Virus record (IMG/VR): IMGVR_UViG_3300029309_000011
Coordinates: 1 to 64,000 of that record
Direction: 5' to 3' (one strand)
DNA from: an uncultured virus (IMG/VR IMGVR_UViG_3300029309_000011)
Taxonomy: Duplodnaviria > Heunggongvirae > Uroviricota > Caudoviricetes
Length of the DNA stretch: 64,000 nt
In this document: one piece after another, positions 1 through 64,000 of the stretch
How positions within the stretch are numbered: the first letter of the stretch is position 1
Layout of the letters: the number at the start of each line of letters is the position of its first letter
Position numbers and translations under genes: made by a program
Notes under the pieces: generated by a model
The model's input: the letters and a program-made list of their open reading frames with translations, nothing else
Database searches by the model: none
Told to the model about the DNA's origin: nothing

Positions 1-95
1 AAAATTGTCTGAACTAAAACCTGTATTTGCTGATTATGTGAATACCAAGACTCAATATCAATCATGTAACACTCCGCAGCAATGGACTTGCAAAT

Positions 96-650
96 TTGAT
101 AAATGGCTCTTTAATGAGTATGAGTTTACAAATGAGGAGATTGACGAATTACATACAAACAGAGTCAGACAAATCGGACGAGAAACTTCTGAGAAAGTTA
201 CTAACTGATGATTTACCTGATGAAGAACAAATTAAAATTATTCGTCATGTTTTTTCAGATCTAATTAAGTGGACTTATGAAGATTTAGTAATTCATCTTA
301 CACAGATATTTAACTTTACTAATGAAGAATGTTCACAGTTATTAGATAGGTATCCAATTCTTTCAGCCACCACCACAGAAGTAATTACAATGAAAGCACC
401 CAATTACAATGCAACAGCACCCAAGGATGTTTCAGCTATCACCGAAAATTTATGGCAAGCAAGAAAGCTTGTAGTAGATGCAAAGAAGCTAATCTCTGCA
501 ACTGCCCTGACACCAGGGGATTACGACAGTCAAGATGACTTTCAAGATGCACTAGTAGAGAGATTAGAACTTCAAAAGAATTTTCTAATTATTAACAAAT
601 TTTTAGATAATCAAATTAACTTTGCTCAACCACACATACCAAAAAAATGA
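96..650 (+). CDS. hypothetical phage protein (true start uncertain)
   Basis: Long ORF in a tightly packed + strand run, with ATGA overlap to the next gene. Confidence 0.5.
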   Translation: MINGSLMSMSLQMRRLTNYIQTESDKSDEKLLRKLLTDDLPDEEQIKIIRHVFSDLIKWTYEDLVIHLTQIFNFTNEECSQLLDRYPILSATTTEVITMKAPNYNATAPKDVSAITENLWQARKLVVDAKKLISATALTPGDYDSQDDFQDALVERLELQKNFLIINKFLDNQINFAQPHIPKK

Positions 651-828
651 AATTAAAGTCAACAACCTTTTTACCAGAAAACATTTTCGAGTTACAAGAA
701 AATAATTTACCTAAAGAATCCGACAGTGATCCTTGGGGTAAAGTCATGGTTTATAAAAAAGATACAGGATGGTCAGTCATTGATGTAAATTCTGTCTATG
801 CTTTCTATAAACATCTAAATCACACACA

Positions 829-1131
829 TTGGACATTTACTCCAGAAAAACCATGACAAAAAAAGAATTCTCATATGTAGTTATCTCTAGTTCTGGAGAT
901 AAGGTTGAAGAGATTCATGGAGTTTATAAAGATGTTGAGGGTGCTTGCTATGGTGCAAGGTCAGCCTTAACTAATTTATTTCCTAATCATGGAGATCAAG
1001 CAAAAATTATCCGATGTGAAATTATTTCTACAGAAGATGCTAGAAACCAGTTTGAGGATTCTAAACCACATGACTTATTTGAAAAATGTGAGGATGGTTA
1101 TTGTCCTTTACCAACATCAAAAGCATCATGA
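829..1131 (+). CDS. hypothetical protein with C-terminal CEDGYCP motif
   Basis: ORF; likely start at ATG 853 (ATGA overlap with the upstream gene). Confidence 0.55.
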   Translation: MDIYSRKTMTKKEFSYVVISSSGDKVEEIHGVYKDVEGACYGARSALTNLFPNHGDQAKIIRCEIISTEDARNQFEDSKPHDLFEKCEDGYCPLPTSKAS

Positions 1132-1272
1132 CAAATAAAGTTCAAATACTTTTAGGTGATCTTAAAAGAGAAACTAAAAGGTATCAAGATCTTATCAATG
1201 CACAGACTGAAAGATTAACCACTATCAAAAATCAAATCGATTTAGAACTACAAAAACAACACCAAAAATCCA

Positions 1273-1731
1273 ATGACAAAACAAAGAGCAACTAATGAAC
1301 AAATGGAAGAGCGTATTAATTATGCTGCTGATCGATTAGCTAAAGGTGAAAGATCAATGGAAATAGTTAAAAAGCTATCTATAAAACATAATGTAAGCCT
1401 TCAACAAGCTAGAGACTATGTGAGGGAGGCTAGAAATGTTGTCACAGAGTCTATAGCACCTAATGATCGTGCCTTTATTTTCTCTAAAGTTATGAGTTGT
1501 TTAGAACAAGATCGATTAGATGCTAGGAAAGAAGACAATTTAAAAGAACAAGGCAAGGCTACAGGAGGGATGGTCAAGATGGTCAGTATGTTGACTAGTA
1601 TTGATCAAGTAGGTAGTTGGGATGATTCCAGAGATACTTACTTATTTAAAAATTTTTCTGAAGCAAAAAAGAAAGTAAAACATGTTGATCTTGATGCTTT
1701 AGATGACAATGTCGAAGATTTACCTTTTTAA
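1273..1731 (+). CDS. helix-turn-helix-like protein (possible terminase small subunit or regulator)
   Basis: N-terminal HTH-like pattern (LAKGERSMEIVKKLSIKHNVSLQQARDYV); acidic tail ending EDLPF. Confidence 0.4.
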   Translation: MTKQRATNEQMEERINYAADRLAKGERSMEIVKKLSIKHNVSLQQARDYVREARNVVTESIAPNDRAFIFSKVMSCLEQDRLDARKEDNLKEQGKATGGMVKMVSMLTSIDQVGSWDDSRDTYLFKNFSEAKKKVKHVDLDALDDNVEDLPF

Positions 1732-1734
1732 ATT

Positions 1735-1977
1735 ATGAAAACACTGCAAAACATGAGAGATCCTTCAACATTAATAGTGTTGAATCAAAAAATTCTAAAA
1801 AAATTAGAAAATATTGAAAAGACTTCACAAAATCTTGACAGAATTACTTCTGCATTAGAAAGGATTGCTACTGTTTTAGAGAGTGATGTTCACATCAACA
1901 TTGATCACGCACATATTGATCAGATAGATCATAATCATGTTGAGGGTAAGATTCATACTCACGAAGATAATTGGTAA
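1735..1977 (+). CDS. coiled-coil protein with His-rich tail
   Basis: LERIATVLE heptads and HIDxIDH repeats. Confidence 0.55.
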   Translation: MKTLQNMRDPSTLIVLNQKILKKLENIEKTSQNLDRITSALERIATVLESDVHINIDHAHIDQIDHNHVEGKIHTHEDNW

Positions 1978-1982
1978 ATCCT

Positions 1983-2171
1983 GGGGCAGAGGATTGCGAT
2001 TAATCTTTATTCATGCTGCCTTAATTAAATGAATTTAACTGCTCGGTCTAAGTGGTTACTTTCCAATTTATTTAATTATGATATTAGGTTCTTATCGTGG
2101 AATGATAGTAGCACCAACTGGTTGAGAGTCCATTTCATGGCTATCATTAAGTATGATCTCGTAAGCCCCCA
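1983..2171. ncRNA. candidate ~190-nt structured intergenic RNA
   Basis: No ORF of 60 aa or more; terminal GGGGC/GCCCC pairing, internal AATGATAG/CTATCATT stem and nested short helices. Confidence 0.4.
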
Positions 2172-2201
2172 AACTTTATAATACTTTTACACACTTTACA
2201 C

Positions 2202-2450
2202 ATGACTTCATTCAAGTACAAAATTAACGAAAGAGTTAAAGAAAGAAATTCCAATCGCATTCATGGAAGATACATAAATCATTATGGTAAACAAGAGATA
2301 ATTAAAACAAGAAGAGGTATAGTCACGGGTATGAATATTAAAAAGAATAGTATTGGAGCCAAAGTAACTTATTATCAAGTTCAATGGGATAATCAATCAA
2401 GACCTACTGAGATACAGGCACATAGAATTGAAAGTGAGGAAACAAAGTGA
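2202..2450 (+). CDS. small basic SH3/KOW-like hypothetical protein
   Basis: ORF preceded by TATAAT; beta-rich pattern G-x-V...YYQVQWD. Confidence 0.5.
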   Translation: MTSFKYKINERVKERNSNRIHGRYINHYGKQEIIKTRRGIVTGMNIKKNSIGAKVTYYQVQWDNQSRPTEIQAHRIESEETK

Positions 2451-2653
2451 GGAAAAGACTTTCGTATGTGGTATGTCCTAAATGTGAGGTGTATACATTT
2501 CAGAAGGTATTATTTACAAGAGTACATGATGATCATAGGACTCTAAGAAAAAGAGAGTGTGAAAGTTGTAATCATAGATGGAATACCATCCAAGATCCAG
2601 AACAAACGGTTGATGATATCACCGAAAGGAAGTTTTTGGGTAGGGGGGTATGA
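2447..2653 (+). CDS. NrdR N-terminal-like zinc-ribbon protein
   Basis: CPKC...RKRECESCNHRWNT matches the NrdR Zn-ribbon signature; no ATP cone. Confidence 0.7.
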   Translation: MRKRLSYVVCPKCEVYTFQKVLFTRVHDDHRTLRKRECESCNHRWNTIQDPEQTVDDITERKFLGRGV

Positions 2654-2808
2654 AGCCTATAATTAAAAATTAAAATAAAAATAATGATTATTGTTCTTGG
2701 AATACTCTTAACCCTAGGTGTAATAGGGATTGTCATTCTTTTAAAAATATACAACCCACATTAATTTACTTTCGTTTGAGCCGTTTTACTTTCGTTTTTC
2801 AGATATAT

Positions 2809-4125
2809 TTACTGGTTTAATTTTCTAAGTAGATCTTGAACGTCTTTTCTTTCATCATCGGTAAGAGGTCGTTCTTCTTCTTTATTACTATAAGGAGGGG
2901 CTGAAAATGAATTACCCTGTGATTTATATAAATTTGGATTGTTAAATTGTGGAAACTTGTCAGCTTGAATATCTGTGACTACTTGATTAGTCGTAGGATT
3001 TGAAAGTTGTCCATATATGTAGTCAGTTTTTTGACCTTTTTGTAATTTTAATTCTGAATCTTTAAAATCATGTTTATTTATAATTTTTCTTCCTTGATTT
3101 ACTAAATCATTTGCTGCTAATAAATCGTCATTACCCATATATTCATTAAAAATACCTTCAAATACATTGGCCTCCTCTCTGTTACCGACTGCATTCATTC
3201 CATTAATAATTAAACTTGCTTTATGGTCTAGAAAATGTTCAGCTCTTACAGATGCATCTAAATCTCTTAACTCTTCATTCTTTAGATTTTGATTTACGGT
3301 ATGTCGATGCATATCTCCAGCGTGGTCATGTATCTTTGCTACTCCATAATCTACAAATTGCATTTTATTAGTATTTGGATTGTAAGTTATATGTTCTTCT
3401 CTATCCATTCCTGCTGAGTCTTGCAAATCTGCATGAATAATACCTGCATCAGCTAAATCCAACTCTCCTTTCGCCTTTGCTAAATTATATTTTCTAGTCT
3501 CATTACGTACAGCTTGAGCTTCTGGATTTATTAATTTATAAATAGGTGCATCATCATCGGCTGCAATCATTTTATTTTTTACAAATTTTTCTAGAACTCC
3601 TCCAGGCTCTGCTGCATAACCTTGACTTCTTAACGTATTTACCTTATCCATTTCAGTAACATGAATAGTAGGACTAGCAAATCTACCTGTAGTGTCTAAA
3701 GATCGTAAAAGATCCATTTCATCTTGCCTTGCAGGAAATGTTTCAACTGCATGAACTTTAGGTGCTCTTCCCATTTCAGCTGCTTTGAGTTGTGCTTCTA
3801 CCTCTTTCTCTGCTCTATTAATGTCATCTTTCATTTCTAGTCTTTGAGCTTTAAATACTTTGTTAGGATCATCAGGATCTTGAAATGTAGTACCAAATGC
3901 ACCAGCACCTAAAACTTTATACTTATCATATGCTTCGGCAAAACCACTACCTAAAGTTTGATCAAACGCTTTGTTTCTTATTGGAATATATTCTTTTGGG
4001 TTATCTGGCAGAAAAATATCTGGATCATCGGGATTCATAGACTCTAAGTAACCTCTTACAAAATCTCTTTCACGTACACCACGAAAATTATTTAGGTAAC
4101 CTCGAAGGAACTCTTCTCTATCCAC
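2809..4125 (-). CDS. Ser/Thr protein kinase-like protein
   Basis: GAGAFG glycine loop, VFK lysine, KEVE alphaC glutamate, HADL catalytic loop, DYG metal-binding motif. Confidence 0.75.
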   Translation of the reverse strand: MDREEFLRGYLNNFRGVRERDFVRGYLESMNPDDPDIFLPDNPKEYIPIRNKAFDQTLGSGFAEAYDKYKVLGAGAFGTTFQDPDDPNKVFKAQRLEMKDDINRAEKEVEAQLKAAEMGRAPKVHAVETFPARQDEMDLLRSLDTTGRFASPTIHVTEMDKVNTLRSQGYAAEPGGVLEKFVKNKMIAADDDAPIYKLINPEAQAVRNETRKYNLAKAKGELDLADAGIIHADLQDSAGMDREEHITYNPNTNKMQFVDYGVAKIHDHAGDMHRHTVNQNLKNEELRDLDASVRAEHFLDHKASLIINGMNAVGNREEANVFEGIFNEYMGNDDLLAANDLVNQGRKIINKHDFKDSELKLQKGQKTDYIYGQLSNPTTNQVVTDIQADKFPQFNNPNLYKSQGNSFSAPPYSNKEEERPLTDDERKDVQDLLRKLNQ

Positions 4126-4166
4126 ACTTGACCTAGAATGTTATTAATACATTTTAAATCAACTTA

Positions 4167-4361
4167 ATGAACGAAATAACTATTTTTATCTACCTTGTGT
4201 TCTTCGCAGGTATCTCAGGTGCTACCTTTGCCTTTACATGGAGAATGATGACTTTAACATTAAATGATTTTGATAAAGTTAGAAAAATACATCCAGAATT
4301 AGAAGATGTAAAACCTGGAGATGAATTGCTTGTGTTTAAAGTTGAGGAGAATAAGGATTAG
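4167..4361 (+). CDS. DUF2973-like small membrane protein
   Basis: N-terminal TM helix plus HPELEDVKPGDELLVF motif typical of cyanobacterial and cyanophage members. Confidence 0.6.
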   Translation: MNEITIFIYLVFFAGISGATFAFTWRMMTLTLNDFDKVRKIHPELEDVKPGDELLVFKVEENKD

Positions 4362-4387
4362 AATAATAAAAAGTTGAAAATTTTACA

Positions 4388-5854
4388 ATGGTGTTGAGAA
4401 ACTTTGATGCTAAACAATACCTAGCAAACTATGCAGATCTACAGGAAGCCTTTGGTGATGATGAAAAAAAGGCAAAAGATCATTTTAGAACCTTTGGAAT
4501 TAAAGAAGGTAGAGTAGATACAGCTGCAGGCGGAACTCTTTCACCTGAAGACACCGCTACACGATTAGCAGAATATAATAAAACTACAAGAGATGTTAAT
4601 CCAAACTTAGGGGCATTTGACGCTAAACAATATTTAAAAAATTATGTTGACCTTCAGGAGGCATTTGGTACTGATGAAGGTAAAGCTCGACAACATTTTC
4701 TAGATTATGGAATAAAAGAGGGTAGAGTAGATACCCAAAGTGGAATTAACAGTGGCATTCTTTCTCAAACAGATCAGCAAAGAAGAGCGAGAAGATTTCT
4801 TGAAACAAAATTATCAAATTTAGGACCTGATGCATCTCCTGAACAAACACAGGCATTGCAACAACAAATACTGCAAGCATCACCAGGTGATAGAGAAGCT
4901 AAAGCAGCAAGGATGAAAGCAGCAGCGGAAAGAAGAGAGGGCTTCTTAGCAGGTAAAGAGGGTGCTACATTTGATGCTGATCAATACCTAAAAAATTATG
5001 TTGACCTTCAAGAAGCATTTGGTGATGATAAAGAGGCAGCTACTCAACATTACAGAGACTATGGTGTAAAAGAGGGACGGACAGATACAACGGATAAATT
5101 TAATGTGGGAAATTACCTTTCTCAATATAAAGACCTTCAAGAAGTTCTCGGTGACGATAGAGAACAGGGCTTAAAGCATTATTATACACATGGATTAAAG
5201 GAAGGTAGATCACCACAGGGAGGTTCATTGGGTCCAGATGAAACGAAAGCGTCCTTTGATGCTAAACGATATTTAAAGAATTATGGAGATCTTCAGGCAG
5301 CATTCGGGGATGATACTGAAAAGGCTAGACAACACTATCTACAATATGGAATTAAAGAAAAAAGAACTGATAGAGAAATAGATCCAATACCTTACACACC
5401 ACCATCTCCTAGCCCTAATCCTCCTACTCCTACTCCTACTCCTACTCCTACTCCTACTCCTACTCCTACTCCTACTCCAACTCCTGAGCCTGATCCAACT
5501 CCAACTCCAACTCCAACTCCAACTCCTGAGCCTGATCCAACTCCTACCCCTACTCCTAAGCCTGATCCATACAGAGGACGAGATCCATTCAGAACTTTTG
5601 ATCCAAAAGGTGAAAATCCTTATAGAGCCCCAAGTTACGAGGCAGCCAAAAATAGAATGTATGAGATGCTATTTGATAGAGCAGAAGTCAAAAGGGAGAA
5701 AAGACAAATGAGAAAAGCAGAAAGAAAGTCTATAAGTGAAATGAATAAGCGAGAACAAAACAGAAGAAATAATTATGGAGGGGAAATAAATATTGGAGAT
5801 GTGCAAGGGGATCGTGGTTCTGTAGGAAATCTTGGTAATATTTTAGGGTCATAG
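4388..5854 (+). CDS. repeat protein: five FDxxxYLxxYxDLxxAFG...HY..xGxxEGR modules plus Pro-Thr linker
   Basis: Five ~37-aa repeats and a PT-rich tract visible in the translation. Confidence 0.8.
   Translation: MVLRNFDAKQYLANYADLQEAFGDDEKKAKDHFRTFGIKEGRVDTAAGGTLSPEDTATRLAEYNKTTRDVNPNLGAFDAKQYLKNYVDLQEAFGTDEGKARQHFLDYGIKEGRVDTQSGINSGILSQTDQQRRARRFLETKLSNLGPDASPEQTQALQQQILQASPGDREAKAARMKAAAERREGFLAGKEGATFDADQYLKNYVDLQEAFGDDKEAATQHYRDYGVKEGRTDTTDKFNVGNYLSQYKDLQEVLGDDREQGLKHYYTHGLKEGRSPQGGSLGPDETKASFDAKRYLKNYGDLQAAFGDDTEKARQHYLQYGIKEKRTDREIDPIPYTPPSPSPNPPTPTPTPTPTPTPTPTPTPTPEPDPTPTPTPTPTPEPDPTPTPTPKPDPYRGRDPFRTFDPKGENPYRAPSYEAAKNRMYEMLFDRAEVKREKRQMRKAERKSISEMNKREQNRRNNYGGEINIGDVQGDRGSVGNLGNILGS
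5420..5568 (+). repeat. hexamer tandem repeat (CCTACT/CCAACT) encoding the Pro-Thr linker
   Basis: Direct inspection. Confidence 0.9.
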
Positions 5855-5902
5855 TAAAGACAAAATTTTAAAAGGTGTTTTAATAGAATAAATACCTTTA
5901 GT

Positions 5903-6178
5903 ATGAATATACATACATTTTTTATCATGCAACTTAAAGAAAAAACTGATCTAAAAAAACATCATGCAAATGTTTTAAAAAAACTTGATGGTGTACTTTC
6001 TACAATTGATAAACTTAGAGAAGATGCTTTGTTCATAGATAAGATACATGGTGAACAGGAATTAAATCTTGATCAGACAATAGAATTATTAAATGGTATA
6101 AGATCCCATTTTCTACCACCAAATGCTCCACCAGAATTAGCTGCAGGTTTCGAAACTAACTCTTTTGATGTATCATAG
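5903..6178 (+). CDS. hypothetical protein
   Basis: ORF track; TAGAAT upstream. Confidence 0.5.
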   Translation: MNIHTFFIMQLKEKTDLKKHHANVLKKLDGVLSTIDKLREDALFIDKIHGEQELNLDQTIELLNGIRSHFLPPNAPPELAAGFETNSFDVS

Positions 6179-6201
6179 AAAGGCACTTTACTTATATAAA
6201 A

Positions 6202-6354
6202 ATGCCAAGAATCAAAATTGAATATACAGATCCTAACTCTTATAAGGATTTTGAATACGAATATAATTTTGGAAATGATACTTATGATGATTTTATTCCT
6301 CTTCCAGAGATGCCAAGTATGCCTCAAATAGTCGGATCTTTGACAGAATATTAA
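6202..6354 (+). CDS. small acidic hypothetical protein (50 aa, MPRIKIEYTD...)
   Basis: Manually translated ORF below the track cutoff. Confidence 0.45.
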   Translation: MPRIKIEYTDPNSYKDFEYEYNFGNDTYDDFIPLPEMPSMPQIVGSLTEY

Positions 6355-6500
6355 TTTTTATAACATACATTTTCGGCAACCCTTACCATTGCTACGCTTG
6401 AGTTCCAGACCCTAGTAATAGCAATGGTTTTCTTATGTACAAATACTTGTGCGATGCAAGTATATCTACTTCATAATAAAGTACTCGATAAAAAATAATT

Positions 6501-6674
6501 ATGGAAGACACAAATCAAAAAACTATAAAACAGTTAGCTTGGGCAGTATTATCAAAAGCCACAGGTAGTCAATTAAGTCAGGTAATTAAGGTCACTGGAT
6601 ATAAAGATGCGGACAGGACTGTAGCAGAAGCACCAGATAAATTTTATAAGTCAGGTCCTTTCTACATAAGTTGA
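6501..6674 (+). CDS. small hypothetical protein (57 aa, MEDTNQK...)
   Basis: Manually translated ORF. Confidence 0.5.
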   Translation: MEDTNQKTIKQLAWAVLSKATGSQLSQVIKVTGYKDADRTVAEAPDKFYKSGPFYIS

Positions 6675-6962
6675 AATTCATAAAAAATCCGCTATCTTTT
6701 CATAAGAGAGTTATTAGATTTAATGAAATTTCCTATCACTTCTTACGTGGTTTTTGTTCATAATCAAACAATTGGTGCTCACGCTCCACAATTTGAAAAG
6801 ATTGATGATGCTGAAAATTTTGCTAATTCTATAAGAGCTACAACATCTTTAACAGTGAGTGAACCAATACCTGTAATTATGACAGAGCAAGTGAAATCTG
6901 AACTTAATACTGGTGATTAATAATTTTTATGCTATCTTGAGTTATAGAATACATTCAAGCAG

Positions 6963-7214
6963 ATGGCAGTTGTAGTAAGTGTTTCCGTTCCTGATGATTT
7001 AAATGCTAAATGGAAACAATCAGATTTAAAAATAAGTCCATCACAAATCTTTCAAATAGCTTTAGAAACTCAACTTGATGGAAAGAATAAACATCTTCAA
7101 CACTGGAGTTCTAGAGCTCTAGCTGCTGAAAAAAAATTAAAACTTATACAGGCAATGGTTGGTGCAAATGATAAAGAAGTTAAAAAGTTTGCATGGTTTG
7201 AACAAGATAATTAA
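6963..7214 (+). CDS. ribbon-helix-helix (CcdA-like) DNA-binding protein
   Basis: VVVSVSVPDDL beta-ribbon followed by ISPSQIFQIAL helix. Confidence 0.5.
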   Translation: MAVVVSVSVPDDLNAKWKQSDLKISPSQIFQIALETQLDGKNKHLQHWSSRALAAEKKLKLIQAMVGANDKEVKKFAWFEQDN

Positions 7215-7485
7215 ATTAGACTTAAGTAAACACATTGATAATTGTATGAAAGTTGTGATCACTCCTACTTTCCAACAAACATCTAATCAAGAAGAGTTGT
7301 TGCAACTTCATGATTTTTTTATAGAGTTAAAAGAAAATAGATTAATACCACCTCAAATGAGCATATCTCAATTCAAATTATTATGTTATGAAAGAGGATT
7401 AAATGAGTATAGAAAAGATCTTAGAGTATTTGATTGTTGAGTGAAGATAGAATGACTTAATAAAACAGTTCTAATCATTTTCGTA

Positions 7486-7815
7486 ATGGTATCAAATAGT
7501 ATTTATTTCAATAATAATTTAAATGGAAATATAAGACTAGCAAACGCTGGACCTTCCACACCAGTAAAATACTATGAAGACAGTAACAGTATATTGCCTG
7601 ATTTTGGATCAACTCGTGTTGGTGAGATAAGAATAAAACCAGGTTATACCATGCAAGACGTATTTGGCCTGCCAATCGATCGAGCAAGTACAGACGAGAA
7701 CTTTAATACCTTAATAGCACAAGGCAAAGATACAGATTTTAATACACAAGACAATAAACAAAGTAATGTACTTGATAGAGTTGCTGATTTTTTTTCTAGA
7801 ATTAGTAAAACTTAA
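7486..7815 (+). CDS. hypothetical protein with C-terminal DRVADFF motif
   Basis: ORF track. Confidence 0.55.
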   Translation: MVSNSIYFNNNLNGNIRLANAGPSTPVKYYEDSNSILPDFGSTRVGEIRIKPGYTMQDVFGLPIDRASTDENFNTLIAQGKDTDFNTQDNKQSNVLDRVADFFSRISKT

Positions 7816-8025
7816 CTAAAAATAGAAAAAATCTTAATCATAGATTAGGATAAGGATATGAGTGGTGATTTTGGGCTACATAACGAACCTGTGATTTTTT
7901 ACAGTCATGAAATGACTAAATCAAAAAAAATTTTTTTGAAACATAAAGGTATAAAAATTAGTTTGTTTAATAAAGTTATAAAAAAATTAGATAAATTAGA
8001 CTAAATAAAAGAATTTTTTATAAAA

Positions 8026-8181
8026 ATGCCACATAAAATGGAAAAAGTTATGTCTGAATATAAAGAAGGCAAACTTAAATCTGGTGGGGATAAAAAGGTA
8101 AAAAAAAGAAAACAAGCAATAGCTATCGGTCTTGCTATGGACTACAAAGCTCATGGTAAGAAAAATCCAAAAAAAGCTTAA
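8026..8181 (+). CDS. DUF6496-like small basic protein
   Basis: Manual translation EKVMSEYKEGKLKSGGDKKVKKRKQAIAIGL. Confidence 0.7.
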   Translation: MPHKMEKVMSEYKEGKLKSGGDKKVKKRKQAIAIGLAMDYKAHGKKNPKKA

Positions 8182-8323
8182 TTATTTAATTTTTTTCTCA
8201 AAGTAGCTTTATTTACAGCTTCAGCTCTTTTTGTTTTTGCAGTAAGAGTGCCTTTAGATACATCAACAAATCTAGGTTGAGCTTGTATTACTTCTTCTTT
8301 TAATAATTCTGTATTTGGTTTAA

Positions 8324-8542
8324 TCATTTTTTCTTCATACTTTTTGCAGCTCTTTTACTCGCCATCTTTCTAGCTTTTCTAGCTTTCGGTGTATTTTTTA
8401 CAAACTGTTTACCTTTTCGACTTTCACGTTTCTTTTTATCATCAGTTTTTTTTCTTTCAGCTTTTGACATGGCTGCCCACGCAGCCTCTGGTAAATATCT
8501 TGAAGTACCCTTCTTACCTTTTTTTATTGCTTTATCAGCCAT
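8324..8542 (-). CDS. DUF5872-like protein, C-terminal half
   Basis: GTSRYLPEAAWAAMSKAERKKTDDKK...GKQFVKNT motif. Confidence 0.6.
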   Translation of the reverse strand: MADKAIKKGKKGTSRYLPEAAWAAMSKAERKKTDDKKKRESRKGKQFVKNTPKARKARKMASKRAAKSMKKK

Positions 8543-8543
8543 A

Positions 8544-8966
8544 TTAGCAATCCTTTATAGGTCCTCCAAACAACCAAGCATCACATGTCCTTGCACTGGC
8601 ACATTTGAATTTAAATAATTGACAGTAACCTAAATCAGCTCTTCTCTGTACATCATAAGGATCAGCTGCTTTATTTTCATTTATACCTTCAATTATGCAA
8701 TTAATTATTTTGTCAGATTGGTCAAAGGCCGAACAATTTGCACAGAGAGCTGTCTTTACAGTCCTCACATCACTTTTCCATAACTTAGCTTTCTTTTCCC
8801 AAAAACCAGGATCAGGGTTGGCTGGATTTAAAGGTCCGTAACCATACTTTCGAATAGTATAGTTTCTATTTTTGACATTCTCATCTACATCTTTTGTGGC
8901 TGTAGGGCAGGATTCTCCGACTTTAGTCGTCGTTTTATTGAGAAGGATTACTACTTTTGCTTTCAT
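8544..8966 (-). CDS. Cys-rich putative metal/Fe-S binding protein
   Basis: CANCSAF...GYCQLF...TCDAW. Confidence 0.55.
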   Translation of the reverse strand: MKAKVVILLNKTTTKVGESCPTATKDVDENVKNRNYTIRKYGYGPLNPANPDPGFWEKKAKLWKSDVRTVKTALCANCSAFDQSDKIINCIIEGINENKAADPYDVQRRADLGYCQLFKFKCASARTCDAWLFGGPIKDC

Positions 8967-9178
8967 TTCTTTATTCTAACTGCACTCCCCTTCTCAGCTG
9001 CATATAAGGCAAACGATTTTGCAGCAATACTATTCAAAATTAAAGTAATATTATTTGAATCATTTTCGTCGCAGACATCACTCTCTAAACATTTAACAAC
9101 AGTACCTCCTACTATAAGTAGTTCAAAGATTACTACAACAAAAACTAACCTTAATGCCCAAGTTACTGAATTCATCAA
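8963..9178 (-). CDS. small membrane protein
   Basis: Two hydrophobic segments; 4-nt overlaps with both neighbours. Confidence 0.55.
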   Translation of the reverse strand: MMNSVTWALRLVFVVVIFELLIVGGTVVKCLESDVCDENDSNNITLILNSIAAKSFALYAAEKGSAVRIKK

Positions 9179-9426
9179 TCTTTTTTCTTTTTCTCATATT
9201 CTTTTCTAGTCATCCATTTTTCTTTACCCCATCTCTTGAGATCTTTTTGTTTCTTACCCTTACCTCCCTTGTAACCTCCTCCTTGAGCTTTATATTTTTG
9301 TGCAACTAACTGTGCTTTTCTAGCTGACCATTGACCAGGTTTTCCTCCTTTAGATCCAGCTTTTACCTGATTAAATATTCGTTTTCTTAATGCAGGTTTT
9401 GTGTATTTTGAATCGTCTTGTGCCAT
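9175..9426 (-). CDS. DUF5872-like protein, N-terminal half
   Basis: YTKPALR...GSKGGKPGQWSARKAQ...YKAQGGGY. Confidence 0.65.
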   Translation of the reverse strand: MAQDDSKYTKPALRKRIFNQVKAGSKGGKPGQWSARKAQLVAQKYKAQGGGYKGGKGKKQKDLKRWGKEKWMTRKEYEKKKKD

Positions 9427-9708
9427 TTAAAATCTGTTTTGTATTGGCTCTTTATTAAGAATAACAGGGGGAATACTATCAGAATATGACCTCGATACCT
9501 CTCTCATGTAATGAGGATTATTCATTTCAAATTTTGGTTCATTTCGTCCTATGTATGAAACTACAAAATTACATTTATCGGATTTTTCTTTTTTTTGTGG
9601 CAAAAATGGATCTGCAAATCCTGCTGTAACCAATGAATAATCATTGTACATATTCGAATATTTTACAGGAAAACTTGGATAATAACCTTGACTACCAGCA
9701 AATCTCAT
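9427..9708 (-). CDS. hypothetical protein
   Basis: ORF track; tightly packed operon. Confidence 0.55.
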   Translation of the reverse strand: MRFAGSQGYYPSFPVKYSNMYNDYSLVTAGFADPFLPQKKEKSDKCNFVVSYIGRNEPKFEMNNPHYMREVSRSYSDSIPPVILNKEPIQNRF

Positions 9709-10100
9709 TAGCCCATCTTATTATTTAAATTATCTTCTATATATGATCTAAGGAAAGGTATTACTGGAATCTCCATAAACTCTGGTCTATCGTCGATTTC
9801 TTTTTCATCAGGATATAGTTTGTTAAATTCCTCCATAGTCCCAGGAAATTCACTAGGCATTTTATAATTTTTTGGATTGACTTGTATAGTAGGAATAGGT
9901 TTTCTTGATCGTTTGTCAAGTACATTTTCTATTGTCCGGTCTGGATTATCTCCTAGGTATTCTTTAGGCATCTCACCTCTTAATACCATATCGACCAAAT
10001 TTTCTAAAGATGGATCACCAAACGGTACGTCCCCAGCTGGTGCATTTGTATTTACATGATGAGCTAACATCATATTTCCAGAATTTTTATTAAAAAACAT
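9708..10100 (-). CDS. acidic hypothetical protein with FLRSY motif
   Basis: ORF track. Confidence 0.55.
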   Translation of the reverse strand: MFFNKNSGNMMLAHHVNTNAPAGDVPFGDPSLENLVDMVLRGEMPKEYLGDNPDRTIENVLDKRSRKPIPTIQVNPKNYKMPSEFPGTMEEFNKLYPDEKEIDDRPEFMEIPVIPFLRSYIEDNLNNKMG

Positions 10101-10102
10101 TA

Positions 10103-10306
10103 TTACATGCCCTGTTGTTTCATAGCTTGTAAGAAATCAGCTGCTCTTTGTAAAACACTAGTTTTTGCATTCTCTACTTGTCTTTGAGCTAATTGCTGAT
10201 CTCCAGGGCTTCTCATAGATAAACTACCCATTGGAGGATTATTAAAAGCCTGTCCGTTCATTTTGCGTAAAGTGTCTTCGTAAGAGTGACCTGTAGTGCC
10301 TGGCAT
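10103..10306 (-). CDS. hypothetical protein with RAADFL motif
   Basis: ORF track; TAGAAT upstream. Confidence 0.55.
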   Translation of the reverse strand: MPGTTGHSYEDTLRKMNGQAFNNPPMGSLSMRSPGDQQLAQRQVENAKTSVLQRAADFLQAMKQQGM

Positions 10307-10350
10307 TGTTTTAATTACTATTTTCTCAATTCTACTAGTAGTATTTACAT

Positions 10351-10381
10351 AAAAAAAGACCTAGAGCACCACCTCTAGGTC
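10351..10381 (-). terminator. intrinsic terminator downstream of psbA / sRNA
   Basis: GACCTAGAG-loop-CTCTAGGTC followed by T7 on the minus strand. Confidence 0.85.
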
Positions 10382-10461
10382 GGAAATCACTTTACTTTGC
10401 ACACATACATGTTTCGATGAACCATGCACTTTTCTACACTAGCGGTTATAAACCTTTAAAG

Positions 10462-11532
10462 TCAACCTATAGCTGGAGCTGATAGAGCAACTGGTGTAGA
10501 TTCTGCACAAGCTAAATCAAGTGGGAAGTTGTGAGCGTTACGCTCATGCATTACTTCAAAACCAAGGTTAGCTCTGTTAAGGATGTCTGCCCATGTAGGA
10601 ACAATTTTGCCGTTAACGTCTACAACTGACTGGTTGAAGTTAAAACCATTTAGGTTGAATGCCATTGTGCAGATACCCATTGAAGTAAGCCATATGCAAA
10701 CTACTGGGAATACAGCTAAGAAGAAGTGTAAACTTCTACTGTTATTAAATGAAGCATATTGGAAGATCAAACGACCGAAGTAACCATGAGCTGCAACGAT
10801 GTTGTATGTTTCTTCTTCTTGACCGAACTTGTAGCCATAGTTTTGTGACTCAAGACCAGTTGTTTCTCTAATTAATGAAGAGGTTACTAATGAACCATGC
10901 ATTGCTGAGAATAATGCTCCACCAAACATTCCAGCTACGCCAGCCATGTGGAATGGGTGCATAAGAATGTTGTGTTCAGCCTGGAATACAAACATGAAGT
11001 TGAATGTACCAGAAATACCTAAAGGCATTCCGTCAGAGAATGAACCCTGTCCAAATGGATAAACTAGGAATACTGCAAAAGCTGCTGAAACTGGAGCTGA
11101 GTAAGCTACACAGATCCAAGGCCTCATTCCGAGTCTGTAACTAAGTTCCCACTGTCGTCCCATATAAGCTGAGATACCGATGAGGAAGTGAAATATGACC
11201 AATTGATATGGTCCTCCGTTGTATAGCCACTCATCAACTGTGAGGGCTTCCCATATTGGGTAAAAGTGGAGNNNNNNNNNNCCTGAGATGATGTTGTTTC
11301 CATATAAGAAAGAACCAGCTACTGGTTCACGAATACCGTCAATGTCTACAGGAGGAGCTGCTATGAACGCAATTATGAAGCATGTCGCTGCTGTAAGTAG
11401 GCAGGGGATCATTAAAACACCAAACCAACCAACATATAATCTGTTGTCTGTTGATGTTACCCACTTACACAGGGACTGCCAGCCTGCTAACAACTCGGAT
11501 TGATTCCGACGTTGTAGAACTGATGTTGCCAT
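10462..11532 (-). CDS. psbA: photosystem II D1 protein (10-N assembly gap at 11272-11281)
   Basis: Unmistakable D1 motifs ([28 protein letters not shown]); Prochlorococcus-type [16 protein letters not shown]; start taken as MATSVLQ at 11532. Confidence 0.98.
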
Positions 11533-11620
11533 AATAGTCCGTTGTATTGAATATAAAAAAAGCCATCCGAGATGACTTAACATAACTATACAATACAGAT
11601 GTCTTGAACTCGTGACATTA

Positions 11621-11640
11621 AAAAGAGGGCTTAAACCCTC
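11621..11640 (-). terminator. intrinsic terminator after the DUF4278 gene
   Basis: GAGGG-TTTAAG-CCCTC-TTTT on the minus strand. Confidence 0.6.
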
Positions 11641-11663
11641 AATTTTACTTTGCTAATCAGGGA

Positions 11664-11816
11664 TTAGACAGATGTTTTCTTGTCTTTAGTTTTAATTTCG
11701 TAGTGATAAATAGAACCACGATAGACATGTGTATTTTTGCCAGGTACAAGAACTAATTTTGAATGATCCTGATCCTTCTTTTGATAGGCAACACCACGAT
11801 AAGTAAGTTTTTTCAT
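11664..11816 (-). CDS. DUF4278-family small protein (50 aa)
   Basis: Manual translation MKKLTYRGVAY...HVYRGSIY with two YRG motifs. Confidence 0.8.
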   Translation of the reverse strand: MKKLTYRGVAYQKKDQDHSKLVLVPGKNTHVYRGSIYHYEIKTKDKKTSV

Positions 11817-11855
11817 AGGTTATACCCTGTAGACAATATTTAATATAACATTTTT

Positions 11856-11869
11856 GTAACAACCGCTAC
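11856..11869. promoter_or_regulatory. NtcA-type box GTA-N8-TAC upstream of the DUF4278 gene
   Basis: GTAACAACCGCTAC; minus-strand TATATT -10 candidate 8 nt downstream. Confidence 0.65.
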
Positions 11870-11921
11870 CGTTTGTGAAGATACATTAAATCTTAAGAAA
11901 ATATTAATATATCTTATATAT

Positions 11922-12030
11922 AAAAAGAATCCCCTCTCTGGTGTTCAAGCAGGGAGGGGAAACTTTTGTATGCCTTCTAAGAGAGATCATTTTCTTAGAA
12001 GAGTCACAGAGCTAGGAGGCAGCTGTGTAC
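11922..12030 (-). ncRNA. candidate sRNA: two hairpins plus terminator
   Basis: CACAG/CTGTG stem with CCUCCU loop, TTCTAAGA/TCTTAGAA stem, TCCCCTC/GAGGGGA terminator with T-tract. Confidence 0.5.
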
Positions 12031-12084
12031 AAATTTATATTGGCAAAAATAAAACTGTCTGCATGATTTATTTACAAACAGAAA

Positions 12085-12204
12085 TAAAAAGAGGAGTCGC
12101 ACCACCTCCTGTCCCTCAAGGCAGTGCGATCGTTTGCTAGGTGTAAGAAACAGTAAAAATTACACCTTCCTCTGGGGCTGCCACTGTTCTTCTTCGCCCC
12201 TGTT
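12085..12204 (-). ncRNA. candidate riboswitch-like or small RNA with alternative terminator/antiterminator
   Basis: Extended -10 TGATACTAT; P1 GGGGC/GCCCC; P2 AGGTGTAA/TTACACCT; AGGAG/CTCCT terminator with T-tract; overlapping 11-bp alternative stem. Confidence 0.55.
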
Positions 12205-12240
12205 CTATAATAGTATCAATATAGATTTTATCTACCCCCC

Positions 12241-12471
12241 ATGACAGCAATATTTAAACCAAAATGTATTGGCAAAGTGGCCGTAGATTCTGGAGTAATT
12301 TCTGTTATAGATGCAACACACATAAAAGTTAGTAAAGGTGGTGAAATTAATCTTCCTAGTTATAATTTGTATACATCTATAAATACGGAAATTGGTGATG
12401 GAGAGTACAACATCTACGAATGTCGAGATGACACAGGAGGACTTCGCAAAATCATTATTGATATCCAATAA
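12241..12471 (+). CDS. hypothetical protein
   Basis: ORF with TATAAT upstream at 12206. Confidence 0.55.
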   Translation: MTAIFKPKCIGKVAVDSGVISVIDATHIKVSKGGEINLPSYNLYTSINTEIGDGEYNIYECRDDTGGLRKIIIDIQ

Positions 12472-12632
12472 AACGGCTGGAATAGATCCCAGAGAAGATT
12501 ATAGAAAATGGTTACGTAGCACTCTTCATGATGTTTTAGATAAAGCTGTAGCTGGCGACGAAAAAGCAAAAAATTTTTTAAAAACTGCATTGGGATCTTT
12601 AATCTTATGGTCTAAAGAAGAAGACATAAAAA

Positions 12633-13202
12633 TTAATTTTGATGCTTGGATATGGCCTTATATTGATCTATTGGAATTGCAGAAAAACAATCAAAATATT
12701 GATTGCTCCCCGTGTTCTGTAGAGGATTAGCAGGTTCTATTCCTAAAATAAAGTGAGTTTTCCATATTGGATCAAAAAAATATGGAGGTCTATGCCAGAA
12801 AAATATTTTATTTTCCCTATCAATAGCCCATTCTGGATATTTTTTGTGCCATCTTATACCAGCCTTATACTGCTTATCTGGTTTTAATGAAGTGCTATCA
12901 CAATATAAAACATCACCTGGATGTAACATCCATCTCAATTTTAAAAGTTCTTTAAAACATCTTAAATAAGTTTTTATTCCATTCTTACCTGTAATTTTTT
13001 TCTCTATAGATCTCGCTCTTTTATTATTTTTTCTATGATACCAATCGTTTAACTGCCTATTTGACTTGCCAACAGCAAATCCGACATGCCAAAGCCAAAA
13101 CCCTTTTTCAAATTCCTTTTGTGGTGTAAAGAAGATTTTACACATTTGCCCCTCGACAAAAAATTTATAGGTAGTAAACTTGCGACGACGATAATTTTTC
13201 AT
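12633..13202 (-). CDS. basic hypothetical protein
   Basis: 189-aa ORF. Confidence 0.5.
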   Translation of the reverse strand: MKNYRRRKFTTYKFFVEGQMCKIFFTPQKEFEKGFWLWHVGFAVGKSNRQLNDWYHRKNNKRARSIEKKITGKNGIKTYLRCFKELLKLRWMLHPGDVLYCDSTSLKPDKQYKAGIRWHKKYPEWAIDRENKIFFWHRPPYFFDPIWKTHFILGIEPANPLQNTGSNQYFDCFSAIPIDQYKAISKHQN

Positions 13203-13203
13203 T

Positions 13204-13491
13204 ATGGAAGAGTTACTTAAAATTATTCAACATGATCCTGAACTATGGGAAATAGTTGAGAATGCAAAACATCCTGATCAGGAACCTATGGAATTTTTTG
13301 AAAGTGTTGGCAAAATGCTTGAATTAGAATTCGAAGAATTACATAGAACAGATTTAAAAGATAAACTTGCCGGTTTATTTGGTGGTTTACCTAAAAAAGC
13401 ATACATAATGGCTCCCTATCTATTACATATAGCATTGGATATGTTTTTATTAAAAGCAAGTATGGATGAAAAATCAATAAAGGACTATTAA
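13204..13491 (+). CDS. hypothetical protein
   Basis: ORF in the pol operon. Confidence 0.55.
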   Translation: MEELLKIIQHDPELWEIVENAKHPDQEPMEFFESVGKMLELEFEELHRTDLKDKLAGLFGGLPKKAYIMAPYLLHIALDMFLLKASMDEKSIKDY

Positions 13492-13713
13492 AATGCAATT
13501 TGGATACGTATTATGTAACCAGAATAGATCTAAGATCTTAACCCTAACAAAAGATAAACAAGTTAGAATGATAACCTCAAACAAAGAGAATATTGAAAAA
13601 GCCTTTTGTTTAAATAGTATGTCTGCTGTAAAATCTATTTACGAAAAGTTTAAAGAAAAAAAATTAGTAAAAGATTTAATAGTAGTAAATATACAAGAGT
13701 TCTACAGGGCGGA

Positions 13714-15552
13714 TTGATGTTAAGGTTCGTATTTGATTGTGAAACTAACGGGTTACTACACGAATTAAATACAGTGCATTCTCTTGTATTAAGAGATATA
13801 GATTCGGGTGATGTTACTAGCTGTTCCGATCATGACGGATACGAACCAATAGTAAATGGATTATATATGTTGTCTCAAGCCGATCTGCTTGTAGGCCATA
13901 ACGTAATTAACTTTGATTTTAGAGCTCTTAAAAAGGTATATCACAGCTTTAAATTAAAGAAAAATTGTAAAATAAATGATACTTTAATAGTAAGTCGAGT
14001 ACTATGGCCTGAGTTAGAGCCAGTAGATGAAGCAAAATTTTCTCACATACCACGAAAGTACAGAGGTAAACACAGTCTTGCTGCATGGGGTGAAAGATTA
14101 AATGTAAAAAAAATTAATTTTGAAGGTGCAGACAAGTATGAAGAAAGGTGGGATATATGGTCTAAAGAGATGCAAAAGTATTGTGAGGGAGATACTTTAG
14201 TTTCTTTAGAACTTTTTAAATACTTTGAAACTCAAAGTCTTGATTCAAGATGTTATGACTTAGAGCATGATTTTGCGAGAATCATGGCTAGGCAGGAAGC
14301 TTTTGGATTTCCTTTTGATGAGAAAAAAGCATTTGCACTGGTTAACGAATTAAAAAAACAAAGAGCTGAGATAGATGATCAACTACAAAAAGTATTCCCG
14401 CCAATCTCAATAGAAAGATTTTCTGAAAAAACGGGAAAACAATTAAAAACAAAAATTACTAAATTCAATCCAGCATCACGAAAACAAACATCTGAAAGAC
14501 TAAAAGAAAAATATCCAGAGATTACATTTGATAAAACTGAAAAGGGTAATGTCAAATTAGATGATGATGTACTAGATGATTTAGGTAAAAAATATTCAGA
14601 AGCTGCACTATTATCTAAATACCAATTGCTTAATAAAAGGTTAGGACAAATATCTGAGGGTAAAGAAGCTTGGTTAAAACATAGTCAAAGATATCATGAC
14701 GGAAGGATACATGGTTCAGTAATAACTAATGCCTGTGTATCGGGACGATGTTCACATCGTAGTCCAAATCTTGCTCAGACACCTCGTGTTGGTCAACCCT
14801 ATGGAGCCGAATGTAGAGCTTTATTCTATGCTCCTAATGGTTGGAGACAAGTAGGTTGTGATGCCTCTGGCCTTGAATTAAGAGCATTAGGTGCTCAGTT
14901 GGCATACTTTGATGGTGGAGAATATTCAAAATTAGTTAGTACGCCAGGTTTTGATATTCATACTCATAACGCCAAATTATTTGGAATATATGATGGTCAA
15001 GAAAAAATAGAAAAACGGACAAGAGAATTAGCAAAAACACTAATTTACGCAGTTCTTTATGGTGGTGGTCCAAATCGTATAGGCTCAATCCTTGATTCAA
15101 GTTTAAAACAGCAAGATCGACAAGATATGGGAAGAGAAACAATTGACACTTTTTATAGAAATCTACCTGCTATAAAAAAATTGAAAGATAAAGTAGATGA
15201 GAAGGTAACTCAAAGAGGATATCTTATTGGGATTGATGGTAGACATTTACAAATCAGGTCAAGACATTCAGCTCTAAATCAATTACTTCAATCTACTGGA
15301 AGTCTTTGTGTAAAGAAAGCAACGTGTATTCTTTATGAAGATTGTAAAGATAATCATTTACATTGGGGAATCCATTATGCATTTGTAGCTCACATTCATG
15401 ATGAGATACAAGCACTTGTAAAACCACAACACGTTAGCCTCTACAAAAAACTTGCAGTGGATTGCTTTCGAAAATCTGGAGAGTATTTTAAATTGCGATG
15501 TCCTTTAACAGGAGAGGTAAATGAGGGAAAAAATTGGCAGGAGACACATTAA
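13714..15552 (+). CDS. polA: family A (T7 gp5-like) DNA polymerase with 3'-5' exonuclease
   Basis: ExoI FDCETNG, GHNVINFD; motif A DASGLELR; motif B KTLIYAVLYGGG; motif C HIHDE. Confidence 0.95.
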   Translation: MMLRFVFDCETNGLLHELNTVHSLVLRDIDSGDVTSCSDHDGYEPIVNGLYMLSQADLLVGHNVINFDFRALKKVYHSFKLKKNCKINDTLIVSRVLWPELEPVDEAKFSHIPRKYRGKHSLAAWGERLNVKKINFEGADKYEERWDIWSKEMQKYCEGDTLVSLELFKYFETQSLDSRCYDLEHDFARIMARQEAFGFPFDEKKAFALVNELKKQRAEIDDQLQKVFPPISIERFSEKTGKQLKTKITKFNPASRKQTSERLKEKYPEITFDKTEKGNVKLDDDVLDDLGKKYSEAALLSKYQLLNKRLGQISEGKEAWLKHSQRYHDGRIHGSVITNACVSGRCSHRSPNLAQTPRVGQPYGAECRALFYAPNGWRQVGCDASGLELRALGAQLAYFDGGEYSKLVSTPGFDIHTHNAKLFGIYDGQEKIEKRTRELAKTLIYAVLYGGGPNRIGSILDSSLKQQDRQDMGRETIDTFYRNLPAIKKLKDKVDEKVTQRGYLIGIDGRHLQIRSRHSALNQLLQSTGSLCVKKATCILYEDCKDNHLHWGIHYAFVAHIHDEIQALVKPQHVSLYKKLAVDCFRKSGEYFKLRCPLTGEVNEGKNWQETH

Positions 15553-15683
15553 TTATTGTCACTTTCACCATGTTCTAATTTAAGAAATTCAACACATTTA
15601 TTTATACAATCGTTGTCGTCACCTTGAATTGGACAAGATGATATACATTCAAAATACAAATCGATGGGATCTTTTGTTTTCAT
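15549..15683 (-). CDS. small four-Cys protein (44 aa)
   Basis: Manual translation DPIDLYFECISSCPIQGDDNDCINKCVEFLK. Confidence 0.55.
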   Translation of the reverse strand: MKTKDPIDLYFECISSCPIQGDDNDCINKCVEFLKLEHGESDNN

Positions 15684-15750
15684 ATCAACACTTTACATCA
15701 CTACACATTAAAAATACATTGAGTACAATTTCTTAAAACACAAATTAATT

Positions 15751-16116
15751 ATGTTTAACAAACTTCTTTTAGCAAGTGCTGCTTGCTGTACTTTGTCAAC
15801 TCCTGCCTTTGCTGGCCTGTATTTAAATGGGGAATTTAATCAACAAAGCCAAGGGAAAGAGTGGAATGGCAATGCCATAGATCTTCATATCGGCTATGAA
15901 GGGACATTTGGGGAAAAAGGATCTTTCTATATCCAAGGAGGACCATACCTAGATAACCCTAAAGATGGGGACTCCGAAACAAGAGGATCTGGTAAAGTTG
16001 GTGCTGGTTATGAGTTAGCCGAGAATACAAATGTATATGGTGAACTTTCTGTTGTTACAAACGATACAACTGATAATAATTGGGGTACAAAGTTAGGGGT
16101 AAAATATAATTTTTAA
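15751..16116 (+). CDS. small outer-membrane beta-barrel (porin-like) protein
   Basis: Signal peptide ending PAFA, amphipathic beta strands, C-terminal GVKYNF BAM signal. Confidence 0.75.
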   Translation: MFNKLLLASAACCTLSTPAFAGLYLNGEFNQQSQGKEWNGNAIDLHIGYEGTFGEKGSFYIQGGPYLDNPKDGDSETRGSGKVGAGYELAENTNVYGELSVVTNDTTDNNWGTKLGVKYNF

Positions 16117-16135
16117 ATAACACCCTCAAACTCAT

Positions 16136-16165
16136 AGGTCAGTGCTCTTTGTGCTGACCTTATTT
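16136..16165 (+). terminator. hairpin/terminator after the porin-like gene
   Basis: AGGTCAG...CTGACCT followed by TATTT. Confidence 0.55.
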
Positions 16166-16178
16166 ACATTTAAAACCT

Positions 16179-16394
16179 ATGTCTAATCAAGAGATTCAAG
16201 AATTAATTGATCAATCCATCGCAATAGCAATCAATAGGCATAATCGTAACGCTTCAATGATTAGTGCCACATTAGGATTTATATTTATGGGAGCTTTTGC
16301 AGACGGATTGTTTAGAGTCTTAGGAGTGATACCACCTTTCATGGACATAGACGTAAGTATTATTACTCAGCTTTCTGAAAAACTGTCCGTTTAA
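16179..16394 (+). CDS. small cyanophage membrane protein
   Basis: HNRNASMIS motif plus TM segment. Confidence 0.6.
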   Translation: MSNQEIQELIDQSIAIAINRHNRNASMISATLGFIFMGAFADGLFRVLGVIPPFMDIDVSIITQLSEKLSV

Positions 16395-16600
16395 AACTTA
16401 TTATTTTGAAGTTTTATAATCCGTTTGAATTTATCAAACTTTACATTTTTTTCTTTAATTAAACGGAAAAGATCCTGTAGCTCATTATTCTTTCCAGTCA
16501 GATCATCATATTGTGAAATCATAATAATACTTAATAGAATAAAATACTCTCTTGTCATATTAGGATAAATAAGTATAGTAGAACCGCCAGAGTAAAGTTT

Positions 16601-16765
16601 ATGAAGCAGAATTTAAAACACAAAGAGAAGTTAGAAGACATGTCTAACGATGAACTACTTGAATTGCAGGATGGCTTTATTCAGCTAAGGTTACATGCAA
16701 ACCGCTATCTCGAAAAGATTGCAAACATTGTGCATGCCCGTTTAGAACATCAAGTTAAATCATGA
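16601..16765 (+). CDS. small hypothetical protein (54 aa)
   Basis: Manually translated ORF with ATGA overlap to the SSB-like gene. Confidence 0.5.
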   Translation: MKQNLKHKEKLEDMSNDELLELQDGFIQLRLHANRYLEKIANIVHARLEHQVKS

Positions 16766-17445
16766 ATTTAATCATCTGCTGTGCTGTATACAAAGGAGAT
16801 ACAGTCACTGATCGTGGTCTTAGAACCATGTCATTTGAAATCCCTGGGGTAGGTAAAAAACCTCTTAGTATTCCTATTAAGCTACTACCAAGTTTTGCTG
16901 CAGGAGAGACAACAGCTCCTAATGCTTTTGAAGAGGATACTAATATTCTTATCAATGGTCGTCTTTACCCAATGGATGGTGTCATGTACATTGTCCCAAC
17001 CCAACCTTTAATTGGGGTAAATAAATCCATTAAGCTTAATCAACTATCACTAGCCGGTGGTGTTGGTTTTATTGGAAAACAAAAAAGAGAAGATGCATTT
17101 AATTTCGGATTAATGTGTCAGGCTCCACCTCAAAAAGGAATAGGACACACTTGGCAAGATAGCCTAGGTTTTCTTATAGAAAGCTGGGGAAATGATGCAG
17201 ATAGAATGAAAAAATTCTTATTTGTAGGTCGTCAATTATCTTTAGGGGGTGTTTTAAAATTTGAAGCTTGGAAAGATAAAGAAGGAAAACTAAGATCAAA
17301 TTACAAAGTAAAAATAAGATCTCAACAATATTCTTTCTTTGGTAAAAATCAAAAGGAAGAAGAGATTATTAACAAGATTGGCAAAGAAATTAAAGATCTT
17401 GTTTCAGATAAAAAAGACCCTGTTGCCGAAGATGTTCCATTTTGA
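16762..17445 (+). CDS. ssb: single-stranded DNA-binding protein-like (tandem OB fold)
   Basis: GRQLSLGGVLKFEAWKDKEGK SSB pattern; acidic C-terminus EDVPF. Confidence 0.65.
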   Translation: MNLIICCAVYKGDTVTDRGLRTMSFEIPGVGKKPLSIPIKLLPSFAAGETTAPNAFEEDTNILINGRLYPMDGVMYIVPTQPLIGVNKSIKLNQLSLAGGVGFIGKQKREDAFNFGLMCQAPPQKGIGHTWQDSLGFLIESWGNDADRMKKFLFVGRQLSLGGVLKFEAWKDKEGKLRSNYKVKIRSQQYSFFGKNQKEEEIINKIGKEIKDLVSDKKDPVAEDVPF

Positions 17446-17491
17446 TATGGTATGTTCGATGACCTTAATAAAAACTTTACTTTCTTAAATT

Positions 17492-18433
17492 ATGACTGTA
17501 TTAGATCGTTTTAAAGATACTGATAAGTATCCTCGTCGCCTTAGAGAAAAATTTGCCACACTAATTGGACTCAGAGATGAGAAAGCATTATTTCTTAAAA
17601 AAGAAGAAATGGATCGTTGTGGTTGGCATGGCGATATTTCTGACTTCCCGAATGCTTCTGAAGAAGAATATGAATTTGGAGATGGCACTGTAAAAGATGG
17701 CATCATGTTTAAAACTCCACGTTTAATTATGCTTCGTGGAGCCCACAATACTGACCCAACATTTTTAGAAAGAAGTGATAAAGATCCTGTTACTGGAAGA
17801 AATAAAAGTACAATTATGGGTTTTTATGAAGATGCTAAATACCAATGGGATAGTTGGAAAGAGGAACATAAAGGATCTCATAAGACTTCACCTTTTAAAG
17901 TAAGAAGAATTATGTTGGTTTATTTAGTTAATAAGGATGGTAAACCAGCCCATAACAAACCATTAGTTCTTTCATTAGGTGGTGGTGCCCAGAAAAACTT
18001 TGTAGAAAAATATTCTCAATTTCTAGAACAGCTAGAAAGTTCCTATGCAAAGGCTACAGGAGATACAAATGCTGAGGGATTTGGAGAAAAGATGTGTGCC
18101 TCTGTTATATGGACACCAACTTTTGGTGTTGTTAAATATGGGGAGTTTGATGCGAAAGTACTTTCACCTAATAAATGGGTTGAACCTACACCATCAACAA
18201 TTGCTAATTTTTGGCCGAAAAAGGATGAGGACATAGATAACTATGAAAACATTTACGAATGCTTCCCTGTAGAGGCTTACGGTAAGAACTTCTTTAAACA
18301 GATGCAAGAGGAGGTAGGGATCAATGCATTAGCCCCTGGGGTTGATATAAGCACTGCTCCTGTTCTTCCAGCTGCTGACAATCTTGGCGAAAGAAACGTA
18401 GAAACTGGTGAATTAGTTGGTGGTTTAACTTAA
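17492..18433 (+). CDS. DUF5895-like replication/recombination protein
   Basis: Lies between SSB and Gp157; PRLIMLRG...HNKPLVLSLGG pattern. Confidence 0.45.
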   Translation: MTVLDRFKDTDKYPRRLREKFATLIGLRDEKALFLKKEEMDRCGWHGDISDFPNASEEEYEFGDGTVKDGIMFKTPRLIMLRGAHNTDPTFLERSDKDPVTGRNKSTIMGFYEDAKYQWDSWKEEHKGSHKTSPFKVRRIMLVYLVNKDGKPAHNKPLVLSLGGGAQKNFVEKYSQFLEQLESSYAKATGDTNAEGFGEKMCASVIWTPTFGVVKYGEFDAKVLSPNKWVEPTPSTIANFWPKKDEDIDNYENIYECFPVEAYGKNFFKQMQEEVGINALAPGVDISTAPVLPAADNLGERNVETGELVGGLT

Positions 18434-18580
18434 AAAATTTAAAAATCTGATAAAGCGGATAACTTTCTCGTAATTTTATCCGCTTTTTTTATGAGCTTTT
18501 TTGCGGAGTCTCTATCCTCACAAGCAGTAGCTTTTTCTAAAATTTTTACAAGTTTAGATGTTTTCAATTCAACAGACAAA

Positions 18581-18826
18581 TTAACCCTCGTAACTTTGTA
18601 CTCGTACATTTTTATCATCGACCGCAAGACGTTTAACCAAAGCTCTTATCATTGCTTGTCTCTGCATGACTAGGTTTACTAATTGCTTTGATGCTATCTT
18701 TACACTTTTTATATCATTTAAATTTTCTATTTCATTTTTTACAACAGTAGCTGTAAACTCATCCTCTAGTGTTGGTGTACAATCTAAAGGATCTAGAGTT
18801 AATTCAATTAAATCAAAAGATGCCAT
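18581..18826 (-). CDS. nblA: NblA-like protein
   Basis: PTLEDEF...IENLNDIKSVK...LVNLVMQRQAMIRALVK fits the NblA two-helix pattern. Confidence 0.55.
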   Translation of the reverse strand: MASFDLIELTLDPLDCTPTLEDEFTATVVKNEIENLNDIKSVKIASKQLVNLVMQRQAMIRALVKRLAVDDKNVRVQSYEG

Positions 18827-18909
18827 AATTATGAGGATATATTTATTATTCTACGTTACATATTGACAGAAACCGTACACAACTTACAATTTGACCAAAA
18901 CACTTTACA

Positions 18910-19509
18910 ATGGCTGACCCTTTAAGTTTTGTTCAATTACTTGAAAAAAGTAAAGAGATTGATGAAATCTTACAATCAACTAATGATGCTGAAGAAAAAG
19001 AAGAATTAGAATACATTTGGAATTGTCTGAAATCTAGAGAAGAATCAAAATTTGACGCAATAATTAGTGTCATAAAAGATTGTGATAAACAAATTTCTAT
19101 ACGAGAAAAAGAAATTTTAGAATTAAAAAAGAACCAAGATTATTGGAAAAGTAAAAGAAAAACTATTATTAATATTATTAAAAATGCTTACGAAAACAAA
19201 TTAATAAGTTCTATGCCTACTGGAAATAAATATCAGGCAACAATAAAATCCGTTAAATCCAAATTAATTGATGATTTTGATAATTGGTCAAATGAAGAAA
19301 AAATTAAATTTGGTTTAGTAAAAGAGACTTTTTTAAAAAGAATATTTAATGGTGAAATGTTAAATAAATCACAAGAAAAATTACCTGATAAAGAGCACTT
19401 AAGAAGGGCATTAATCGAAAACCCAGCAGCTGCCCCCTCGAAGGCGAAATTAGTACAGAGAGTGTCACTGACATACAACTTAAGAAAAAGATTAAAAAAG
19501 GGTGTCTAA
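18910..19509 (+). CDS. Siphovirus Gp157-like protein
   Basis: Coiled coil with KFDAI...PDKEHLRRAL...AKLV pattern; replication context. Confidence 0.65.
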   Translation: MADPLSFVQLLEKSKEIDEILQSTNDAEEKEELEYIWNCLKSREESKFDAIISVIKDCDKQISIREKEILELKKNQDYWKSKRKTIINIIKNAYENKLISSMPTGNKYQATIKSVKSKLIDDFDNWSNEEKIKFGLVKETFLKRIFNGEMLNKSQEKLPDKEHLRRALIENPAAAPSKAKLVQRVSLTYNLRKRLKKGV

Positions 19510-19980
19510 TATTGAATTTACATTAACTACAACTAAAATAGTAAAAAAAAATCATGACAAAAAAAGAAAAATTTAACAAGTTTATTGAAGATGCAGCTGT
19601 AGAAACTGAATCTGTTTCAATTCAAAATATGTTAAAAAACTACAAACAGAATCTTAAAAAGGGAACTATCGAAAATTACCAACTTTTCGACAGATAAATC
19701 CAAAATACAGAGCGTCTATCCTAGACATACCTACTTGGAATAACATGTCTGGTCAAAAAAAACCAAAAGTATTTGGTGGCACCTCATTATCACTTGAATC
19801 TATTTTTTATGAGGGGTATGAGATTAAAAGTTTGAAACATGGAAATACAGGATTAGTTTTATATAAGTATCCAAATAAACTTTATAAATGGGAAGGTTGT
19901 TGGACTAGTTGTATAGAAAGTGCTAAAACAGGGGTAGAAAAATTCTTACAGCAAACCAAAAACAAAAAAACTTTTAAATA

Positions 19981-20244
19981 ATGTTAACTATTGAAAGGTC
20001 ACTGATGAGTAATTTAATGGATGATTTAGCTAAAGGTATTTATAAATATCTTTATGAATCTTCAACAGAATTTGAAGGTAATCATTTTGTGTTAGTTCCT
20101 ATTACTGATGTTGTAAAAAAATTTCAAAGAAATCATAGGACTATTCAAAGAAGGATTGCTGCCTTAAAGGATGAAGGATTACTTATACCAGTGATAAAGA
20201 GACATACAATAACTCTTTATCAAATACTAAATCAGGAGGAATAA
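19981..20244 (+). CDS. winged-helix DNA-binding protein
   Basis: ITDVVKKFQRNHRTIQRRIAALKDEGLL. Confidence 0.7.
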   Translation: MLTIERSLMSNLMDDLAKGIYKYLYESSTEFEGNHFVLVPITDVVKKFQRNHRTIQRRIAALKDEGLLIPVIKRHTITLYQILNQEE

Positions 20245-20555
20245 TGACTACAGAAAAAAATCCACAACATGATCCTTATATAGAACATCTTGATTTTTTA
20301 CTATCTTCTTTTACCGATAATGGTAGATCATTAAGAGGTTTTACTATAAATCCTCAAGAACTGGCAATAACAATGCTCACAGCTGGTCTTTTATCAAACT
20401 CTAAACTGATGATCAGTCCTGATGATGCAATTAAATCTGCTTTTGATATACATAAAAGAATTCAACACCATGTTGCTAAATATCAAAATATACAATTTGC
20501 TTCCAAAATTGAAGACTGTTTTGAGGAAAGACCGCCAGAAGTAGACCAAGATTAG
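20244..20555 (+). CDS. hypothetical protein
   Basis: GGAGG RBS and TAATG overlap. Confidence 0.6.
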   Translation: MTTEKNPQHDPYIEHLDFLLSSFTDNGRSLRGFTINPQELAITMLTAGLLSNSKLMISPDDAIKSAFDIHKRIQHHVAKYQNIQFASKIEDCFEERPPEVDQD

Positions 20556-20590
20556 GGGGCGATATCCTGTCAACAGCTGACTATTTATTC

Positions 20591-21415
20591 TTGGATTATC
20601 GTTCTAAAGGCGACACAAGAGTTACTATAAATGGGTCAAGGCACTATAAGACTCCTTATGGTGCTCTACCATCTGTAACCACAATCCTCTCAGCAACACA
20701 AGGCAATAAAGCAGCGTTAGAAAGATGGGCTAAAAAAAATCCCGGAGGTCGAGAAGCTGCAGCTGCGAGAGGAACAAAAGTTCATTCCTTAATGGAAGAA
20801 TATTTACTGGGTATTGACAAAGAACCAGTCATTGAAGACAAAGAAATAGCTGAATATTGGGAAGGATTACCTAAGAATTTAAGTAAATTAAACAATGTTA
20901 TCTGGGCAGAAAACCCAGCAAATGTTGACGATTATGCTTGGACTAAAGGTTCTGATGGTGTATCTCGTGTTTGGCATCCTGGTTTTAAAGAAGATGAGAC
21001 ATATGGATGGGCTGGAGCTCCAGACATTGTTGCTGAATATAAAGGTCAAATAGTATTAGGGGATTTAAAGACATCTACAAATCCTTATTGCTCAAAATGG
21101 CCTGACTCAAGTACACCAAAACATGAATATGGTAAGAAGAGATCTGGGTTTATGAAATATCAAAAATGTCAATTACAACTTGCTGCTTATGCGTTAGGAC
21201 TTGAACACACAATTAATATAGTTCCTGATTTATGTATGACTTTCGTTGCTACAAGAGAGATATCTCAAGTTTTTGTAATTCAGAAACATACTATTGATAA
21301 ATACAAGAAGAAATGGAAAGACATAGTTACAAAATATTACGAAGAGGTTCTCCCTTCAAAAAAGAAGTCAGAGCTTGAGATGGAGGGGATAAATGGAGAT
21401 AACACAGACACGTAA
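20591..21415 (+). CDS. PD-(D/E)XK exonuclease
   Basis: PSVTTIL, RGTKVH, AGAPD, DLKTS and QLAAYA motifs. Confidence 0.85.
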   Translation: MDYRSKGDTRVTINGSRHYKTPYGALPSVTTILSATQGNKAALERWAKKNPGGREAAAARGTKVHSLMEEYLLGIDKEPVIEDKEIAEYWEGLPKNLSKLNNVIWAENPANVDDYAWTKGSDGVSRVWHPGFKEDETYGWAGAPDIVAEYKGQIVLGDLKTSTNPYCSKWPDSSTPKHEYGKKRSGFMKYQKCQLQLAAYALGLEHTINIVPDLCMTFVATREISQVFVIQKHTIDKYKKKWKDIVTKYYEEVLPSKKKSELEMEGINGDNTDT

Positions 21416-21564
21416 TAGGTAGGTCTATGTAGCATAAATTAAAGGATATCAACACTAACTGTGGGGTACAAATCCTAAGAAAAAAGAAAATTTCCCTATA
21501 TATAGGGGTTTCTTAGTCAAAAATAAGAGTTACTCTCATACTGTTAGACAAAAAATATTGAATA

Positions 21565-24132
21565 ATGCCAACTGCACCCCAAGAACCAAATAATCATTTA
21601 AAAGCGGGAGAGATTAATTTTGACCTTATCCCAAAGGATTGGGCGTTAACTCCTCTGCAAGGTAAAAGAGCATATATAGCTGGTTGGACTACTCAACCCT
21701 ACTCAGTGGAAGAAATAAAACGTGAGTTTGATCAGGGAAAGGCAACAGGAATTGGATTAATAACAGGTGTCTGGTCTAACAGTGGTGGATTGATATGGGT
21801 AGATATAGATGGATCAGAGGCTATAAAGGGTCTTGAGGAGCTCGCAGGGGCTCCTATATCGGCTGCTTTTCCTCCTACCCTCACCATATCTTCTGGTAAA
21901 CCTGATAGGCAAAGAATGCTATTTAGCATTCCTTCAACAAAATTAAATCTTTTACCTGATAAAGCAACAATAAAAATAGGGATACCTGCTTTTGAAATTC
22001 TTTTTAGATCAAGGCAAGGAGCAATAATGGGTAGTCATCCTGATACTGATGGCTATTTTACAACTTCTCATGGTGGATTTGAATATGCAAAGAATCCTCC
22101 AGAAATCCCTGAATGGTTATATGAAGCAATAGCAAAATCTTACCCTACAACAAAATATAAAAAACCTATTAAGTCTGGGATTGTCACTCAACAAGTGAAT
22201 CTTGATTATGAAGAAGGGTCAGAATATCAATTAGAGGAATGTGTCAATGAAGCCAAGATATATCTTGATCATTTAAATCCTGCAAGATCGGCTGACTATG
22301 ACGACTGGTTAAAAGTAGGTATGAGTTTAAAACAAATAGATGAGAGTCTATTAGCTGACTGGATTGATTGGTCAAAGCAAGCAGAAAATTTTGAAGATGG
22401 TGTATGTGAAAGAAAGTGGGACACATTTGAAATTGTAAATGGTGGTCCTGCTCCAGAAAATCATTGTGGTTTACATCATCTAAGAGCAATGGCTAAAGAA
22501 GATGGTTATATAGATGTTGGAGGTTTTGTCGTTGAATCTCCAGAAAACTTGGCTAAAAAGGCAAAAAAAGCCTTTCAACAAGATAATGCAGAACTACCTA
22601 TTCCTTTTGTAAATCAAGTATTAACAGAGTTAATAGGTGAACCTTCTAATGTGGAAAGAAAATCAATTAGAGAAAATATAAATAGTAAAGGAAAACCAAA
22701 AACACCACCTGCTTCGGAATTAGCCGAAATGGTCACAGGTATGGTTATTGAATGTGGCTGGAGATATGACCCTAAATATGATACTTTCATGTTTTATCAA
22801 CGTAAAAAAGGTACTTGGAGGAGAGAAGAATATAAAGATGAATATAAACATTTTGTTCAAGATTTATTTTTAAGAGAAAGTATTCCTACTCCTGGTGGTT
22901 TCACCTCTCATCTTTTATCTGATGTAACAAATTTAACAAAAGCCTATATTACTCAACCTTATTGGAATGACGATCCTGATAAATTAGCTTTTTTAAATGG
23001 GGTATTAGAAATGAGCACTGGAGAATTTTTACCTCATGACCAAGAAAATTATTTAACTTGGGGTCTTGACTTTGAATATGATCCTAATGCTGAGTCTGGT
23101 CCTATAATTCAATGGCTTAAGAAAACACAATATAATGATGAAGAAAGAGTACAGGTTTTGAGAGCTTGGCTTAAAGCTTGTCTTGTTGGTAAAGGTCATG
23201 AATTACAACGATTTTTAGAAGTCATCGGCCCTGGTGGTAGAGGGAAATCTACTTTTGCTAACCTATGCTGTGCTCTTATAGGTAATGGAAACTATGCCTC
23301 TACAACGCTTAATCAACTTGAACAAAGTCGTTTTGAAATAGCCTCAATAAAAGGAAAAAGACTTACTTTGATAAATGACTCTGAACGATATGGAGGTTCC
23401 GCACAAATTTTTAAAGCTTTGACAGGAGGAGATAATTTAAGATTTGAAGAAAAAAATAAAAATGTTGGTGAGCCTTTTGTTTATACAGGAATGGTTATGG
23501 TCTGTGCTAACGAACCTATTCAAACCACAGATAATACTTCTGGCCTTACTAGAAGAAGACTCACTGTTGAGTTTAATAGACCTTTATGGGACAAAAATTC
23601 TGAAGCAATAGAAATGATAAAGCTTGAGAACGGAGAAGTAAAAGGGTTATGGAAGTCTTATTTGCCAGGATTAGTAAATTGGGTACTGCAAATGGAAACG
23701 AAACAAATGAGAGAATATCTTCTTGATACATATGAAAAAGTAACCCACCTCAAAGCGGTTAGAAATAATATTCTTCTTACAAGCAACAATCTAGTTGAAT
23801 GGTTACAGTCTGAAGTAGTCCATTCTCCTGAATCAGTGTCTGCTGTAGGTAAAAAAATACCAGCTGCAAAAGATGCAAAAGAGAGATATGTAAACAGTAA
23901 TTTTCATTTATATGCTTCTTACTGTTCATATTGTGAAGATACAGGATCAAAACCAGTAGGCCAAAAAAGGTTTATAGCTTTGTTATTAGATTGTTGCAAA
24001 AATCAACTTGGAATGAAGGAAATCTACAGTTTTAGTAAAAAAGGAAGACCATTTATTAAAGGATTAGTAATAAGAAATAGTGATCAAAAATATAAATCTT
24101 CAGAAACTATACTCCCAGAAAAGCAGACGTAG
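21565..24132 (+). CDS. Prim-Pol + PriCT-2 + D5/P4-type SF3 primase-helicase
   Basis: VDIDG prim-pol motif; YDDWLKVGMSL PriCT-2; FLNGVL D5_N; Walker A GPGGRGKST; KALTGGD. Confidence 0.92.
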   Translation: MPTAPQEPNNHLKAGEINFDLIPKDWALTPLQGKRAYIAGWTTQPYSVEEIKREFDQGKATGIGLITGVWSNSGGLIWVDIDGSEAIKGLEELAGAPISAAFPPTLTISSGKPDRQRMLFSIPSTKLNLLPDKATIKIGIPAFEILFRSRQGAIMGSHPDTDGYFTTSHGGFEYAKNPPEIPEWLYEAIAKSYPTTKYKKPIKSGIVTQQVNLDYEEGSEYQLEECVNEAKIYLDHLNPARSADYDDWLKVGMSLKQIDESLLADWIDWSKQAENFEDGVCERKWDTFEIVNGGPAPENHCGLHHLRAMAKEDGYIDVGGFVVESPENLAKKAKKAFQQDNAELPIPFVNQVLTELIGEPSNVERKSIRENINSKGKPKTPPASELAEMVTGMVIECGWRYDPKYDTFMFYQRKKGTWRREEYKDEYKHFVQDLFLRESIPTPGGFTSHLLSDVTNLTKAYITQPYWNDDPDKLAFLNGVLEMSTGEFLPHDQENYLTWGLDFEYDPNAESGPIIQWLKKTQYNDEERVQVLRAWLKACLVGKGHELQRFLEVIGPGGRGKSTFANLCCALIGNGNYASTTLNQLEQSRFEIASIKGKRLTLINDSERYGGSAQIFKALTGGDNLRFEEKNKNVGEPFVYTGMVMVCANEPIQTTDNTSGLTRRRLTVEFNRPLWDKNSEAIEMIKLENGEVKGLWKSYLPGLVNWVLQMETKQMREYLLDTYEKVTHLKAVRNNILLTSNNLVEWLQSEVVHSPESVSAVGKKIPAAKDAKERYVNSNFHLYASYCSYCEDTGSKPVGQKRFIALLLDCCKNQLGMKEIYSFSKKGRPFIKGLVIRNSDQKYKSSETILPEKQT

Positions 24133-24171
24133 GAAGGGATATAAAAAAAACTGATACTATATATTATTTTT

Positions 24172-24209
24172 GTTAAGTAATATTAAGTAGTGTTACAAAA
24201 TGTAACAAG
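24172..24209 (+). promoter_or_regulatory. HLR1 (RpaB)-like direct repeats upstream of the hli cluster
   Basis: GTTAAGTA, ATTAAGTA, GTTACAAA and GTAACAAG at exact 10-bp period. Confidence 0.55.
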
Positions 24210-24240
24210 TGTAAAATATAAAGAAGATATAAACAACCTA

Positions 24241-24432
24241 ATGACAACAGTTACAGAATCAGGTGGTCGCCAGAATATTTACTCTGTTGAGCCTCGCACT
24301 CAAATAGATCCTAACTATGAAGGTTATCCGTTAGAAGCTGAAAAAGCAAACGGTAGATGGGCAATGATTGGTATTGTTGCTTTATTAGGTGCTTATACTA
24401 CAACTGGTCAGATTATTCCTGGCATTTTCTAA
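24241..24432 (+). CDS. hli: high-light inducible protein
   Basis: AEKANGRWAMIG...TGQIIPGIF. Confidence 0.95.
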   Translation: MTTVTESGGRQNIYSVEPRTQIDPNYEGYPLEAEKANGRWAMIGIVALLGAYTTTGQIIPGIF

Positions 24433-24450
24433 ATTACCCCCTTTATTATC

Positions 24451-24558
24451 ATGACTCCTGAAGCAGAAAGATTTAATGGCTGGGCAGCAATGCTTGGTTT
24501 CGTTGCAGCAGTAGGTGCATATGCAACTACAGGTAACATAATTCCTGGCATATTCTAA
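24451..24558 (+). CDS. hli: high-light inducible protein (35 aa)
   Basis: MTPEAERFNGWAAMLGF...TGNIIPGIF. Confidence 0.95.
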   Translation: MTPEAERFNGWAAMLGFVAAVGAYATTGNIIPGIF

Positions 24559-24671
24559 TGAATAACAAAGATATTTTTCTTAAAGCACAAGGCAGAGCAG
24601 CAATGATGGGATTCATCGTTATATGTACAGTTTATGGCTTTACAGGACAACTTATACCCGGATTTGTATAA
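24558..24671 (+). CDS. hli: high-light inducible protein, divergent (37 aa)
   Basis: KAQGRAAMMGF...TGQLIPGFV; TAATG overlap. Confidence 0.85.
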   Translation: MNNKDIFLKAQGRAAMMGFIVICTVYGFTGQLIPGFV

Positions 24672-24814
24672 TGGACATTCAATCTTATTCTAAACCAATT
24701 GAAAAACAAAAAATAATTGCTGAGAGACTTAATGGTCAATTAGCAATGTTAGGTGTAATTGCAGCAGTAGGAGCTTATTTAACTACTGGTCAATTAATTC
24801 CTGGTTTTGTTTAA
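24671..24814 (+). CDS. hli: high-light inducible protein (47 aa)
   Basis: AERLNGQLAMLG...TGQLIPGFV. Confidence 0.95.
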   Translation: MDIQSYSKPIEKQKIIAERLNGQLAMLGVIAAVGAYLTTGQLIPGFV

Positions 24815-24984
24815 TGATATTAGAAGATTCTTATCTGATATCAAATTTTTCTTCAATCCTATGGGTGTTTTATCCCATAGGTTGTTTAATTCTTATAGAA
24901 TTAATTTTACGTGCCATCGATGGTGACGATGATGATGACCAAAGTGGCGGTATCATGACTCCTATTTTTCAAAAAGCAAAATGA
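24814..24984 (+). CDS. small membrane protein with DDDDDxxGGxMxP motif
   Basis: Manual translation; coupled to the last hli by TAATG. Confidence 0.7.
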   Translation: MILEDSYLISNFSSILWVFYPIGCLILIELILRAIDGDDDDDQSGGIMTPIFQKAK

Positions 24985-25055
24985 ATCACCTCTATTTCAC
25001 AGTCTTAATTTCTTTATACATTTTTAGTAATGTAGGATCTGTTGTATTTGCGTGA
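24981..25055 (+). CDS. 24-aa hydrophobic peptide
   Basis: ATGA overlap; MNHLYFTVLISLYIFSNVGSVVFA. Confidence 0.5.
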   Translation: MNHLYFTVLISLYIFSNVGSVVFA

Positions 25056-25153
25056 ACAGAATTTTTTACAGCCCCTATTACTCATTATATGAGTTTATTT
25101 TCTTTGTTATTGTAGGTACAATAGCAGGAATGTATGGTTTTTTAGAGGTATAA
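25052..25153 (+). CDS. 33-aa hydrophobic peptide
   Basis: GTGA overlap; SPYYSLYEFIFFVIVGTIAG. Confidence 0.55.
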   Translation: MNRIFYSPYYSLYEFIFFVIVGTIAGMYGFLEV

Positions 25154-25158
25154 ATATT

Positions 25159-25500
25159 TTATTTTTTGTGTTTATGTTGAGGATAATCTTTAGTCATTGC
25201 TTTTTTAGATAAATTAAAAGTATCTCCACCACCTTCATGTCCATGAGCTATTCCTAATTCATGTAATCTTGAGTGTTCTTTAATTTCATCTCTTAAATTT
25301 TTACCACCTTTGCCAAAAGTCATATAAATTCCATAGATCAATAAAAGTAAAACCAGTAAACCAATAAATACAGCAAAAGCTGCACCTTGACCTAAATTTC
25401 CGTGAGGAATAAGAGTTTCTTTGCATTTTTCAATTTTCTCTGCATCTGCCCATGTACCTGGTAAAGTATAAATTGGGGGACAAGATAAAAAATAATTCAT
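25159..25500 (-). CDS. psbN: PsbN-like membrane protein with N- and C-terminal extensions
   Basis: TM helix followed by YGIYMTFGKGGKNLRDEIKEH, resembling the PsbN motif YxxFGPPSxxLRDPFEEH. Confidence 0.6.
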   Translation of the reverse strand: MNYFLSCPPIYTLPGTWADAEKIEKCKETLIPHGNLGQGAAFAVFIGLLVLLLLIYGIYMTFGKGGKNLRDEIKEHSRLHELGIAHGHEGGGDTFNLSKKAMTKDYPQHKHKK

Positions 25501-25748
25501 AATTTTGATACCTTTAGTTCATTTAAGAGTTTTGTCCAAACACCTTGTGATGCTTTTTTAATTGATTTTTCTTCTTTAAATATATAAAGAAGTCTATGAT
25601 TGGTTTTTTCAAGATCATAAAGATCAACCATCTTCTCATATAATATTTGACTTACTCTAAAATGAAAGGCTAAATGCCAGCAAATCACATTATTTAACAC
25701 ATAAATAATCTAAGTATTTACATTTTAAACATATTTATATTTTTGTCT

Positions 25749-26195
25749 CTATTGTGGTTTTGTAGGCCATGTAATATTGAATGGATCAGATTGTGTAGGA
25801 ACATCTCTTAATGCCTGACGATATGTTTTCCATTCGTCCGATAAAGTAAGATCACTACCGGCTCTCCAATCAGTTTCTGTTAATAAATTATTTCTTTGAT
25901 TTCTCACTGATCTCCATTCTTGTGTTGTAAGAGCAGTTTGTTCATCTGCTGTTGTCGATTCTACTTTCACGTTATAAACCTTACCATTATCAATATAAGC
26001 ATCTACTGTAGATAATTTTTGTATTGGTGTTGTATAAGCAAGAGTTTCAACAAGTTCAACAACATTATTTGCTGTTAGAAAATCTGTATTAGGACCGGCA
26101 GCAGTGAAACTAGTGTTAGGAAACAATTGTTGGATCGTACCAGTTTTTCGTACAGTGGATACACCTTCTTCATTGTCAATAATTGCGTATTTCAT
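25749..26195 (-). CDS. tail fibre assembly chaperone-like protein
   Basis: RNNLLTETDW...WKTYRQALRDVP...ITWPTKP. Confidence 0.8.
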   Translation of the reverse strand: MKYAIIDNEEGVSTVRKTGTIQQLFPNTSFTAAGPNTDFLTANNVVELVETLAYTTPIQKLSTVDAYIDNGKVYNVKVESTTADEQTALTTQEWRSVRNQRNNLLTETDWRAGSDLTLSDEWKTYRQALRDVPTQSDPFNITWPTKPQ

Positions 26196-26249
26196 AATTA
26201 AGTCTTTAAATATATTCTTTTTATATTATATACAAGGTTTAGATTAAGA

Positions 26250-27212
26250 TTAGCCATCACCACTAAATACAAACCCTGTATGTTGAGAAATGCTACCAGA
26301 AGTTGGTGTTCTTACACCATTCCAATAAACGAAATCACATGAAGCATCATTATTATTTCTATTACCCATTCCAAAAGCTGGTTTGGAAGCAGTAGACAAA
26401 TGGAATGGATCAAGTAGTGATTGACTTCCATCTCCATCTGAATAAGATGTATTAGTTCCTGTCGGTATTCCAAACGCAAAGATACCATCGTCTGCAGACA
26501 ACTTGCCATTACCCTGATATCCTGTAGAAGTTGCTTGTGAGTTATTACTAAAGTTCCACCCAACTTTACCAGCAGTTGTATTTGAATAAATAGTACCAGA
26601 AGGGTCTATTGCAACAGGATGAATATTAAGCATATCAGATAACTCATCTCCTGAAGGATAAAAAATATCACGTACTGCATATAATCCAGGAGAATATTGT
26701 CCTGTCCAAAGATTATTTCTGCCTTTTTCGGCTGTGGATGTACCAGTGCCTTGGTTGCCATCAGTATCTACTGAACCAACATTACCTCCAATAAATACCC
26801 AAATTAAAATACCATCAAAATTACCACCATCAAACTGTGCCATAGCCATCCATTTTTTACCGTCTATAGCACTTAAACCCTCACTACTACCACCACTCAT
26901 ATCAACAATCTCATTTCCTGTAGAAATAATATTACCTCCATTTGAGTTTGCGTTAAATCCTAAAGCTGTATGAGTTCTTTTACCACCTCCAACTGTTGTT
27001 ACTGAAATATCTTCTGCACAAGCATCTTTCCCAATCACTGCAAATACGTTAAAAGCAGAATTTTTTGCTTCGATTAAACTTTGGATATTTTGTAAATTTG
27101 ATGGTGAGGGAAGAGTTGCAGATCCTAAAGACGTTGCGAGTGATTTTAAATCTTGAAAGATTCCACCACCACTGTTACCTGCAGCAGCACGAAGTCTGTG
27201 GTGTAATGTCAT
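26250..27212 (-). CDS. putative tail fibre / receptor-binding protein
   Basis: Gly/Ser/Thr-rich; lies between a fibre gene and a chaperone gene. Confidence 0.55.
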   Translation of the reverse strand: MTLHHRLRAAAGNSGGGIFQDLKSLATSLGSATLPSPSNLQNIQSLIEAKNSAFNVFAVIGKDACAEDISVTTVGGGKRTHTALGFNANSNGGNIISTGNEIVDMSGGSSEGLSAIDGKKWMAMAQFDGGNFDGILIWVFIGGNVGSVDTDGNQGTGTSTAEKGRNNLWTGQYSPGLYAVRDIFYPSGDELSDMLNIHPVAIDPSGTIYSNTTAGKVGWNFSNNSQATSTGYQGNGKLSADDGIFAFGIPTGTNTSYSDGDGSQSLLDPFHLSTASKPAFGMGNRNNNDASCDFVYWNGVRTPTSGSISQHTGFVFSGDG

Positions 27213-28048
27213 GAAAGATCACCCACTGTTGCACCATATAATTGTGAACTTACTGCCCATAATTCTATAGCAGTGGCATTTGCACCACCAAGAGTAGGAG
27301 CAGACCCTCCAACCCATTTCATAGTCGGCCAAGTAATGGTGTAATTAGATCCAGTAGCAGTAACTATTAGAAGCATTGATTGACCACTAGATATAGTTAG
27401 TGCTACAGAACTATTTGTTCCCATTGTTAGTACTTGGATGCCTCCATTACTAGGATTTAGGGTAATAGATGAAGCAGAAGTGACTGTATATACTTTTTCA
27501 ACTATAGAAGCATTAAAAGTAGCCAACCCGTTAAAATTAATACCACCTGTGAATGTGTCTGCATACTCTAATTGACCTACAGCTGTAGCTCCACTGCCTG
27601 TAATGCTTTTAACCTGTAAAAACTTATCAGCTGTAACATTATTATCTGGCAAAATTATTGTGTAAGACTGACCAGCAGTGTGATCAGGGGATTTTATTTT
27701 TACTCCATGACTATTAACATGACAATTTAATTGTAAGCAACCCTCATAACTACTGCCATCACCTTTTATCTCTACTGCTCCTGAGCCATTGGGAGCAAGT
27801 TTTATATTTCCATTTGATGTAGATGTAGTTATTTCTCTTGTTAATACGTCTAAATTACCACCAAGCTCTGGACTACTGTCATCTACAACATTACTTAAAC
27901 CTGCACTTGGTAAGTTTGTTAAATTGGCACCTGATATAGCAGGTAAAACTGTAGGAAATCTAGCATCGGGTACAGTGCCAGAATTTAAATTACTAGCATT
28001 TATACCTTGTACTGATAGATCTACTAACTGTGCCTTAGTTTGTGTCAT
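27209..28048 (-). CDS. tail fibre-related protein
   Basis: SPELGGNLDV and QLNCHVNSHGVKIKSP modules shared with the 45.9-48.8 kb genes. Confidence 0.7.
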   Translation of the reverse strand: MTQTKAQLVDLSVQGINASNLNSGTVPDARFPTVLPAISGANLTNLPSAGLSNVVDDSSPELGGNLDVLTREITTSTSNGNIKLAPNGSGAVEIKGDGSSYEGCLQLNCHVNSHGVKIKSPDHTAGQSYTIILPDNNVTADKFLQVKSITGSGATAVGQLEYADTFTGGINFNGLATFNASIVEKVYTVTSASSITLNPSNGGIQVLTMGTNSSVALTISSGQSMLLIVTATGSNYTITWPTMKWVGGSAPTLGGANATAIELWAVSSQLYGATVGDLS

Positions 28049-28091
28049 TTATGATTAAAAACTTGATTATTAAATCAATTTTACGATGACT

Positions 28092-28286
28092 TTATTTACG
28101 AAATCTCACTGTTTCCATCATTGGTTTACCTAATTCCTGTTCGTATTCTCTTTCTATTTCAAAATCATCAACGTCTGTTCCTGCTTGACTATATTTATTC
28201 ATTCCTTTTACAAATCCAGATAAGAAAGTCTTACCTCCTCCATTTGCCATTACTGCTGGAAAATCATTATCTCCCATATCATGCAC
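28092..28286 (-). CDS. small hypothetical protein
   Basis: ORF overlapping the upstream gene. Confidence 0.5.
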   Translation of the reverse strand: MHDMGDNDFPAVMANGGGKTFLSGFVKGMNKYSQAGTDVDDFEIEREYEQELGKPMMETVRFRK

Positions 28287-28500
28287 CCATCCTATTTAAA
28301 AAATCAGCAACTCTATCACCAACTGGAGTCTCCTGTGATATTGCGTTCATGGGATTAGTTTTTTCAGCTGCCCTTTTATTTGCTTGAAAGTAAGGAGCAC
28401 TAACCATATTTCCTTGATTCATAGTATCCATTTGTTTTAATTTTGGATCTGACATCAAAGAACTTTCATCAAATCCAGCTTGCATTGGGTATCCTGGCAT
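28279..28500 (-). CDS. small hypothetical protein with DRVADFL motif
   Basis: ORF track. Confidence 0.55.
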   Translation of the reverse strand: MPGYPMQAGFDESSLMSDPKLKQMDTMNQGNMVSAPYFQANKRAAEKTNPMNAISQETPVGDRVADFLNRMGA

Positions 28501-28553
28501 TTATCTTTACAAAAGTTGTTATTTAAATAATATCATCGACAAGACTTTTAGAC

Positions 28554-28813
28554 TAGGTACGTAAGTGTATACCTTTTTTAAACAGTCATCAACCTAACCC
28601 AAAACCTTGAAAAACTTTTTCCGCATTTTTTATCAAAAAATAGTGGTAGGGTTAGTGCAAATATTTGTACTTTGTCTCTGAAATAGATTTTTACGACTAA
28701 GGTTTACTATGAACACCCAAGTTCCTAAAAAAAATAGTGATTTTACTTAACTGCATGAGTGCGGTGGTTAGGTATGTGAGTGTATATAAAGTTAAACAGT
28801 CATAAACCTAACC
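28554..28813. repeat. pair of 45-46 bp imperfect direct repeats (28554-28599, 28769-28813)
   Basis: TAGGTAyGTrAGTGTATA-N5/6-TTAAACAGTCAT-N-AACCTAACC occurs twice. Confidence 0.85.
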
Positions 28814-28929
28814 TCATCTTCTATAGAAGTAATATAAATAAGCAAAATTTTTTGGTATTTGGGTGTTCAATGATTGTCATTGGTAATAAAGGGATGTATG
28901 CTTACGAGTACACCTACCCCCTACTTTGC

Positions 28930-30045
28930 ATGAAGAATAGTGATGCATTTTTATATAAGAATTTGACTGCATATGATCAAATATTATTTGTGCGGGCTTT
29001 TCAAACAGCTTTAGAACACTTTGGAAAAGAATCTTGTTGGTGTTTAACAAAGATGAACAATGCCGGATTTAAAGGTTTTACTACAAGTAAAAAAACAAAA
29101 CTCATGTATAAAGGACATGATGCAAGACCTTTAATATTAAATATGACAGGAAGAAATTATTCAGAAGAAAAACCCATAATTGTCAAAAGAAGCGAATGCA
29201 AGTCTAAATATTGTCTTAATCCTGCTCATTATTATTGGGGAACTAGAAAAGATGTAGCTTATGAAAATGCAAAAGTAAATGAAAAATCAATAAATATTGA
29301 CTTAATAACTAAGTTGAGAAATGAAAGTCAAAGTGGTATAAGTAGTCGAAAATTATCTAAACATTATCGATTGCCATATCATTCAGTAAGAAGAATTTGT
29401 TCTGGTGAGACTTATGAGGATGTTGAAAATAAGGAAGATGAATATAATGAGGATAAGATTTGGTCAAATCTCTCAGACGTTTGCATAAATTTGATGAGAG
29501 CTCATCCAGATGAAGCAAAAAATTTTAGAGGAGTCGTGACAGAAACTCAACACTACGAATGTCCTTGGCATATACAAGGGACTGAAAAACATAAAGGTAA
29601 TTTTGGATTAATGGGAGAGTGCCTAGATTGTATGAATGAAATAAAAAAATCAAGATGCACGGTAGATGTTAGAGAATTTGAAATGAAATGGTATTGGCAA
29701 GTAAAAAGATTTTGGGAACAGGTAGATATAAGAAGTGAAGATGAATGCTGGGTATGGCAAGGTGCTACAAGGAAAAATGGAACAGAATCTACTGCATATT
29801 TTCCCTCCCCATTTCACTCAGGTAAAACACAATCTGCCCCACGTATTGCCTTCTGGTTAAGTCGTGGATATACAGGTAAATATAGAATATTTAATAACCC
29901 TACCTGCAAAGCATTTTGTTGTAATCCAAAACATTTAATGATAAAAGGACAAAAAGATATTCCTCAATGTGAGGCTATAAAAGACATTAAACTTCATCAC
30001 GAAAATATTCTGCAGTATCATAGAGAAAGAAATAATCAAAATTAA
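28930..30045 (+). CDS. tandem degenerate HNH-like Zn-binding domains with HTH
   Basis: CLNPAHYYWGT and CWVWQGA...CCNPKHL; central HTH-like segment; likely start ATG 28930. Confidence 0.65.
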   Translation: MKNSDAFLYKNLTAYDQILFVRAFQTALEHFGKESCWCLTKMNNAGFKGFTTSKKTKLMYKGHDARPLILNMTGRNYSEEKPIIVKRSECKSKYCLNPAHYYWGTRKDVAYENAKVNEKSINIDLITKLRNESQSGISSRKLSKHYRLPYHSVRRICSGETYEDVENKEDEYNEDKIWSNLSDVCINLMRAHPDEAKNFRGVVTETQHYECPWHIQGTEKHKGNFGLMGECLDCMNEIKKSRCTVDVREFEMKWYWQVKRFWEQVDIRSEDECWVWQGATRKNGTESTAYFPSPFHSGKTQSAPRIAFWLSRGYTGKYRIFNNPTCKAFCCNPKHLMIKGQKDIPQCEAIKDIKLHHENILQYHRERNNQN

Positions 30046-30047
30046 AA

Positions 30048-30725
30048 GTGGCAAGATTTCTTACTACTATCCCTACTAATTTAGGTTTTTTTAATTTAGG
30101 AACTGTTGAAGCTTATCCTACAGGTGGTGCAGGACCCACTGCGTATGGCCCAACATCTTATTTTGGATCTGATCCAAGACCCGCAGAGCAAGGTGATAAT
30201 CTTAATAATCCAATTAATTTAGGTGATTTTTCTGCAATATTCAAATCTCAGACAATATCTAATTCTCATGGTGGTCTGTCAAGAAGGCAAAGCACATTCT
30301 ATGAAATAGATTTAATCTTACCAAGAACAGTGCAATTTACACAAGAATTCTCACGCACTTCATATGAAAAACAAACAAATAAAAATACACTATTAGCTTT
30401 TTATGAAATTGATGAAAACGGACATAGACAGGAGTTACCTATTAATAATGATGGATATGTATTTCGTGAATCATCTATTGATTATCAAGAAGATGATATA
30501 GGAGCACTACAAAATGATTATCCAATTACAAGATTAGAAAAAGGCAAATATTTATTTGTTATCACAAATGATATAAGATATTTAGAAACAACATATTCTA
30601 TTGGACTTAATGTATCAGTTTTAGATTGGCGACTAACAGTAGAGACAACTGAAGAACAAATAAACTTTGGTCAAATTGATGATGAAATAAAGGATACTAT
30701 AAATTTTGGTTCAACAATTTCTTGA
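30048..30725 (+). CDS. beta-rich hypothetical (possibly virion) protein
   Basis: ORF track. Confidence 0.55.
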   Translation: MARFLTTIPTNLGFFNLGTVEAYPTGGAGPTAYGPTSYFGSDPRPAEQGDNLNNPINLGDFSAIFKSQTISNSHGGLSRRQSTFYEIDLILPRTVQFTQEFSRTSYEKQTNKNTLLAFYEIDENGHRQELPINNDGYVFRESSIDYQEDDIGALQNDYPITRLEKGKYLFVITNDIRYLETTYSIGLNVSVLDWRLTVETTEEQINFGQIDDEIKDTINFGSTIS

Positions 30726-30733
30726 CATTAAAG

Positions 30734-31495
30734 TTAATCGTCTTCGTCATCGAAATCATTTTCTTTTGAATTGTTCTCTTCCTTTGGTTTCGTTTCGTTT
30801 TTGACTGGTTTGTTCATTTCTCTAGGTAGTAATGAATCAGGATTAAATCTAGCAAAACCAGGTGCCCCTCTATTTATTCCATAAATATCAGCATCTGTTC
30901 GTCCTTCTTCCCTTCCATGACGTAGATAATGCTCTCTCGCCATATTTAAATCGGCACCAAAAGCATCCCTAAGATCTGTGTAGTTTTCTAAATACTGTCT
31001 TGCATCAAAACCTGATTGAGTTACTGGGGCATAGTTACGTTCTGCCGTTTTAGCTTTTGCTACAGCGTCGTTATAGGCAGTCTTTGCATTATTCAATCTC
31101 ATGTTTGCTGCATCTATTGCTGGAGATTGTTTTCTTTTATCTGAAATTCCACGTAAACCTGCTGCTAGAACTCCGCCTATAGACCCACCACTAAATCCAC
31201 CTGTTTGAGAATTTGATCTCTCACCAAAAAAAGAATTTTCTCTTTTTGGTAATGATGCTAGATAGGATGCACGTTCTTGCATCTCAACACCTCTTGCCCT
31301 AGCTCCTCTTTCTTCTGAAGTTCCTACTTCGTTATATCTCCTATTAAGTGCTCGATTATATTCTTTATCTAGTCTTCCCGCATATTCAGCTGCATTCTGA
31401 AAACTTGATTGAGGTACTAAAGTTTGATAAGCCTTCGCCTGCTCTTGTTCTGGGATTTGAATTGTTGGTGTTGAGGATCTAAAAAGACTTCCCAT
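30734..31495 (-). CDS. hypothetical protein with one FDxxxYL...EGR module
   Basis: GFDARQYLENYTDLRDAFGADLNMAREHYLRHGREEGR. Confidence 0.7.
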   Translation of the reverse strand: MGSLFRSSTPTIQIPEQEQAKAYQTLVPQSSFQNAAEYAGRLDKEYNRALNRRYNEVGTSEERGARARGVEMQERASYLASLPKRENSFFGERSNSQTGGFSGGSIGGVLAAGLRGISDKRKQSPAIDAANMRLNNAKTAYNDAVAKAKTAERNYAPVTQSGFDARQYLENYTDLRDAFGADLNMAREHYLRHGREEGRTDADIYGINRGAPGFARFNPDSLLPREMNKPVKNETKPKEENNSKENDFDDEDD

Positions 31496-31949
31496 TATGA
31501 TTTTTTAAATTTAACTTCTATAGTAATTCTATCTGTAACAAATTCATATAAATGATTGACCCCAATATATCCGACAGGGAGAAAAAAAATAATCAAAATC
31601 AATTCAGCATAAGTAATAGTACGACGCATGATAATCAATATCCATATCAATCTGATATTAGCCAACTTTTACATCGTCTGTCTACTGCTCAACTTGAACA
31701 ATTATGTACACTACAAGAAATGCTTTTAGCTAAATCATTTTGGGAGGCTTCAAACTACAGTGGTTCTTTAGAAAAATGTGAAAAAAGACTTTCTGAAATA
31801 TATGGAGAAGACTGGGATCAATATGTAAAATTAAAAGATCATTTTTTAAGCTTGAAACATTATTATATCTGGGCTTTACTAATTAGTCATAGACAACAAT
31901 GGAATGATGTAAAAAAATAGGCTAGTATTTGAACAGATAGTGTCCTCGA

Positions 31950-32555
31950 ATGGAAGAACAAAAATTAGAGGATTGGGTAGATATTTTAGATACAACAAAT
32001 TATGCTCCTCATAAAGATCCTGACAACCTCTATCAAAGCTATAGATTTGTTGATTTAGATATAAACTCTGTAACAACTAGAAATTTTAAGAAAAAATTAT
32101 GTAAATCATTAATCGAGCAAGTAGAAATATTTATACCTCCTTCAGGAAGCTTTAGTAATCAAGATTTAAGAAGATATCTTGAATTAGTTTCAAGCTATGA
32201 AACAAGTACTAAAGATTTAATTTTAGGACTGTCACTAGCAGATCAGATAAGATTAACTTTTAGTGATATGAAAACAAGCACTATCTGTGATAGATATCCA
32301 GAAATTAATTTAGCCGAAAAAAGAAGATATAGATGTGTTGCAGAATATCTAATTAGACAAGGAGAATTAACTAAATTACGTGATAAAAACGGAAAATTAA
32401 TAAAAAAAATCGGAAATATGCAAAAAGCTGTAGTTTTATACAGACCATTACCAAAATTATTAGAAACACTTAAAAAATCAGGGCTTAGTGATTTAATTAA
32501 AATTGACAAAGATAAAAAAAATGATAAGAATATAGTAGTTGAGAAATCTAAATGA
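31950..32555 (+). CDS. hypothetical, possibly DNA-binding protein
   Basis: ORF track; basic C-terminal half. Confidence 0.55.
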   Translation: MEEQKLEDWVDILDTTNYAPHKDPDNLYQSYRFVDLDINSVTTRNFKKKLCKSLIEQVEIFIPPSGSFSNQDLRRYLELVSSYETSTKDLILGLSLADQIRLTFSDMKTSTICDRYPEINLAEKRRYRCVAEYLIRQGELTKLRDKNGKLIKKIGNMQKAVVLYRPLPKLLETLKKSGLSDLIKIDKDKKNDKNIVVEKSK

Positions 32556-32959
32556 CAAGTAGAAGAAATAAATTACTTAAAAAATTAATTGGAAAAACTA
32601 CAGGAGAGGATGAAAAAAAGTTATTTCAGCTAACTATTGAAAGAATTTGTGCTGACATGTGTGAATTTTACTATAAGTTTTATCATAATGATGGCCCAGG
32701 GGCGATGGTATATGTTCCAAATCATGAAGATGAAAAAAAATCCATGTTTTATTTAACAGTTAATAATCTGATTACCGCTGTAGATGACCTTAATAGCAAA
32801 AATTTAGATGGTGCTGCAGATGTCATGAAGAAGGCAATAGTACGAGCCGAAAAATTAGATCCTGATAAAGAAGCATTATTTATTATTCAGGACGATAAAG
32901 AAATGTCTTTAGTGCATTACAAAATAGATAGTGAAGGTGCAAGTTTTAAACAAATGTGA
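32552..32959 (+). CDS. hypothetical protein
   Basis: ORF with ATGA/GTGA overlaps. Confidence 0.6.
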   Translation: MTSRRNKLLKKLIGKTTGEDEKKLFQLTIERICADMCEFYYKFYHNDGPGAMVYVPNHEDEKKSMFYLTVNNLITAVDDLNSKNLDGAADVMKKAIVRAEKLDPDKEALFIIQDDKEMSLVHYKIDSEGASFKQM

Positions 32960-33576
32960 CTAAAGGATCATGGGGTGCTAGTAGGAGATCTTTAGCACAA
33001 GTCGAACATATATCACACGATTGGTTAACTCCTTGTGAATATTTACCTTATATAGACGCATTATTAAGAGATATAGATTTAGATCCTTGTTCAACATATG
33101 ATGCTAACAACCAATTTTTAAGAGCAAGAAAAATTTATACTTATGAAGTTGACGGTCTGAATATTGAAGAACCTTGGACTGGTAAAACATATTTATTTCC
33201 CCCAACCTTTGGAAGATGCTCTTTTGCAGAAAAAAGAGGCACTTGGAGATGGAGTTTATCTGCGGGTAGAGGAGCAAAAGCCCCATCAGTTATCTGGTTT
33301 AAAAGACTTTTAAGAGAATGGAAATTAAGAAACATTCCAGAAGCATTATTTTTCACTACTTATTCAGAGATGATAAGAACATGTCCAGAAATGTGGGATT
33401 TTCCAGTCTGTGTACCTACTGACAGGGCTAATTTAATACATGGAAAAAAATTTGAGTGTTTAGAATCACCAATAAGTTGGGGATACTTTATCTATTTACC
33501 TGAAATAAGTATGGGATTTAATCAGACAGAAAGATTTAAAAATATATTCTCTCACATTGGCAAAATAATTTGCTAA
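32956..33576 (+). CDS. phage N6-adenine DNA methyltransferase-like protein with altered catalytic motif
   Basis: DWLTP, IDLDPCS, DGL...W; FPPT where NPPY/F is expected. Confidence 0.65.
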   Translation: MTKGSWGASRRSLAQVEHISHDWLTPCEYLPYIDALLRDIDLDPCSTYDANNQFLRARKIYTYEVDGLNIEEPWTGKTYLFPPTFGRCSFAEKRGTWRWSLSAGRGAKAPSVIWFKRLLREWKLRNIPEALFFTTYSEMIRTCPEMWDFPVCVPTDRANLIHGKKFECLESPISWGYFIYLPEISMGFNQTERFKNIFSHIGKIIC

Positions 33577-33770
33577 TCAATCATCTGCCGTGGAAAATTC
33601 ATATCCCTTAATTGTGCTATATATGATCTTAAAAAATTTTTAGAGCTATTGTTATCAACACCAGGTCTTACACCCCGTCTATTTGGGCTAATATCTTGTT
33701 TTGAATCTAACGACCTGTAAAATCTGTAACGATTGTCAACGTCGTAAGTTGAAGTAGACTTAGGGTTCAT
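33573..33770 (-). CDS. small hypothetical protein with FLRSY motif
   Basis: ORF track; TAGAAT upstream. Confidence 0.5.
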   Translation of the reverse strand: MNPKSTSTYDVDNRYRFYRSLDSKQDISPNRRGVRPGVDNNSSKNFLRSYIAQLRDMNFPRQMID

Positions 33771-33782
33771 ATTTTTATTCTA

Positions 33783-34178
33783 TTGGAGATGAACATGGCA
33801 ATGAGTAAAACTGAAATGCAAATTGAAAAGGTATGTGATGAAATAAAAGAACTTTTAATTAGCAAAAACAGAAAATATGGTAATTCTGCTTTAAAACCTA
33901 ACAGAATCTTTAGTAAATGTTCTGCTACAGAACAGTTATTAGTTCGTATAGACGACAAATTAAATCGAATTATGAAAGGGGCTGGCTTATTAGCTACTGA
34001 CGAAGATGTCATAAATGATCTTATTGGATATTTAGTACTGCTAAAAATAAGTATGCCTTATGAGAAAAGTAATGAAATTCAAGAAATTGCACAATCAATC
34101 TACGGAAAAGGATTTAAATCAGGTAATGTCGAAATCCAAGTCCAAGACATCCTCGATCATGCAAGAGACTTCGATTGA
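33783..34178 (+). CDS. nucleotide-modification-associated (DUF1599/Nmad-like) protein
   Basis: KNRKYG...VRIDDKLNRI...DVINDLIGY. Confidence 0.7.
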   Translation: MEMNMAMSKTEMQIEKVCDEIKELLISKNRKYGNSALKPNRIFSKCSATEQLLVRIDDKLNRIMKGAGLLATDEDVINDLIGYLVLLKISMPYEKSNEIQEIAQSIYGKGFKSGNVEIQVQDILDHARDFD

Positions 34179-34240
34179 TTACAAAGAATTTGAAAAAAAC
34201 TATACTAGAGAACTATTATTGATGGATTGTTTGGATTGGC

Positions 34241-34957
34241 TTAAGGATCGACCTTACGACGCAAAGGAGATCCTAGACCACTTGGAGTACTGTTCCAGTA
34301 TCGAAAAAACTTGCGAAGTATCTCCCCAGATGGATCAAGTTCTTTAAGTTTTTTCTCAAGATATTCAATTCCTTTAACTTGAGTAGCAGATCCATTATAT
34401 GTTTCTGCGATATTTAATAAGCAGACCTCAGCGTGACACGTATGCCTATAGAAAGTAGGTATTTCTTTGTCTGCAGCAAAATACATATCGAGCTCTGAAC
34501 GCCTTCTAGAGGTCATTAAATCGCCTCCTGACATCCATATGCGATTTATATATGGACTCCACTCTTTTATTATTTTATTTTTCGTTGCGTAGCTGTTAAT
34601 TAACTCCAATAATCTGCATGATTTAAAAGATGTTAATCCAATACTGTGAGCAAAACAAAGAATAGCTGCTCTTTTATTCTTGTTTAAATTAACAAATATG
34701 TAATTTTCAGCTTTTTTTGAAAAATTTTTTAAATCTATGTAAAATTGTTTATCAATTTCTTCTTGTGAGGCTCTATCATTTGCATTTAAATAATGTTCAT
34801 TTATAACTTCGCTACCATATCCTATTTTCCATAGATCTTCACCAAAATCTTTATACGCAGCATACTTTCCCATACCTAAATAAGTTCTGGGAATAGTATA
34901 TTTTTTTGTTAATTTATAACCTTTTTCTGTAAATAATGAATATCTATGGGACGACAA
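34241..34957 (-). CDS. lysozyme (GH24)-like protein, canonical catalytic Glu not evident
   Basis: AYKD...WKIGYG, LNKNKRAAILCFAHSIG, RRRSE; FEG motif absent. Confidence 0.7.
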   Translation of the reverse strand: MSSHRYSLFTEKGYKLTKKYTIPRTYLGMGKYAAYKDFGEDLWKIGYGSEVINEHYLNANDRASQEEIDKQFYIDLKNFSKKAENYIFVNLNKNKRAAILCFAHSIGLTSFKSCRLLELINSYATKNKIIKEWSPYINRIWMSGGDLMTSRRRSELDMYFAADKEIPTFYRHTCHAEVCLLNIAETYNGSATQVKGIEYLEKKLKELDPSGEILRKFFRYWNSTPSGLGSPLRRKVDP

Positions 34958-35327
34958 CAGATCCGTTATAGCTTACCTCAGAATAACCATCTAACTGTAA
35001 AAGAACAACATAATTTTTAGCTGCATTAGTAACTGTCACCCCAACGGCTCCCTTACCTTTACCTGCTTTACTAATGTCAAAGAACTTTTGGAAACCTGAA
35101 GGAGCATCTCCTGAAGAAAAGGCATCTTCTTGAAAAATTTGAATTGTGTTAACACCTTCAGATCTGTCAAGAGTTACTTTTATATCTCCAGTACCACTTG
35201 GATTAACTCTAAATCCCCTTAATGCATCACCTTTATTACCTGCTGCTGTAGGACCAAGATATGTAATTTCTGATCCAGCGTCAACACTGAATTTGTCTAG
35301 AGTTGCCTCAATTGTTCTTGTAGCCAT
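34944..35327 (-). CDS. beta-sandwich putative virion protein
   Basis: ORF track; composition. Confidence 0.5.
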   Translation of the reverse strand: MATRTIEATLDKFSVDAGSEITYLGPTAAGNKGDALRGFRVNPSGTGDIKVTLDRSEGVNTIQIFQEDAFSSGDAPSGFQKFFDISKAGKGKGAVGVTVTNAAKNYVVLLQLDGYSEVSYNGSVVVP

Positions 35328-35332
35328 GTTTC

Positions 35333-35545
35333 TTAAGAAATTTGCTCTTCAGTTGAGAGCTGGAATTGGATGTTAGCATCAATACCGTGATCCTTCATAA
35401 TGCTATAAAATAGCTGACGATCTAAGGCTTTTTGATGTAAAAGCTCGATAAATGCTTCTTCTAATTCTACTCTATCTAAAGATTGTATTGCTAAAGATGC
35501 AGCATGAATAGAAAATTCAACATTTGTCGGAAGGTTAAGATCCAT
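35333..35545 (-). CDS. nblA: NblA-like protein
   Basis: LPTNVEFSIH...IQSLDRVELEEAFIELLHQKALDRQLFYSIMK aligns by eye with NblA LSLEQQF...LLK. Confidence 0.55.
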   Translation of the reverse strand: MDLNLPTNVEFSIHAASLAIQSLDRVELEEAFIELLHQKALDRQLFYSIMKDHGIDANIQFQLSTEEQIS

Positions 35546-35696
35546 ATAAATAAAAACCTTTATACATATAGTACCAACAGTAAATTAAAGAGCAATTAAT
35601 CTATCTTGTCAGTACTGTCTTTCTCTAATAAAACTGTTCCTACTCCATAGCTTCCACCAAATAAAATAATAAAACTAACAACAACTATCTCCATAC

Positions 35697-35984
35697 CTAC
35701 CACTTTACCTTATGTGACCAATATCTAGCTGACATTTTATCTGGATTTTTATCTTGGGCATTATGTCTTGCATAGTACGACTTTTTTCTAGCTTTTTCTT
35801 TTGCAGTCTTTGGATTTTTGCCGGCACCTTTTACACCTTGTTGTCCAAATCTAATTATTTTTTCTTTACCATCCTCACATGCTTTTACTACATGAGATTT
35901 TGTTTTATGATTGGGAGTTTTTTTAGGTTTATTACATTTCAAATGTTCTTTTGAAAGTTTTTTTGCTTTTGCCCTTTTAGACAT
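35697..35984 (-). CDS. Lys-rich basic phage protein
   Basis: KIIRFGQQG...YYARH...SARYWSHKVKW. Confidence 0.65.
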   Translation of the reverse strand: MSKRAKAKKLSKEHLKCNKPKKTPNHKTKSHVVKACEDGKEKIIRFGQQGVKGAGKNPKTAKEKARKKSYYARHNAQDKNPDKMSARYWSHKVKW

Positions 35985-36046
35985 CAGTCCTTTTCTTAAT
36001 TTTTCATATGTATAATTCTAACTCTAAGATGCTATTAGTAATATCA

Positions 36047-36256
36047 TCAAACAAACTTGACCTCTCCTGACCTTACTTTTTGTACTAGATCCATACCACG
36101 CATACCATATAAAGCATCATCTCCGGCTTCTTGAATTCGTGAATTTACCAATTCAGTATTTTTAGCTCTTTTTTCTGCTTGTAATTCTTCAGCATATTGT
36201 CTTGCAAATGCTTTTGCTTGGTCTTCAGGAAGCGACCCATCCGATGTAGAATTCAT
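36047..36256 (-). CDS. small hypothetical protein
   Basis: ORF track. Confidence 0.5.
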   Translation of the reverse strand: MNSTSDGSLPEDQAKAFARQYAEELQAEKRAKNTELVNSRIQEAGDDALYGMRGMDLVQKVRSGEVKFV

Positions 36257-36632
36257 TATTTATATAAGGTGTAGCTTTATCTGGTAGAGAAATCCTGATA
36301 GAAGTATCTTGATTCATCCACTGTTTTATCTTATCAAGTCTCTCCTCTTGGTAAAATTTATATGAAGGTTTATACCAATCTTCTAAAAGATTAGACCCTT
36401 TTAATCTATTACATTTAGAACAAGAACAAATCATATTTGATTTAACATTATGACCACCTTTATATTTTGGTAAAATATGATCAATTGTGGCAGTATCTTT
36501 ATTAAGTTGCCTATCACAGTAGGCACATTTCCAATTCCAAGATTCAAATATACATTGTCGAAATTTGTGACGGGCATTTTTTGGAGAAAGTTCAATTAAA
36601 TTGGCTAGTAGATCTTGCTCGCAATAAATCAC
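36225..36632 (-). CDS. HNH endonuclease
   Basis: CAYC...TIDHILPKYKGG...N...CSKCNRLKG. Confidence 0.9.
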   Translation of the reverse strand: MIYCEQDLLANLIELSPKNARHKFRQCIFESWNWKCAYCDRQLNKDTATIDHILPKYKGGHNVKSNMICSCSKCNRLKGSNLLEDWYKPSYKFYQEERLDKIKQWMNQDTSIRISLPDKATPYINNEFYIGWVAS

Positions 36633-37191
36633 ATTTACCTTGCAACCTTGTAAAAAACTGTATGCTGCATAAACTTACACAAATATAGTTATTAATCAAC
36701 TAATCGAGTTAATTCAACCTCCTCTTTTATCTCATAATCTACTTCCTCAAGAAGTCTTAATAAATAATAATGAATTTTATTTAATACCCATTTTAAATCT
36801 TCATCTCTAATGTCATTAAAAATGGCATTTAAAGACAAATCTTTTGGTGAAGTGCGTAAGTAATCTGCTAGTAATTGTAGAGCTTTATATCTATCTTTGT
36901 TCATCTCCCTTAGCATTTTAATCACCAGACCCTTCAATCACTTCTGCTGTTGAATTTTCTTGATTATTTTCAGATTCCTGTATTTGTATTGTTATTATCT
37001 CTTTTGCTCCCAAAACTTTTAAATAAGAATTTTGTGCAGATTTTAGTTGTGTTTCCAATGTCTGTATCTGATTAGCTAATGTTGTAGCTTGTTCATCTAA
37101 TTGCTTATTGAAATCATTTAATCTCTCAATTGATAATCCGCAAGCCATGTTAAATAAGTAACTAATCTGAGTATAGCTTTAGGATAACTTA

Positions 37192-37740
37192 TTAACAATC
37201 ATTGAATTGTTTTGCTACTTGACCACCTATTTCTGATCCTTTATCTTGTGCAAACATGGTGACGAATCCAGCAGCAAGCCATCCAATTACTGGTATGTTA
37301 CTAAAAGCGGGTGCAGCTTTTACTCCCACAGAACCTCCTACAATTCTTCCTGTAGAGTTTCCACTACCTTCTATTTTGATACAAGCAACTTTTTTATCAT
37401 TCATTACGGTTCTCTCTACCTCTTGTTGACCACCACCTTGCATTGTGTAAGTCTCTTTCAAACTCAATGTAGATTCTTTATTCCCAAAAAATCCTTTTGG
37501 TTCACTTAGATACTTAGTTCTATGTAGAATTTTTGGGTCATTTGCTTTATAACTAATCCTGTATCCATTATCAGTAGCAACTATATCGTAAGAGGTATAA
37601 GGACCTACAGGTACATTGACATTTGGAAAAGGGTTTTTAATTTTTTTTGTAACTAAAGTGTTCATCAAGGCAATGTTATACACCCCTAAGATGGACACTA
37701 AAGCTATTATTCCCCAATTCCTTTTGGGTCTACTATACAT
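37192..37740 (-). CDS. membrane protein with glycine-zipper C-terminus
   Basis: N-terminal TM; GRIVGGSVG...IPVIGWLAAG...GSEIGG. Confidence 0.6.
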   Translation of the reverse strand: MYSRPKRNWGIIALVSILGVYNIALMNTLVTKKIKNPFPNVNVPVGPYTSYDIVATDNGYRISYKANDPKILHRTKYLSEPKGFFGNKESTLSLKETYTMQGGGQQEVERTVMNDKKVACIKIEGSGNSTGRIVGGSVGVKAAPAFSNIPVIGWLAAGFVTMFAQDKGSEIGGQVAKQFNDC

Positions 37741-38224
37741 TTTTCTTAGAACTAGTCTCTGTCACTATTTTAATTGGAGCTTGTTCAATACGCAATATCT
37801 GAGTAGGAGCAGATTGTGAAGCCTTCTCTATAAGTTTTTCAAAATCTGCTTTAGTCAGATTTGGAGTCTGATTCTTATCCACTTTCATGGTTCCATCTCC
37901 TCTTTTACGTGCCGCATCTATTCCAAAACTACTAAGACATCCCGTCAAAATCGAAGCCGGGAAAGTGATATCCTTGGGTTCATTTGCATAACCAGGAATA
38001 GAAATGTAATTTAAACTGACGATAAATCCACTCCAAGCAACTACAACAAGTCTTACTACGACTGAGATAAAGGCTAATTGCTCTTCTTTGTCATCAAGGT
38101 TTTCTTTAATTTTTGTAAAAACATTTTTCTTCTCTTGTGTTTTAGAAGAATCTTTTGAATTGTCAATCATTTTATATCCGTAATACATACTAAGTTTACC
38201 CTCATGTAAACTTATGTATAGCAA
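37733..38224 (-). CDS. two-TM membrane protein (holin-like candidate)
   Basis: Two hydrophobic segments with charged termini. Confidence 0.5.
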   Translation of the reverse strand: MLYISLHEGKLSMYYGYKMIDNSKDSSKTQEKKNVFTKIKENLDDKEEQLAFISVVVRLVVVAWSGFIVSLNYISIPGYANEPKDITFPASILTGCLSSFGIDAARKRGDGTMKVDKNQTPNLTKADFEKLIEKASQSAPTQILRIEQAPIKIVTETSSKKNV

Positions 38225-38240
38225 TTAATAGGTACTAAAA

Positions 38241-38738
38241 ATGCGGAAGTTCTTTCCTTTATTGATATTGATATTTGCACCAGTAGCTAAAGCAGATATC
38301 ACTCATAAATTATCTAGTAGTGTTCAACTCTCAGTCAATGCTGCCGCTACTCAGGTAGAGAGAATTGGTAATAGCTATAGTGTTTCTGGAAACAATGTAA
38401 CAACTCAATATACTCCAGATGGTGGGTCAGCTACTAACTCAATTGGATCTTTGACAATATCTTCAGGGGTAGGTTCAATACCAGCATTATCAGCGGTTCA
38501 GGCTACAGCTGGCGAAAGTTTTAGTTTTAGTCAGACATTTACCCAAGCAGATGCTTTAGTTACCAGTGCTCCAAGTACAGGTGCTGTAAGTGCTTTATCT
38601 AATCAAACTTCAACAGCAGCAGGGGTTGCAGGATCATTGGCAGGTACAATCGACTCATCTTCAACATTGACTTTAACAGCTGGGGGAGCAGGAACAACAG
38701 CAACAGGACAATTTGTTAGTGAAATTTCAATAAGATGA
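38241..38738 (+). CDS. secreted Ser/Thr/Gly-rich protein
   Basis: Signal peptide ending VAKA/DITH. Confidence 0.7.
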   Translation: MRKFFPLLILIFAPVAKADITHKLSSSVQLSVNAAATQVERIGNSYSVSGNNVTTQYTPDGGSATNSIGSLTISSGVGSIPALSAVQATAGESFSFSQTFTQADALVTSAPSTGAVSALSNQTSTAAGVAGSLAGTIDSSSTLTLTAGGAGTTATGQFVSEISIR

Positions 38739-38750
38739 AATTAAAAAATC

Positions 38751-39221
38751 ATGCCTTTGCAATTAAAAAAAGAAGAGACAATGAAACAGATAAAAAAAAT
38801 AATACCTGTAATCTTTCTGAGTCTAATGAACACGACTGCAAAAGCAGTCCCAGTAGTCCCAAACTTTAATACAGGTGTTCTTCAGTCTCATACTGAGACT
38901 ACCTCTAAAGTGACTGAAACAATAAATGTTATTGATTATCAAACAGGCTGGCAATATACCGTCACAGGTAATAATATAAAGGCAGACAGTAATAGTTTGG
39001 TTCCTCCAGCCAAAAATGTAACTCAGACATTAAATGGAGTTAATTCTACGTGGACAAATTTAGATTCCCAAAACATGCCAAACTTCTCGATCGTAGACGA
39101 GACAAAACCTTGGCAGATGACAACTACATTAAGCCAGCCAGGTCTAAAATCACAAACAATAATTCAAAGAACTTCAGAAATAAAATCTGTAACAGATACA
39201 ACTTCAACTTTCAGTCAGTAA
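38751..39221 (+). CDS. secreted protein (VPVVPNF)
   Basis: Signal peptide ending TAKA/VPVVPNF; likely start 38781. Confidence 0.7.
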   Translation: MPLQLKKEETMKQIKKIIPVIFLSLMNTTAKAVPVVPNFNTGVLQSHTETTSKVTETINVIDYQTGWQYTVTGNNIKADSNSLVPPAKNVTQTLNGVNSTWTNLDSQNMPNFSIVDETKPWQMTTTLSQPGLKSQTIIQRTSEIKSVTDTTSTFSQ

Positions 39222-39862
39222 AATATTTACTTTTAGCTGCAAATATTTTTGGTATTCCCATCTATGCAAATGAGGTAGGAGGCGTGTCAGCGACTGCAAA
39301 CCCGGTAGCAAATTCATCAGGGTCCGTTAGTAACTTAGCGGTGCAAAATCTGTCTGGGCCATACCTCACAAATACTTATGGGGGTGGTGTTTCTTGTCAA
39401 GGTTCTACTCTTTCAATTACTCCTTTTGCAACTTTACAAGATTCTTGGAAGGAACCTTACGAAGCGATGTATCTTGATCCAGTATTTGATAACTCAGATG
39501 TAGACAATGATGGATTATTAGACAATCCCGGTGGAATTCTTTATCATAAACCTGTAAGAACAGGTCAAAAATCAAATCATAATATTGGATGGGGAATTAG
39601 TATGAATATAACAATACCACTAGATAAAAGGCATAATGAAAGCTGTTTAAAAGCTTCTAACACTCAAAATCAAATAAATAAACAAATATTAGCTAATAAA
39701 AGGTTAGATTTTGAGATGGCAAGACTAAAACATTGTGCCGAACAAAAAAAATTAGGAGTAACTTTCGCAAAAACAAGTCCCTCTGCTCAAATATGTGCTG
39801 ATATTGTAGTTGCAAATCCACATGGTGTTATCCCCAATCATCACCATTCAATTCCGAAATAA
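39050..39862 (+). CDS. secreted/outer-membrane-associated protein (start uncertain)
   Basis: Signal-like segment from ~39218; beta-hairpin GWGISMNITIPL; conserved-looking Cys residues. Confidence 0.65.
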   Translation: MDKFRFPKHAKLLDRRRDKTLADDNYIKPARSKITNNNSKNFRNKICNRYNFNFQSVKYLLLAANIFGIPIYANEVGGVSATANPVANSSGSVSNLAVQNLSGPYLTNTYGGGVSCQGSTLSITPFATLQDSWKEPYEAMYLDPVFDNSDVDNDGLLDNPGGILYHKPVRTGQKSNHNIGWGISMNITIPLDKRHNESCLKASNTQNQINKQILANKRLDFEMARLKHCAEQKKLGVTFAKTSPSAQICADIVVANPHGVIPNHHHSIPK

Positions 39863-40607
39863 GTTTTTTCTTTCTTTGTAATCCTTTAAATCTTTCTCTA
39901 TCTTTTTTACCAAATAAAGCTTTAATTCTTTTTATTAACTGCTTTATTAAAGGCTTTATTAACTTTAATAATACGGGTGTTGCAGCTGCTGAAGCTGTTG
40001 CTACTAATGCGATTGCAGCCGTAGTGCTTACTTGAGATGCATTTGGGAGTAGTTTTTCAAGAGAAGAGGTTGGTTCATACAATACAACACAAATATTACC
40101 CTGTATTTCATGACCTATAACTATTTCATCTCCACTACGTGTTAAATCTCCAACTCTAGGTTGATTTGGTGCAGGGCAAGATTTTTCATTTTTTTGTGGA
40201 ATATTGTCAAATGTAGGATTTGGAGTGTCTAAGTTATTTTCTTCATCTTTACTCTCATCTTGATCATTTTTTTTATTCGACTTTTCTTTGTTAAGAGATC
40301 GTTTTATATTAGGCACTGGAGCATCTTCAACATAAATTAATTCTTCTGGTTGATAATCTATTGCTTCGTAGACAGGAGATCCGGCATCACATAAAACTTT
40401 ATTACCTCTTTCATCCTCATTTACTAAATTTTTTGACTTTGTATTAACTTCGTTAAACTTGACACAGCCTGGCATCTCTATAATTGGATTACCAATTTGC
40501 AAGGTTACGGGTAGGTTTTGTGGTAATGACTCTACAGTAGAAAAGTAATAACTATCCACTTTAGGAATATTTACAGTATTTATTAAAATTTCTGGTATTT
40601 CGGACAA
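39828..40607 (-). CDS. membrane-anchored protein with Cys pairs
   Basis: C-terminal TM followed by basic tail. Confidence 0.6.
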   Translation of the reverse strand: MSEIPEILINTVNIPKVDSYYFSTVESLPQNLPVTLQIGNPIIEMPGCVKFNEVNTKSKNLVNEDERGNKVLCDAGSPVYEAIDYQPEELIYVEDAPVPNIKRSLNKEKSNKKNDQDESKDEENNLDTPNPTFDNIPQKNEKSCPAPNQPRVGDLTRSGDEIVIGHEIQGNICVVLYEPTSSLEKLLPNASQVSTTAAIALVATASAAATPVLLKLIKPLIKQLIKRIKALFGKKDRERFKGLQRKKKLISELNGDDWG

Positions 40608-40609
40608 TT

Positions 40610-40858
40610 TTAAAAGCTAGATGAAGGAAGTTTTGGAACCACCGGACCAGTGACATCTGGTAAAGGAAGAGAGCCTCCTAACGTATCTCCTAAATTATCT
40701 TTAACAGATTCTATAGCTTTTTCTTTTATAGTATTTATTATTGTGTCTTTGTTTATAAAAATAAATAGACCACTACCTACAACTGTTAAAGAAACAATCC
40801 CTGAAGCAATTGCTATTGCGTTAAAAATTTTTTGCATTTTTAAAAAGTATTTATTCAA
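40610..40858 (-). CDS. small membrane protein
   Basis: N-terminal TM and Pro-rich tail. Confidence 0.6.
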   Translation of the reverse strand: MNKYFLKMQKIFNAIAIASGIVSLTVVGSGLFIFINKDTIINTIKEKAIESVKDNLGDTLGGSLPLPDVTGPVVPKLPSSSF

Positions 40859-40898
40859 ATTTTACTAAATTGATCTAATTACTGCAAGTTGCTTATGT

Positions 40899-42728
40899 TT
40901 ATGCTGTTTCTAAAGCTTGTATTCTTGCGTCAAGTGCATTATTCTTTGCTGATAACTCTTTTATAGCATTTACAAGAATTGGTACAAGTCTTTCATATTT
41001 CATACCGTAGCTCATACCATCATCTGTAAGGTTAAGGATTAAGGAATCATCATTACTGTTTCCATACCCATTAGCTTGTTCTACTGCAAGTGCTTCCTGT
41101 GCTAAGAATCCAAGGTGTAGTCTTTGTCTTTTCTTTGATCCATCAGGTGTTCCATAAGGCTGTTCATCTGTTCCATACCAAGTTCTTCTATCCCATCTGT
41201 ATGTTACTGGTCTTAGTGCTTCGATCCAGTTTAATCCAATAGTGAAACTTGTGACATCTGTTTTATCTCTTGAATCAGACGAAGATATTGATGTATCTGC
41301 ACAATATAAATTACTTATGCTGTTATTACCAAGACAAATATTATTTGAACCAGAAGTAATTGATCCTGATGGACTAGCTCCAGTACCTGAGTTTTTACCA
41401 AGACAGATATTATTAGAACCTGATGTAACCGAAGGAAGAGAAGATGGTCCAATACCAACATTTTCATTACCAGTTATAGGTGATGATGTGCTATTTCCAT
41501 ACATTGCATACTCACCTAAAGCTACATTTAGTTGACCAGTAGTGATATAGTTCATTGAGCCTCTTCCTATGGAAACATTTTCATAAGCTGAGGTAGCATA
41601 ATTCATGGCATAGTTACCAATAGCTATATTTGTAAAACCATTACTGTTTAGAAGAGCCGAATGTCCGATTGCGATAACATTTGTTCTATCTACTAAGTTA
41701 TATCCAGCCATACTACCAATACATATACTTTTTGTATTAGTTGTCATCTTATATCCAGCGAAACCACCGATACAGACATTATCTGCACCAGAGGTTATAT
41801 CAGGTCCAGCATCTTTTCCTAAAAGTGTATTATTAGTACCGCCATTCAGATCTGCACCAGCATTTGTACCACCAACAGTATTTCCATCAGAGTCTGAACT
41901 TAAACCACCACCACCACCACCTGAGATTGTGATGGTTTTTGTAGTACCAGTACCAGATGCGGTCACAGAAGAACCAACAAAGTTTAAAGTGGTCGCAGCT
42001 GTGGATAAAGAACTTCCTTCTTCCTGTACAGTAATTCCTCCTGCAGCAACAGTAATTGTTTTAATCGCTCCAGTACCAGATGCGGTCACAGAAGAACCAA
42101 CAAAGTTTAAAGTGGTCGCAGCTGTGGATAAAGAACTTCCTTCTTCCTGTACAGTAATTCCTCCTGCAGCAACAGTAATTGTTTTTGTAGCACCAGTGCC
42201 AGATGCAGTTACACTACTACCAACAAAATTTAAAGTAGTTGCAGCTGTGGATAATGCACTACCCTCTTCTTGAATAGTGATTCCTCCTGCAGAGCCAGAA
42301 GAGGCTGCTGTTAGTCTACCCTGTGCATCTACTGTAATACTTGCATTTGTATAACTACCAGCAGAAACTGAGGTGTTTGCTAATTTCGCAGCAGTCACAG
42401 CCTGTCCAGCAATTTTTGCTGTTGTCACTGTTCCGTCAGATACGACTCCTGTATTTACTAATTCACCTAATACCAACCCCCAAAAATCTAACCCACTAGC
42501 TGGAGCTGTGGTAAAAACTATAGTGGCTGCATTAATCGTATAGTCCGTTCCAGGATTTTGTAATACACCACCAACAGAAACTAAAGTATTATTGACACTT
42601 TCTGGATTTATACTCTGACCAGAGACTTGTAAGTTAAAAGTCGTAGTACTTCCGTTAAAACTACTGCTTATATCATCAAGTTCCCTATTTTGATTTAGGA
42701 AATTAGGTTCTGATCCTATGTATGCCAT
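40899..42728 (-). CDS. tail fibre with C-terminal peptidase S74 intramolecular chaperone
   Basis: Beta-helix-like N-x-x-x-G repeats; SSDSRDK cleavage motif; GFLAQE...KYERLVPILVNAIKEL. Confidence 0.88.
   Translation of the reverse strand: MAYIGSEPNFLNQNRELDDISSSFNGSTTTFNLQVSGQSINPESVNNTLVSVGGVLQNPGTDYTINAATIVFTTAPASGLDFWGLVLGELVNTGVVSDGTVTTAKIAGQAVTAAKLANTSVSAGSYTNASITVDAQGRLTAASSGSAGGITIQEEGSALSTAATTLNFVGSSVTASGTGATKTITVAAGGITVQEEGSSLSTAATTLNFVGSSVTASGTGAIKTITVAAGGITVQEEGSSLSTAATTLNFVGSSVTASGTGTTKTITISGGGGGGLSSDSDGNTVGGTNAGADLNGGTNNTLLGKDAGPDITSGADNVCIGGFAGYKMTTNTKSICIGSMAGYNLVDRTNVIAIGHSALLNSNGFTNIAIGNYAMNYATSAYENVSIGRGSMNYITTGQLNVALGEYAMYGNSTSSPITGNENVGIGPSSLPSVTSGSNNICLGKNSGTGASPSGSITSGSNNICLGNNSISNLYCADTSISSSDSRDKTDVTSFTIGLNWIEALRPVTYRWDRRTWYGTDEQPYGTPDGSKKRQRLHLGFLAQEALAVEQANGYGNSNDDSLILNLTDDGMSYGMKYERLVPILVNAIKELSAKNNALDARIQALETA
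41935..42290 (-). repeat. three tandem 123-bp (41-aa) repeats in the tail fibre
   Basis: GITVQEEGSSLSTAATTLNFVGSSVTASGTG occurs three times; two copies near-identical at DNA level. Confidence 0.9.
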
Positions 42729-42790
42729 CTAAATTTTCTATTACTTTATATCTAGTTTAAAATGGCTAATTTTTCCAAATAATATTGCTA

Positions 42791-44065
42791 TTACCCTCCT
42801 TCAAGGGTTTTTACTCTAGCTGATAACTCTTTTATAGCATTTACCAAAATAGGGACTAACCTTTCATATTTCATTCCATAAGACATTTCATCTTCATTCA
42901 AATGAACTGTAATAGAGTCGTCATTAGATGTACCATAACCGTTTGTTTTTTCCACTTCTAATGCTTCTTGAGCTAAAAATCCAACATGTAATTGTGTTCT
43001 TTTCTTAGAACCATCTGGAGTTCCGTAGGGTTGTTCATCTGTACCGTACCAAGTACGTCTATCCCATCTATAAGTAACAGGACGTAGTGCCTCTACCCAT
43101 GCAAGCCCAAGGTTGAAGCTAGTAATATCCGTCTTATCTCTTTGATCTGAAGAAGATATTGAAGTATCTGCACAATATAAGTTAGTTATGTTGTTATCGC
43201 CAAGACATATATTATTTGAGCCTGTTGATACTGCTCCTGACGGGCTATTAGAAGAACCAGCGAAATACCCTAGAAATAAATTATTTTGTCCTGAGCTTAA
43301 AGAAAATCCAGAAAGATACCCTACAGAAGTGTTATTAGTTCCTGTACTACTAGCATTAGATTGATACCCAATGGCAGTATTATTATCACCAGTTGTTATA
43401 CCATTACCAGCATATTGACCTACACAAGTAGATCGCCTTGCAGTAGTAATGCCATTGCCTGCATTACCAACACATATATTTCCTTCTCCAGTTGTAATAG
43501 ACTTTCCAGCTTCATAACCAACCAATGTGTTTTCTGAACCAGTGGTTACAACTAAACCAGCCTGATGACCTACGCAAGTATTAAATTGAGATGTAGCTGC
43601 TGTACCAGCTTTGTAACCAATAAATGTATTTCTACCGCCATCAACATTAGCTTTGCCAGCTTCAAAACCTATAGCAGTAAGACCAGTTGAAGTAGTAGTT
43701 GACTCACCAGCTTTACTACCAATTAAAACTGAACCATCGCCAGTAGTTAAGGCAGTACCAGCGTTATATCCAATTAAAGTATTATCAGTTGCATCAGTGC
43801 CAGAAAAACTATCCCCAGCATTTGTACCACCAACAGTATTAAACTGTGAATCAGAACTTAAACCAGAAGAAAGTCCAGTTAATGCAGATCCATCACCACT
43901 AAAAGCAGTAGCAGCACACGTTCCTGTAACGGTTACGCCAGTACCTGAAGTTGCTAATTTTGTTGCGTTTGAGTATTTTAGGGTGACAGTAGAATCAGAC
44001 GCAATGCTTATTGAATCATCTGAACTTTGTCTATGCCGTATATTTTCTACTCTAATTGCTGACAT
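42791..44065 (-). CDS. second tail fibre with peptidase S74 chaperone
   Basis: SSDQRDK motif; C-terminus highly similar to the 40899 gene. Confidence 0.88.
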   Translation of the reverse strand: MSAIRVENIRHRQSSDDSISIASDSTVTLKYSNATKLATSGTGVTVTGTCAATAFSGDGSALTGLSSGLSSDSQFNTVGGTNAGDSFSGTDATDNTLIGYNAGTALTTGDGSVLIGSKAGESTTTSTGLTAIGFEAGKANVDGGRNTFIGYKAGTAATSQFNTCVGHQAGLVVTTGSENTLVGYEAGKSITTGEGNICVGNAGNGITTARRSTCVGQYAGNGITTGDNNTAIGYQSNASSTGTNNTSVGYLSGFSLSSGQNNLFLGYFAGSSNSPSGAVSTGSNNICLGDNNITNLYCADTSISSSDQRDKTDITSFNLGLAWVEALRPVTYRWDRRTWYGTDEQPYGTPDGSKKRTQLHVGFLAQEALEVEKTNGYGTSNDDSITVHLNEDEMSYGMKYERLVPILVNAIKELSARVKTLEGG

Positions 44066-44116
44066 AATTTAAAATTAAATTGCTTGTAATATCTAGTTTA
44101 AAATGTCTAATTTTAT
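44066..44116 (-). promoter_or_regulatory. 51-bp repeated upstream element (copy at 45599-45649; partial copy at 42748-42773)
   Basis: 49/51 identical; each copy lies immediately 5' of a fibre gene and contains a TAAACT -10-like hexamer. Confidence 0.75.
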
Positions 44117-44135
44117 GTAAAAACTTCTATTCTAA

Positions 44136-45059
44136 TTAAGATAATCCAATAATAGCTCCTAGTCCAGACATACCATTATTAGCTCCTGTAGAACTATCAC
44201 CAAAAGTGCCTGTCATATTAACTTGTGTTCCATGATTTCCAAAGTGGTAAGCATGATAATGTCTTTCATCTGACCCATTATCACCTTCTCCTATTTTAGT
44301 GTACGCAGGTTCTGAACCCCCTTTGTTGTAGTCAAGAACATCAGAAGCAATATTAGAACCATTACCAGCAGCAATTCTCAATACCTTTGTGGCAGATGTT
44401 GAATTGTTTGGTGCAAGGTTTAACGCTGAAGTAACGGTTTGTCCACTTGTTTCTGAGAAAGCAAGACCTTCAGTATTAAAATATTCAATATTGTTAACAT
44501 TATCTATAACAATACCTGAAAAGGCAAAATTACCAGTAGGTGCTTCATCAATTACGTGTATACGTAGGCTGTAATCATCTGTTGATGATGTAGCTCCGTC
44601 AGCTATTGCTGTCCATATACTATTACTATTGTATTTACTAGCTGCATATACATTTCTATAAGTAAGTGCTGTGGTTGTGCTGTTATATTTTAATTCCAAT
44701 TCAAAATTTAAATCTGAGGAATTAAATTTTTCTGCCCAATGAGAAGCATCATTATCACTACCAGGCTCCCTCAAAGCCATAACAATAACAAATAATCTTT
44801 TACCCGATGTAGTAACTACAGGTATATCACTCCATGTTTGATTTGCATTGGCAAAAGTACTTACATTTTGTGTGATATCATGCCCTATTATAGCTGGTGG
44901 AGTTGATGTTGCGTCATCTCCCTCATCATAATAATGTTCTGCTGCTGTTAATGAAGGTATTAACCCACTACCACCCCCTGCAACAGAAAGTGAGGTGGCA
45001 CCACCACCTAAACCTGCCATTGACAAAGGAATGTTATATGTCCAATAATCTTGCTTCAT
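44136..45059 (-). CDS. putative tail fibre tip / receptor-binding protein
   Basis: Context; PLSMAGLGGG N-terminal motif. Confidence 0.55.
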   Translation of the reverse strand: MKQDYWTYNIPLSMAGLGGGATSLSVAGGGSGLIPSLTAAEHYYDEGDDATSTPPAIIGHDITQNVSTFANANQTWSDIPVVTTSGKRLFVIVMALREPGSDNDASHWAEKFNSSDLNFELELKYNSTTTALTYRNVYAASKYNSNSIWTAIADGATSSTDDYSLRIHVIDEAPTGNFAFSGIVIDNVNNIEYFNTEGLAFSETSGQTVTSALNLAPNNSTSATKVLRIAAGNGSNIASDVLDYNKGGSEPAYTKIGEGDNGSDERHYHAYHFGNHGTQVNMTGTFGDSSTGANNGMSGLGAIIGLS

Positions 45060-45598
45060 TAAGATGTTTTACTTAGGTTTCCAATAACAGTAAATGTAGC
45101 TGATGCTGTTTTAATAATTGTATAAGAATAAATATCAACATTACTTGAGCCACCAGCTGACGGAGCAGATCCTCCTACCCAATTTTCTGTAACCGCAGAA
45201 CCATCAATAGTCAATTGTGCAGAATAACCAGCAGCAGCAGCAGTTGTGATAATAGTTACTGATATAGCCTCTCCAGTGTTCATACTATTATTAAGACTTG
45301 TAGAGCTGTTAAATCTAATATTAGGTGTAGATGTGGTTGTTTCTTGTGTCGTAAAAAGATGTACCATTCCATCTTCTAAATCAATGTTTGTGTTATCACT
45401 TAACTTACCAGCAGTTATGTTCACTCCTTCTCTCAATAAATTAGAAAGATCAACTCCAGTAATGCTCACCCCTGAAGCGGTAGTAGATAATTTTGCTGAT
45501 CCACTATGTTTAAGACTCACACTAGAATCTGATGCAAGTGTAACTGAATCATTATTACTAGAAGTATGGCGTATATGTTCTACTTTTACTCTTGACAT
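45059..45598 (-). CDS. tail fibre-related protein
   Basis: WVGGSAPSAG...DIYSYTIIKT module; N-terminus shared with the 42791 gene. Confidence 0.7.
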   Translation of the reverse strand: MSRVKVEHIRHTSSNNDSVTLASDSSVSLKHSGSAKLSTTASGVSITGVDLSNLLREGVNITAGKLSDNTNIDLEDGMVHLFTTQETTTSTPNIRFNSSTSLNNSMNTGEAISVTIITTAAAAGYSAQLTIDGSAVTENWVGGSAPSAGGSSNVDIYSYTIIKTASATFTVIGNLSKTS

Positions 45599-45650
45599 AA
45601 TTTAAAACTAAATTGCTTGTAATATCTAGTTTAAAATGGCTAATTTTATC

Positions 45651-45920
45651 TCAACTAGGCTTGGTAGGCCAAGTAATATTGTCTGGATCTGACTGTGTAG
45701 GGACATCTCTAAGAGCTTGCCGATATGTTCTCCAATCATCTGATAACGTAACATCGGTACTAGCTCTCCAATCGGATGCTGCTAATAATGAATTTCTTTC
45801 TCTTCTAACGTATCTCCATTTTTCAGCAAGAATTTCTTCATCTGTTGGTTGACTTGCATTTAATTTTGCAATTTCTTCATCTGTCATTTTGATGGTGACC
45901 CCATCTACCATTTTGTACAT
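45651..45920 (-). CDS. tail fibre assembly chaperone-like protein
   Basis: RNSLLAASDW...YRQALRDVP...WPTKP. Confidence 0.8.
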   Translation of the reverse strand: MYKMVDGVTIKMTDEEIAKLNASQPTDEEILAEKWRYVRRERNSLLAASDWRASTDVTLSDDWRTYRQALRDVPTQSDPDNITWPTKPS

Positions 45921-46810
45921 TAGCTTTCTCCGTATTTATAAAGTAGGAATTGTGTGTACTGTGTAAAGAGATAAGAAGTAGTATTAGTTGATGCTAATTC
46001 TAAAGAATATATTCTTTTATTTGCAGTTTTAAAAGATCCATACATTTCCATTTTGTTATCAATTTTCATAGGAGCCATCCCCCTTACTAGAATACTACCA
46101 TAACTTGCTAAATTAGAAATTTCAGCAATAAAACCCAATTTGTTGTGATTTCCAGCACCAGTTCTTACAACATATTTACTAGCATTTCCACCACTGTGTG
46201 CATTATCACCACTTCCATCCCAACTCTCATAAGTAAGATCCCCACTACTATAATTATTCCCACTACTATCTTTTGGTCTAAGTACTAAAAGATCTTCATT
46301 CGCACTGTATTTAATATTTTTACCAATTAATAAATACATCCCCTCATCAAAACCTGTAAAAGTTATTGTAGCTACATTAGTAGATCCAACTTCTTGTTTT
46401 GATACAAATTGTAAACCTGCATCTGTGGCTGCAAAAGAAGATGGAAACCTAGCAGTTGGTAAGTTTCCCGATGATAAATTATCAGCATTTAAATTAGATG
46501 GATCAGCTGCTGTTACACTCTCAAATCCTAATTGCCCTACTGCTGTAGCTCCACTACCAGTTATGCTGTTTACCTTAAGAAATTTATCTGCTGCTATATT
46601 ATTAGAAGGCAAAATCATTGTGTAAGATTGCCCTGCACTATTAGGAGGTGCCTTTATTTTTATATTATTGGATTGTGTTAAATCATTTAGTTGAAGCGTT
46701 CCATCAATATCATCACCTGCTACCTCAAGAACACCTGTTCCATTAGGTGTTATTGTTAAATCTCCATCGTTTGTTAAAGATTGTATTTCATTTATCTCTA
46801 TTTTTGACAT
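45920..46810 (-). CDS. tail fibre-related paralog 1
   Basis: Shared N-terminal module with variable C-domain ending LLYKY. Confidence 0.7.
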   Translation of the reverse strand: MSKIEINEIQSLTNDGDLTITPNGTGVLEVAGDDIDGTLQLNDLTQSNNIKIKAPPNSAGQSYTMILPSNNIAADKFLKVNSITGSGATAVGQLGFESVTAADPSNLNADNLSSGNLPTARFPSSFAATDAGLQFVSKQEVGSTNVATITFTGFDEGMYLLIGKNIKYSANEDLLVLRPKDSSGNNYSSGDLTYESWDGSGDNAHSGGNASKYVVRTGAGNHNKLGFIAEISNLASYGSILVRGMAPMKIDNKMEMYGSFKTANKRIYSLELASTNTTSYLFTQYTQFLLYKYGES

Positions 46811-46860
46811 ACAATAAATAAATTATTATTTTATTCTAAAACATATTTATGTTACGCTAC

Positions 46861-47817
46861 TTAAATTTCAACATATTTATAAAGTAGAATTTCCGTCCCA
46901 GAGGTAAATCCTCGGTTAGAAAAAGGAGTACAATTAATTTCTATTCCATGTGCTCTCCAATTTATTGCATCAGCAACATATTGATCAGTAAATGTGGCAT
47001 ATACTTCATATTTATTTGCATTAACAGCACCTGAACCACTGCCGTAATTTGGATCAAACCCTCTAAGTGTCATCCACATATTTCCAGGGTAATTATAAAT
47101 ATCTGCAACAAATGAATTAGTCATAGTGCTGGTTGCACTATATCGTAAATTTATGTCTTCGTTATTTCCACCATAACTTTCGCCATGATCATGGCTACTG
47201 GAATTCTGATAATACCATCTTTCATAATGTATATATCCTTGTTTAGCACCATTAGAATCTAACCACGCCATCCTCATATTAACTTCATTGCTGTAAATAT
47301 TTTCTCCTCTTATTACTAAATGTTTTCCAATCATTTTATACATCGTATCGTTTTCTATATTAGAAAAAGTAATACTTGCGACATCTGTAGAACCAACAGC
47401 TTGTTTCTGCACTAATTGAAAAGCAGCACCTTTGCTTGCAAAACCTGTGCTAGGAAATCTAGCAGAGGGCACTGTTCCTGACGTTAAATTATCAGCATTT
47501 AAATTAGATAGATCAGCTGATGCCATTGACGCATACTCTAATTGTCCTGTGGCGGTTGCTCCGCTACCTGTAATACTTTTAACTTTTAAAAATTTATCTG
47601 CCTCAATATTATTATCAGGCAAAATCATAGTATAACTTTGACCAGAACTATGAGCAGGGGATTTTATTTTTACTGAATTAGTATTATTAGAAGAATTAAG
47701 TTGTAATGTACCATCTGCTCCACCTACGCCTTTTACTTTTATGAGCCCTGTTCCTTTAGGACTAAGTTTAACGTTTGTGTCAGTACTAATTATTTCATCA
47801 ACTTTTATTTTTGACAT
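46861..47817 (-). CDS. tail fibre-related paralog 2
   Basis: Same architecture as paralog 1. Confidence 0.7.
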   Translation of the reverse strand: MSKIKVDEIISTDTNVKLSPKGTGLIKVKGVGGADGTLQLNSSNNTNSVKIKSPAHSSGQSYTMILPDNNIEADKFLKVKSITGSGATATGQLEYASMASADLSNLNADNLTSGTVPSARFPSTGFASKGAAFQLVQKQAVGSTDVASITFSNIENDTMYKMIGKHLVIRGENIYSNEVNMRMAWLDSNGAKQGYIHYERWYYQNSSSHDHGESYGGNNEDINLRYSATSTMTNSFVADIYNYPGNMWMTLRGFDPNYGSGSGAVNANKYEVYATFTDQYVADAINWRAHGIEINCTPFSNRGFTSGTEILLYKYVEI

Positions 47818-47902
47818 CTACATACTGATGATATTTTTTTATTTTACTAGGTAAACATCCTTTCAATCTTATTCATATATAAGAGTATCTCTAATGTGTT
47901 TT

Positions 47903-48829
47903 TTAAGACTCATTATATTTGTAAAGTAAAATTTGTGTACCAGATTGAAGATATCCATTTTGAGAAACAGTTATTCTAACCCCATGTATTCTATCTGTAT
48001 CAGTAGCATTATTAAATCCTGCATAAACTTCGCATTTATTATCATCATTACCTCTTCCATGACCTTGTATTAACATAAAAGTTTTATTAAAAGTATTAGA
48101 ACCAGAGCTTGTGTGATTAACGGTATGTCGTGTAGCTGTATAAAATTCAATATCAAAATAAAATCTTGAAAAATTAGCACCTACATACAATGGTATTTGC
48201 TGGTCAGTACTTGAAGTGAGATTATCATCATTATCATCCCATCTATAATAACTTATATTATCGTGAACATTATTACTTGAATCTAACCACTGAATGTGTA
48301 TATAATTAGTACCGCTATTTGTATTGGCCTCTTTAATAATCATCTTATACATTCCATTATCTGCTAAACTCGTGAAATCTATTTGTTGAATCGTATCATC
48401 ACTTGATACAGTTTGTTTTGATATTAATTGATAACCTGCACCTACTGATCCATCTAAACTATATCTAGCTGTTGGTACTGTACCGCTAGTAAAATTACTA
48501 GCATTTAAACTACTAACATCAGAAGCAGGTAAATCTGCATATTCTAATTGCCCAACGGCAGTACTACCACTACCAGCTATACTTTTTACCTTTAATAATT
48601 TACCTGCTGCAATTTGGTTATCAGGCAAAATAATTGTATGATTTTGTCCTGCACTATTAGCTGGAGATTTTAATTTTACTCCATGACTATTATTCGAGCA
48701 ATTAAGTTGTAATGTACCATCATTACTTGCACCTTTAACTTCTAAAGCTCCATTCGTTCCTTGTGTGCTTATTTTTACATTCTCATTAGTACCACTTGCC
48801 TCAATTTCATCTACATTTAAATTAGCCAT
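47903..48829 (-). CDS. tail fibre-related paralog 3
   Basis: Same architecture as paralog 1. Confidence 0.7.
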   Translation of the reverse strand: MANLNVDEIEASGTNENVKISTQGTNGALEVKGASNDGTLQLNCSNNSHGVKLKSPANSAGQNHTIILPDNQIAAGKLLKVKSIAGSGSTAVGQLEYADLPASDVSSLNASNFTSGTVPTARYSLDGSVGAGYQLISKQTVSSDDTIQQIDFTSLADNGMYKMIIKEANTNSGTNYIHIQWLDSSNNVHDNISYYRWDDNDDNLTSSTDQQIPLYVGANFSRFYFDIEFYTATRHTVNHTSSGSNTFNKTFMLIQGHGRGNDDNKCEVYAGFNNATDTDRIHGVRITVSQNGYLQSGTQILLYKYNES

Positions 48830-48850
48830 AATTTTAAAATTAAATAATTT

Positions 48851-49528
48851 TTAGACAAAAGTCATAACAGAGCTAGAAGTAATCGTAAGAGTGGCACCAG
48901 AAGCAATAGTCAAAGGTCCTATTGATAAATAATTTTTACCTGACGTTGTTGCAAAACTTGCATCCAATTGATTTTCTGCTTCTAAAAACAACTCCTCATT
49001 ACCAGGACCTATTAAACCTGCCCCTGTTGAAGGAAGGTTTGTGAGTCCTGACCCATCACCAACAAAAGCTGAGGCAGTAATACCACTACTACCAAAAGTT
49101 CCTACTTCAGTCCCATCTGAAACTAATCCGACAGTACCAGATGCTTTTTTATATAATCCTGTGTCTGTATCTGCACTGAAAGTTATAGAGGGAAGACTAC
49201 TTGATCCTGCAGGAAATGACCCTCCTGCATTTATGTAATCAGCAGTTGCATATATTATTCCAAAGAATGCTTGACCATTCGCAGGAGCCGAACTAAAAAC
49301 TATGTTCGTTCCTACTAAATTAAATCCTGAAGACCCAGTAGGATCTGGTTCTTGAATAACACCATTTACAGATATTAAAACTTGTTGAGGCGATTTTGGA
49401 AAAGGAGAAGGAGCAACACCTGAAACTTGTAAAGCAAAACTTGTAGTACTCCCATTAAAACCACTACTTATGTCATCAATTAACCTGTAATCTTGAGCAG
49501 AGCGAATAGTATTTCCAATATATGGCAT
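48851..49528 (-). CDS. tail/baseplate-associated protein
   Basis: DDISSGFNGSTTSF...VNGVIQEP module shared with the 40899 fibre. Confidence 0.7.
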   Translation of the reverse strand: MPYIGNTIRSAQDYRLIDDISSGFNGSTTSFALQVSGVAPSPFPKSPQQVLISVNGVIQEPDPTGSSGFNLVGTNIVFSSAPANGQAFFGIIYATADYINAGGSFPAGSSSLPSITFSADTDTGLYKKASGTVGLVSDGTEVGTFGSSGITASAFVGDGSGLTNLPSTGAGLIGPGNEELFLEAENQLDASFATTSGKNYLSIGPLTIASGATLTITSSSVMTFV

Positions 49529-49594
49529 AGCAGATTAACCTAGAAGTCTTCTTAATTTCTTTAATTATTTTAAGCTCAGTAAATATGGGACTTT

Positions 49595-49912
49595 TTAACT
49601 ATTAGGTCCTAATGTAGATGGCTGAGTAGGCCAAACTACATCTGTAATTACGGTATATGTTTGAGGAATATCTCGTAAATTTTGTCTATAAGCAGACCAC
49701 TGAGCCTGATCAACAGAACATCCCGGAGTAACAGTCCAGTCTGTAGATTTTAAAATATAATCTCTTTTTTTTCTAATATTTTCCCAAGTAGAATCATCTA
49801 ATTCTAGTACCTTTTCTCCATAAACTATAATTTCAATAGCCTCAACCTTTGATTTAAGACTTTCAAAATTGTCAGATAAATTTACTAGATCATTATTAAC
49901 TGATAATCCCAT
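49595..49912 (-). CDS. tail fibre assembly chaperone-like protein
   Basis: RDYILKSTDW...YRQNLRDIP...WPTQP. Confidence 0.8.
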   Translation of the reverse strand: MGLSVNNDLVNLSDNFESLKSKVEAIEIIVYGEKVLELDDSTWENIRKKRDYILKSTDWTVTPGCSVDQAQWSAYRQNLRDIPQTYTVITDVVWPTQPSTLGPNS

Positions 49913-49913
49913 T

Positions 49914-50255
49914 TTATGTCTGTTCTAAATAACTTACGGAAACGTCAAGAGTACTAGCACTATCAGTTCTTACTCTTAATACATCACTAGATTCCATAAT
50001 TACCTTTGATCCACTAATTAATTCCAATGAAGAGCCGGCTGGCACTGGTGCATTTTTTAAAAGAAATACATCATCTCCTGAATTAGTAACTAAAAAAACA
50101 TCAACGTCAGCACTTGCTCCAGTTTTATTAGAAACTAAAATACTTAAAAGAACTAATGTTGCAGAAGCACCTGCCGATACGACATTTGCATTAGTGCTGG
50201 TATGTGCATCAGTTACACAACTTGATTTTGTATTGACTTTGAAGGTGTTTGCCAT
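49914..50255 (-). CDS. virion structural protein
   Basis: MANTFK...VPAGSSLEL...KVIMESSDVL pattern common in phage tail regions. Confidence 0.6.
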   Translation of the reverse strand: MANTFKVNTKSSCVTDAHTSTNANVVSAGASATLVLLSILVSNKTGASADVDVFLVTNSGDDVFLLKNAPVPAGSSLELISGSKVIMESSDVLRVRTDSASTLDVSVSYLEQT

Positions 50256-50256
50256 A

Positions 50257-50661
50257 TTATCCTAAAGCAATAATTAGTGCTAAGTTTTCTTCAGAGGTGA
50301 CATCACCAGTAATTGATAATTGTCCATTTATCTGGACATTACCTGTAAAGGTCGCAGCTCCATTAGAATCTATTGTAAGACGACTAGACCCACCAGTAAC
50401 CAAAGCTATTTCATCATTAGCCGGACTTATTATGCCTGTATTAGGATCTCCAGCAAATTTTAAAGCACAGTTAGTAGTAGAACCTCTCTCTAATTGAGAA
50501 TTAGAAGCATCCTGTCTTAATAAAGGAAAACCTCCAGTTGTTGATGCGTCATGTACTATAACAGTTTTTATAGAGGTATCTACAGTTACTTCTCCATCAG
50601 CACCTATAAAATTATTGTGCTGAGCTGTTGTTCCTCTTCTAAATTGAACTTGAGTTGCCAT
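50257..50661 (-). CDS. tail fibre protein with QFRRGT N-terminal domain
   Basis: QVQFRRGT...GEVTVDT. Confidence 0.7.
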   Translation of the reverse strand: MATQVQFRRGTTAQHNNFIGADGEVTVDTSIKTVIVHDASTTGGFPLLRQDASNSQLERGSTTNCALKFAGDPNTGIISPANDEIALVTGGSSRLTIDSNGAATFTGNVQINGQLSITGDVTSEENLALIIALG

Positions 50662-50665
50662 AATA

Positions 50666-52060
50666 CTATCCTAACGCCACTGCTATTGCGGTCGCAAAAC
50701 TTTCAGTGCTTATTGTCCCATTACTGTCAGGAACAGTCATGGTTCTTGTTGTACTTCCTGTTATTCCAGAGCATTCAAAAGCTAATTTTTTGCTTGAATC
50801 GCTATTGTCAGTAACTCTAAAAACATTATCCGCAAACTCAGTCGATCCTCCTCCGACTAAAGCAATTGTTCCGTCCTGATCAGGTATTGTTAATGTCCTT
50901 GTTGTACTACCTGTAATGCCAGAGCAATCAAGTGCAACTATTTTTGTATTATCACTATTATTTCTAACTCTAAATCCACTGTCATTTGTCACTACAGCTG
51001 TTGAAGTTATTGAAGCTAATCCAGTAAATGTAGTTTGACTTGATCCTAATGCAATAGAAGAACTTCCAATAGTAATAGTACTATTTGCAAGATTATTATT
51101 TGCAATTGATGAGGCAGTTGTCAATACTGTTCCTGTTTCTGCCGGTAAAGTTATTGTTACATCAGCTGTGGAGGCCGGTCCTACTAATGTGGCTGAATTA
51201 GTTCCATTATCTGTATCTTCCTTGAAAATTATGCTGCCAGCAGAAGTAGAAGATCCAGTTAAAGTTGGGGCAGTCAGACTTTTATTTGTTAAAGTTTCAG
51301 AACCAGCTAATGTAGCAAACGAATTATCAGTTAATGCAGTATTAAATTCTGCAGTTGTGCCAGATATTGTGTTAGAGCCAAGAGCTAATGTTTTATTTGT
51401 AAGCGTAACAGAGTTTGATAAAGTTACTGGATAAACAATATCGCTAGTTAATGCAACAGTACCAGTAGTGTTAGGTAAAGTTATGGTTTTATCTCCGCCT
51501 GATGCATCAGCTGCTGTTAATATTATTTCGTCAGTATCCGCACTTGACCCTTCAAAAGTTATATTTCCACCAGCTATAGAAATAGCATTTGCAGCGTCTG
51601 CTACTCCAGAAACTAAAGTAGTTGCAGTCAGAGTGGTAGAAGTAAGAGCAGATAAACCTGCAATAGTTGTTGCAGTAGCTCCTAAATTAATGGAAGTACT
51701 TCCTACTGTTAAAGATGAATTTGCTAATTGAGCATTAGGTATTGCACTTGTTCCTAGTTCACCAGTACCAAAATTATAAGTAAGTCCTGATCCAGATGCT
51801 ACACTTATATGTGCTCTGGCTTCAGATGCAGAAGGTCCTGTATATGTAATTACTCCTGTTGAATTGTCATATGAAAGACTACCATCTCCCCCAGAATCAG
51901 TCACAGAAACAGCAGCTCTTGATCTTGTATCAGTGTAATAAAGATTAGTATTCTCAGTTAAATCTGCAGTTGTATTGCCAGCAAAATCTAGTTTATCAGA
52001 AGATGAATCTAACTCCTCAAAAAGCCCTGAAACAAGCACTAATGATTTTCTAGTTGCCAT
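50666..52060 (-). CDS. long tail fibre-like protein
   Basis: TLTNKTL repeats; Thr/Ser-rich; ends AIAVALG. Confidence 0.75.
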   Translation of the reverse strand: MATRKSLVLVSGLFEELDSSSDKLDFAGNTTADLTENTNLYYTDTRSRAAVSVTDSGGDGSLSYDNSTGVITYTGPSASEARAHISVASGSGLTYNFGTGELGTSAIPNAQLANSSLTVGSTSINLGATATTIAGLSALTSTTLTATTLVSGVADAANAISIAGGNITFEGSSADTDEIILTAADASGGDKTITLPNTTGTVALTSDIVYPVTLSNSVTLTNKTLALGSNTISGTTAEFNTALTDNSFATLAGSETLTNKSLTAPTLTGSSTSAGSIIFKEDTDNGTNSATLVGPASTADVTITLPAETGTVLTTASSIANNNLANSTITIGSSSIALGSSQTTFTGLASITSTAVVTNDSGFRVRNNSDNTKIVALDCSGITGSTTRTLTIPDQDGTIALVGGGSTEFADNVFRVTDNSDSSKKLAFECSGITGSTTRTMTVPDSNGTISTESFATAIAVALG

Positions 52061-52126
52061 CTTATATCTAGATTAGATTCTTGTTCAAAAGAACTTATTT
52101 ATATTTATTTTAATCCCACTAAATTG

Positions 52127-52579
52127 TTAACTTAATTCAACAGGTGGTTCTGTCTTTACTATCAATGAAGCAGTAGTAGCAGCTTGTCCTACTCTTGTAA
52201 CATAATGTCCTGAGTTTACTGGAGGATTTTTTGTTATTGATCCTGCAGAATTAGCTGATAAAAAATATTTTTTCCCAGCTTCTAATGGTGCTATTGGAGT
52301 AACTCCTTCTACAATACAACGGACTAAGTTACCTGCAGACGTAGTTGTTTCCACAAAACCAACTACTCTTGCTTTATCTTGGGTATCATTTGCTATTGCT
52401 TTTCCTAATTTTCCGTCACTAGCTCTTGAGAAAACAGCATCACCTTGAACTAAATTTTCAAAAGCCTCCGCTTCAAATCCATTTACTTTATTAGTAATTT
52501 GTCCTGGGTAATTTGTTTTTAAATCTATTAATGCTTCAGTAAAACCTTGAGCATTAGGAGGATAAGGTTGATAAGACAT
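52127..52579 (-). CDS. capsid decoration/cement-like protein
   Basis: AFENLVQGDAV...GKAIA; paralog of the next gene. Confidence 0.55.
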   Translation of the reverse strand: MSYQPYPPNAQGFTEALIDLKTNYPGQITNKVNGFEAEAFENLVQGDAVFSRASDGKLGKAIANDTQDKARVVGFVETTTSAGNLVRCIVEGVTPIAPLEAGKKYFLSANSAGSITKNPPVNSGHYVTRVGQAATTASLIVKTEPPVELS

Positions 52580-53109
52580 TAACTTAATTTAACTGGTGGT
52601 TCAATTTGAATAGACAATAGAGTTGTACTTGCAGCTTCACCTATTCTCACGACTGCTTGACCTGCAGATGAAGGAGGAGTTGCAGTTATTGTCCCAGCTG
52701 TTGTAGGAGATAAAAAGAATAAATCACCTGCGTTTAAACCTGAAATCTCTTTCAGACCGGCTACGACAACTTGTACACTTTCATTTGCTAAACAAGAAAG
52801 ATTTGCAAATCCAATTACAAATGCATTTTCTACACTTCCGTCTGCAGCACTAGCTTTTCCTACTTGACCATCACTGGTTCTCATATATAAAGCATCACCT
52901 TCCGCTATATCTTCAAAAGCAATAGCATTAAAGGTCACTTTGGCCGGAGCAAATGTTGTAAATCCTTCTTTCAAATCAATTACTGCATCCACTAATCCTC
53001 TGTAATTAGGATCGTATGGTTCACGAGTCATATTAACACTATTAGCTACCATCAAATCTCTTAATACAGAGATAGCTCCTTGTATATTTGGTTCGTATCC
53101 TGTTGCCAT
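52579..53109 (-). CDS. capsid decoration/cement-like protein
   Basis: AFEDIAEGDALY...GKASA. Confidence 0.55.
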   Translation of the reverse strand: MATGYEPNIQGAISVLRDLMVANSVNMTREPYDPNYRGLVDAVIDLKEGFTTFAPAKVTFNAIAFEDIAEGDALYMRTSDGQVGKASAADGSVENAFVIGFANLSCLANESVQVVVAGLKEISGLNAGDLFFLSPTTAGTITATPPSSAGQAVVRIGEAASTTLLSIQIEPPVKLS

Positions 53110-53163
53110 GTTAATTATATATAATTATCTATTTTAAACTGTGCCTACCATTATAATAAAAGT

Positions 53164-53412
53164 ATGGAACCTCAAGTTATAGCTGCTATTATTTCAGGAA
53201 GTATTGGAGCTTTTGCTGGTATATCAAGGGCTTTAGGGAATTTTAATAAAAAAATAGATAGAAAATTTGATCGAATACAAAGAGAAGTTGATGACTTAAA
53301 AAACAGTGTAATTCACGATTACGTCTTAAAAGAGGATTTTTTACGAGAAATGCAAGGTGTACATACTAAATTAGATAGAATTTTAGATCATTTATTAAAT
53401 CATACTAATTAA
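53164..53412 (+). CDS. small TM plus coiled-coil protein
   Basis: Own TATAAT promoter; opposite strand to its neighbours. Confidence 0.65.
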   Translation: MEPQVIAAIISGSIGAFAGISRALGNFNKKIDRKFDRIQREVDDLKNSVIHDYVLKEDFLREMQGVHTKLDRILDHLLNHTN

Positions 53413-53843
53413 ACATTAACCCAAGCAGAACTAGAAGCTAAATATATTTTCAATACACCACTACCACCTCCAGATGTGTCCCAATGTAATTGACCATCAA
53501 TTGGATTAGCTGGTTGTCCAGACGAAACAGATGCTACTGCTTTTACCGTTTGAAATGATGTTCCATCAAAAATTTTTAATATATGAGTGCTTACTGTATC
53601 TAACCAAGTTTCACCTTTACTTAAAGATGTAAAACCGGCACCAGAGGTATTTGGAGCTGTGCTACCTATATGTACAGGACCAACTTTTATTAATCCTGTA
53701 TTTGGAGAAGCTGTATTATCAGCAAAAAATAATCCTGGGCTAACACTATTATTATTTAGAGCTAACTCTCCCTCTCCTAATCTGATAGGAAAAGGTCGGT
53801 CATTAACTGTACTTGATCTTCTTGTTTGAATTTGTACTGCCAT
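53409..53843 (-). CDS. tail fibre N-terminal-type protein
   Basis: IQTRRS...GELALN...GETWLDT. Confidence 0.65.
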   Translation of the reverse strand: MAVQIQTRRSSTVNDRPFPIRLGEGELALNNNSVSPGLFFADNTASPNTGLIKVGPVHIGSTAPNTSGAGFTSLSKGETWLDTVSTHILKIFDGTSFQTVKAVASVSSGQPANPIDGQLHWDTSGGGSGVLKIYLASSSAWVNV

Positions 53844-53845
53844 AA

Positions 53846-56122
53846 TTAAACATCTGTATTTAAATACAATCCTGCATCTACTACTGTATCTTGAGCAGTC
53901 TCAGGATCATAAGTGCTGGCATCAAGATTACTAGTGTTAATAGCAGAATCAACTAATTCACCATTTATATAAGCACCTGAATCTATCAATCCCGATTCGA
54001 AAATGTTAGTAAATTCCGTAAGTGGTTTATTTATAATCCCAAATTTTATGTCATCAAGTACAGTCGGAGATTTATTAAAGAGTTTATTAACCATCGCTAT
54101 CATTCTATTTGTTGTATTTAAAGAAAGTCCAGATCTATCCAATCCACCCTGTGAATCACGTTTTAAGCTGTCTGTCAAAGTCATTGCTACAACGGATGGA
54201 TCAAAATTCGCAACTTTTTGTTTATTATTAAAATTACCAATAATTTCTTTATTTCCTTCCCACTTAGTAGTTCGATTATATAAAGCAAATATCTCTGCAG
54301 ATTCTTTAAGTTTTTCTTGTTCTTTTTTCCAATTTCTTTCCCATGTCTCAAGACCTTTACCTATAGGTTTATCACTAGGTTCTAATAACCATGCTCCAAC
54401 ATATTCATGTTTTTTTAAGTTCTCTACAGTCACATAACCACTAGTTGTTTCATCAAATGGATAGACTACAACAAAACTATTCAGACTAGGAACATCTGTT
54501 ATTGTATACTCTCCTGAAATAGCGTTTCCACTTGTAAAATTTAATTGAATTTTATCGTTTTTATTTAAATTATGATTATTAAAATCTACAGTTATATTTA
54601 CTCCAGATTGAGAATATTTTGCGGCTAATTTCAAAGGCTCATTACCTTCATCATGCACTAAAGACCACATTGCTGCGTAAATATGTTTACACCAACGGAG
54701 TTGATAATATTGTAAATTTTGAAAAGAATCTTCTTTTTTATCTTCGTATTCTGGTAATTCGTAAAAATTATTTACAGTTACATATCCTAAATCTCTAAAA
54801 GTACCAGGAATATCTCTCTCATTACTAAGAGTTCCGTCTGGTTGTAAAACATTCCCCGGTTTGGTATCTCTAATTGGGGTTACGGGAAATCTGGAAGTAT
54901 TAGATTGCTTAAATAAATCATAACTGTCTCTCCTTGAAAAGTCTTGACAAGAACAATTCCATCTTAATTCTGTTGTTAAGAATCTACCTACTGCAAAACC
55001 TCTATGAGCTGGAACAGTAGTTTTAGCTACTGTATCTATAGTTTTTGCTCCATAACTATCTTTTTTTTGAAAAATAATTTCGTTAGTATTTACATCAGAT
55101 CCAGTAACCGTATATCCTACATAGTCGTCATATCTAAATCCTCTCAATAATCTACTTAAAATAAGATTTCCTGAAGTAGATCCACTTGTTATTGTAGTAA
55201 TTTTAAATTCAGTTGTTGAAGTAACTTCTATTGTATATCTTCCAGAAAGAACATTACCAGTACTTACATCTAAAAATACTTTGTTACCTGTAGATAAGCC
55301 GTGGACTGAATTACAAGTAACAGTAACATCAGAACCAGATCGTATATATGTTGAAGGAATGCCTGGATCTTTTTCTATTATTCGATCTGCCATTCTTTCA
55401 CCAGTAAGAAATGCAACTTCTGTAGGCAAATTTCTTAATTTAACTCTTACAAATCTCCATCTAGTGTCGTTAAATGCTGTGGAATTATGGTAAATAATAT
55501 TACCTGAAGTTGTTAAAGAATTTGTTGCTGTAAGAGTAAATGTATTTTGTGTCTTGCTTACAATTTGTAAAGTTTCATCAACTGCATTTCCGCTAGATAT
55601 ATCTAAAAAAACCTCGTCACCGGGAAATAAACCATGCTCAGTTTTGGTTACAATCAAAGTATTTCCATTTTGCTGATAAGTGGCCTCTACTGAAGGTGCC
55701 AAGTATCTTACAGCAAGAATTGGTAAGCCAAAATCGTAAAAACTAAAACCATCTGTATCCCGCATCCCACAGACATGTTCACCTAATTCTTTATTTTTAG
55801 AAGGAAATGTAAATATTCTGGCAGGAATAAAAACACCTGGAAACTGTTGAAATGTAAAAAATAATCTATAATCTCCTCTTTTATCTCTTTCTTTTGAAGT
55901 TGATCCTAATATAGTTTGCATCATTACATATAATTCATAACCTCTTCTCCATCTAGTCCATAAAGAATCTTGATTATAAAATTTTACTTCACTCTCAAAC
56001 TCATAACCATCAGCCCCTCTTGGATAAATACTTGGCTGTTTTGGTTTATTATCAAAATTTTTAAATTTTTTGTTAAAATCGAAATTTGATGATTTTCCAA
56101 AATCTTTTATTTCGAATGCCAC
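53846..56122 (-). CDS. large virion-region protein with split SWIM-type Zn finger and repeated HGLxxGD beta domains
   Basis: WNCSCQDF ... WCKHIYAA; three HGL/HNL repeats. Confidence 0.6.
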   Translation of the reverse strand: MAFEIKDFGKSSNFDFNKKFKNFDNKPKQPSIYPRGADGYEFESEVKFYNQDSLWTRWRRGYELYVMMQTILGSTSKERDKRGDYRLFFTFQQFPGVFIPARIFTFPSKNKELGEHVCGMRDTDGFSFYDFGLPILAVRYLAPSVEATYQQNGNTLIVTKTEHGLFPGDEVFLDISSGNAVDETLQIVSKTQNTFTLTATNSLTTSGNIIYHNSTAFNDTRWRFVRVKLRNLPTEVAFLTGERMADRIIEKDPGIPSTYIRSGSDVTVTCNSVHGLSTGNKVFLDVSTGNVLSGRYTIEVTSTTEFKITTITSGSTSGNLILSRLLRGFRYDDYVGYTVTGSDVNTNEIIFQKKDSYGAKTIDTVAKTTVPAHRGFAVGRFLTTELRWNCSCQDFSRRDSYDLFKQSNTSRFPVTPIRDTKPGNVLQPDGTLSNERDIPGTFRDLGYVTVNNFYELPEYEDKKEDSFQNLQYYQLRWCKHIYAAMWSLVHDEGNEPLKLAAKYSQSGVNITVDFNNHNLNKNDKIQLNFTSGNAISGEYTITDVPSLNSFVVVYPFDETTSGYVTVENLKKHEYVGAWLLEPSDKPIGKGLETWERNWKKEQEKLKESAEIFALYNRTTKWEGNKEIIGNFNNKQKVANFDPSVVAMTLTDSLKRDSQGGLDRSGLSLNTTNRMIAMVNKLFNKSPTVLDDIKFGIINKPLTEFTNIFESGLIDSGAYINGELVDSAINTSNLDASTYDPETAQDTVVDAGLYLNTDV

Positions 56123-56126
56123 TATT

Positions 56127-56669
56127 TTAAAATCTCAAATTTACATTAGCATTAGCTCCATAATTACCATGACTACCTCCATGAACATTAAAATTAAATG
56201 GTCCTCTTTTATATTCACCCATAATATCTAAGGTAGTAGGCCCTTGAAATCTTTTGTCTACATTGACTGATCCAGACAAACCTTTATCTGGATTCCCAAA
56301 AGTTTTTTGTGCTCCAAAACCTCCAAGATCTAAAGATGTATTTACGCCAGAGTTAATTTTCCTTAACATTTTCTTAAATGAATTGTTTTTTTCAGGATTA
56401 TATGGCATTTTCTGAAAATATGTATCATCATTTTCAGGATCATACGGCATTGTTTCTATACCTAAATTATCCTCTTCAGGTCTGTAAATTAAATTTTTAA
56501 CTTTCGCAAAGGCTTTGTTGAGAAGTTGATCTTTTATTTTATTAAATTGTTCTTTTTCCGGATCAAACGCCCCTTCATTATAGGCTTGTCTAAATAGTTC
56601 TGTAAAACCTTGTAATGGACCTCCAACTTGTCTACTAGTGGCTATTTTTTCTCCAAAAAAATCTTCCAT
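56127..56669 (-). CDS. hypothetical protein with beta-rich C-terminus
   Basis: ORF track. Confidence 0.5.
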   Translation of the reverse strand: MEDFFGEKIATSRQVGGPLQGFTELFRQAYNEGAFDPEKEQFNKIKDQLLNKAFAKVKNLIYRPEEDNLGIETMPYDPENDDTYFQKMPYNPEKNNSFKKMLRKINSGVNTSLDLGGFGAQKTFGNPDKGLSGSVNVDKRFQGPTTLDIMGEYKRGPFNFNVHGGSHGNYGANANVNLRF

Positions 56670-56671
56670 TT

Positions 56672-57463
56672 TTAGTAGAAACCTCCCTGCACATTACAGT
56701 AAAAACCATTAGTCAAAGCAGTTGCCCCACTTGCTGCTACATATAAAGCCTGACCTCTTCTCAGCATCAAACCTCTTTGTTTTGGTGCTATTTCATTGTT
56801 TCCAGATCCAAAATTATTTCCTGCTTGAACTGTAGGGTGATTTATAAAAGGTAATTTTTTATTTAAAGTTAAACTATATTCTTGTTGGCTACAATCAACA
56901 CTAGCTACAAATAATGGAAAGAATTGATTTATATTAGTGACTGTACCGGTGCTTACAAGATAGAAACAAAAATCAGTAGGTAAAGAAACATCAACATTAC
57001 CTGTTATAGTCCCTCCTACTGCAGGAATATCTACATCAAATGTTGTTGCAGTAAAGTTTGTTGTATTCTTTACTTCAAAAGTATCATCCAAAGGTACAGA
57101 TCCTGAACTGTAAGTTTTAAAGTCTAAAAATACATTCTGACCAATTTCTAAATTATGTCCAGAACTTAAAGTAACTGTACAAGTTGTTCCATTAGCAGAG
57201 TAAGTACCTGTTGTAGCGGAAACGGCATCTATTGTTTGTAAAACTCTTTTTGTATATCTAAAGAATATTTCATCAACATAGGCTCCACTGATTGCAGTAT
57301 CCGTCAATCCAGAGTCAACGTCAAAAATTTTAGTAGCATTACCAACCGCTGTAGGAATCAAACTGGTTAAGAAAGATTGACCTGAAGAAACCGTGATTAA
57401 TGTGGAGGCGGTTGCTGGACGATCCACCATTAATGGTTGTTTGTTTGAACTACTGCTTGACAC
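56672..57463 (-). CDS. virion structural protein
   Basis: Context; HNLEIG beta domain. Confidence 0.6.
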   Translation of the reverse strand: MSSSSSNKQPLMVDRPATASTLITVSSGQSFLTSLIPTAVGNATKIFDVDSGLTDTAISGAYVDEIFFRYTKRVLQTIDAVSATTGTYSANGTTCTVTLSSGHNLEIGQNVFLDFKTYSSGSVPLDDTFEVKNTTNFTATTFDVDIPAVGGTITGNVDVSLPTDFCFYLVSTGTVTNINQFFPLFVASVDCSQQEYSLTLNKKLPFINHPTVQAGNNFGSGNNEIAPKQRGLMLRRGQALYVAASGATALTNGFYCNVQGGFY

Positions 57464-57511
57464 TGTTACTTTCTAAAAGACTTAGTTTAATTATATAGGA
57501 AGGTTTTTTTC

Positions 57512-57663
57512 CTATTTTTTCTCTTTTTTTTCTTTTTTACTTTTAGCATCTCTAGCTTTATCTAAAGCTTCTTTGCGTTTTTCTTTATCAGACATTTTTT
57601 CACCACTACCGTCCTCTTTCTTTTTGTTTTTATTTTTAAAATACTCAAGAAGTTGAGGAGGCA
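57512..57663 (-). CDS. small Lys-rich protein (MPPQLLEYFK; start approximate)
   Basis: ORF track. Confidence 0.45.
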
Positions 57664-57671
57664 TTTTGCCT

Positions 57672-57932
57672 TTAACCATCAGAATTCTCCAATCTAGATA
57701 CAGGTATTGATGATACAAAACGATTAGGAAGGTAATCTCCTCTAACAGTTGGGGCTCTCATATAATCCCTTTCTGCAGTAAAGATATCTAATCGTCTATC
57801 ACCTGCCATTCTAATACGACCTCTACTTTGTTCAAAAGGATTTTTAGCAAGCTTTTCACCTTGCCCATAGATATCTCTATTTCTCCTTATGCCTAAAGTA
57901 TATCCGAGTTGTGTTCTAGGTAAAACAGACAT
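57672..57932 (-). CDS. small basic hypothetical protein
   Basis: ORF track. Confidence 0.55.
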   Translation of the reverse strand: MSVLPRTQLGYTLGIRRNRDIYGQGEKLAKNPFEQSRGRIRMAGDRRLDIFTAERDYMRAPTVRGDYLPNRFVSSIPVSRLENSDG

Positions 57933-57938
57933 TTACAC

Positions 57939-58418
57939 TTACCTATGATTTGTTTCTAAAAACAATCGTGTCCCTACAGCTACATCAGCTGGCCCTGGAA
58001 GAGCTTGTATAAATTCTGCACCTTCTCGGTTAAATCTGTATCTAGCTTGCTCTGGATTTCGATAATTTGGGACGTAGAGATGCATTGCAAGTCTATCTGT
58101 TTCATAAATGTATATTTCAGTCCAAGTTTTTAAAGTTTGTCTAAAATCAGATGTTGAAACAGTACGGTCAACGTCACCAAGAATACTTTCTACTCTATTT
58201 TTTGGAATATTATCATTATTAATACTACCCGTCATATCAGTTCTTTTCTCAGCTTCATCACATCTACTCACCTGTTCAATAATTTTACTGACCCAAAAAG
58301 AATCTTGTACATTATTTATAGCCTCTTCTAACCTAGCTTGATCACCAGCTGGTATAGAAGTAATGTTGTAACCTAGATGCCAACGTACTTTTGACTGTAT
58401 AAAGGTATCGAGCTTCAT
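57939..58418 (-). CDS. head-completion/adaptor-like protein
   Basis: Position after the capsid genes; KVRWHLGY helical pattern. Confidence 0.5.
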   Translation of the reverse strand: MKLDTFIQSKVRWHLGYNITSIPAGDQARLEEAINNVQDSFWVSKIIEQVSRCDEAEKRTDMTGSINNDNIPKNRVESILGDVDRTVSTSDFRQTLKTWTEIYIYETDRLAMHLYVPNYRNPEQARYRFNREGAEFIQALPGPADVAVGTRLFLETNHR

Positions 58419-58443
58419 TCAAACAAGTAAAATACACCTGTTA

Positions 58444-58884
58444 CTAGTCTACTCTCACTAAGTTCTCTTTAAAAATTGCATCCCAATCAATTCTTTTAAT
58501 ACCCTTTAATTGTTCAAGTTTTGTATATCTTTCTCCTGTCATTGTTGTTTGAAGATCTTTTATATCTCTAGCTGTTTTTAAACCAACACCGGGCAAACTA
58601 TCAGCTATTTGTCTTGCACTTGCAGTATTAATATTTAAACGTGTATCAAGAGGAAAAGTTTCTTTATTAGTTGGTTTTGCAGTTTTATCGCCAGTGGATT
58701 GCAGTTCTGCAGTTAATCTCTCCTCTGTTTTTATTTTTTCAGTAGTTGCTTCTAAATGGGGAATTAAATCGTCCTCGTGAACATAATCCACCTCATCATT
58801 CGCATTAACGACCATGAAGATGCCTTCTCCGTGTTGAGATATTTTCTCAACTAAGCCTCCAGTTACCTTGTGTTGATATAACAT
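58444..58884 (-). CDS. helix-hairpin-helix (ComEA-like) DNA-binding protein
   Basis: LNINTASARQIADSLPGVGLKTARDI. Confidence 0.8.
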   Translation of the reverse strand: MLYQHKVTGGLVEKISQHGEGIFMVVNANDEVDYVHEDDLIPHLEATTEKIKTEERLTAELQSTGDKTAKPTNKETFPLDTRLNINTASARQIADSLPGVGLKTARDIKDLQTTMTGERYTKLEQLKGIKRIDWDAIFKENLVRVD

Positions 58885-58940
58885 AATAAAAATTACTTTC
58901 TTCTAATTTAGCTTACCTTAATAATTTTTTATTGACAATA

Positions 58941-58969
58941 AAAAAAGCGAGTCGAGAGACTCGCCTTTT
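58941..58969 (-). terminator. intrinsic terminator (possibly bidirectional) after the capsid operon
   Basis: GCGAGTC-GAGA-GACTCGC flanked by A6 and T4. Confidence 0.85.
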
Positions 58970-58991
58970 AGTAAATTTATAAAGATATAAA

Positions 58992-59807
58992 TTATGAATC
59001 TGTTCCGCCAACCTGTGAAGCAAAGTCCACAAGAGAAGAAACATCACTCCAAGATACAGCAGCAGCCGGACGTAAGTAGTTAACTCTACAAACGATATAA
59101 CCTGCTCTACCTGCATCTGAGTCATCTTGAGAGATGAACACTCCATCACCAGTGATTGTAGTGTTAGCAATAGCGTTTAAATTATACACTTTGAAAGTAG
59201 TATCCGCTGTTACTTTGTACATCATGGAATTAGCTGCATCACCTGCTGCTATTGTGCTTGTCACAGATGTCCAAGCTGGGAAATCTCCAGTTGTTGTATC
59301 TGCTGAGCCTTGAGCAAATAATGAGCTTGCTGCAGTTATAGAACTAGATGCAGCTGCTAAACCATTTAACTGTGTTGAAGGAACACCGAGTGGAGCACCA
59401 CTATTGTCAGGTCCTAAAAGTAGGATCTCACCAGTTGTACCACCAAGATCTGCTGTGATAGGAGATGCTGGGAAGCTAGGAAGACCACCTGCAGGTACGT
59501 CTTGTGCGATAGCTATAGAAGCTCCATAAACATATGCAGGTCTTGCGGCATCTGCTTTGACCACTAAACTTGTGCGGTCATCTCTTACTCTGTCACTAAC
59601 TCTTCTGTCTGGAGAAGGGACAGTGATATTGAAACTCTTATTGTTAGCTTTATCAGCTGTTAAGTTAGTTACTTTTACATAACCAACCTGTTCAAAGAGT
59701 TCAATTCCAGGCCAACCCTGTACACCCTCATGGTTAAATGCGGATAACTTGTTGATCTGATTTCCTGGTTGTAGGATTGCTCCTGCGTTACTCTTGTAAG
59801 TTGCCAT
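58992..59807 (-). CDS. capsid-associated structural protein
   Basis: Directly follows the MCP; AGGAGG RBS. Confidence 0.65.
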   Translation of the reverse strand: MATYKSNAGAILQPGNQINKLSAFNHEGVQGWPGIELFEQVGYVKVTNLTADKANNKSFNITVPSPDRRVSDRVRDDRTSLVVKADAARPAYVYGASIAIAQDVPAGGLPSFPASPITADLGGTTGEILLLGPDNSGAPLGVPSTQLNGLAAASSSITAASSLFAQGSADTTTGDFPAWTSVTSTIAAGDAANSMMYKVTADTTFKVYNLNAIANTTITGDGVFISQDDSDAGRAGYIVCRVNYLRPAAAVSWSDVSSLVDFASQVGGTDS

Positions 59808-59823
59808 TAGTTAATACCTCCTA

Positions 59824-60888
59824 TTACTCTGTAATTGTGAAGGCAGTGGTAATGAAGTCCTTATTCAAGTTCGCAAACCCGGCATATAGTTGCCAAATCA
59901 GTATGATAAAGCGACTAAAATCGTCGTTGTTGTTAATTAGAACTTGAGCGTTAGGACCACCGATACCAACACCGATAGCTTGAGGACCAAAGAATAGTCC
60001 TGCTGGAGTTGTTTTAGATACAGCTCCATTTCCATCTCCAATATCGACCGTAATTGTTTTAGATGGGAAGTTTGTAGATTCAAAGAATCTTACTCCTTCA
60101 AATACGAATCCAGAAGGCATAACTGGCTCACCAGCTACGAACTGAGCCTGTCCATACTGACCACCGCCATAAATAGCTTGGTTAGGACCCATTGCACCCA
60201 TTAAAGGTGAACCTTGACCCATTCCTGGATATCTAGCTACCTCACGGAAGCCTTGATCTGCTCTGAGATCCTTCATTAGTGAAGGGTCAGCTATGCAACG
60301 ATAATATCCGTCTGCAAATACAGGTACGTGACGCTTTCTTAAACTCTTAACTACCTCAAGAAGGTCAGTTTTTACATTAAACTTGAAACGCTCAGAAGCA
60401 TATTCTGTAGCAGAGTATGCGTTTAATGTTGTTGAGTTAGATTTTGTCTTACCATTTGGATAGTAGTAACCACCCTGTGTATCAGATGCAGCACCACGAG
60501 ATTCAGATTTGAATAGTTCATCAATGAATACTCTGTCTCTCCATCTACGGTAATCGTCTAACAGTGTCAACGAACCGATTGATTGATGGAACATGTTTAA
60601 GTTTCCAGTATCAAGCAGTAAACGCTGAGCTGTCATTAGGGTTTCTCTAGCAATTTTAAATGTGCTAGGAAGATTTGAATTGTTAGGGTCAGCAGGACCT
60701 GTATATTCCCTAAGAGATACAAGTACTTTGTCCTTTACGATAGATCTGCTATTTGCTGTTCCGATAGTCTGATCCTGAGTCCTCTCTCTAGAGNNNNNNN
60801 NNNCGGAAGCCATTTCTACGATATACGCAGGATGTGGTCTATATAACTCGGCACCCAGCAGCTTCGGAAAATCGTTATCTATAAACAT
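59824..60888 (-). CDS. major capsid protein (10-N gap at 60794-60803)
   Basis: Position after portal and scaffold; HK97-like pattern (FEGVRFFESTN, DDFSRFIILIW). Confidence 0.85.
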   Translation of the reverse strand: MFIDNDFPKLLGAELYRPHPAYIVEMASXXXXSRERTQDQTIGTANSRSIVKDKVLVSLREYTGPADPNNSNLPSTFKIARETLMTAQRLLLDTGNLNMFHQSIGSLTLLDDYRRWRDRVFIDELFKSESRGAASDTQGGYYYPNGKTKSNSTTLNAYSATEYASERFKFNVKTDLLEVVKSLRKRHVPVFADGYYRCIADPSLMKDLRADQGFREVARYPGMGQGSPLMGAMGPNQAIYGGGQYGQAQFVAGEPVMPSGFVFEGVRFFESTNFPSKTITVDIGDGNGAVSKTTPAGLFFGPQAIGVGIGGPNAQVLINNNDDFSRFIILIWQLYAGFANLNKDFITTAFTITE

Positions 60889-60996
60889 TTTTGAATTTCA
60901 GCTAGGTTTGCTGATTGCGAACACTGAATGTGCTCTGAATACTGGAAAATAAATTCCATTAGTTACAATTATAAATTGACTTAATATTCTACTTAT

Positions 60997-61221
60997 TTAA
61001 GTCTCTGGATTTATTACTGATTGAGTTGTCGTCCCATCTAACATATTTCCTAACGAATAAGTAGAAGGAGGAACAGTTCCTATCCTACCCATAGGATTTA
61101 CACCTCCACCTTCAGGTTGTAAATCAGGCTGACCCATTTTAGCCATTTGCTCTTCAAGAGCCATCATTCTCATAGCATCTTCTGCCATTTTTTTTGCTTT
61201 TTTGGCTTTTTTTTGTTCCAT
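60997..61221 (-). CDS. small hypothetical protein
   Basis: ORF track. Confidence 0.55.
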   Translation of the reverse strand: MEQKKAKKAKKMAEDAMRMMALEEQMAKMGQPDLQPEGGGVNPMGRIGTVPPSTYSLGNMLDGTTTQSVINPET

Positions 61222-61223
61222 TT

Positions 61224-61649
61224 TTACTTCTTACCTTTTCTTGATTCTAATGGAGGCTGACCTACAGGTAATTTGCTTAGTCCTGCAGCTGGTAGATATT
61301 GCGTTAGGAACATTTGGCCTTGTGACATAATTAGATCTTGTGTCTGCTGAGCTCGAATAACATTATTTCTAGCAAGTAAACCATTTGCAGGTAAAGGAGA
61401 TCCAGGAAGATTTAATTTTAAATATGATGCGTCTAAATCAGGTGGCATTGGAATTGATTCTCCTATGTTTATCTCTGCCTGTCGCATTCTTACATTTTGA
61501 TATTCATCTACATTTCCAGACATTACTTGTTTTTGAACATCGGTACCACCAAATCCTACTAACTGCGGTGAACCAATAGCTCCTCCAGCAGTTCCTAAAC
61601 CTGTCAAAAATTGATCAGCTTTTTCAGTTGTACTTTTTTTCTTTTTCAT
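61224..61649 (-). CDS. hypothetical head-region protein
   Basis: Likely start MKKKKSTTEK, located after the terminator hairpin. Confidence 0.55.
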   Translation of the reverse strand: MKKKKSTTEKADQFLTGLGTAGGAIGSPQLVGFGGTDVQKQVMSGNVDEYQNVRMRQAEINIGESIPMPPDLDASYLKLNLPGSPLPANGLLARNNVIRAQQTQDLIMSQGQMFLTQYLPAAGLSKLPVGQPPLESRKGKK

Positions 61650-61652
61650 ATC

Positions 61653-61686
61653 AAAAAATAAAATGGGGTGGAAACCCACCCCTTTT
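61653..61686 (-). terminator. intrinsic terminator after the scaffold gene
   Basis: GGGGTGG/CCACCCC stem followed by a T-rich tract on the minus strand. Confidence 0.75.
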
Positions 61687-61690
61687 AGCT

Positions 61691-62692
61691 TTACTCCATT
61701 ACGAGAAGTTTCTGACGGAATACTTCAGGATTCTGTTGAGCAGCATTTAGATATCTCCATGCGTTCTGAGGATCTCTATCAGCAGCCCCTCCGAAGTCCT
61801 TCCAAAAGTCACCTGCATCAGCTGGAGCCTGTGGAGCTGGAGGTACAGGCATATCTGGTCTTACAGGAGCCTGAGCTTGAGCCTGTGGATTTTGGAACTG
61901 ACGACCTGCAAAGGTAGGAGCCTGCTGAGGTGCAGCCTGATCTTCTTCTACTGGATATGGTCCGTTTGCTCCAAAGAACTCACATGTATAATCAGCTAGT
62001 ACATCTGGGTCTGTCAAGATCTGTTCATAAGCTTTATGCTCTTGAGACATTTCTTGTAGAAGACTTACAGCTTCAGTTAATTGCTGATTTGTAAGTATTA
62101 ATGAATCTTCAATCTGACAAGCATAGTTATTTAAAACTGCTGGAGCATCAGCACCAAAATGATTGATGACTTCAAGGCTGGCTTCACTTACTCCGTTTGC
62201 CCTTAGCTGCTGGTCTGTTATCTCCGAAGAAGCTTGGGAAGAGTTGTTGGAGTACGCCTGGCTGTTGTTGTTCGAAGGCGTATAGGTCTGCTGAGCCGGA
62301 TTGCTGTACTGGGTTGTTTGTGGGTATCCGTAATTGGCCTGGTCTGCTGCTGGTGTCGTTTGAGATTGTTGACCCTGGAACGGGAATTGGACTGGAGAAC
62401 TCAGGAGCCCCACTACCCTGTTGAATGCGTCCTTGTATGGGTTCTCCGCTTGTGGAGTTGCCTGCTGTGGCTGGGAGTTGTACGCTGTAGGGGCTGATGG
62501 GTAACCCTGAACCCCCATCTGGGCTTGCACTTGTGGTGCTGGTGCCATCTGTGTTGTCTGTGGTGCCACCCATTGTGGGGAAGTCGCCACGGAAGGTGCT
62601 TGGGCTGCTGTTTGAGGAGCCACGTAGCTGGTCTGTGGGGTCTGGGATACTTGGGGTGCCGATTGGGTCTGAGCTGCGGTAGCGTCCTGCAT
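61691..62692 (-). CDS. putative capsid scaffolding protein
   Basis: Gln/Pro/Ala-rich with helical core; AGAGGT RBS; lies between portal and MCP. Confidence 0.7.
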   Translation of the reverse strand: MQDATAAQTQSAPQVSQTPQTSYVAPQTAAQAPSVATSPQWVAPQTTQMAPAPQVQAQMGVQGYPSAPTAYNSQPQQATPQAENPYKDAFNRVVGLLSSPVQFPFQGQQSQTTPAADQANYGYPQTTQYSNPAQQTYTPSNNNSQAYSNNSSQASSEITDQQLRANGVSEASLEVINHFGADAPAVLNNYACQIEDSLILTNQQLTEAVSLLQEMSQEHKAYEQILTDPDVLADYTCEFFGANGPYPVEEDQAAPQQAPTFAGRQFQNPQAQAQAPVRPDMPVPPAPQAPADAGDFWKDFGGAADRDPQNAWRYLNAAQQNPEVFRQKLLVME

Positions 62693-63980
62693 AAGTTACC
62701 TCTTTTTGTAAGCTTTCTAGTGTTCGGTATAAAAATGGAGTGAGATCAAGACGAGGATCTGCTGCCATTGGTAGATTAGGCTGCTGAGGGTGTGGAGTCC
62801 TCATCTCTTGATTTATTAAATCAATAAATGAAGAATATGCCCTCTGTACTTCTCCAACCATTCTGAATGGAAAGCCGGAAAGCATTCCCGCAATTTCGTC
62901 ATCAGTTTTGGAAGGAAATAAATACTTCAGTGCTTCTATACTATCAACCCCCAATTCTTGAAGGTTTCTAGTAAAGATAGATTGGTTTAATTTATCCTGT
63001 GCCGTATCTTCGTACACAGGACCCATCCATCTCCAAAGTACCGTTCTATCACCGTCTGGTGCAAGTCCTACAACTCCTTGCGGAATCTCTTGTGTTTCTA
63101 TTGCGGTATTAATAGAATCTTGTAATTTTTGTTCGTATTTTGCTTTTTGTTTTCTAAATTTGTCTACTTGTTTTTGATCTTCTATGTCTTCTGGTGGAAC
63201 TGGTAATTTTAAACCTGAAGCAAAAGCAAGTGATTTTCTGAAAATTTGTTCTTCATGAAAAATCATTAATTCGAAACATCTACAAATTCCATAAGTATAA
63301 ATTTGTAAGCATTTCTTTTTAGCTGTTGCACTAACTCGACCATATGCAGATTTAATTTCAGTAGCTGTTACATTAGTAATACTTAAATCATCAATACCAC
63401 CGAGAGCTAATCTAATTTCACTTCTTAATTGTTCTGTATATCTTGCTTGATCTGATCCAACTGGATTAGGAGTTATAAATCCTACACGATCTGATGGTTC
63501 CAAATTAGCAATTACTCTTGGAACTCTCATACCACTGCCAGGTTTTCCTGTATACCCAGCTGGAGATCTTGTTACAGGATCTGATTTGTATGTTGAGCTA
63601 AATAGATTTACATCAGAAGCAAATCCAGACTGACTGGATATACTTGGCCTCTGAACTGTATCAGCATCGCTTTCTACAATGTCTTGTTTGGGTCTAGATG
63701 AAAGAAGAGTTGGATTACCAAAGAATGATAAATTAGCTCTAATATTTTTAACCATTTCATCATGAGCAACAATCTGATTTGATAAGAAATCAAATTCACC
63801 TGCCCCATCTGTTCCAAACGCATCTGGATTATTAAATACTTCTACACATGGAATAAACTCCATTGTATTTTCGACAACCTTTTTATCAAAAGTGGCAAAA
63901 TTTATATTTTCTTGTTCAAATGTTATTTCTTGTTCGCTATGAAATTCTTCTACTTCTTTTGCAGTTATTCTTAATCTCAT
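62184..63980 (-). CDS. putative portal protein (5' end probably outside the window)
   Basis: Position upstream of scaffold and MCP; portal-like pattern (IPCVEVFN...FFGNPTL...SATAKKK). Confidence 0.7.
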   Translation of the reverse strand: MRLRITAKEVEEFHSEQEITFEQENINFATFDKKVVENTMEFIPCVEVFNNPDAFGTDGAGEFDFLSNQIVAHDEMVKNIRANLSFFGNPTLLSSRPKQDIVESDADTVQRPSISSQSGFASDVNLFSSTYKSDPVTRSPAGYTGKPGSGMRVPRVIANLEPSDRVGFITPNPVGSDQARYTEQLRSEIRLALGGIDDLSITNVTATEIKSAYGRVSATAKKKCLQIYTYGICRCFELMIFHEEQIFRKSLAFASGLKLPVPPEDIEDQKQVDKFRKQKAKYEQKLQDSINTAIETQEIPQGVVGLAPDGDRTVLWRWMGPVYEDTAQDKLNQSIFTRNLQELGVDSIEALKYLFPSKTDDEIAGMLSGFPFRMVGEVQRAYSSFIDLINQEMRTPHPQQPNLPMAADPRLDLTPFLYRTLESLQKEVTYAGRYRSSDPIGTPSIPDPTDQLRGSSNSSPSTFRGDFPTMGGTTDNTDGTSTTSASPDGGSGLPISPYSVQLPATAGNSTSGEPIQGRIQQGSGAPEFSSPIPVPGSTISNDTSSRPGQLRIPTNNPVQQSGSADLYAFEQQQPGVLQQLFPSFFGDNRPAAKGKRSK

Positions 63981-64000
63981 ATATCTTTTGTCTGTATTTA

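Follow-up and report, generated by a model that had tools for sequence, protein, structure and literature searches.

The window analyzed here is the whole 64,000-nucleotide stretch of DNA, the first 64 kb of an 82.5-kb uncultured virus record whose completeness is estimated at 96%. The record encodes a family A DNA polymerase (13714-15552), a Prim-Pol/D5 primase-helicase, a cyanophage outer-membrane-protein-like gene, and psbA, and the overall GC content is ~33%. The sole cultured relative in the phage collection was Synechococcus phage S-EIV1, at 52.9% amino acid identity across a 598-aa protein. The RNA element that is our subject sits in a 424-nt divergent gap (11817-12240), with the DUF4278 gene and then psbA leading leftward and a 76-aa gene and then the replication module leading rightward; its gene marks the hinge where the replication module meets the host-metabolism genes (the IF17-like gene and psbA). 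No tRNA or tmRNA was found within the window. A replication origin was also considered and set aside, the GC-skew profile tracking gene orientation without a clear signal. The two genes that border the gap are as follows:

11664..11816, minus strand: small DUF4278 (IF17-like) gene (Pfam PF14105, E 5.4e-06), downstream of the RNA and separate from it
12241..12471, plus strand: 76-aa gene, divergent and weakly DUF4241-like, a common but non-universal neighbor of the RNA

Positions 12204-12090 of the minus strand are a conserved RNA of ~115 nt that is real and tightly folded. Its fold consists of a 5' hairpin, P1, and a three-way junction formed by a closing helix and the hairpins P2a and P3. In the minimum-energy fold, 12095-12090 pairs with AGAGGA (12173-12168) to close the junction, and the two hairpins that the earlier note had drawn as P2 and an 11-bp stem are two of its arms. 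All helices named in that note are indeed present where it placed them. For the 136-nt stretch the folding energy is -44.1 kcal/mol (z = -2.41), a value equalled by 4 of 200 shuffles. Approximately 40 unpaired bases are near-invariant. The parts of the RNA are listed below in the order in which they would be transcribed:

12090..12200, minus strand: core structured RNA, from the first P1 base to the final closing-helix base, with a predicted transcription start at ~12201-12199
12200-12196 with 12178-12174, minus strand: P1 hairpin, GGGGC with GCCCC; five of five pairs changed on both sides, 98.6% of cells paired
12195-12179, minus strand: L1, the 17-nt P1 loop, GAAGAAGAACAGUGGCA
12183..12189, minus strand: pseudoknot 5' strand GAACAGU, within L1, with its partner at 12154-12148
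12168..12173, minus strand: closing helix 5' strand AGAGGA, pairing with 12095-12090; six of six pairs changed on both sides
12167-12160 with 12146-12139, minus strand: P2a hairpin, AGGTGTAA with TTACACCT; eight of eight pairs changed on both sides, 99.2% of cells paired
12159-12147, minus strand: L2, the 13-nt P2a loop, UUUUUACUGUUUC, containing the pseudoknot 3' strand (12154-12148)
12130..12138, minus strand: single-stranded P2a-P3 junction, AGCAAACGA, conserved in alignments A2, A6, and A9
12129-12119 with 12107-12097, minus strand: P3 hairpin (the 11-bp stem); six of nine pairs changed on both sides, 99.0% of cells paired
12082..12095, minus strand: closing helix 3' strand UCCUCU (12095-12090) running into the U-rich tail UUUUUAUUU, by direct sequence reading

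The tip of P3 (UGCC/GGUG) contains a conserved tandem of U.G and G.U pairs, the U.G in 93 and the G.U in 84 of 101 sequences. Two further features were tried and rejected. Pairing of the P3 loop (GRRACAG) with L2 is complementary in the marine clade only, and L068, L120, and the L331 group have unrelated loops instead. A GUG-UAA mini-ORF after the purine-rich closing strand was dropped because P2a covaries freely, leaving no conserved start codon.

The block 12214-12088 recurs as a discrete unit in other phage contigs whose flanks are rearranged, as seen by blastn against loci fetched through the two flanking proteins. A pattern composed of the two invariant loops matched 17 viral contigs, at least 117 metagenome stretches, and, with odd spacing, one bacterial MAG; since these exact-loop searches demanded fixed loop sequences, loop invariance in the sets they returned is partly built in. 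The exact-pattern matches in L144 and L041, also of odd spacing, were judged by eye to be due to chance. A covariance model, R1, of 103 distinct sequences was run on the window and on 99 of 135 loci, with duplicates, seven near-duplicates from the window's clade, L041, and L144 omitted, and it gave a full-length match in 99 of these 100 sources. Scores were 104 to 134 bits in 96 sources and 71, 48, and 46 bits in L120, L093, and L068, respectively; the high-GC contig L055 returned two R1 fragments only (17.7 and 16 bits), although the two loop sequences are present there, with an Acido-Lenti-1 RNA close by. The window copy matched R1 over 12079-12204 (127.2 bits, E 2.5e-31). Each of the two near-complete records searched, the 82.5-kb record among them, carries a single copy.

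Alignment of the 76-aa protein led to 38 viral loci, in all of which the RNA lies just upstream on the opposite strand. Many of these protein-anchored loci have different loop sequences. A generalized pattern, in which the pseudoknot core was left free, was found in at least 119 viral contigs, and 61 of the 80 that were fetched match R1 at E < 0.01. Locus GC in this wider family ranges from 0.33 to 0.68, and the loop sequences persist over that whole span of phage contigs (33-68% GC). A scan for L2 plus the P3 tip recovered 12 true members among 47 stretches, all 12 on contigs found previously, while a scan for L1 plus the P3 tip returned mostly noise, with one true member in 80 loci. Altogether, the RNA is present in more than 230 stretches of DNA from uncultured phages and metagenomes, including psbA-bearing marine relatives of cyanophage S-EIV1. 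Among 50,697 phage records, no match was obtained by blastn with the intergenic region or by tblastn with the 76-aa protein, and the wider-family element and its downstream protein likewise had no match among cultured-phage records. R1 gave no match in S-EIV1 either, a weak negative given that its prefilter passed 0 candidates there.

Sequence variation among these relatives strongly favors the fold described above. In a 101-row alignment, 97.9% of 2,769 cells are paired, compared to 46-53% when partners are slid by 1-3 columns, and 25 of 28 pairs have changed on both sides; the observed values were reached by none of 500 shuffles. Helices 2 and 3 are 92-94% paired in the same alignment, figures cited for the closing helix. 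The protein-anchored set of 38 loci, which was found independently of the RNA, gave comparable values (96.4% paired, with 26 of 28 pairs changed on both sides). The alignments were fitted to the R1 structure, which biases them in favor of that structure, but the result is robust to this, as judged by the slid controls and by how many pair types occur. G.U pairs make up 372 of the 2,769 cells (13%) and would be A.C mismatches if the opposite strand folded; given these cells, including the tandem at the P3 tip, the folded strand is therefore the minus strand of the window. The proposal of a minus-strand structured RNA, with P1 as drawn and P2 as a genuine helix, is thus borne out by covariation among its relatives.

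The loops of P1 and P2a are joined by a 7-bp kissing pseudoknot between 12189-12183 and 12154-12148. R1 cannot encode a pseudoknot, yet 98.3% (A6) and 98.7% (A9) of the cells of this pairing are paired, against 25-62% in slid controls. Read directly from the sequences, the variable 3-nt cores of the two strands are complementary in 63 of 64 sequences and occur in 15 combinations, and covariation of the pseudoknot is seen in three alignments. A different pseudoknot had been proposed in the earlier note, between CAGUG (12186-12182) and CACUG (12126-12122). It can form in the window, but two-sided changes are seen in none of its pairs and 64 of 99 sequences break the central one, and we discard it. 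The U-run on the 5' side of L2 may form major-groove base triples with the kissing helix: in L324 and L330 the U-run has a U-to-C change exactly opposite a change from A-U to G-C, and L319 lacks such a match, a thin hint from two of three informative sequences.

We examined the sequence upstream of P1 for a promoter. An extended -10 element, TGATACTAT, had been read at 12218-12210 and is present in the window, but the hexamer that is conserved lies 3 nt further downstream:

12207..12212, minus strand: -10-like hexamer TATTAT, the putative RNA promoter, ending 6 nt ahead of P1

A TANNNT hexamer, most commonly TATTAT, begins 10-14 nt before P1 in all 114 distinct upstream sequences, which upholds the placement of a promoter directly upstream of the RNA; a control window 25 nt further upstream contained one in 7 of 114. 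In the wider family, TANNNT is found in 60 of 65 loci, including 32 of 34 in which an ORF ends 0-37 nt upstream. The distance from hexamer to P1 is nearly fixed, whereas that from hexamer to the start codon of the 76-aa gene varies by more than 40 nt, and for this reason we assign the hexamer to the RNA, with transcription starting at P1. The same bases on the plus strand (12206-12211) read TATAAT and face the 76-aa gene, and conservation of TAnnnTA could partly serve that divergent gene as a -10 box.

The 3' end of the transcript may differ among lineages. Of 174 distinct sequences, 23 have a U-rich tail (at least 6 T of 9) behind the closing helix. The window is one of these, and some termination may occur there at the closing helix and its U5 run. 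The clade of the window also has a 3' extension, which contains a canonical terminator:

11922..12089, minus strand: 3' extension, found in the window's clade only, 70-76% identical over ~170 nt in at least 12 relatives
12026-12006, minus strand: conserved extension hairpin with a CCUCCUA loop
11959-11950 with 11940-11931, minus strand: stem of a canonical terminator hairpin within the 3' extension, with the tail AUUCUUUUU

Just 3 of 28 pairs in the consensus fold of this extension have changed on both sides. In two loci (L068 and L353), a tRNA begins right at the end of the closing helix, so RNase P could set the 3' end of the RNA there. We also considered whether the closing-helix 3' strand might act as an antiterminator for the 11959-11922 hairpin; the two are complementary, but both are pyrimidine-rich and their spacing runs from ~10 to more than 120 nt, and the idea was set aside. 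A 172-nt metatranscriptome contig, recovered from one sample in two runs, is identical to the window over 12090-12240 and then continues into the sequence of a relative. This contig is a weak hint of expression, as it gives neither strand nor ends, extends 36 nt past the predicted start, and could reflect DNA carry-over. Elsewhere in the region, three RNA-seq runs covered 11600-11679 only, and the gaps in this coverage are uninformative.

Across lineages the RNA is constant and its neighbors change. The gene that follows it is convergent on the RNA in 9 of 10 loci examined (ThyX-like, 2OG-oxygenase-like, and others), and depending on lineage the downstream position is held by DUF4278, a tRNA, structural-like proteins without assignment (265 or 146 aa), or convergent genes. 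One locus (L018) has the RNA, then a manA RNA 63 nt downstream, a terminator, and an opposite-strand gene. Upstream, the 76-aa gene is missing in 42 of 98 pattern-derived loci, and a DUF4241 match was obtained for 7 of 27 members of its family (best E 4.3e-4). The 76-aa protein was considered as a partner of the RNA and rejected, since it is acidic, yields a poor structural model (pLDDT 59.3), and is missing from those same loci. In another lineage, a single 34-member protein family, with a Pfam LAGLIDADG_2 match in 3 of 21 members submitted, ends 0-37 nt before the RNA in 31 of 34 cases. A group I intron model found no match at E up to 0.01 in 20 of these endonuclease-linked loci. A group I intron was rejected on this ground and because the helix order is a hairpin and then a three-way junction, and a promoter, rather than an exon, lies upstream of the window copy.

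The DUF4278 gene appears to have control elements of its own. It follows the RNA on the same strand in all 17 exact-pattern viral loci and in the window, and, among S-EIV1-like loci, in 66 of 98 that are pattern-derived and 24 of 37 that are protein-derived; most of these S-EIV1-like loci have no terminator in between, which leaves room for a role in cis. Its promoter region was conserved in the same 17 viral loci and the window:

11842..11910, minus strand: DUF4278 promoter region, with TCTTAA repeats, tandem GTA-N8-AAC / GTA-N8-TAC (11884-11856), and TGTTATATT (hexamer 11847-11842)

A GTA-N8-TAC site lies 6-11 nt ahead of TANNNT in 75 of 81 distinct upstream regions, and 61 of the 81 have a second GTA-N8-WAC one base upstream, the tandem form. 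GTAN8TAC is given in PMC3898017 as the NtcA consensus, with a canonical center near -41.5. The upstream GTA-N8 site of the DUF4278 promoter is at about this position. Three relatives (L018, L021, and L325) additionally carry a glutamine aptamer between the DUF4278 promoter and its gene, with scores of 63.6 and 56.9 bits in the first two and 46.3 bits in the third, each apart from the RNA element. These aptamers fit a link already described, in that DUF4278 (IF17-like) genes are named as the usual target of glutamine aptamers in PMC6212724. In the window, neither RF01739 nor RF01704 was matched at gathering scores, nor were they at E up to 10 in 11500-12500 and 11780-11960; the earlier observation that the element does not resemble a glutamine riboswitch was correct. 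Judging from these sequence motifs, DUF4278 is probably a nitrogen-linked gene with an NtcA-type promoter and, in some relatives, glutamine riboswitches, and its control by the RNA is unlikely.

Considering these features together, a stand-alone structured phage RNA that acts through its shape on a broadly conserved partner is the reading to which we give about even credence. That the RNA is independent is argued by its own promoter, by its convergent or tRNA neighbors, and by the separate control of DUF4278. Host RNA polymerase would start from the sigma-70-type -10 box (12212-12207), the transcript beginning at the first base of P1, and the first ~110 nt would fold into P1 and a three-way junction in which P2a and P3 meet the closing helix. 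The P1 and P2a loops would then join as the 7-bp kissing pseudoknot, with the U-run of L2 perhaps lying in its groove as base triples. The functional unit may be this rigid fold, in which loop and junction bases are near-invariant, and the RNA would bind a protein machine or a small molecule that widely differing hosts have in common. It would not switch a terminator for DUF4278 or psbA, and in the window's clade the transcript would presumably run through the 3' extension to the 11959-11922 terminator, giving an RNA of ~280 nt.

The main competitor is a cis-acting leader, either a riboswitch aptamer or a polymerase-modifying RNA, that decides read-through into DUF4278, psbA, and the genes beyond. 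The RNA lies at the extreme 5' end of the leftward transcription unit, terminator-like hairpins at 11959-11922 and 11640-11625 stand ahead of co-directional genes in the window, and the constancy of a same-strand DUF4278 in the 17 viral loci and the window would be expected of such a leader. The many near-invariant unpaired bases and the pseudoknot are typical of aptamers, the locus with manA places the RNA in tandem with a riboswitch candidate, and loops that persist at 33-68% GC would be apt for a universal target, for instance RNA polymerase. However, in most of the loci examined a convergent gene comes directly after the RNA, so that read-through would have no gene to reach. The next terminator lies anywhere from ~10 to more than 120 nt away and a manA RNA can intervene, which speaks against a fixed expression platform. 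DUF4278 has its own promoter and riboswitches, and downstream genes are wholly different between lineages. We therefore regard a cis-acting leader as rather unlikely, though worth keeping in view. A separate model, that of the earlier note, held that an AGGAG/CTCCT hairpin followed by a T-run terminates transcription upstream of DUF4278 and psbA and that the 11-bp stem is a mutually exclusive antiterminator. Both hairpins can be drawn in the window, and the T-run does follow there, but a T-rich tail is not a conserved feature and most members have no T-run. The terminator hairpin (12110-12106 with 12096-12092) has 73.9% of its cells paired, a value that 496 of 500 shuffles match or exceed and that a slid control also reaches (74.4%), and 74 of 98 sequences break one of its pairs. 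Covariation and the minimum-energy fold instead pair the CTCCT strand with AGAGGA, and the 11-bp stem, although a real helix, is the constitutive P3 and not an alternative structure. With the hairpin unconserved and the supposed antiterminator always formed, this layout is scarcely tenable, and attenuation of DUF4278 and psbA by the RNA is in general unlikely given the conserved promoter that DUF4278 has for itself, the glutamine riboswitches in three relatives, and the occurrence of the RNA elsewhere without a co-directional gene.

Three further explanations were weighed. The junction and loop-loop contact generally resemble small ribozyme architecture, and a self-cleaving or processing RNA might free an upstream endonuclease message, a downstream structural-gene message, or a tRNA. 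Such a role would be in keeping with the lineage in which 31 of 34 copies lie closely after a LAGLIDADG-like ORF and before other genes, and with the two loci in which the RNA is directly ahead of a tRNA. But no Rfam ribozyme or group I intron was matched, the helix order is unlike a group I core, and the RNA has its own promoter, with a start at P1, in the endonuclease-linked loci as well, so that nothing upstream would be there to cleave; we consider processing improbable. More improbable still, in our estimate, is that the loops pair between molecules and copies of the RNA join as rings or chains, by analogy with the packaging RNA of phage phi29, which assembles into rings or chains as a scaffold and in which covariation maintains the complementarity of two loops alongside a three-way junction. 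The element likewise combines a three-way junction with two loops whose complementarity has been kept by covariation despite sequence change, and the comparative data are equally compatible with pairing within or between molecules. Nevertheless, the replication module is of a different kind (Prim-Pol/D5-type primase-helicase and family A polymerase), the RNA gene adjoins replication and host-takeover genes rather than packaging genes, and the Rfam scans, whose models may or may not include the phi29 packaging RNA, gave no family for the element. Finally, the element might function as DNA, as a bidirectional promoter, a replication origin, or a homing-endonuclease target, considering that it lies in a divergent control region beside the replication module, that its -10 box can be read on both strands, and that endonuclease genes adjoin it in another lineage. 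Compensatory changes in nearly all helix pairs and in the pseudoknot, and the abundance of G.U cells on one strand only, are the mark that selection leaves when a single strand must fold, and a function as DNA without one as RNA has almost nothing to recommend it.

We return to the stand-alone RNA and the partner it might bind. Loops kept across hosts of very different base composition point to a universal bacterial target, and we tentatively suggest, as a possibility rather than an expectation, a widespread new class of phage RNA in which the kissing-loop pseudoknot, possibly stabilized by a triplex, would be the binding pocket or surface for such a target. Candidates would include RNA polymerase, the ribosome, a ribonuclease, or a universal metabolite. 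If so, this would be a new host-takeover RNA or a new riboswitch or ribozyme class, and an RNA conserved enough for homing endonuclease genes to settle beside it. The universal target suggested by the kept loops is directly testable by pull-down or probing. Regardless of the target, the comparative support is unusually clean for a phage RNA and includes a covarying tertiary contact, and the results correct a tempting misreading in which this RNA is taken for the control element of DUF4278.

We compared the element to known families and published catalogs. Scans against Rfam 15 (4,227 covariance models, including manA, wcaG, PhotoRC-I/II, and Yfr), made over the whole window at gathering scores and over 11500-12500 and 11780-11960 at E up to 10, gave no match to the element. 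In 53 related loci, the only Rfam matches fell outside the element and were to manA, glutamine aptamers, tRNA, and Acido-Lenti-1. The loop sequences were absent from eight supplement files of the 2010 survey of manA, wcaG, and PhotoRC (PMC2864571) and from six supplement files of the 2023 viral structured RNA catalog (PMC10690425), three files of which were outside the search; in published full texts, the loop strings occurred in connection with unrelated subjects only, among the matches listed. The RNA belongs to no known family, although an unnamed entry in an earlier catalog (e.g., the supplements of PMC10690425 and PMC5737381) may cover it.

To our knowledge, few phage-encoded structured RNAs are known, and these are mostly orphans. 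The packaging RNA of phi29 belongs to a different genome type, and the element has no link to packaging. The put RNAs of phage HK022 are promoter-proximal folded RNAs that modify the transcribing polymerase ahead of terminators and long operons. By description only, the element is similar, being promoter-proximal, folded, and ahead of terminators, but it is larger and pseudoknotted and persists without co-directional genes. SAM-II and preQ1-II aptamers are triple-helix pseudoknots, which the U-run of the element beside an A-rich pseudoknot strand brings to mind; its pseudoknot, however, is a kiss of two hairpin loops inside a larger junction, and its triples are a putative feature. Glutamine riboswitches of the glnA type (RF01739) and Glutamine-II / Downstream-peptide type (RF01704) lie upstream of DUF4278, as the element does, but the size, fold, and conserved bases of the element are unrelated to theirs, and a separate aptamer stands between RNA and gene in the three relatives that carry one. 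The closest parallels are perhaps manA (RF01745) and wcaG (RF01761), described in PMC2864571 as orphan structured RNAs of marine cyanophages. Like these, the element is phage-borne and strongly structured, contains a pseudoknot, has no known ligand, and lies near photosynthesis genes. It differs from both in having no sequence or model similarity to them and a different helix layout, in having its own promoter, in occurring without a downstream gene, and in reaching phages of 33-68% GC.

At its upstream end, the RNA may share promoter sequence with the divergent 76-aa gene (12241-12471, plus strand). The 7-mer TATTATA at 12206-12212 can be read as a -10 box in either strand direction; the promoters of the RNA and of the 76-aa gene would overlap back to back at these positions and could exclude one another. 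The 76-aa protein is acidic and conserved, with 282 clusters, every one of them unnamed, and bears a weak likeness to DUF4241. A tblastn search of 50,697 phage records returned no cultured-phage homolog of it.

Sequences flanking the RNA differ among its relatives, both in elements that adjoin it directly and in those that separate it from the downstream IF17-like DUF4278 gene:

12026-12006, minus strand: conserved hairpin with loop CCUCCUA, in the 3' extension specific to the window's clade
L068:547-633: tRNA-Leu gene immediately 3' of the closing helix of the RNA
L353:771-852: tRNA gene in the same position
L379:319-891: example of a weakly LAGLIDADG_2-like ORF before the RNA, also found in L358, L377 and 31 other loci
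L018:493-550 and 1182-1373: Glutamine-II aptamer and manA RNA, both between the RNA and DUF4278
L021:918-976: Glutamine-II aptamer between the RNA and DUF4278
L325:603-683: glnA-type aptamer between the RNA and DUF4278

Since the CCUCCUA loop resembles the anti-Shine-Dalgarno sequence, it could nucleate base pairing to ribosome-binding sites. In the two tRNA-bearing loci, the tRNA starts right at the end of the closing helix, and RNase P cleavage could then define the 3' end of the RNA. In a different phage lineage, a family of weakly LAGLIDADG_2-like proteins (190 to 236 aa) ends 0 to 37 nt upstream of the RNA, with the -10 box of the RNA lying within the 3' end of the ORF. The arrangement has the look of a homing endonuclease gene that stands on its own and has settled beside a conserved RNA gene.

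Thirty-five small viral contigs (among L145-L191) do not belong to the family; in them the 13-nt P2a loop sequence lies inside an unrelated conserved stretch, mostly of 57 or 70 nt. In a high-GC metagenome contig (L055:446-518 and 572-617), both loop sequences are present in a different helix context, and an Acido-Lenti-1 RNA (46 bits) lies on the opposite strand, 54 nt away.

The three aptamer-bearing loci come from close relatives. In the window, Rfam models found no Glutamine-II aptamer, glnA-type aptamer or manA RNA; these elements were either lost from the window or never there. Downstream, psbA (10462-11583, minus strand) is broken near 11290 by a short N run, translated as XXXX, which is a masked stretch and no property of the gene. 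A conserved promoter of its own precedes the DUF4278 gene:

11884-11842, minus strand: tandem GTA-N8-AAC and GTA-N8-TAC, then TATATT 8 nt on

Both GTA-N8 sites agree with the NtcA consensus; the upstream site lies close to where an activator canonically binds, and its downstream neighbour overlaps the -35 region. Their sequence and placement suggest that this phage IF17-like gene is under nitrogen control, perhaps extending to psbA.
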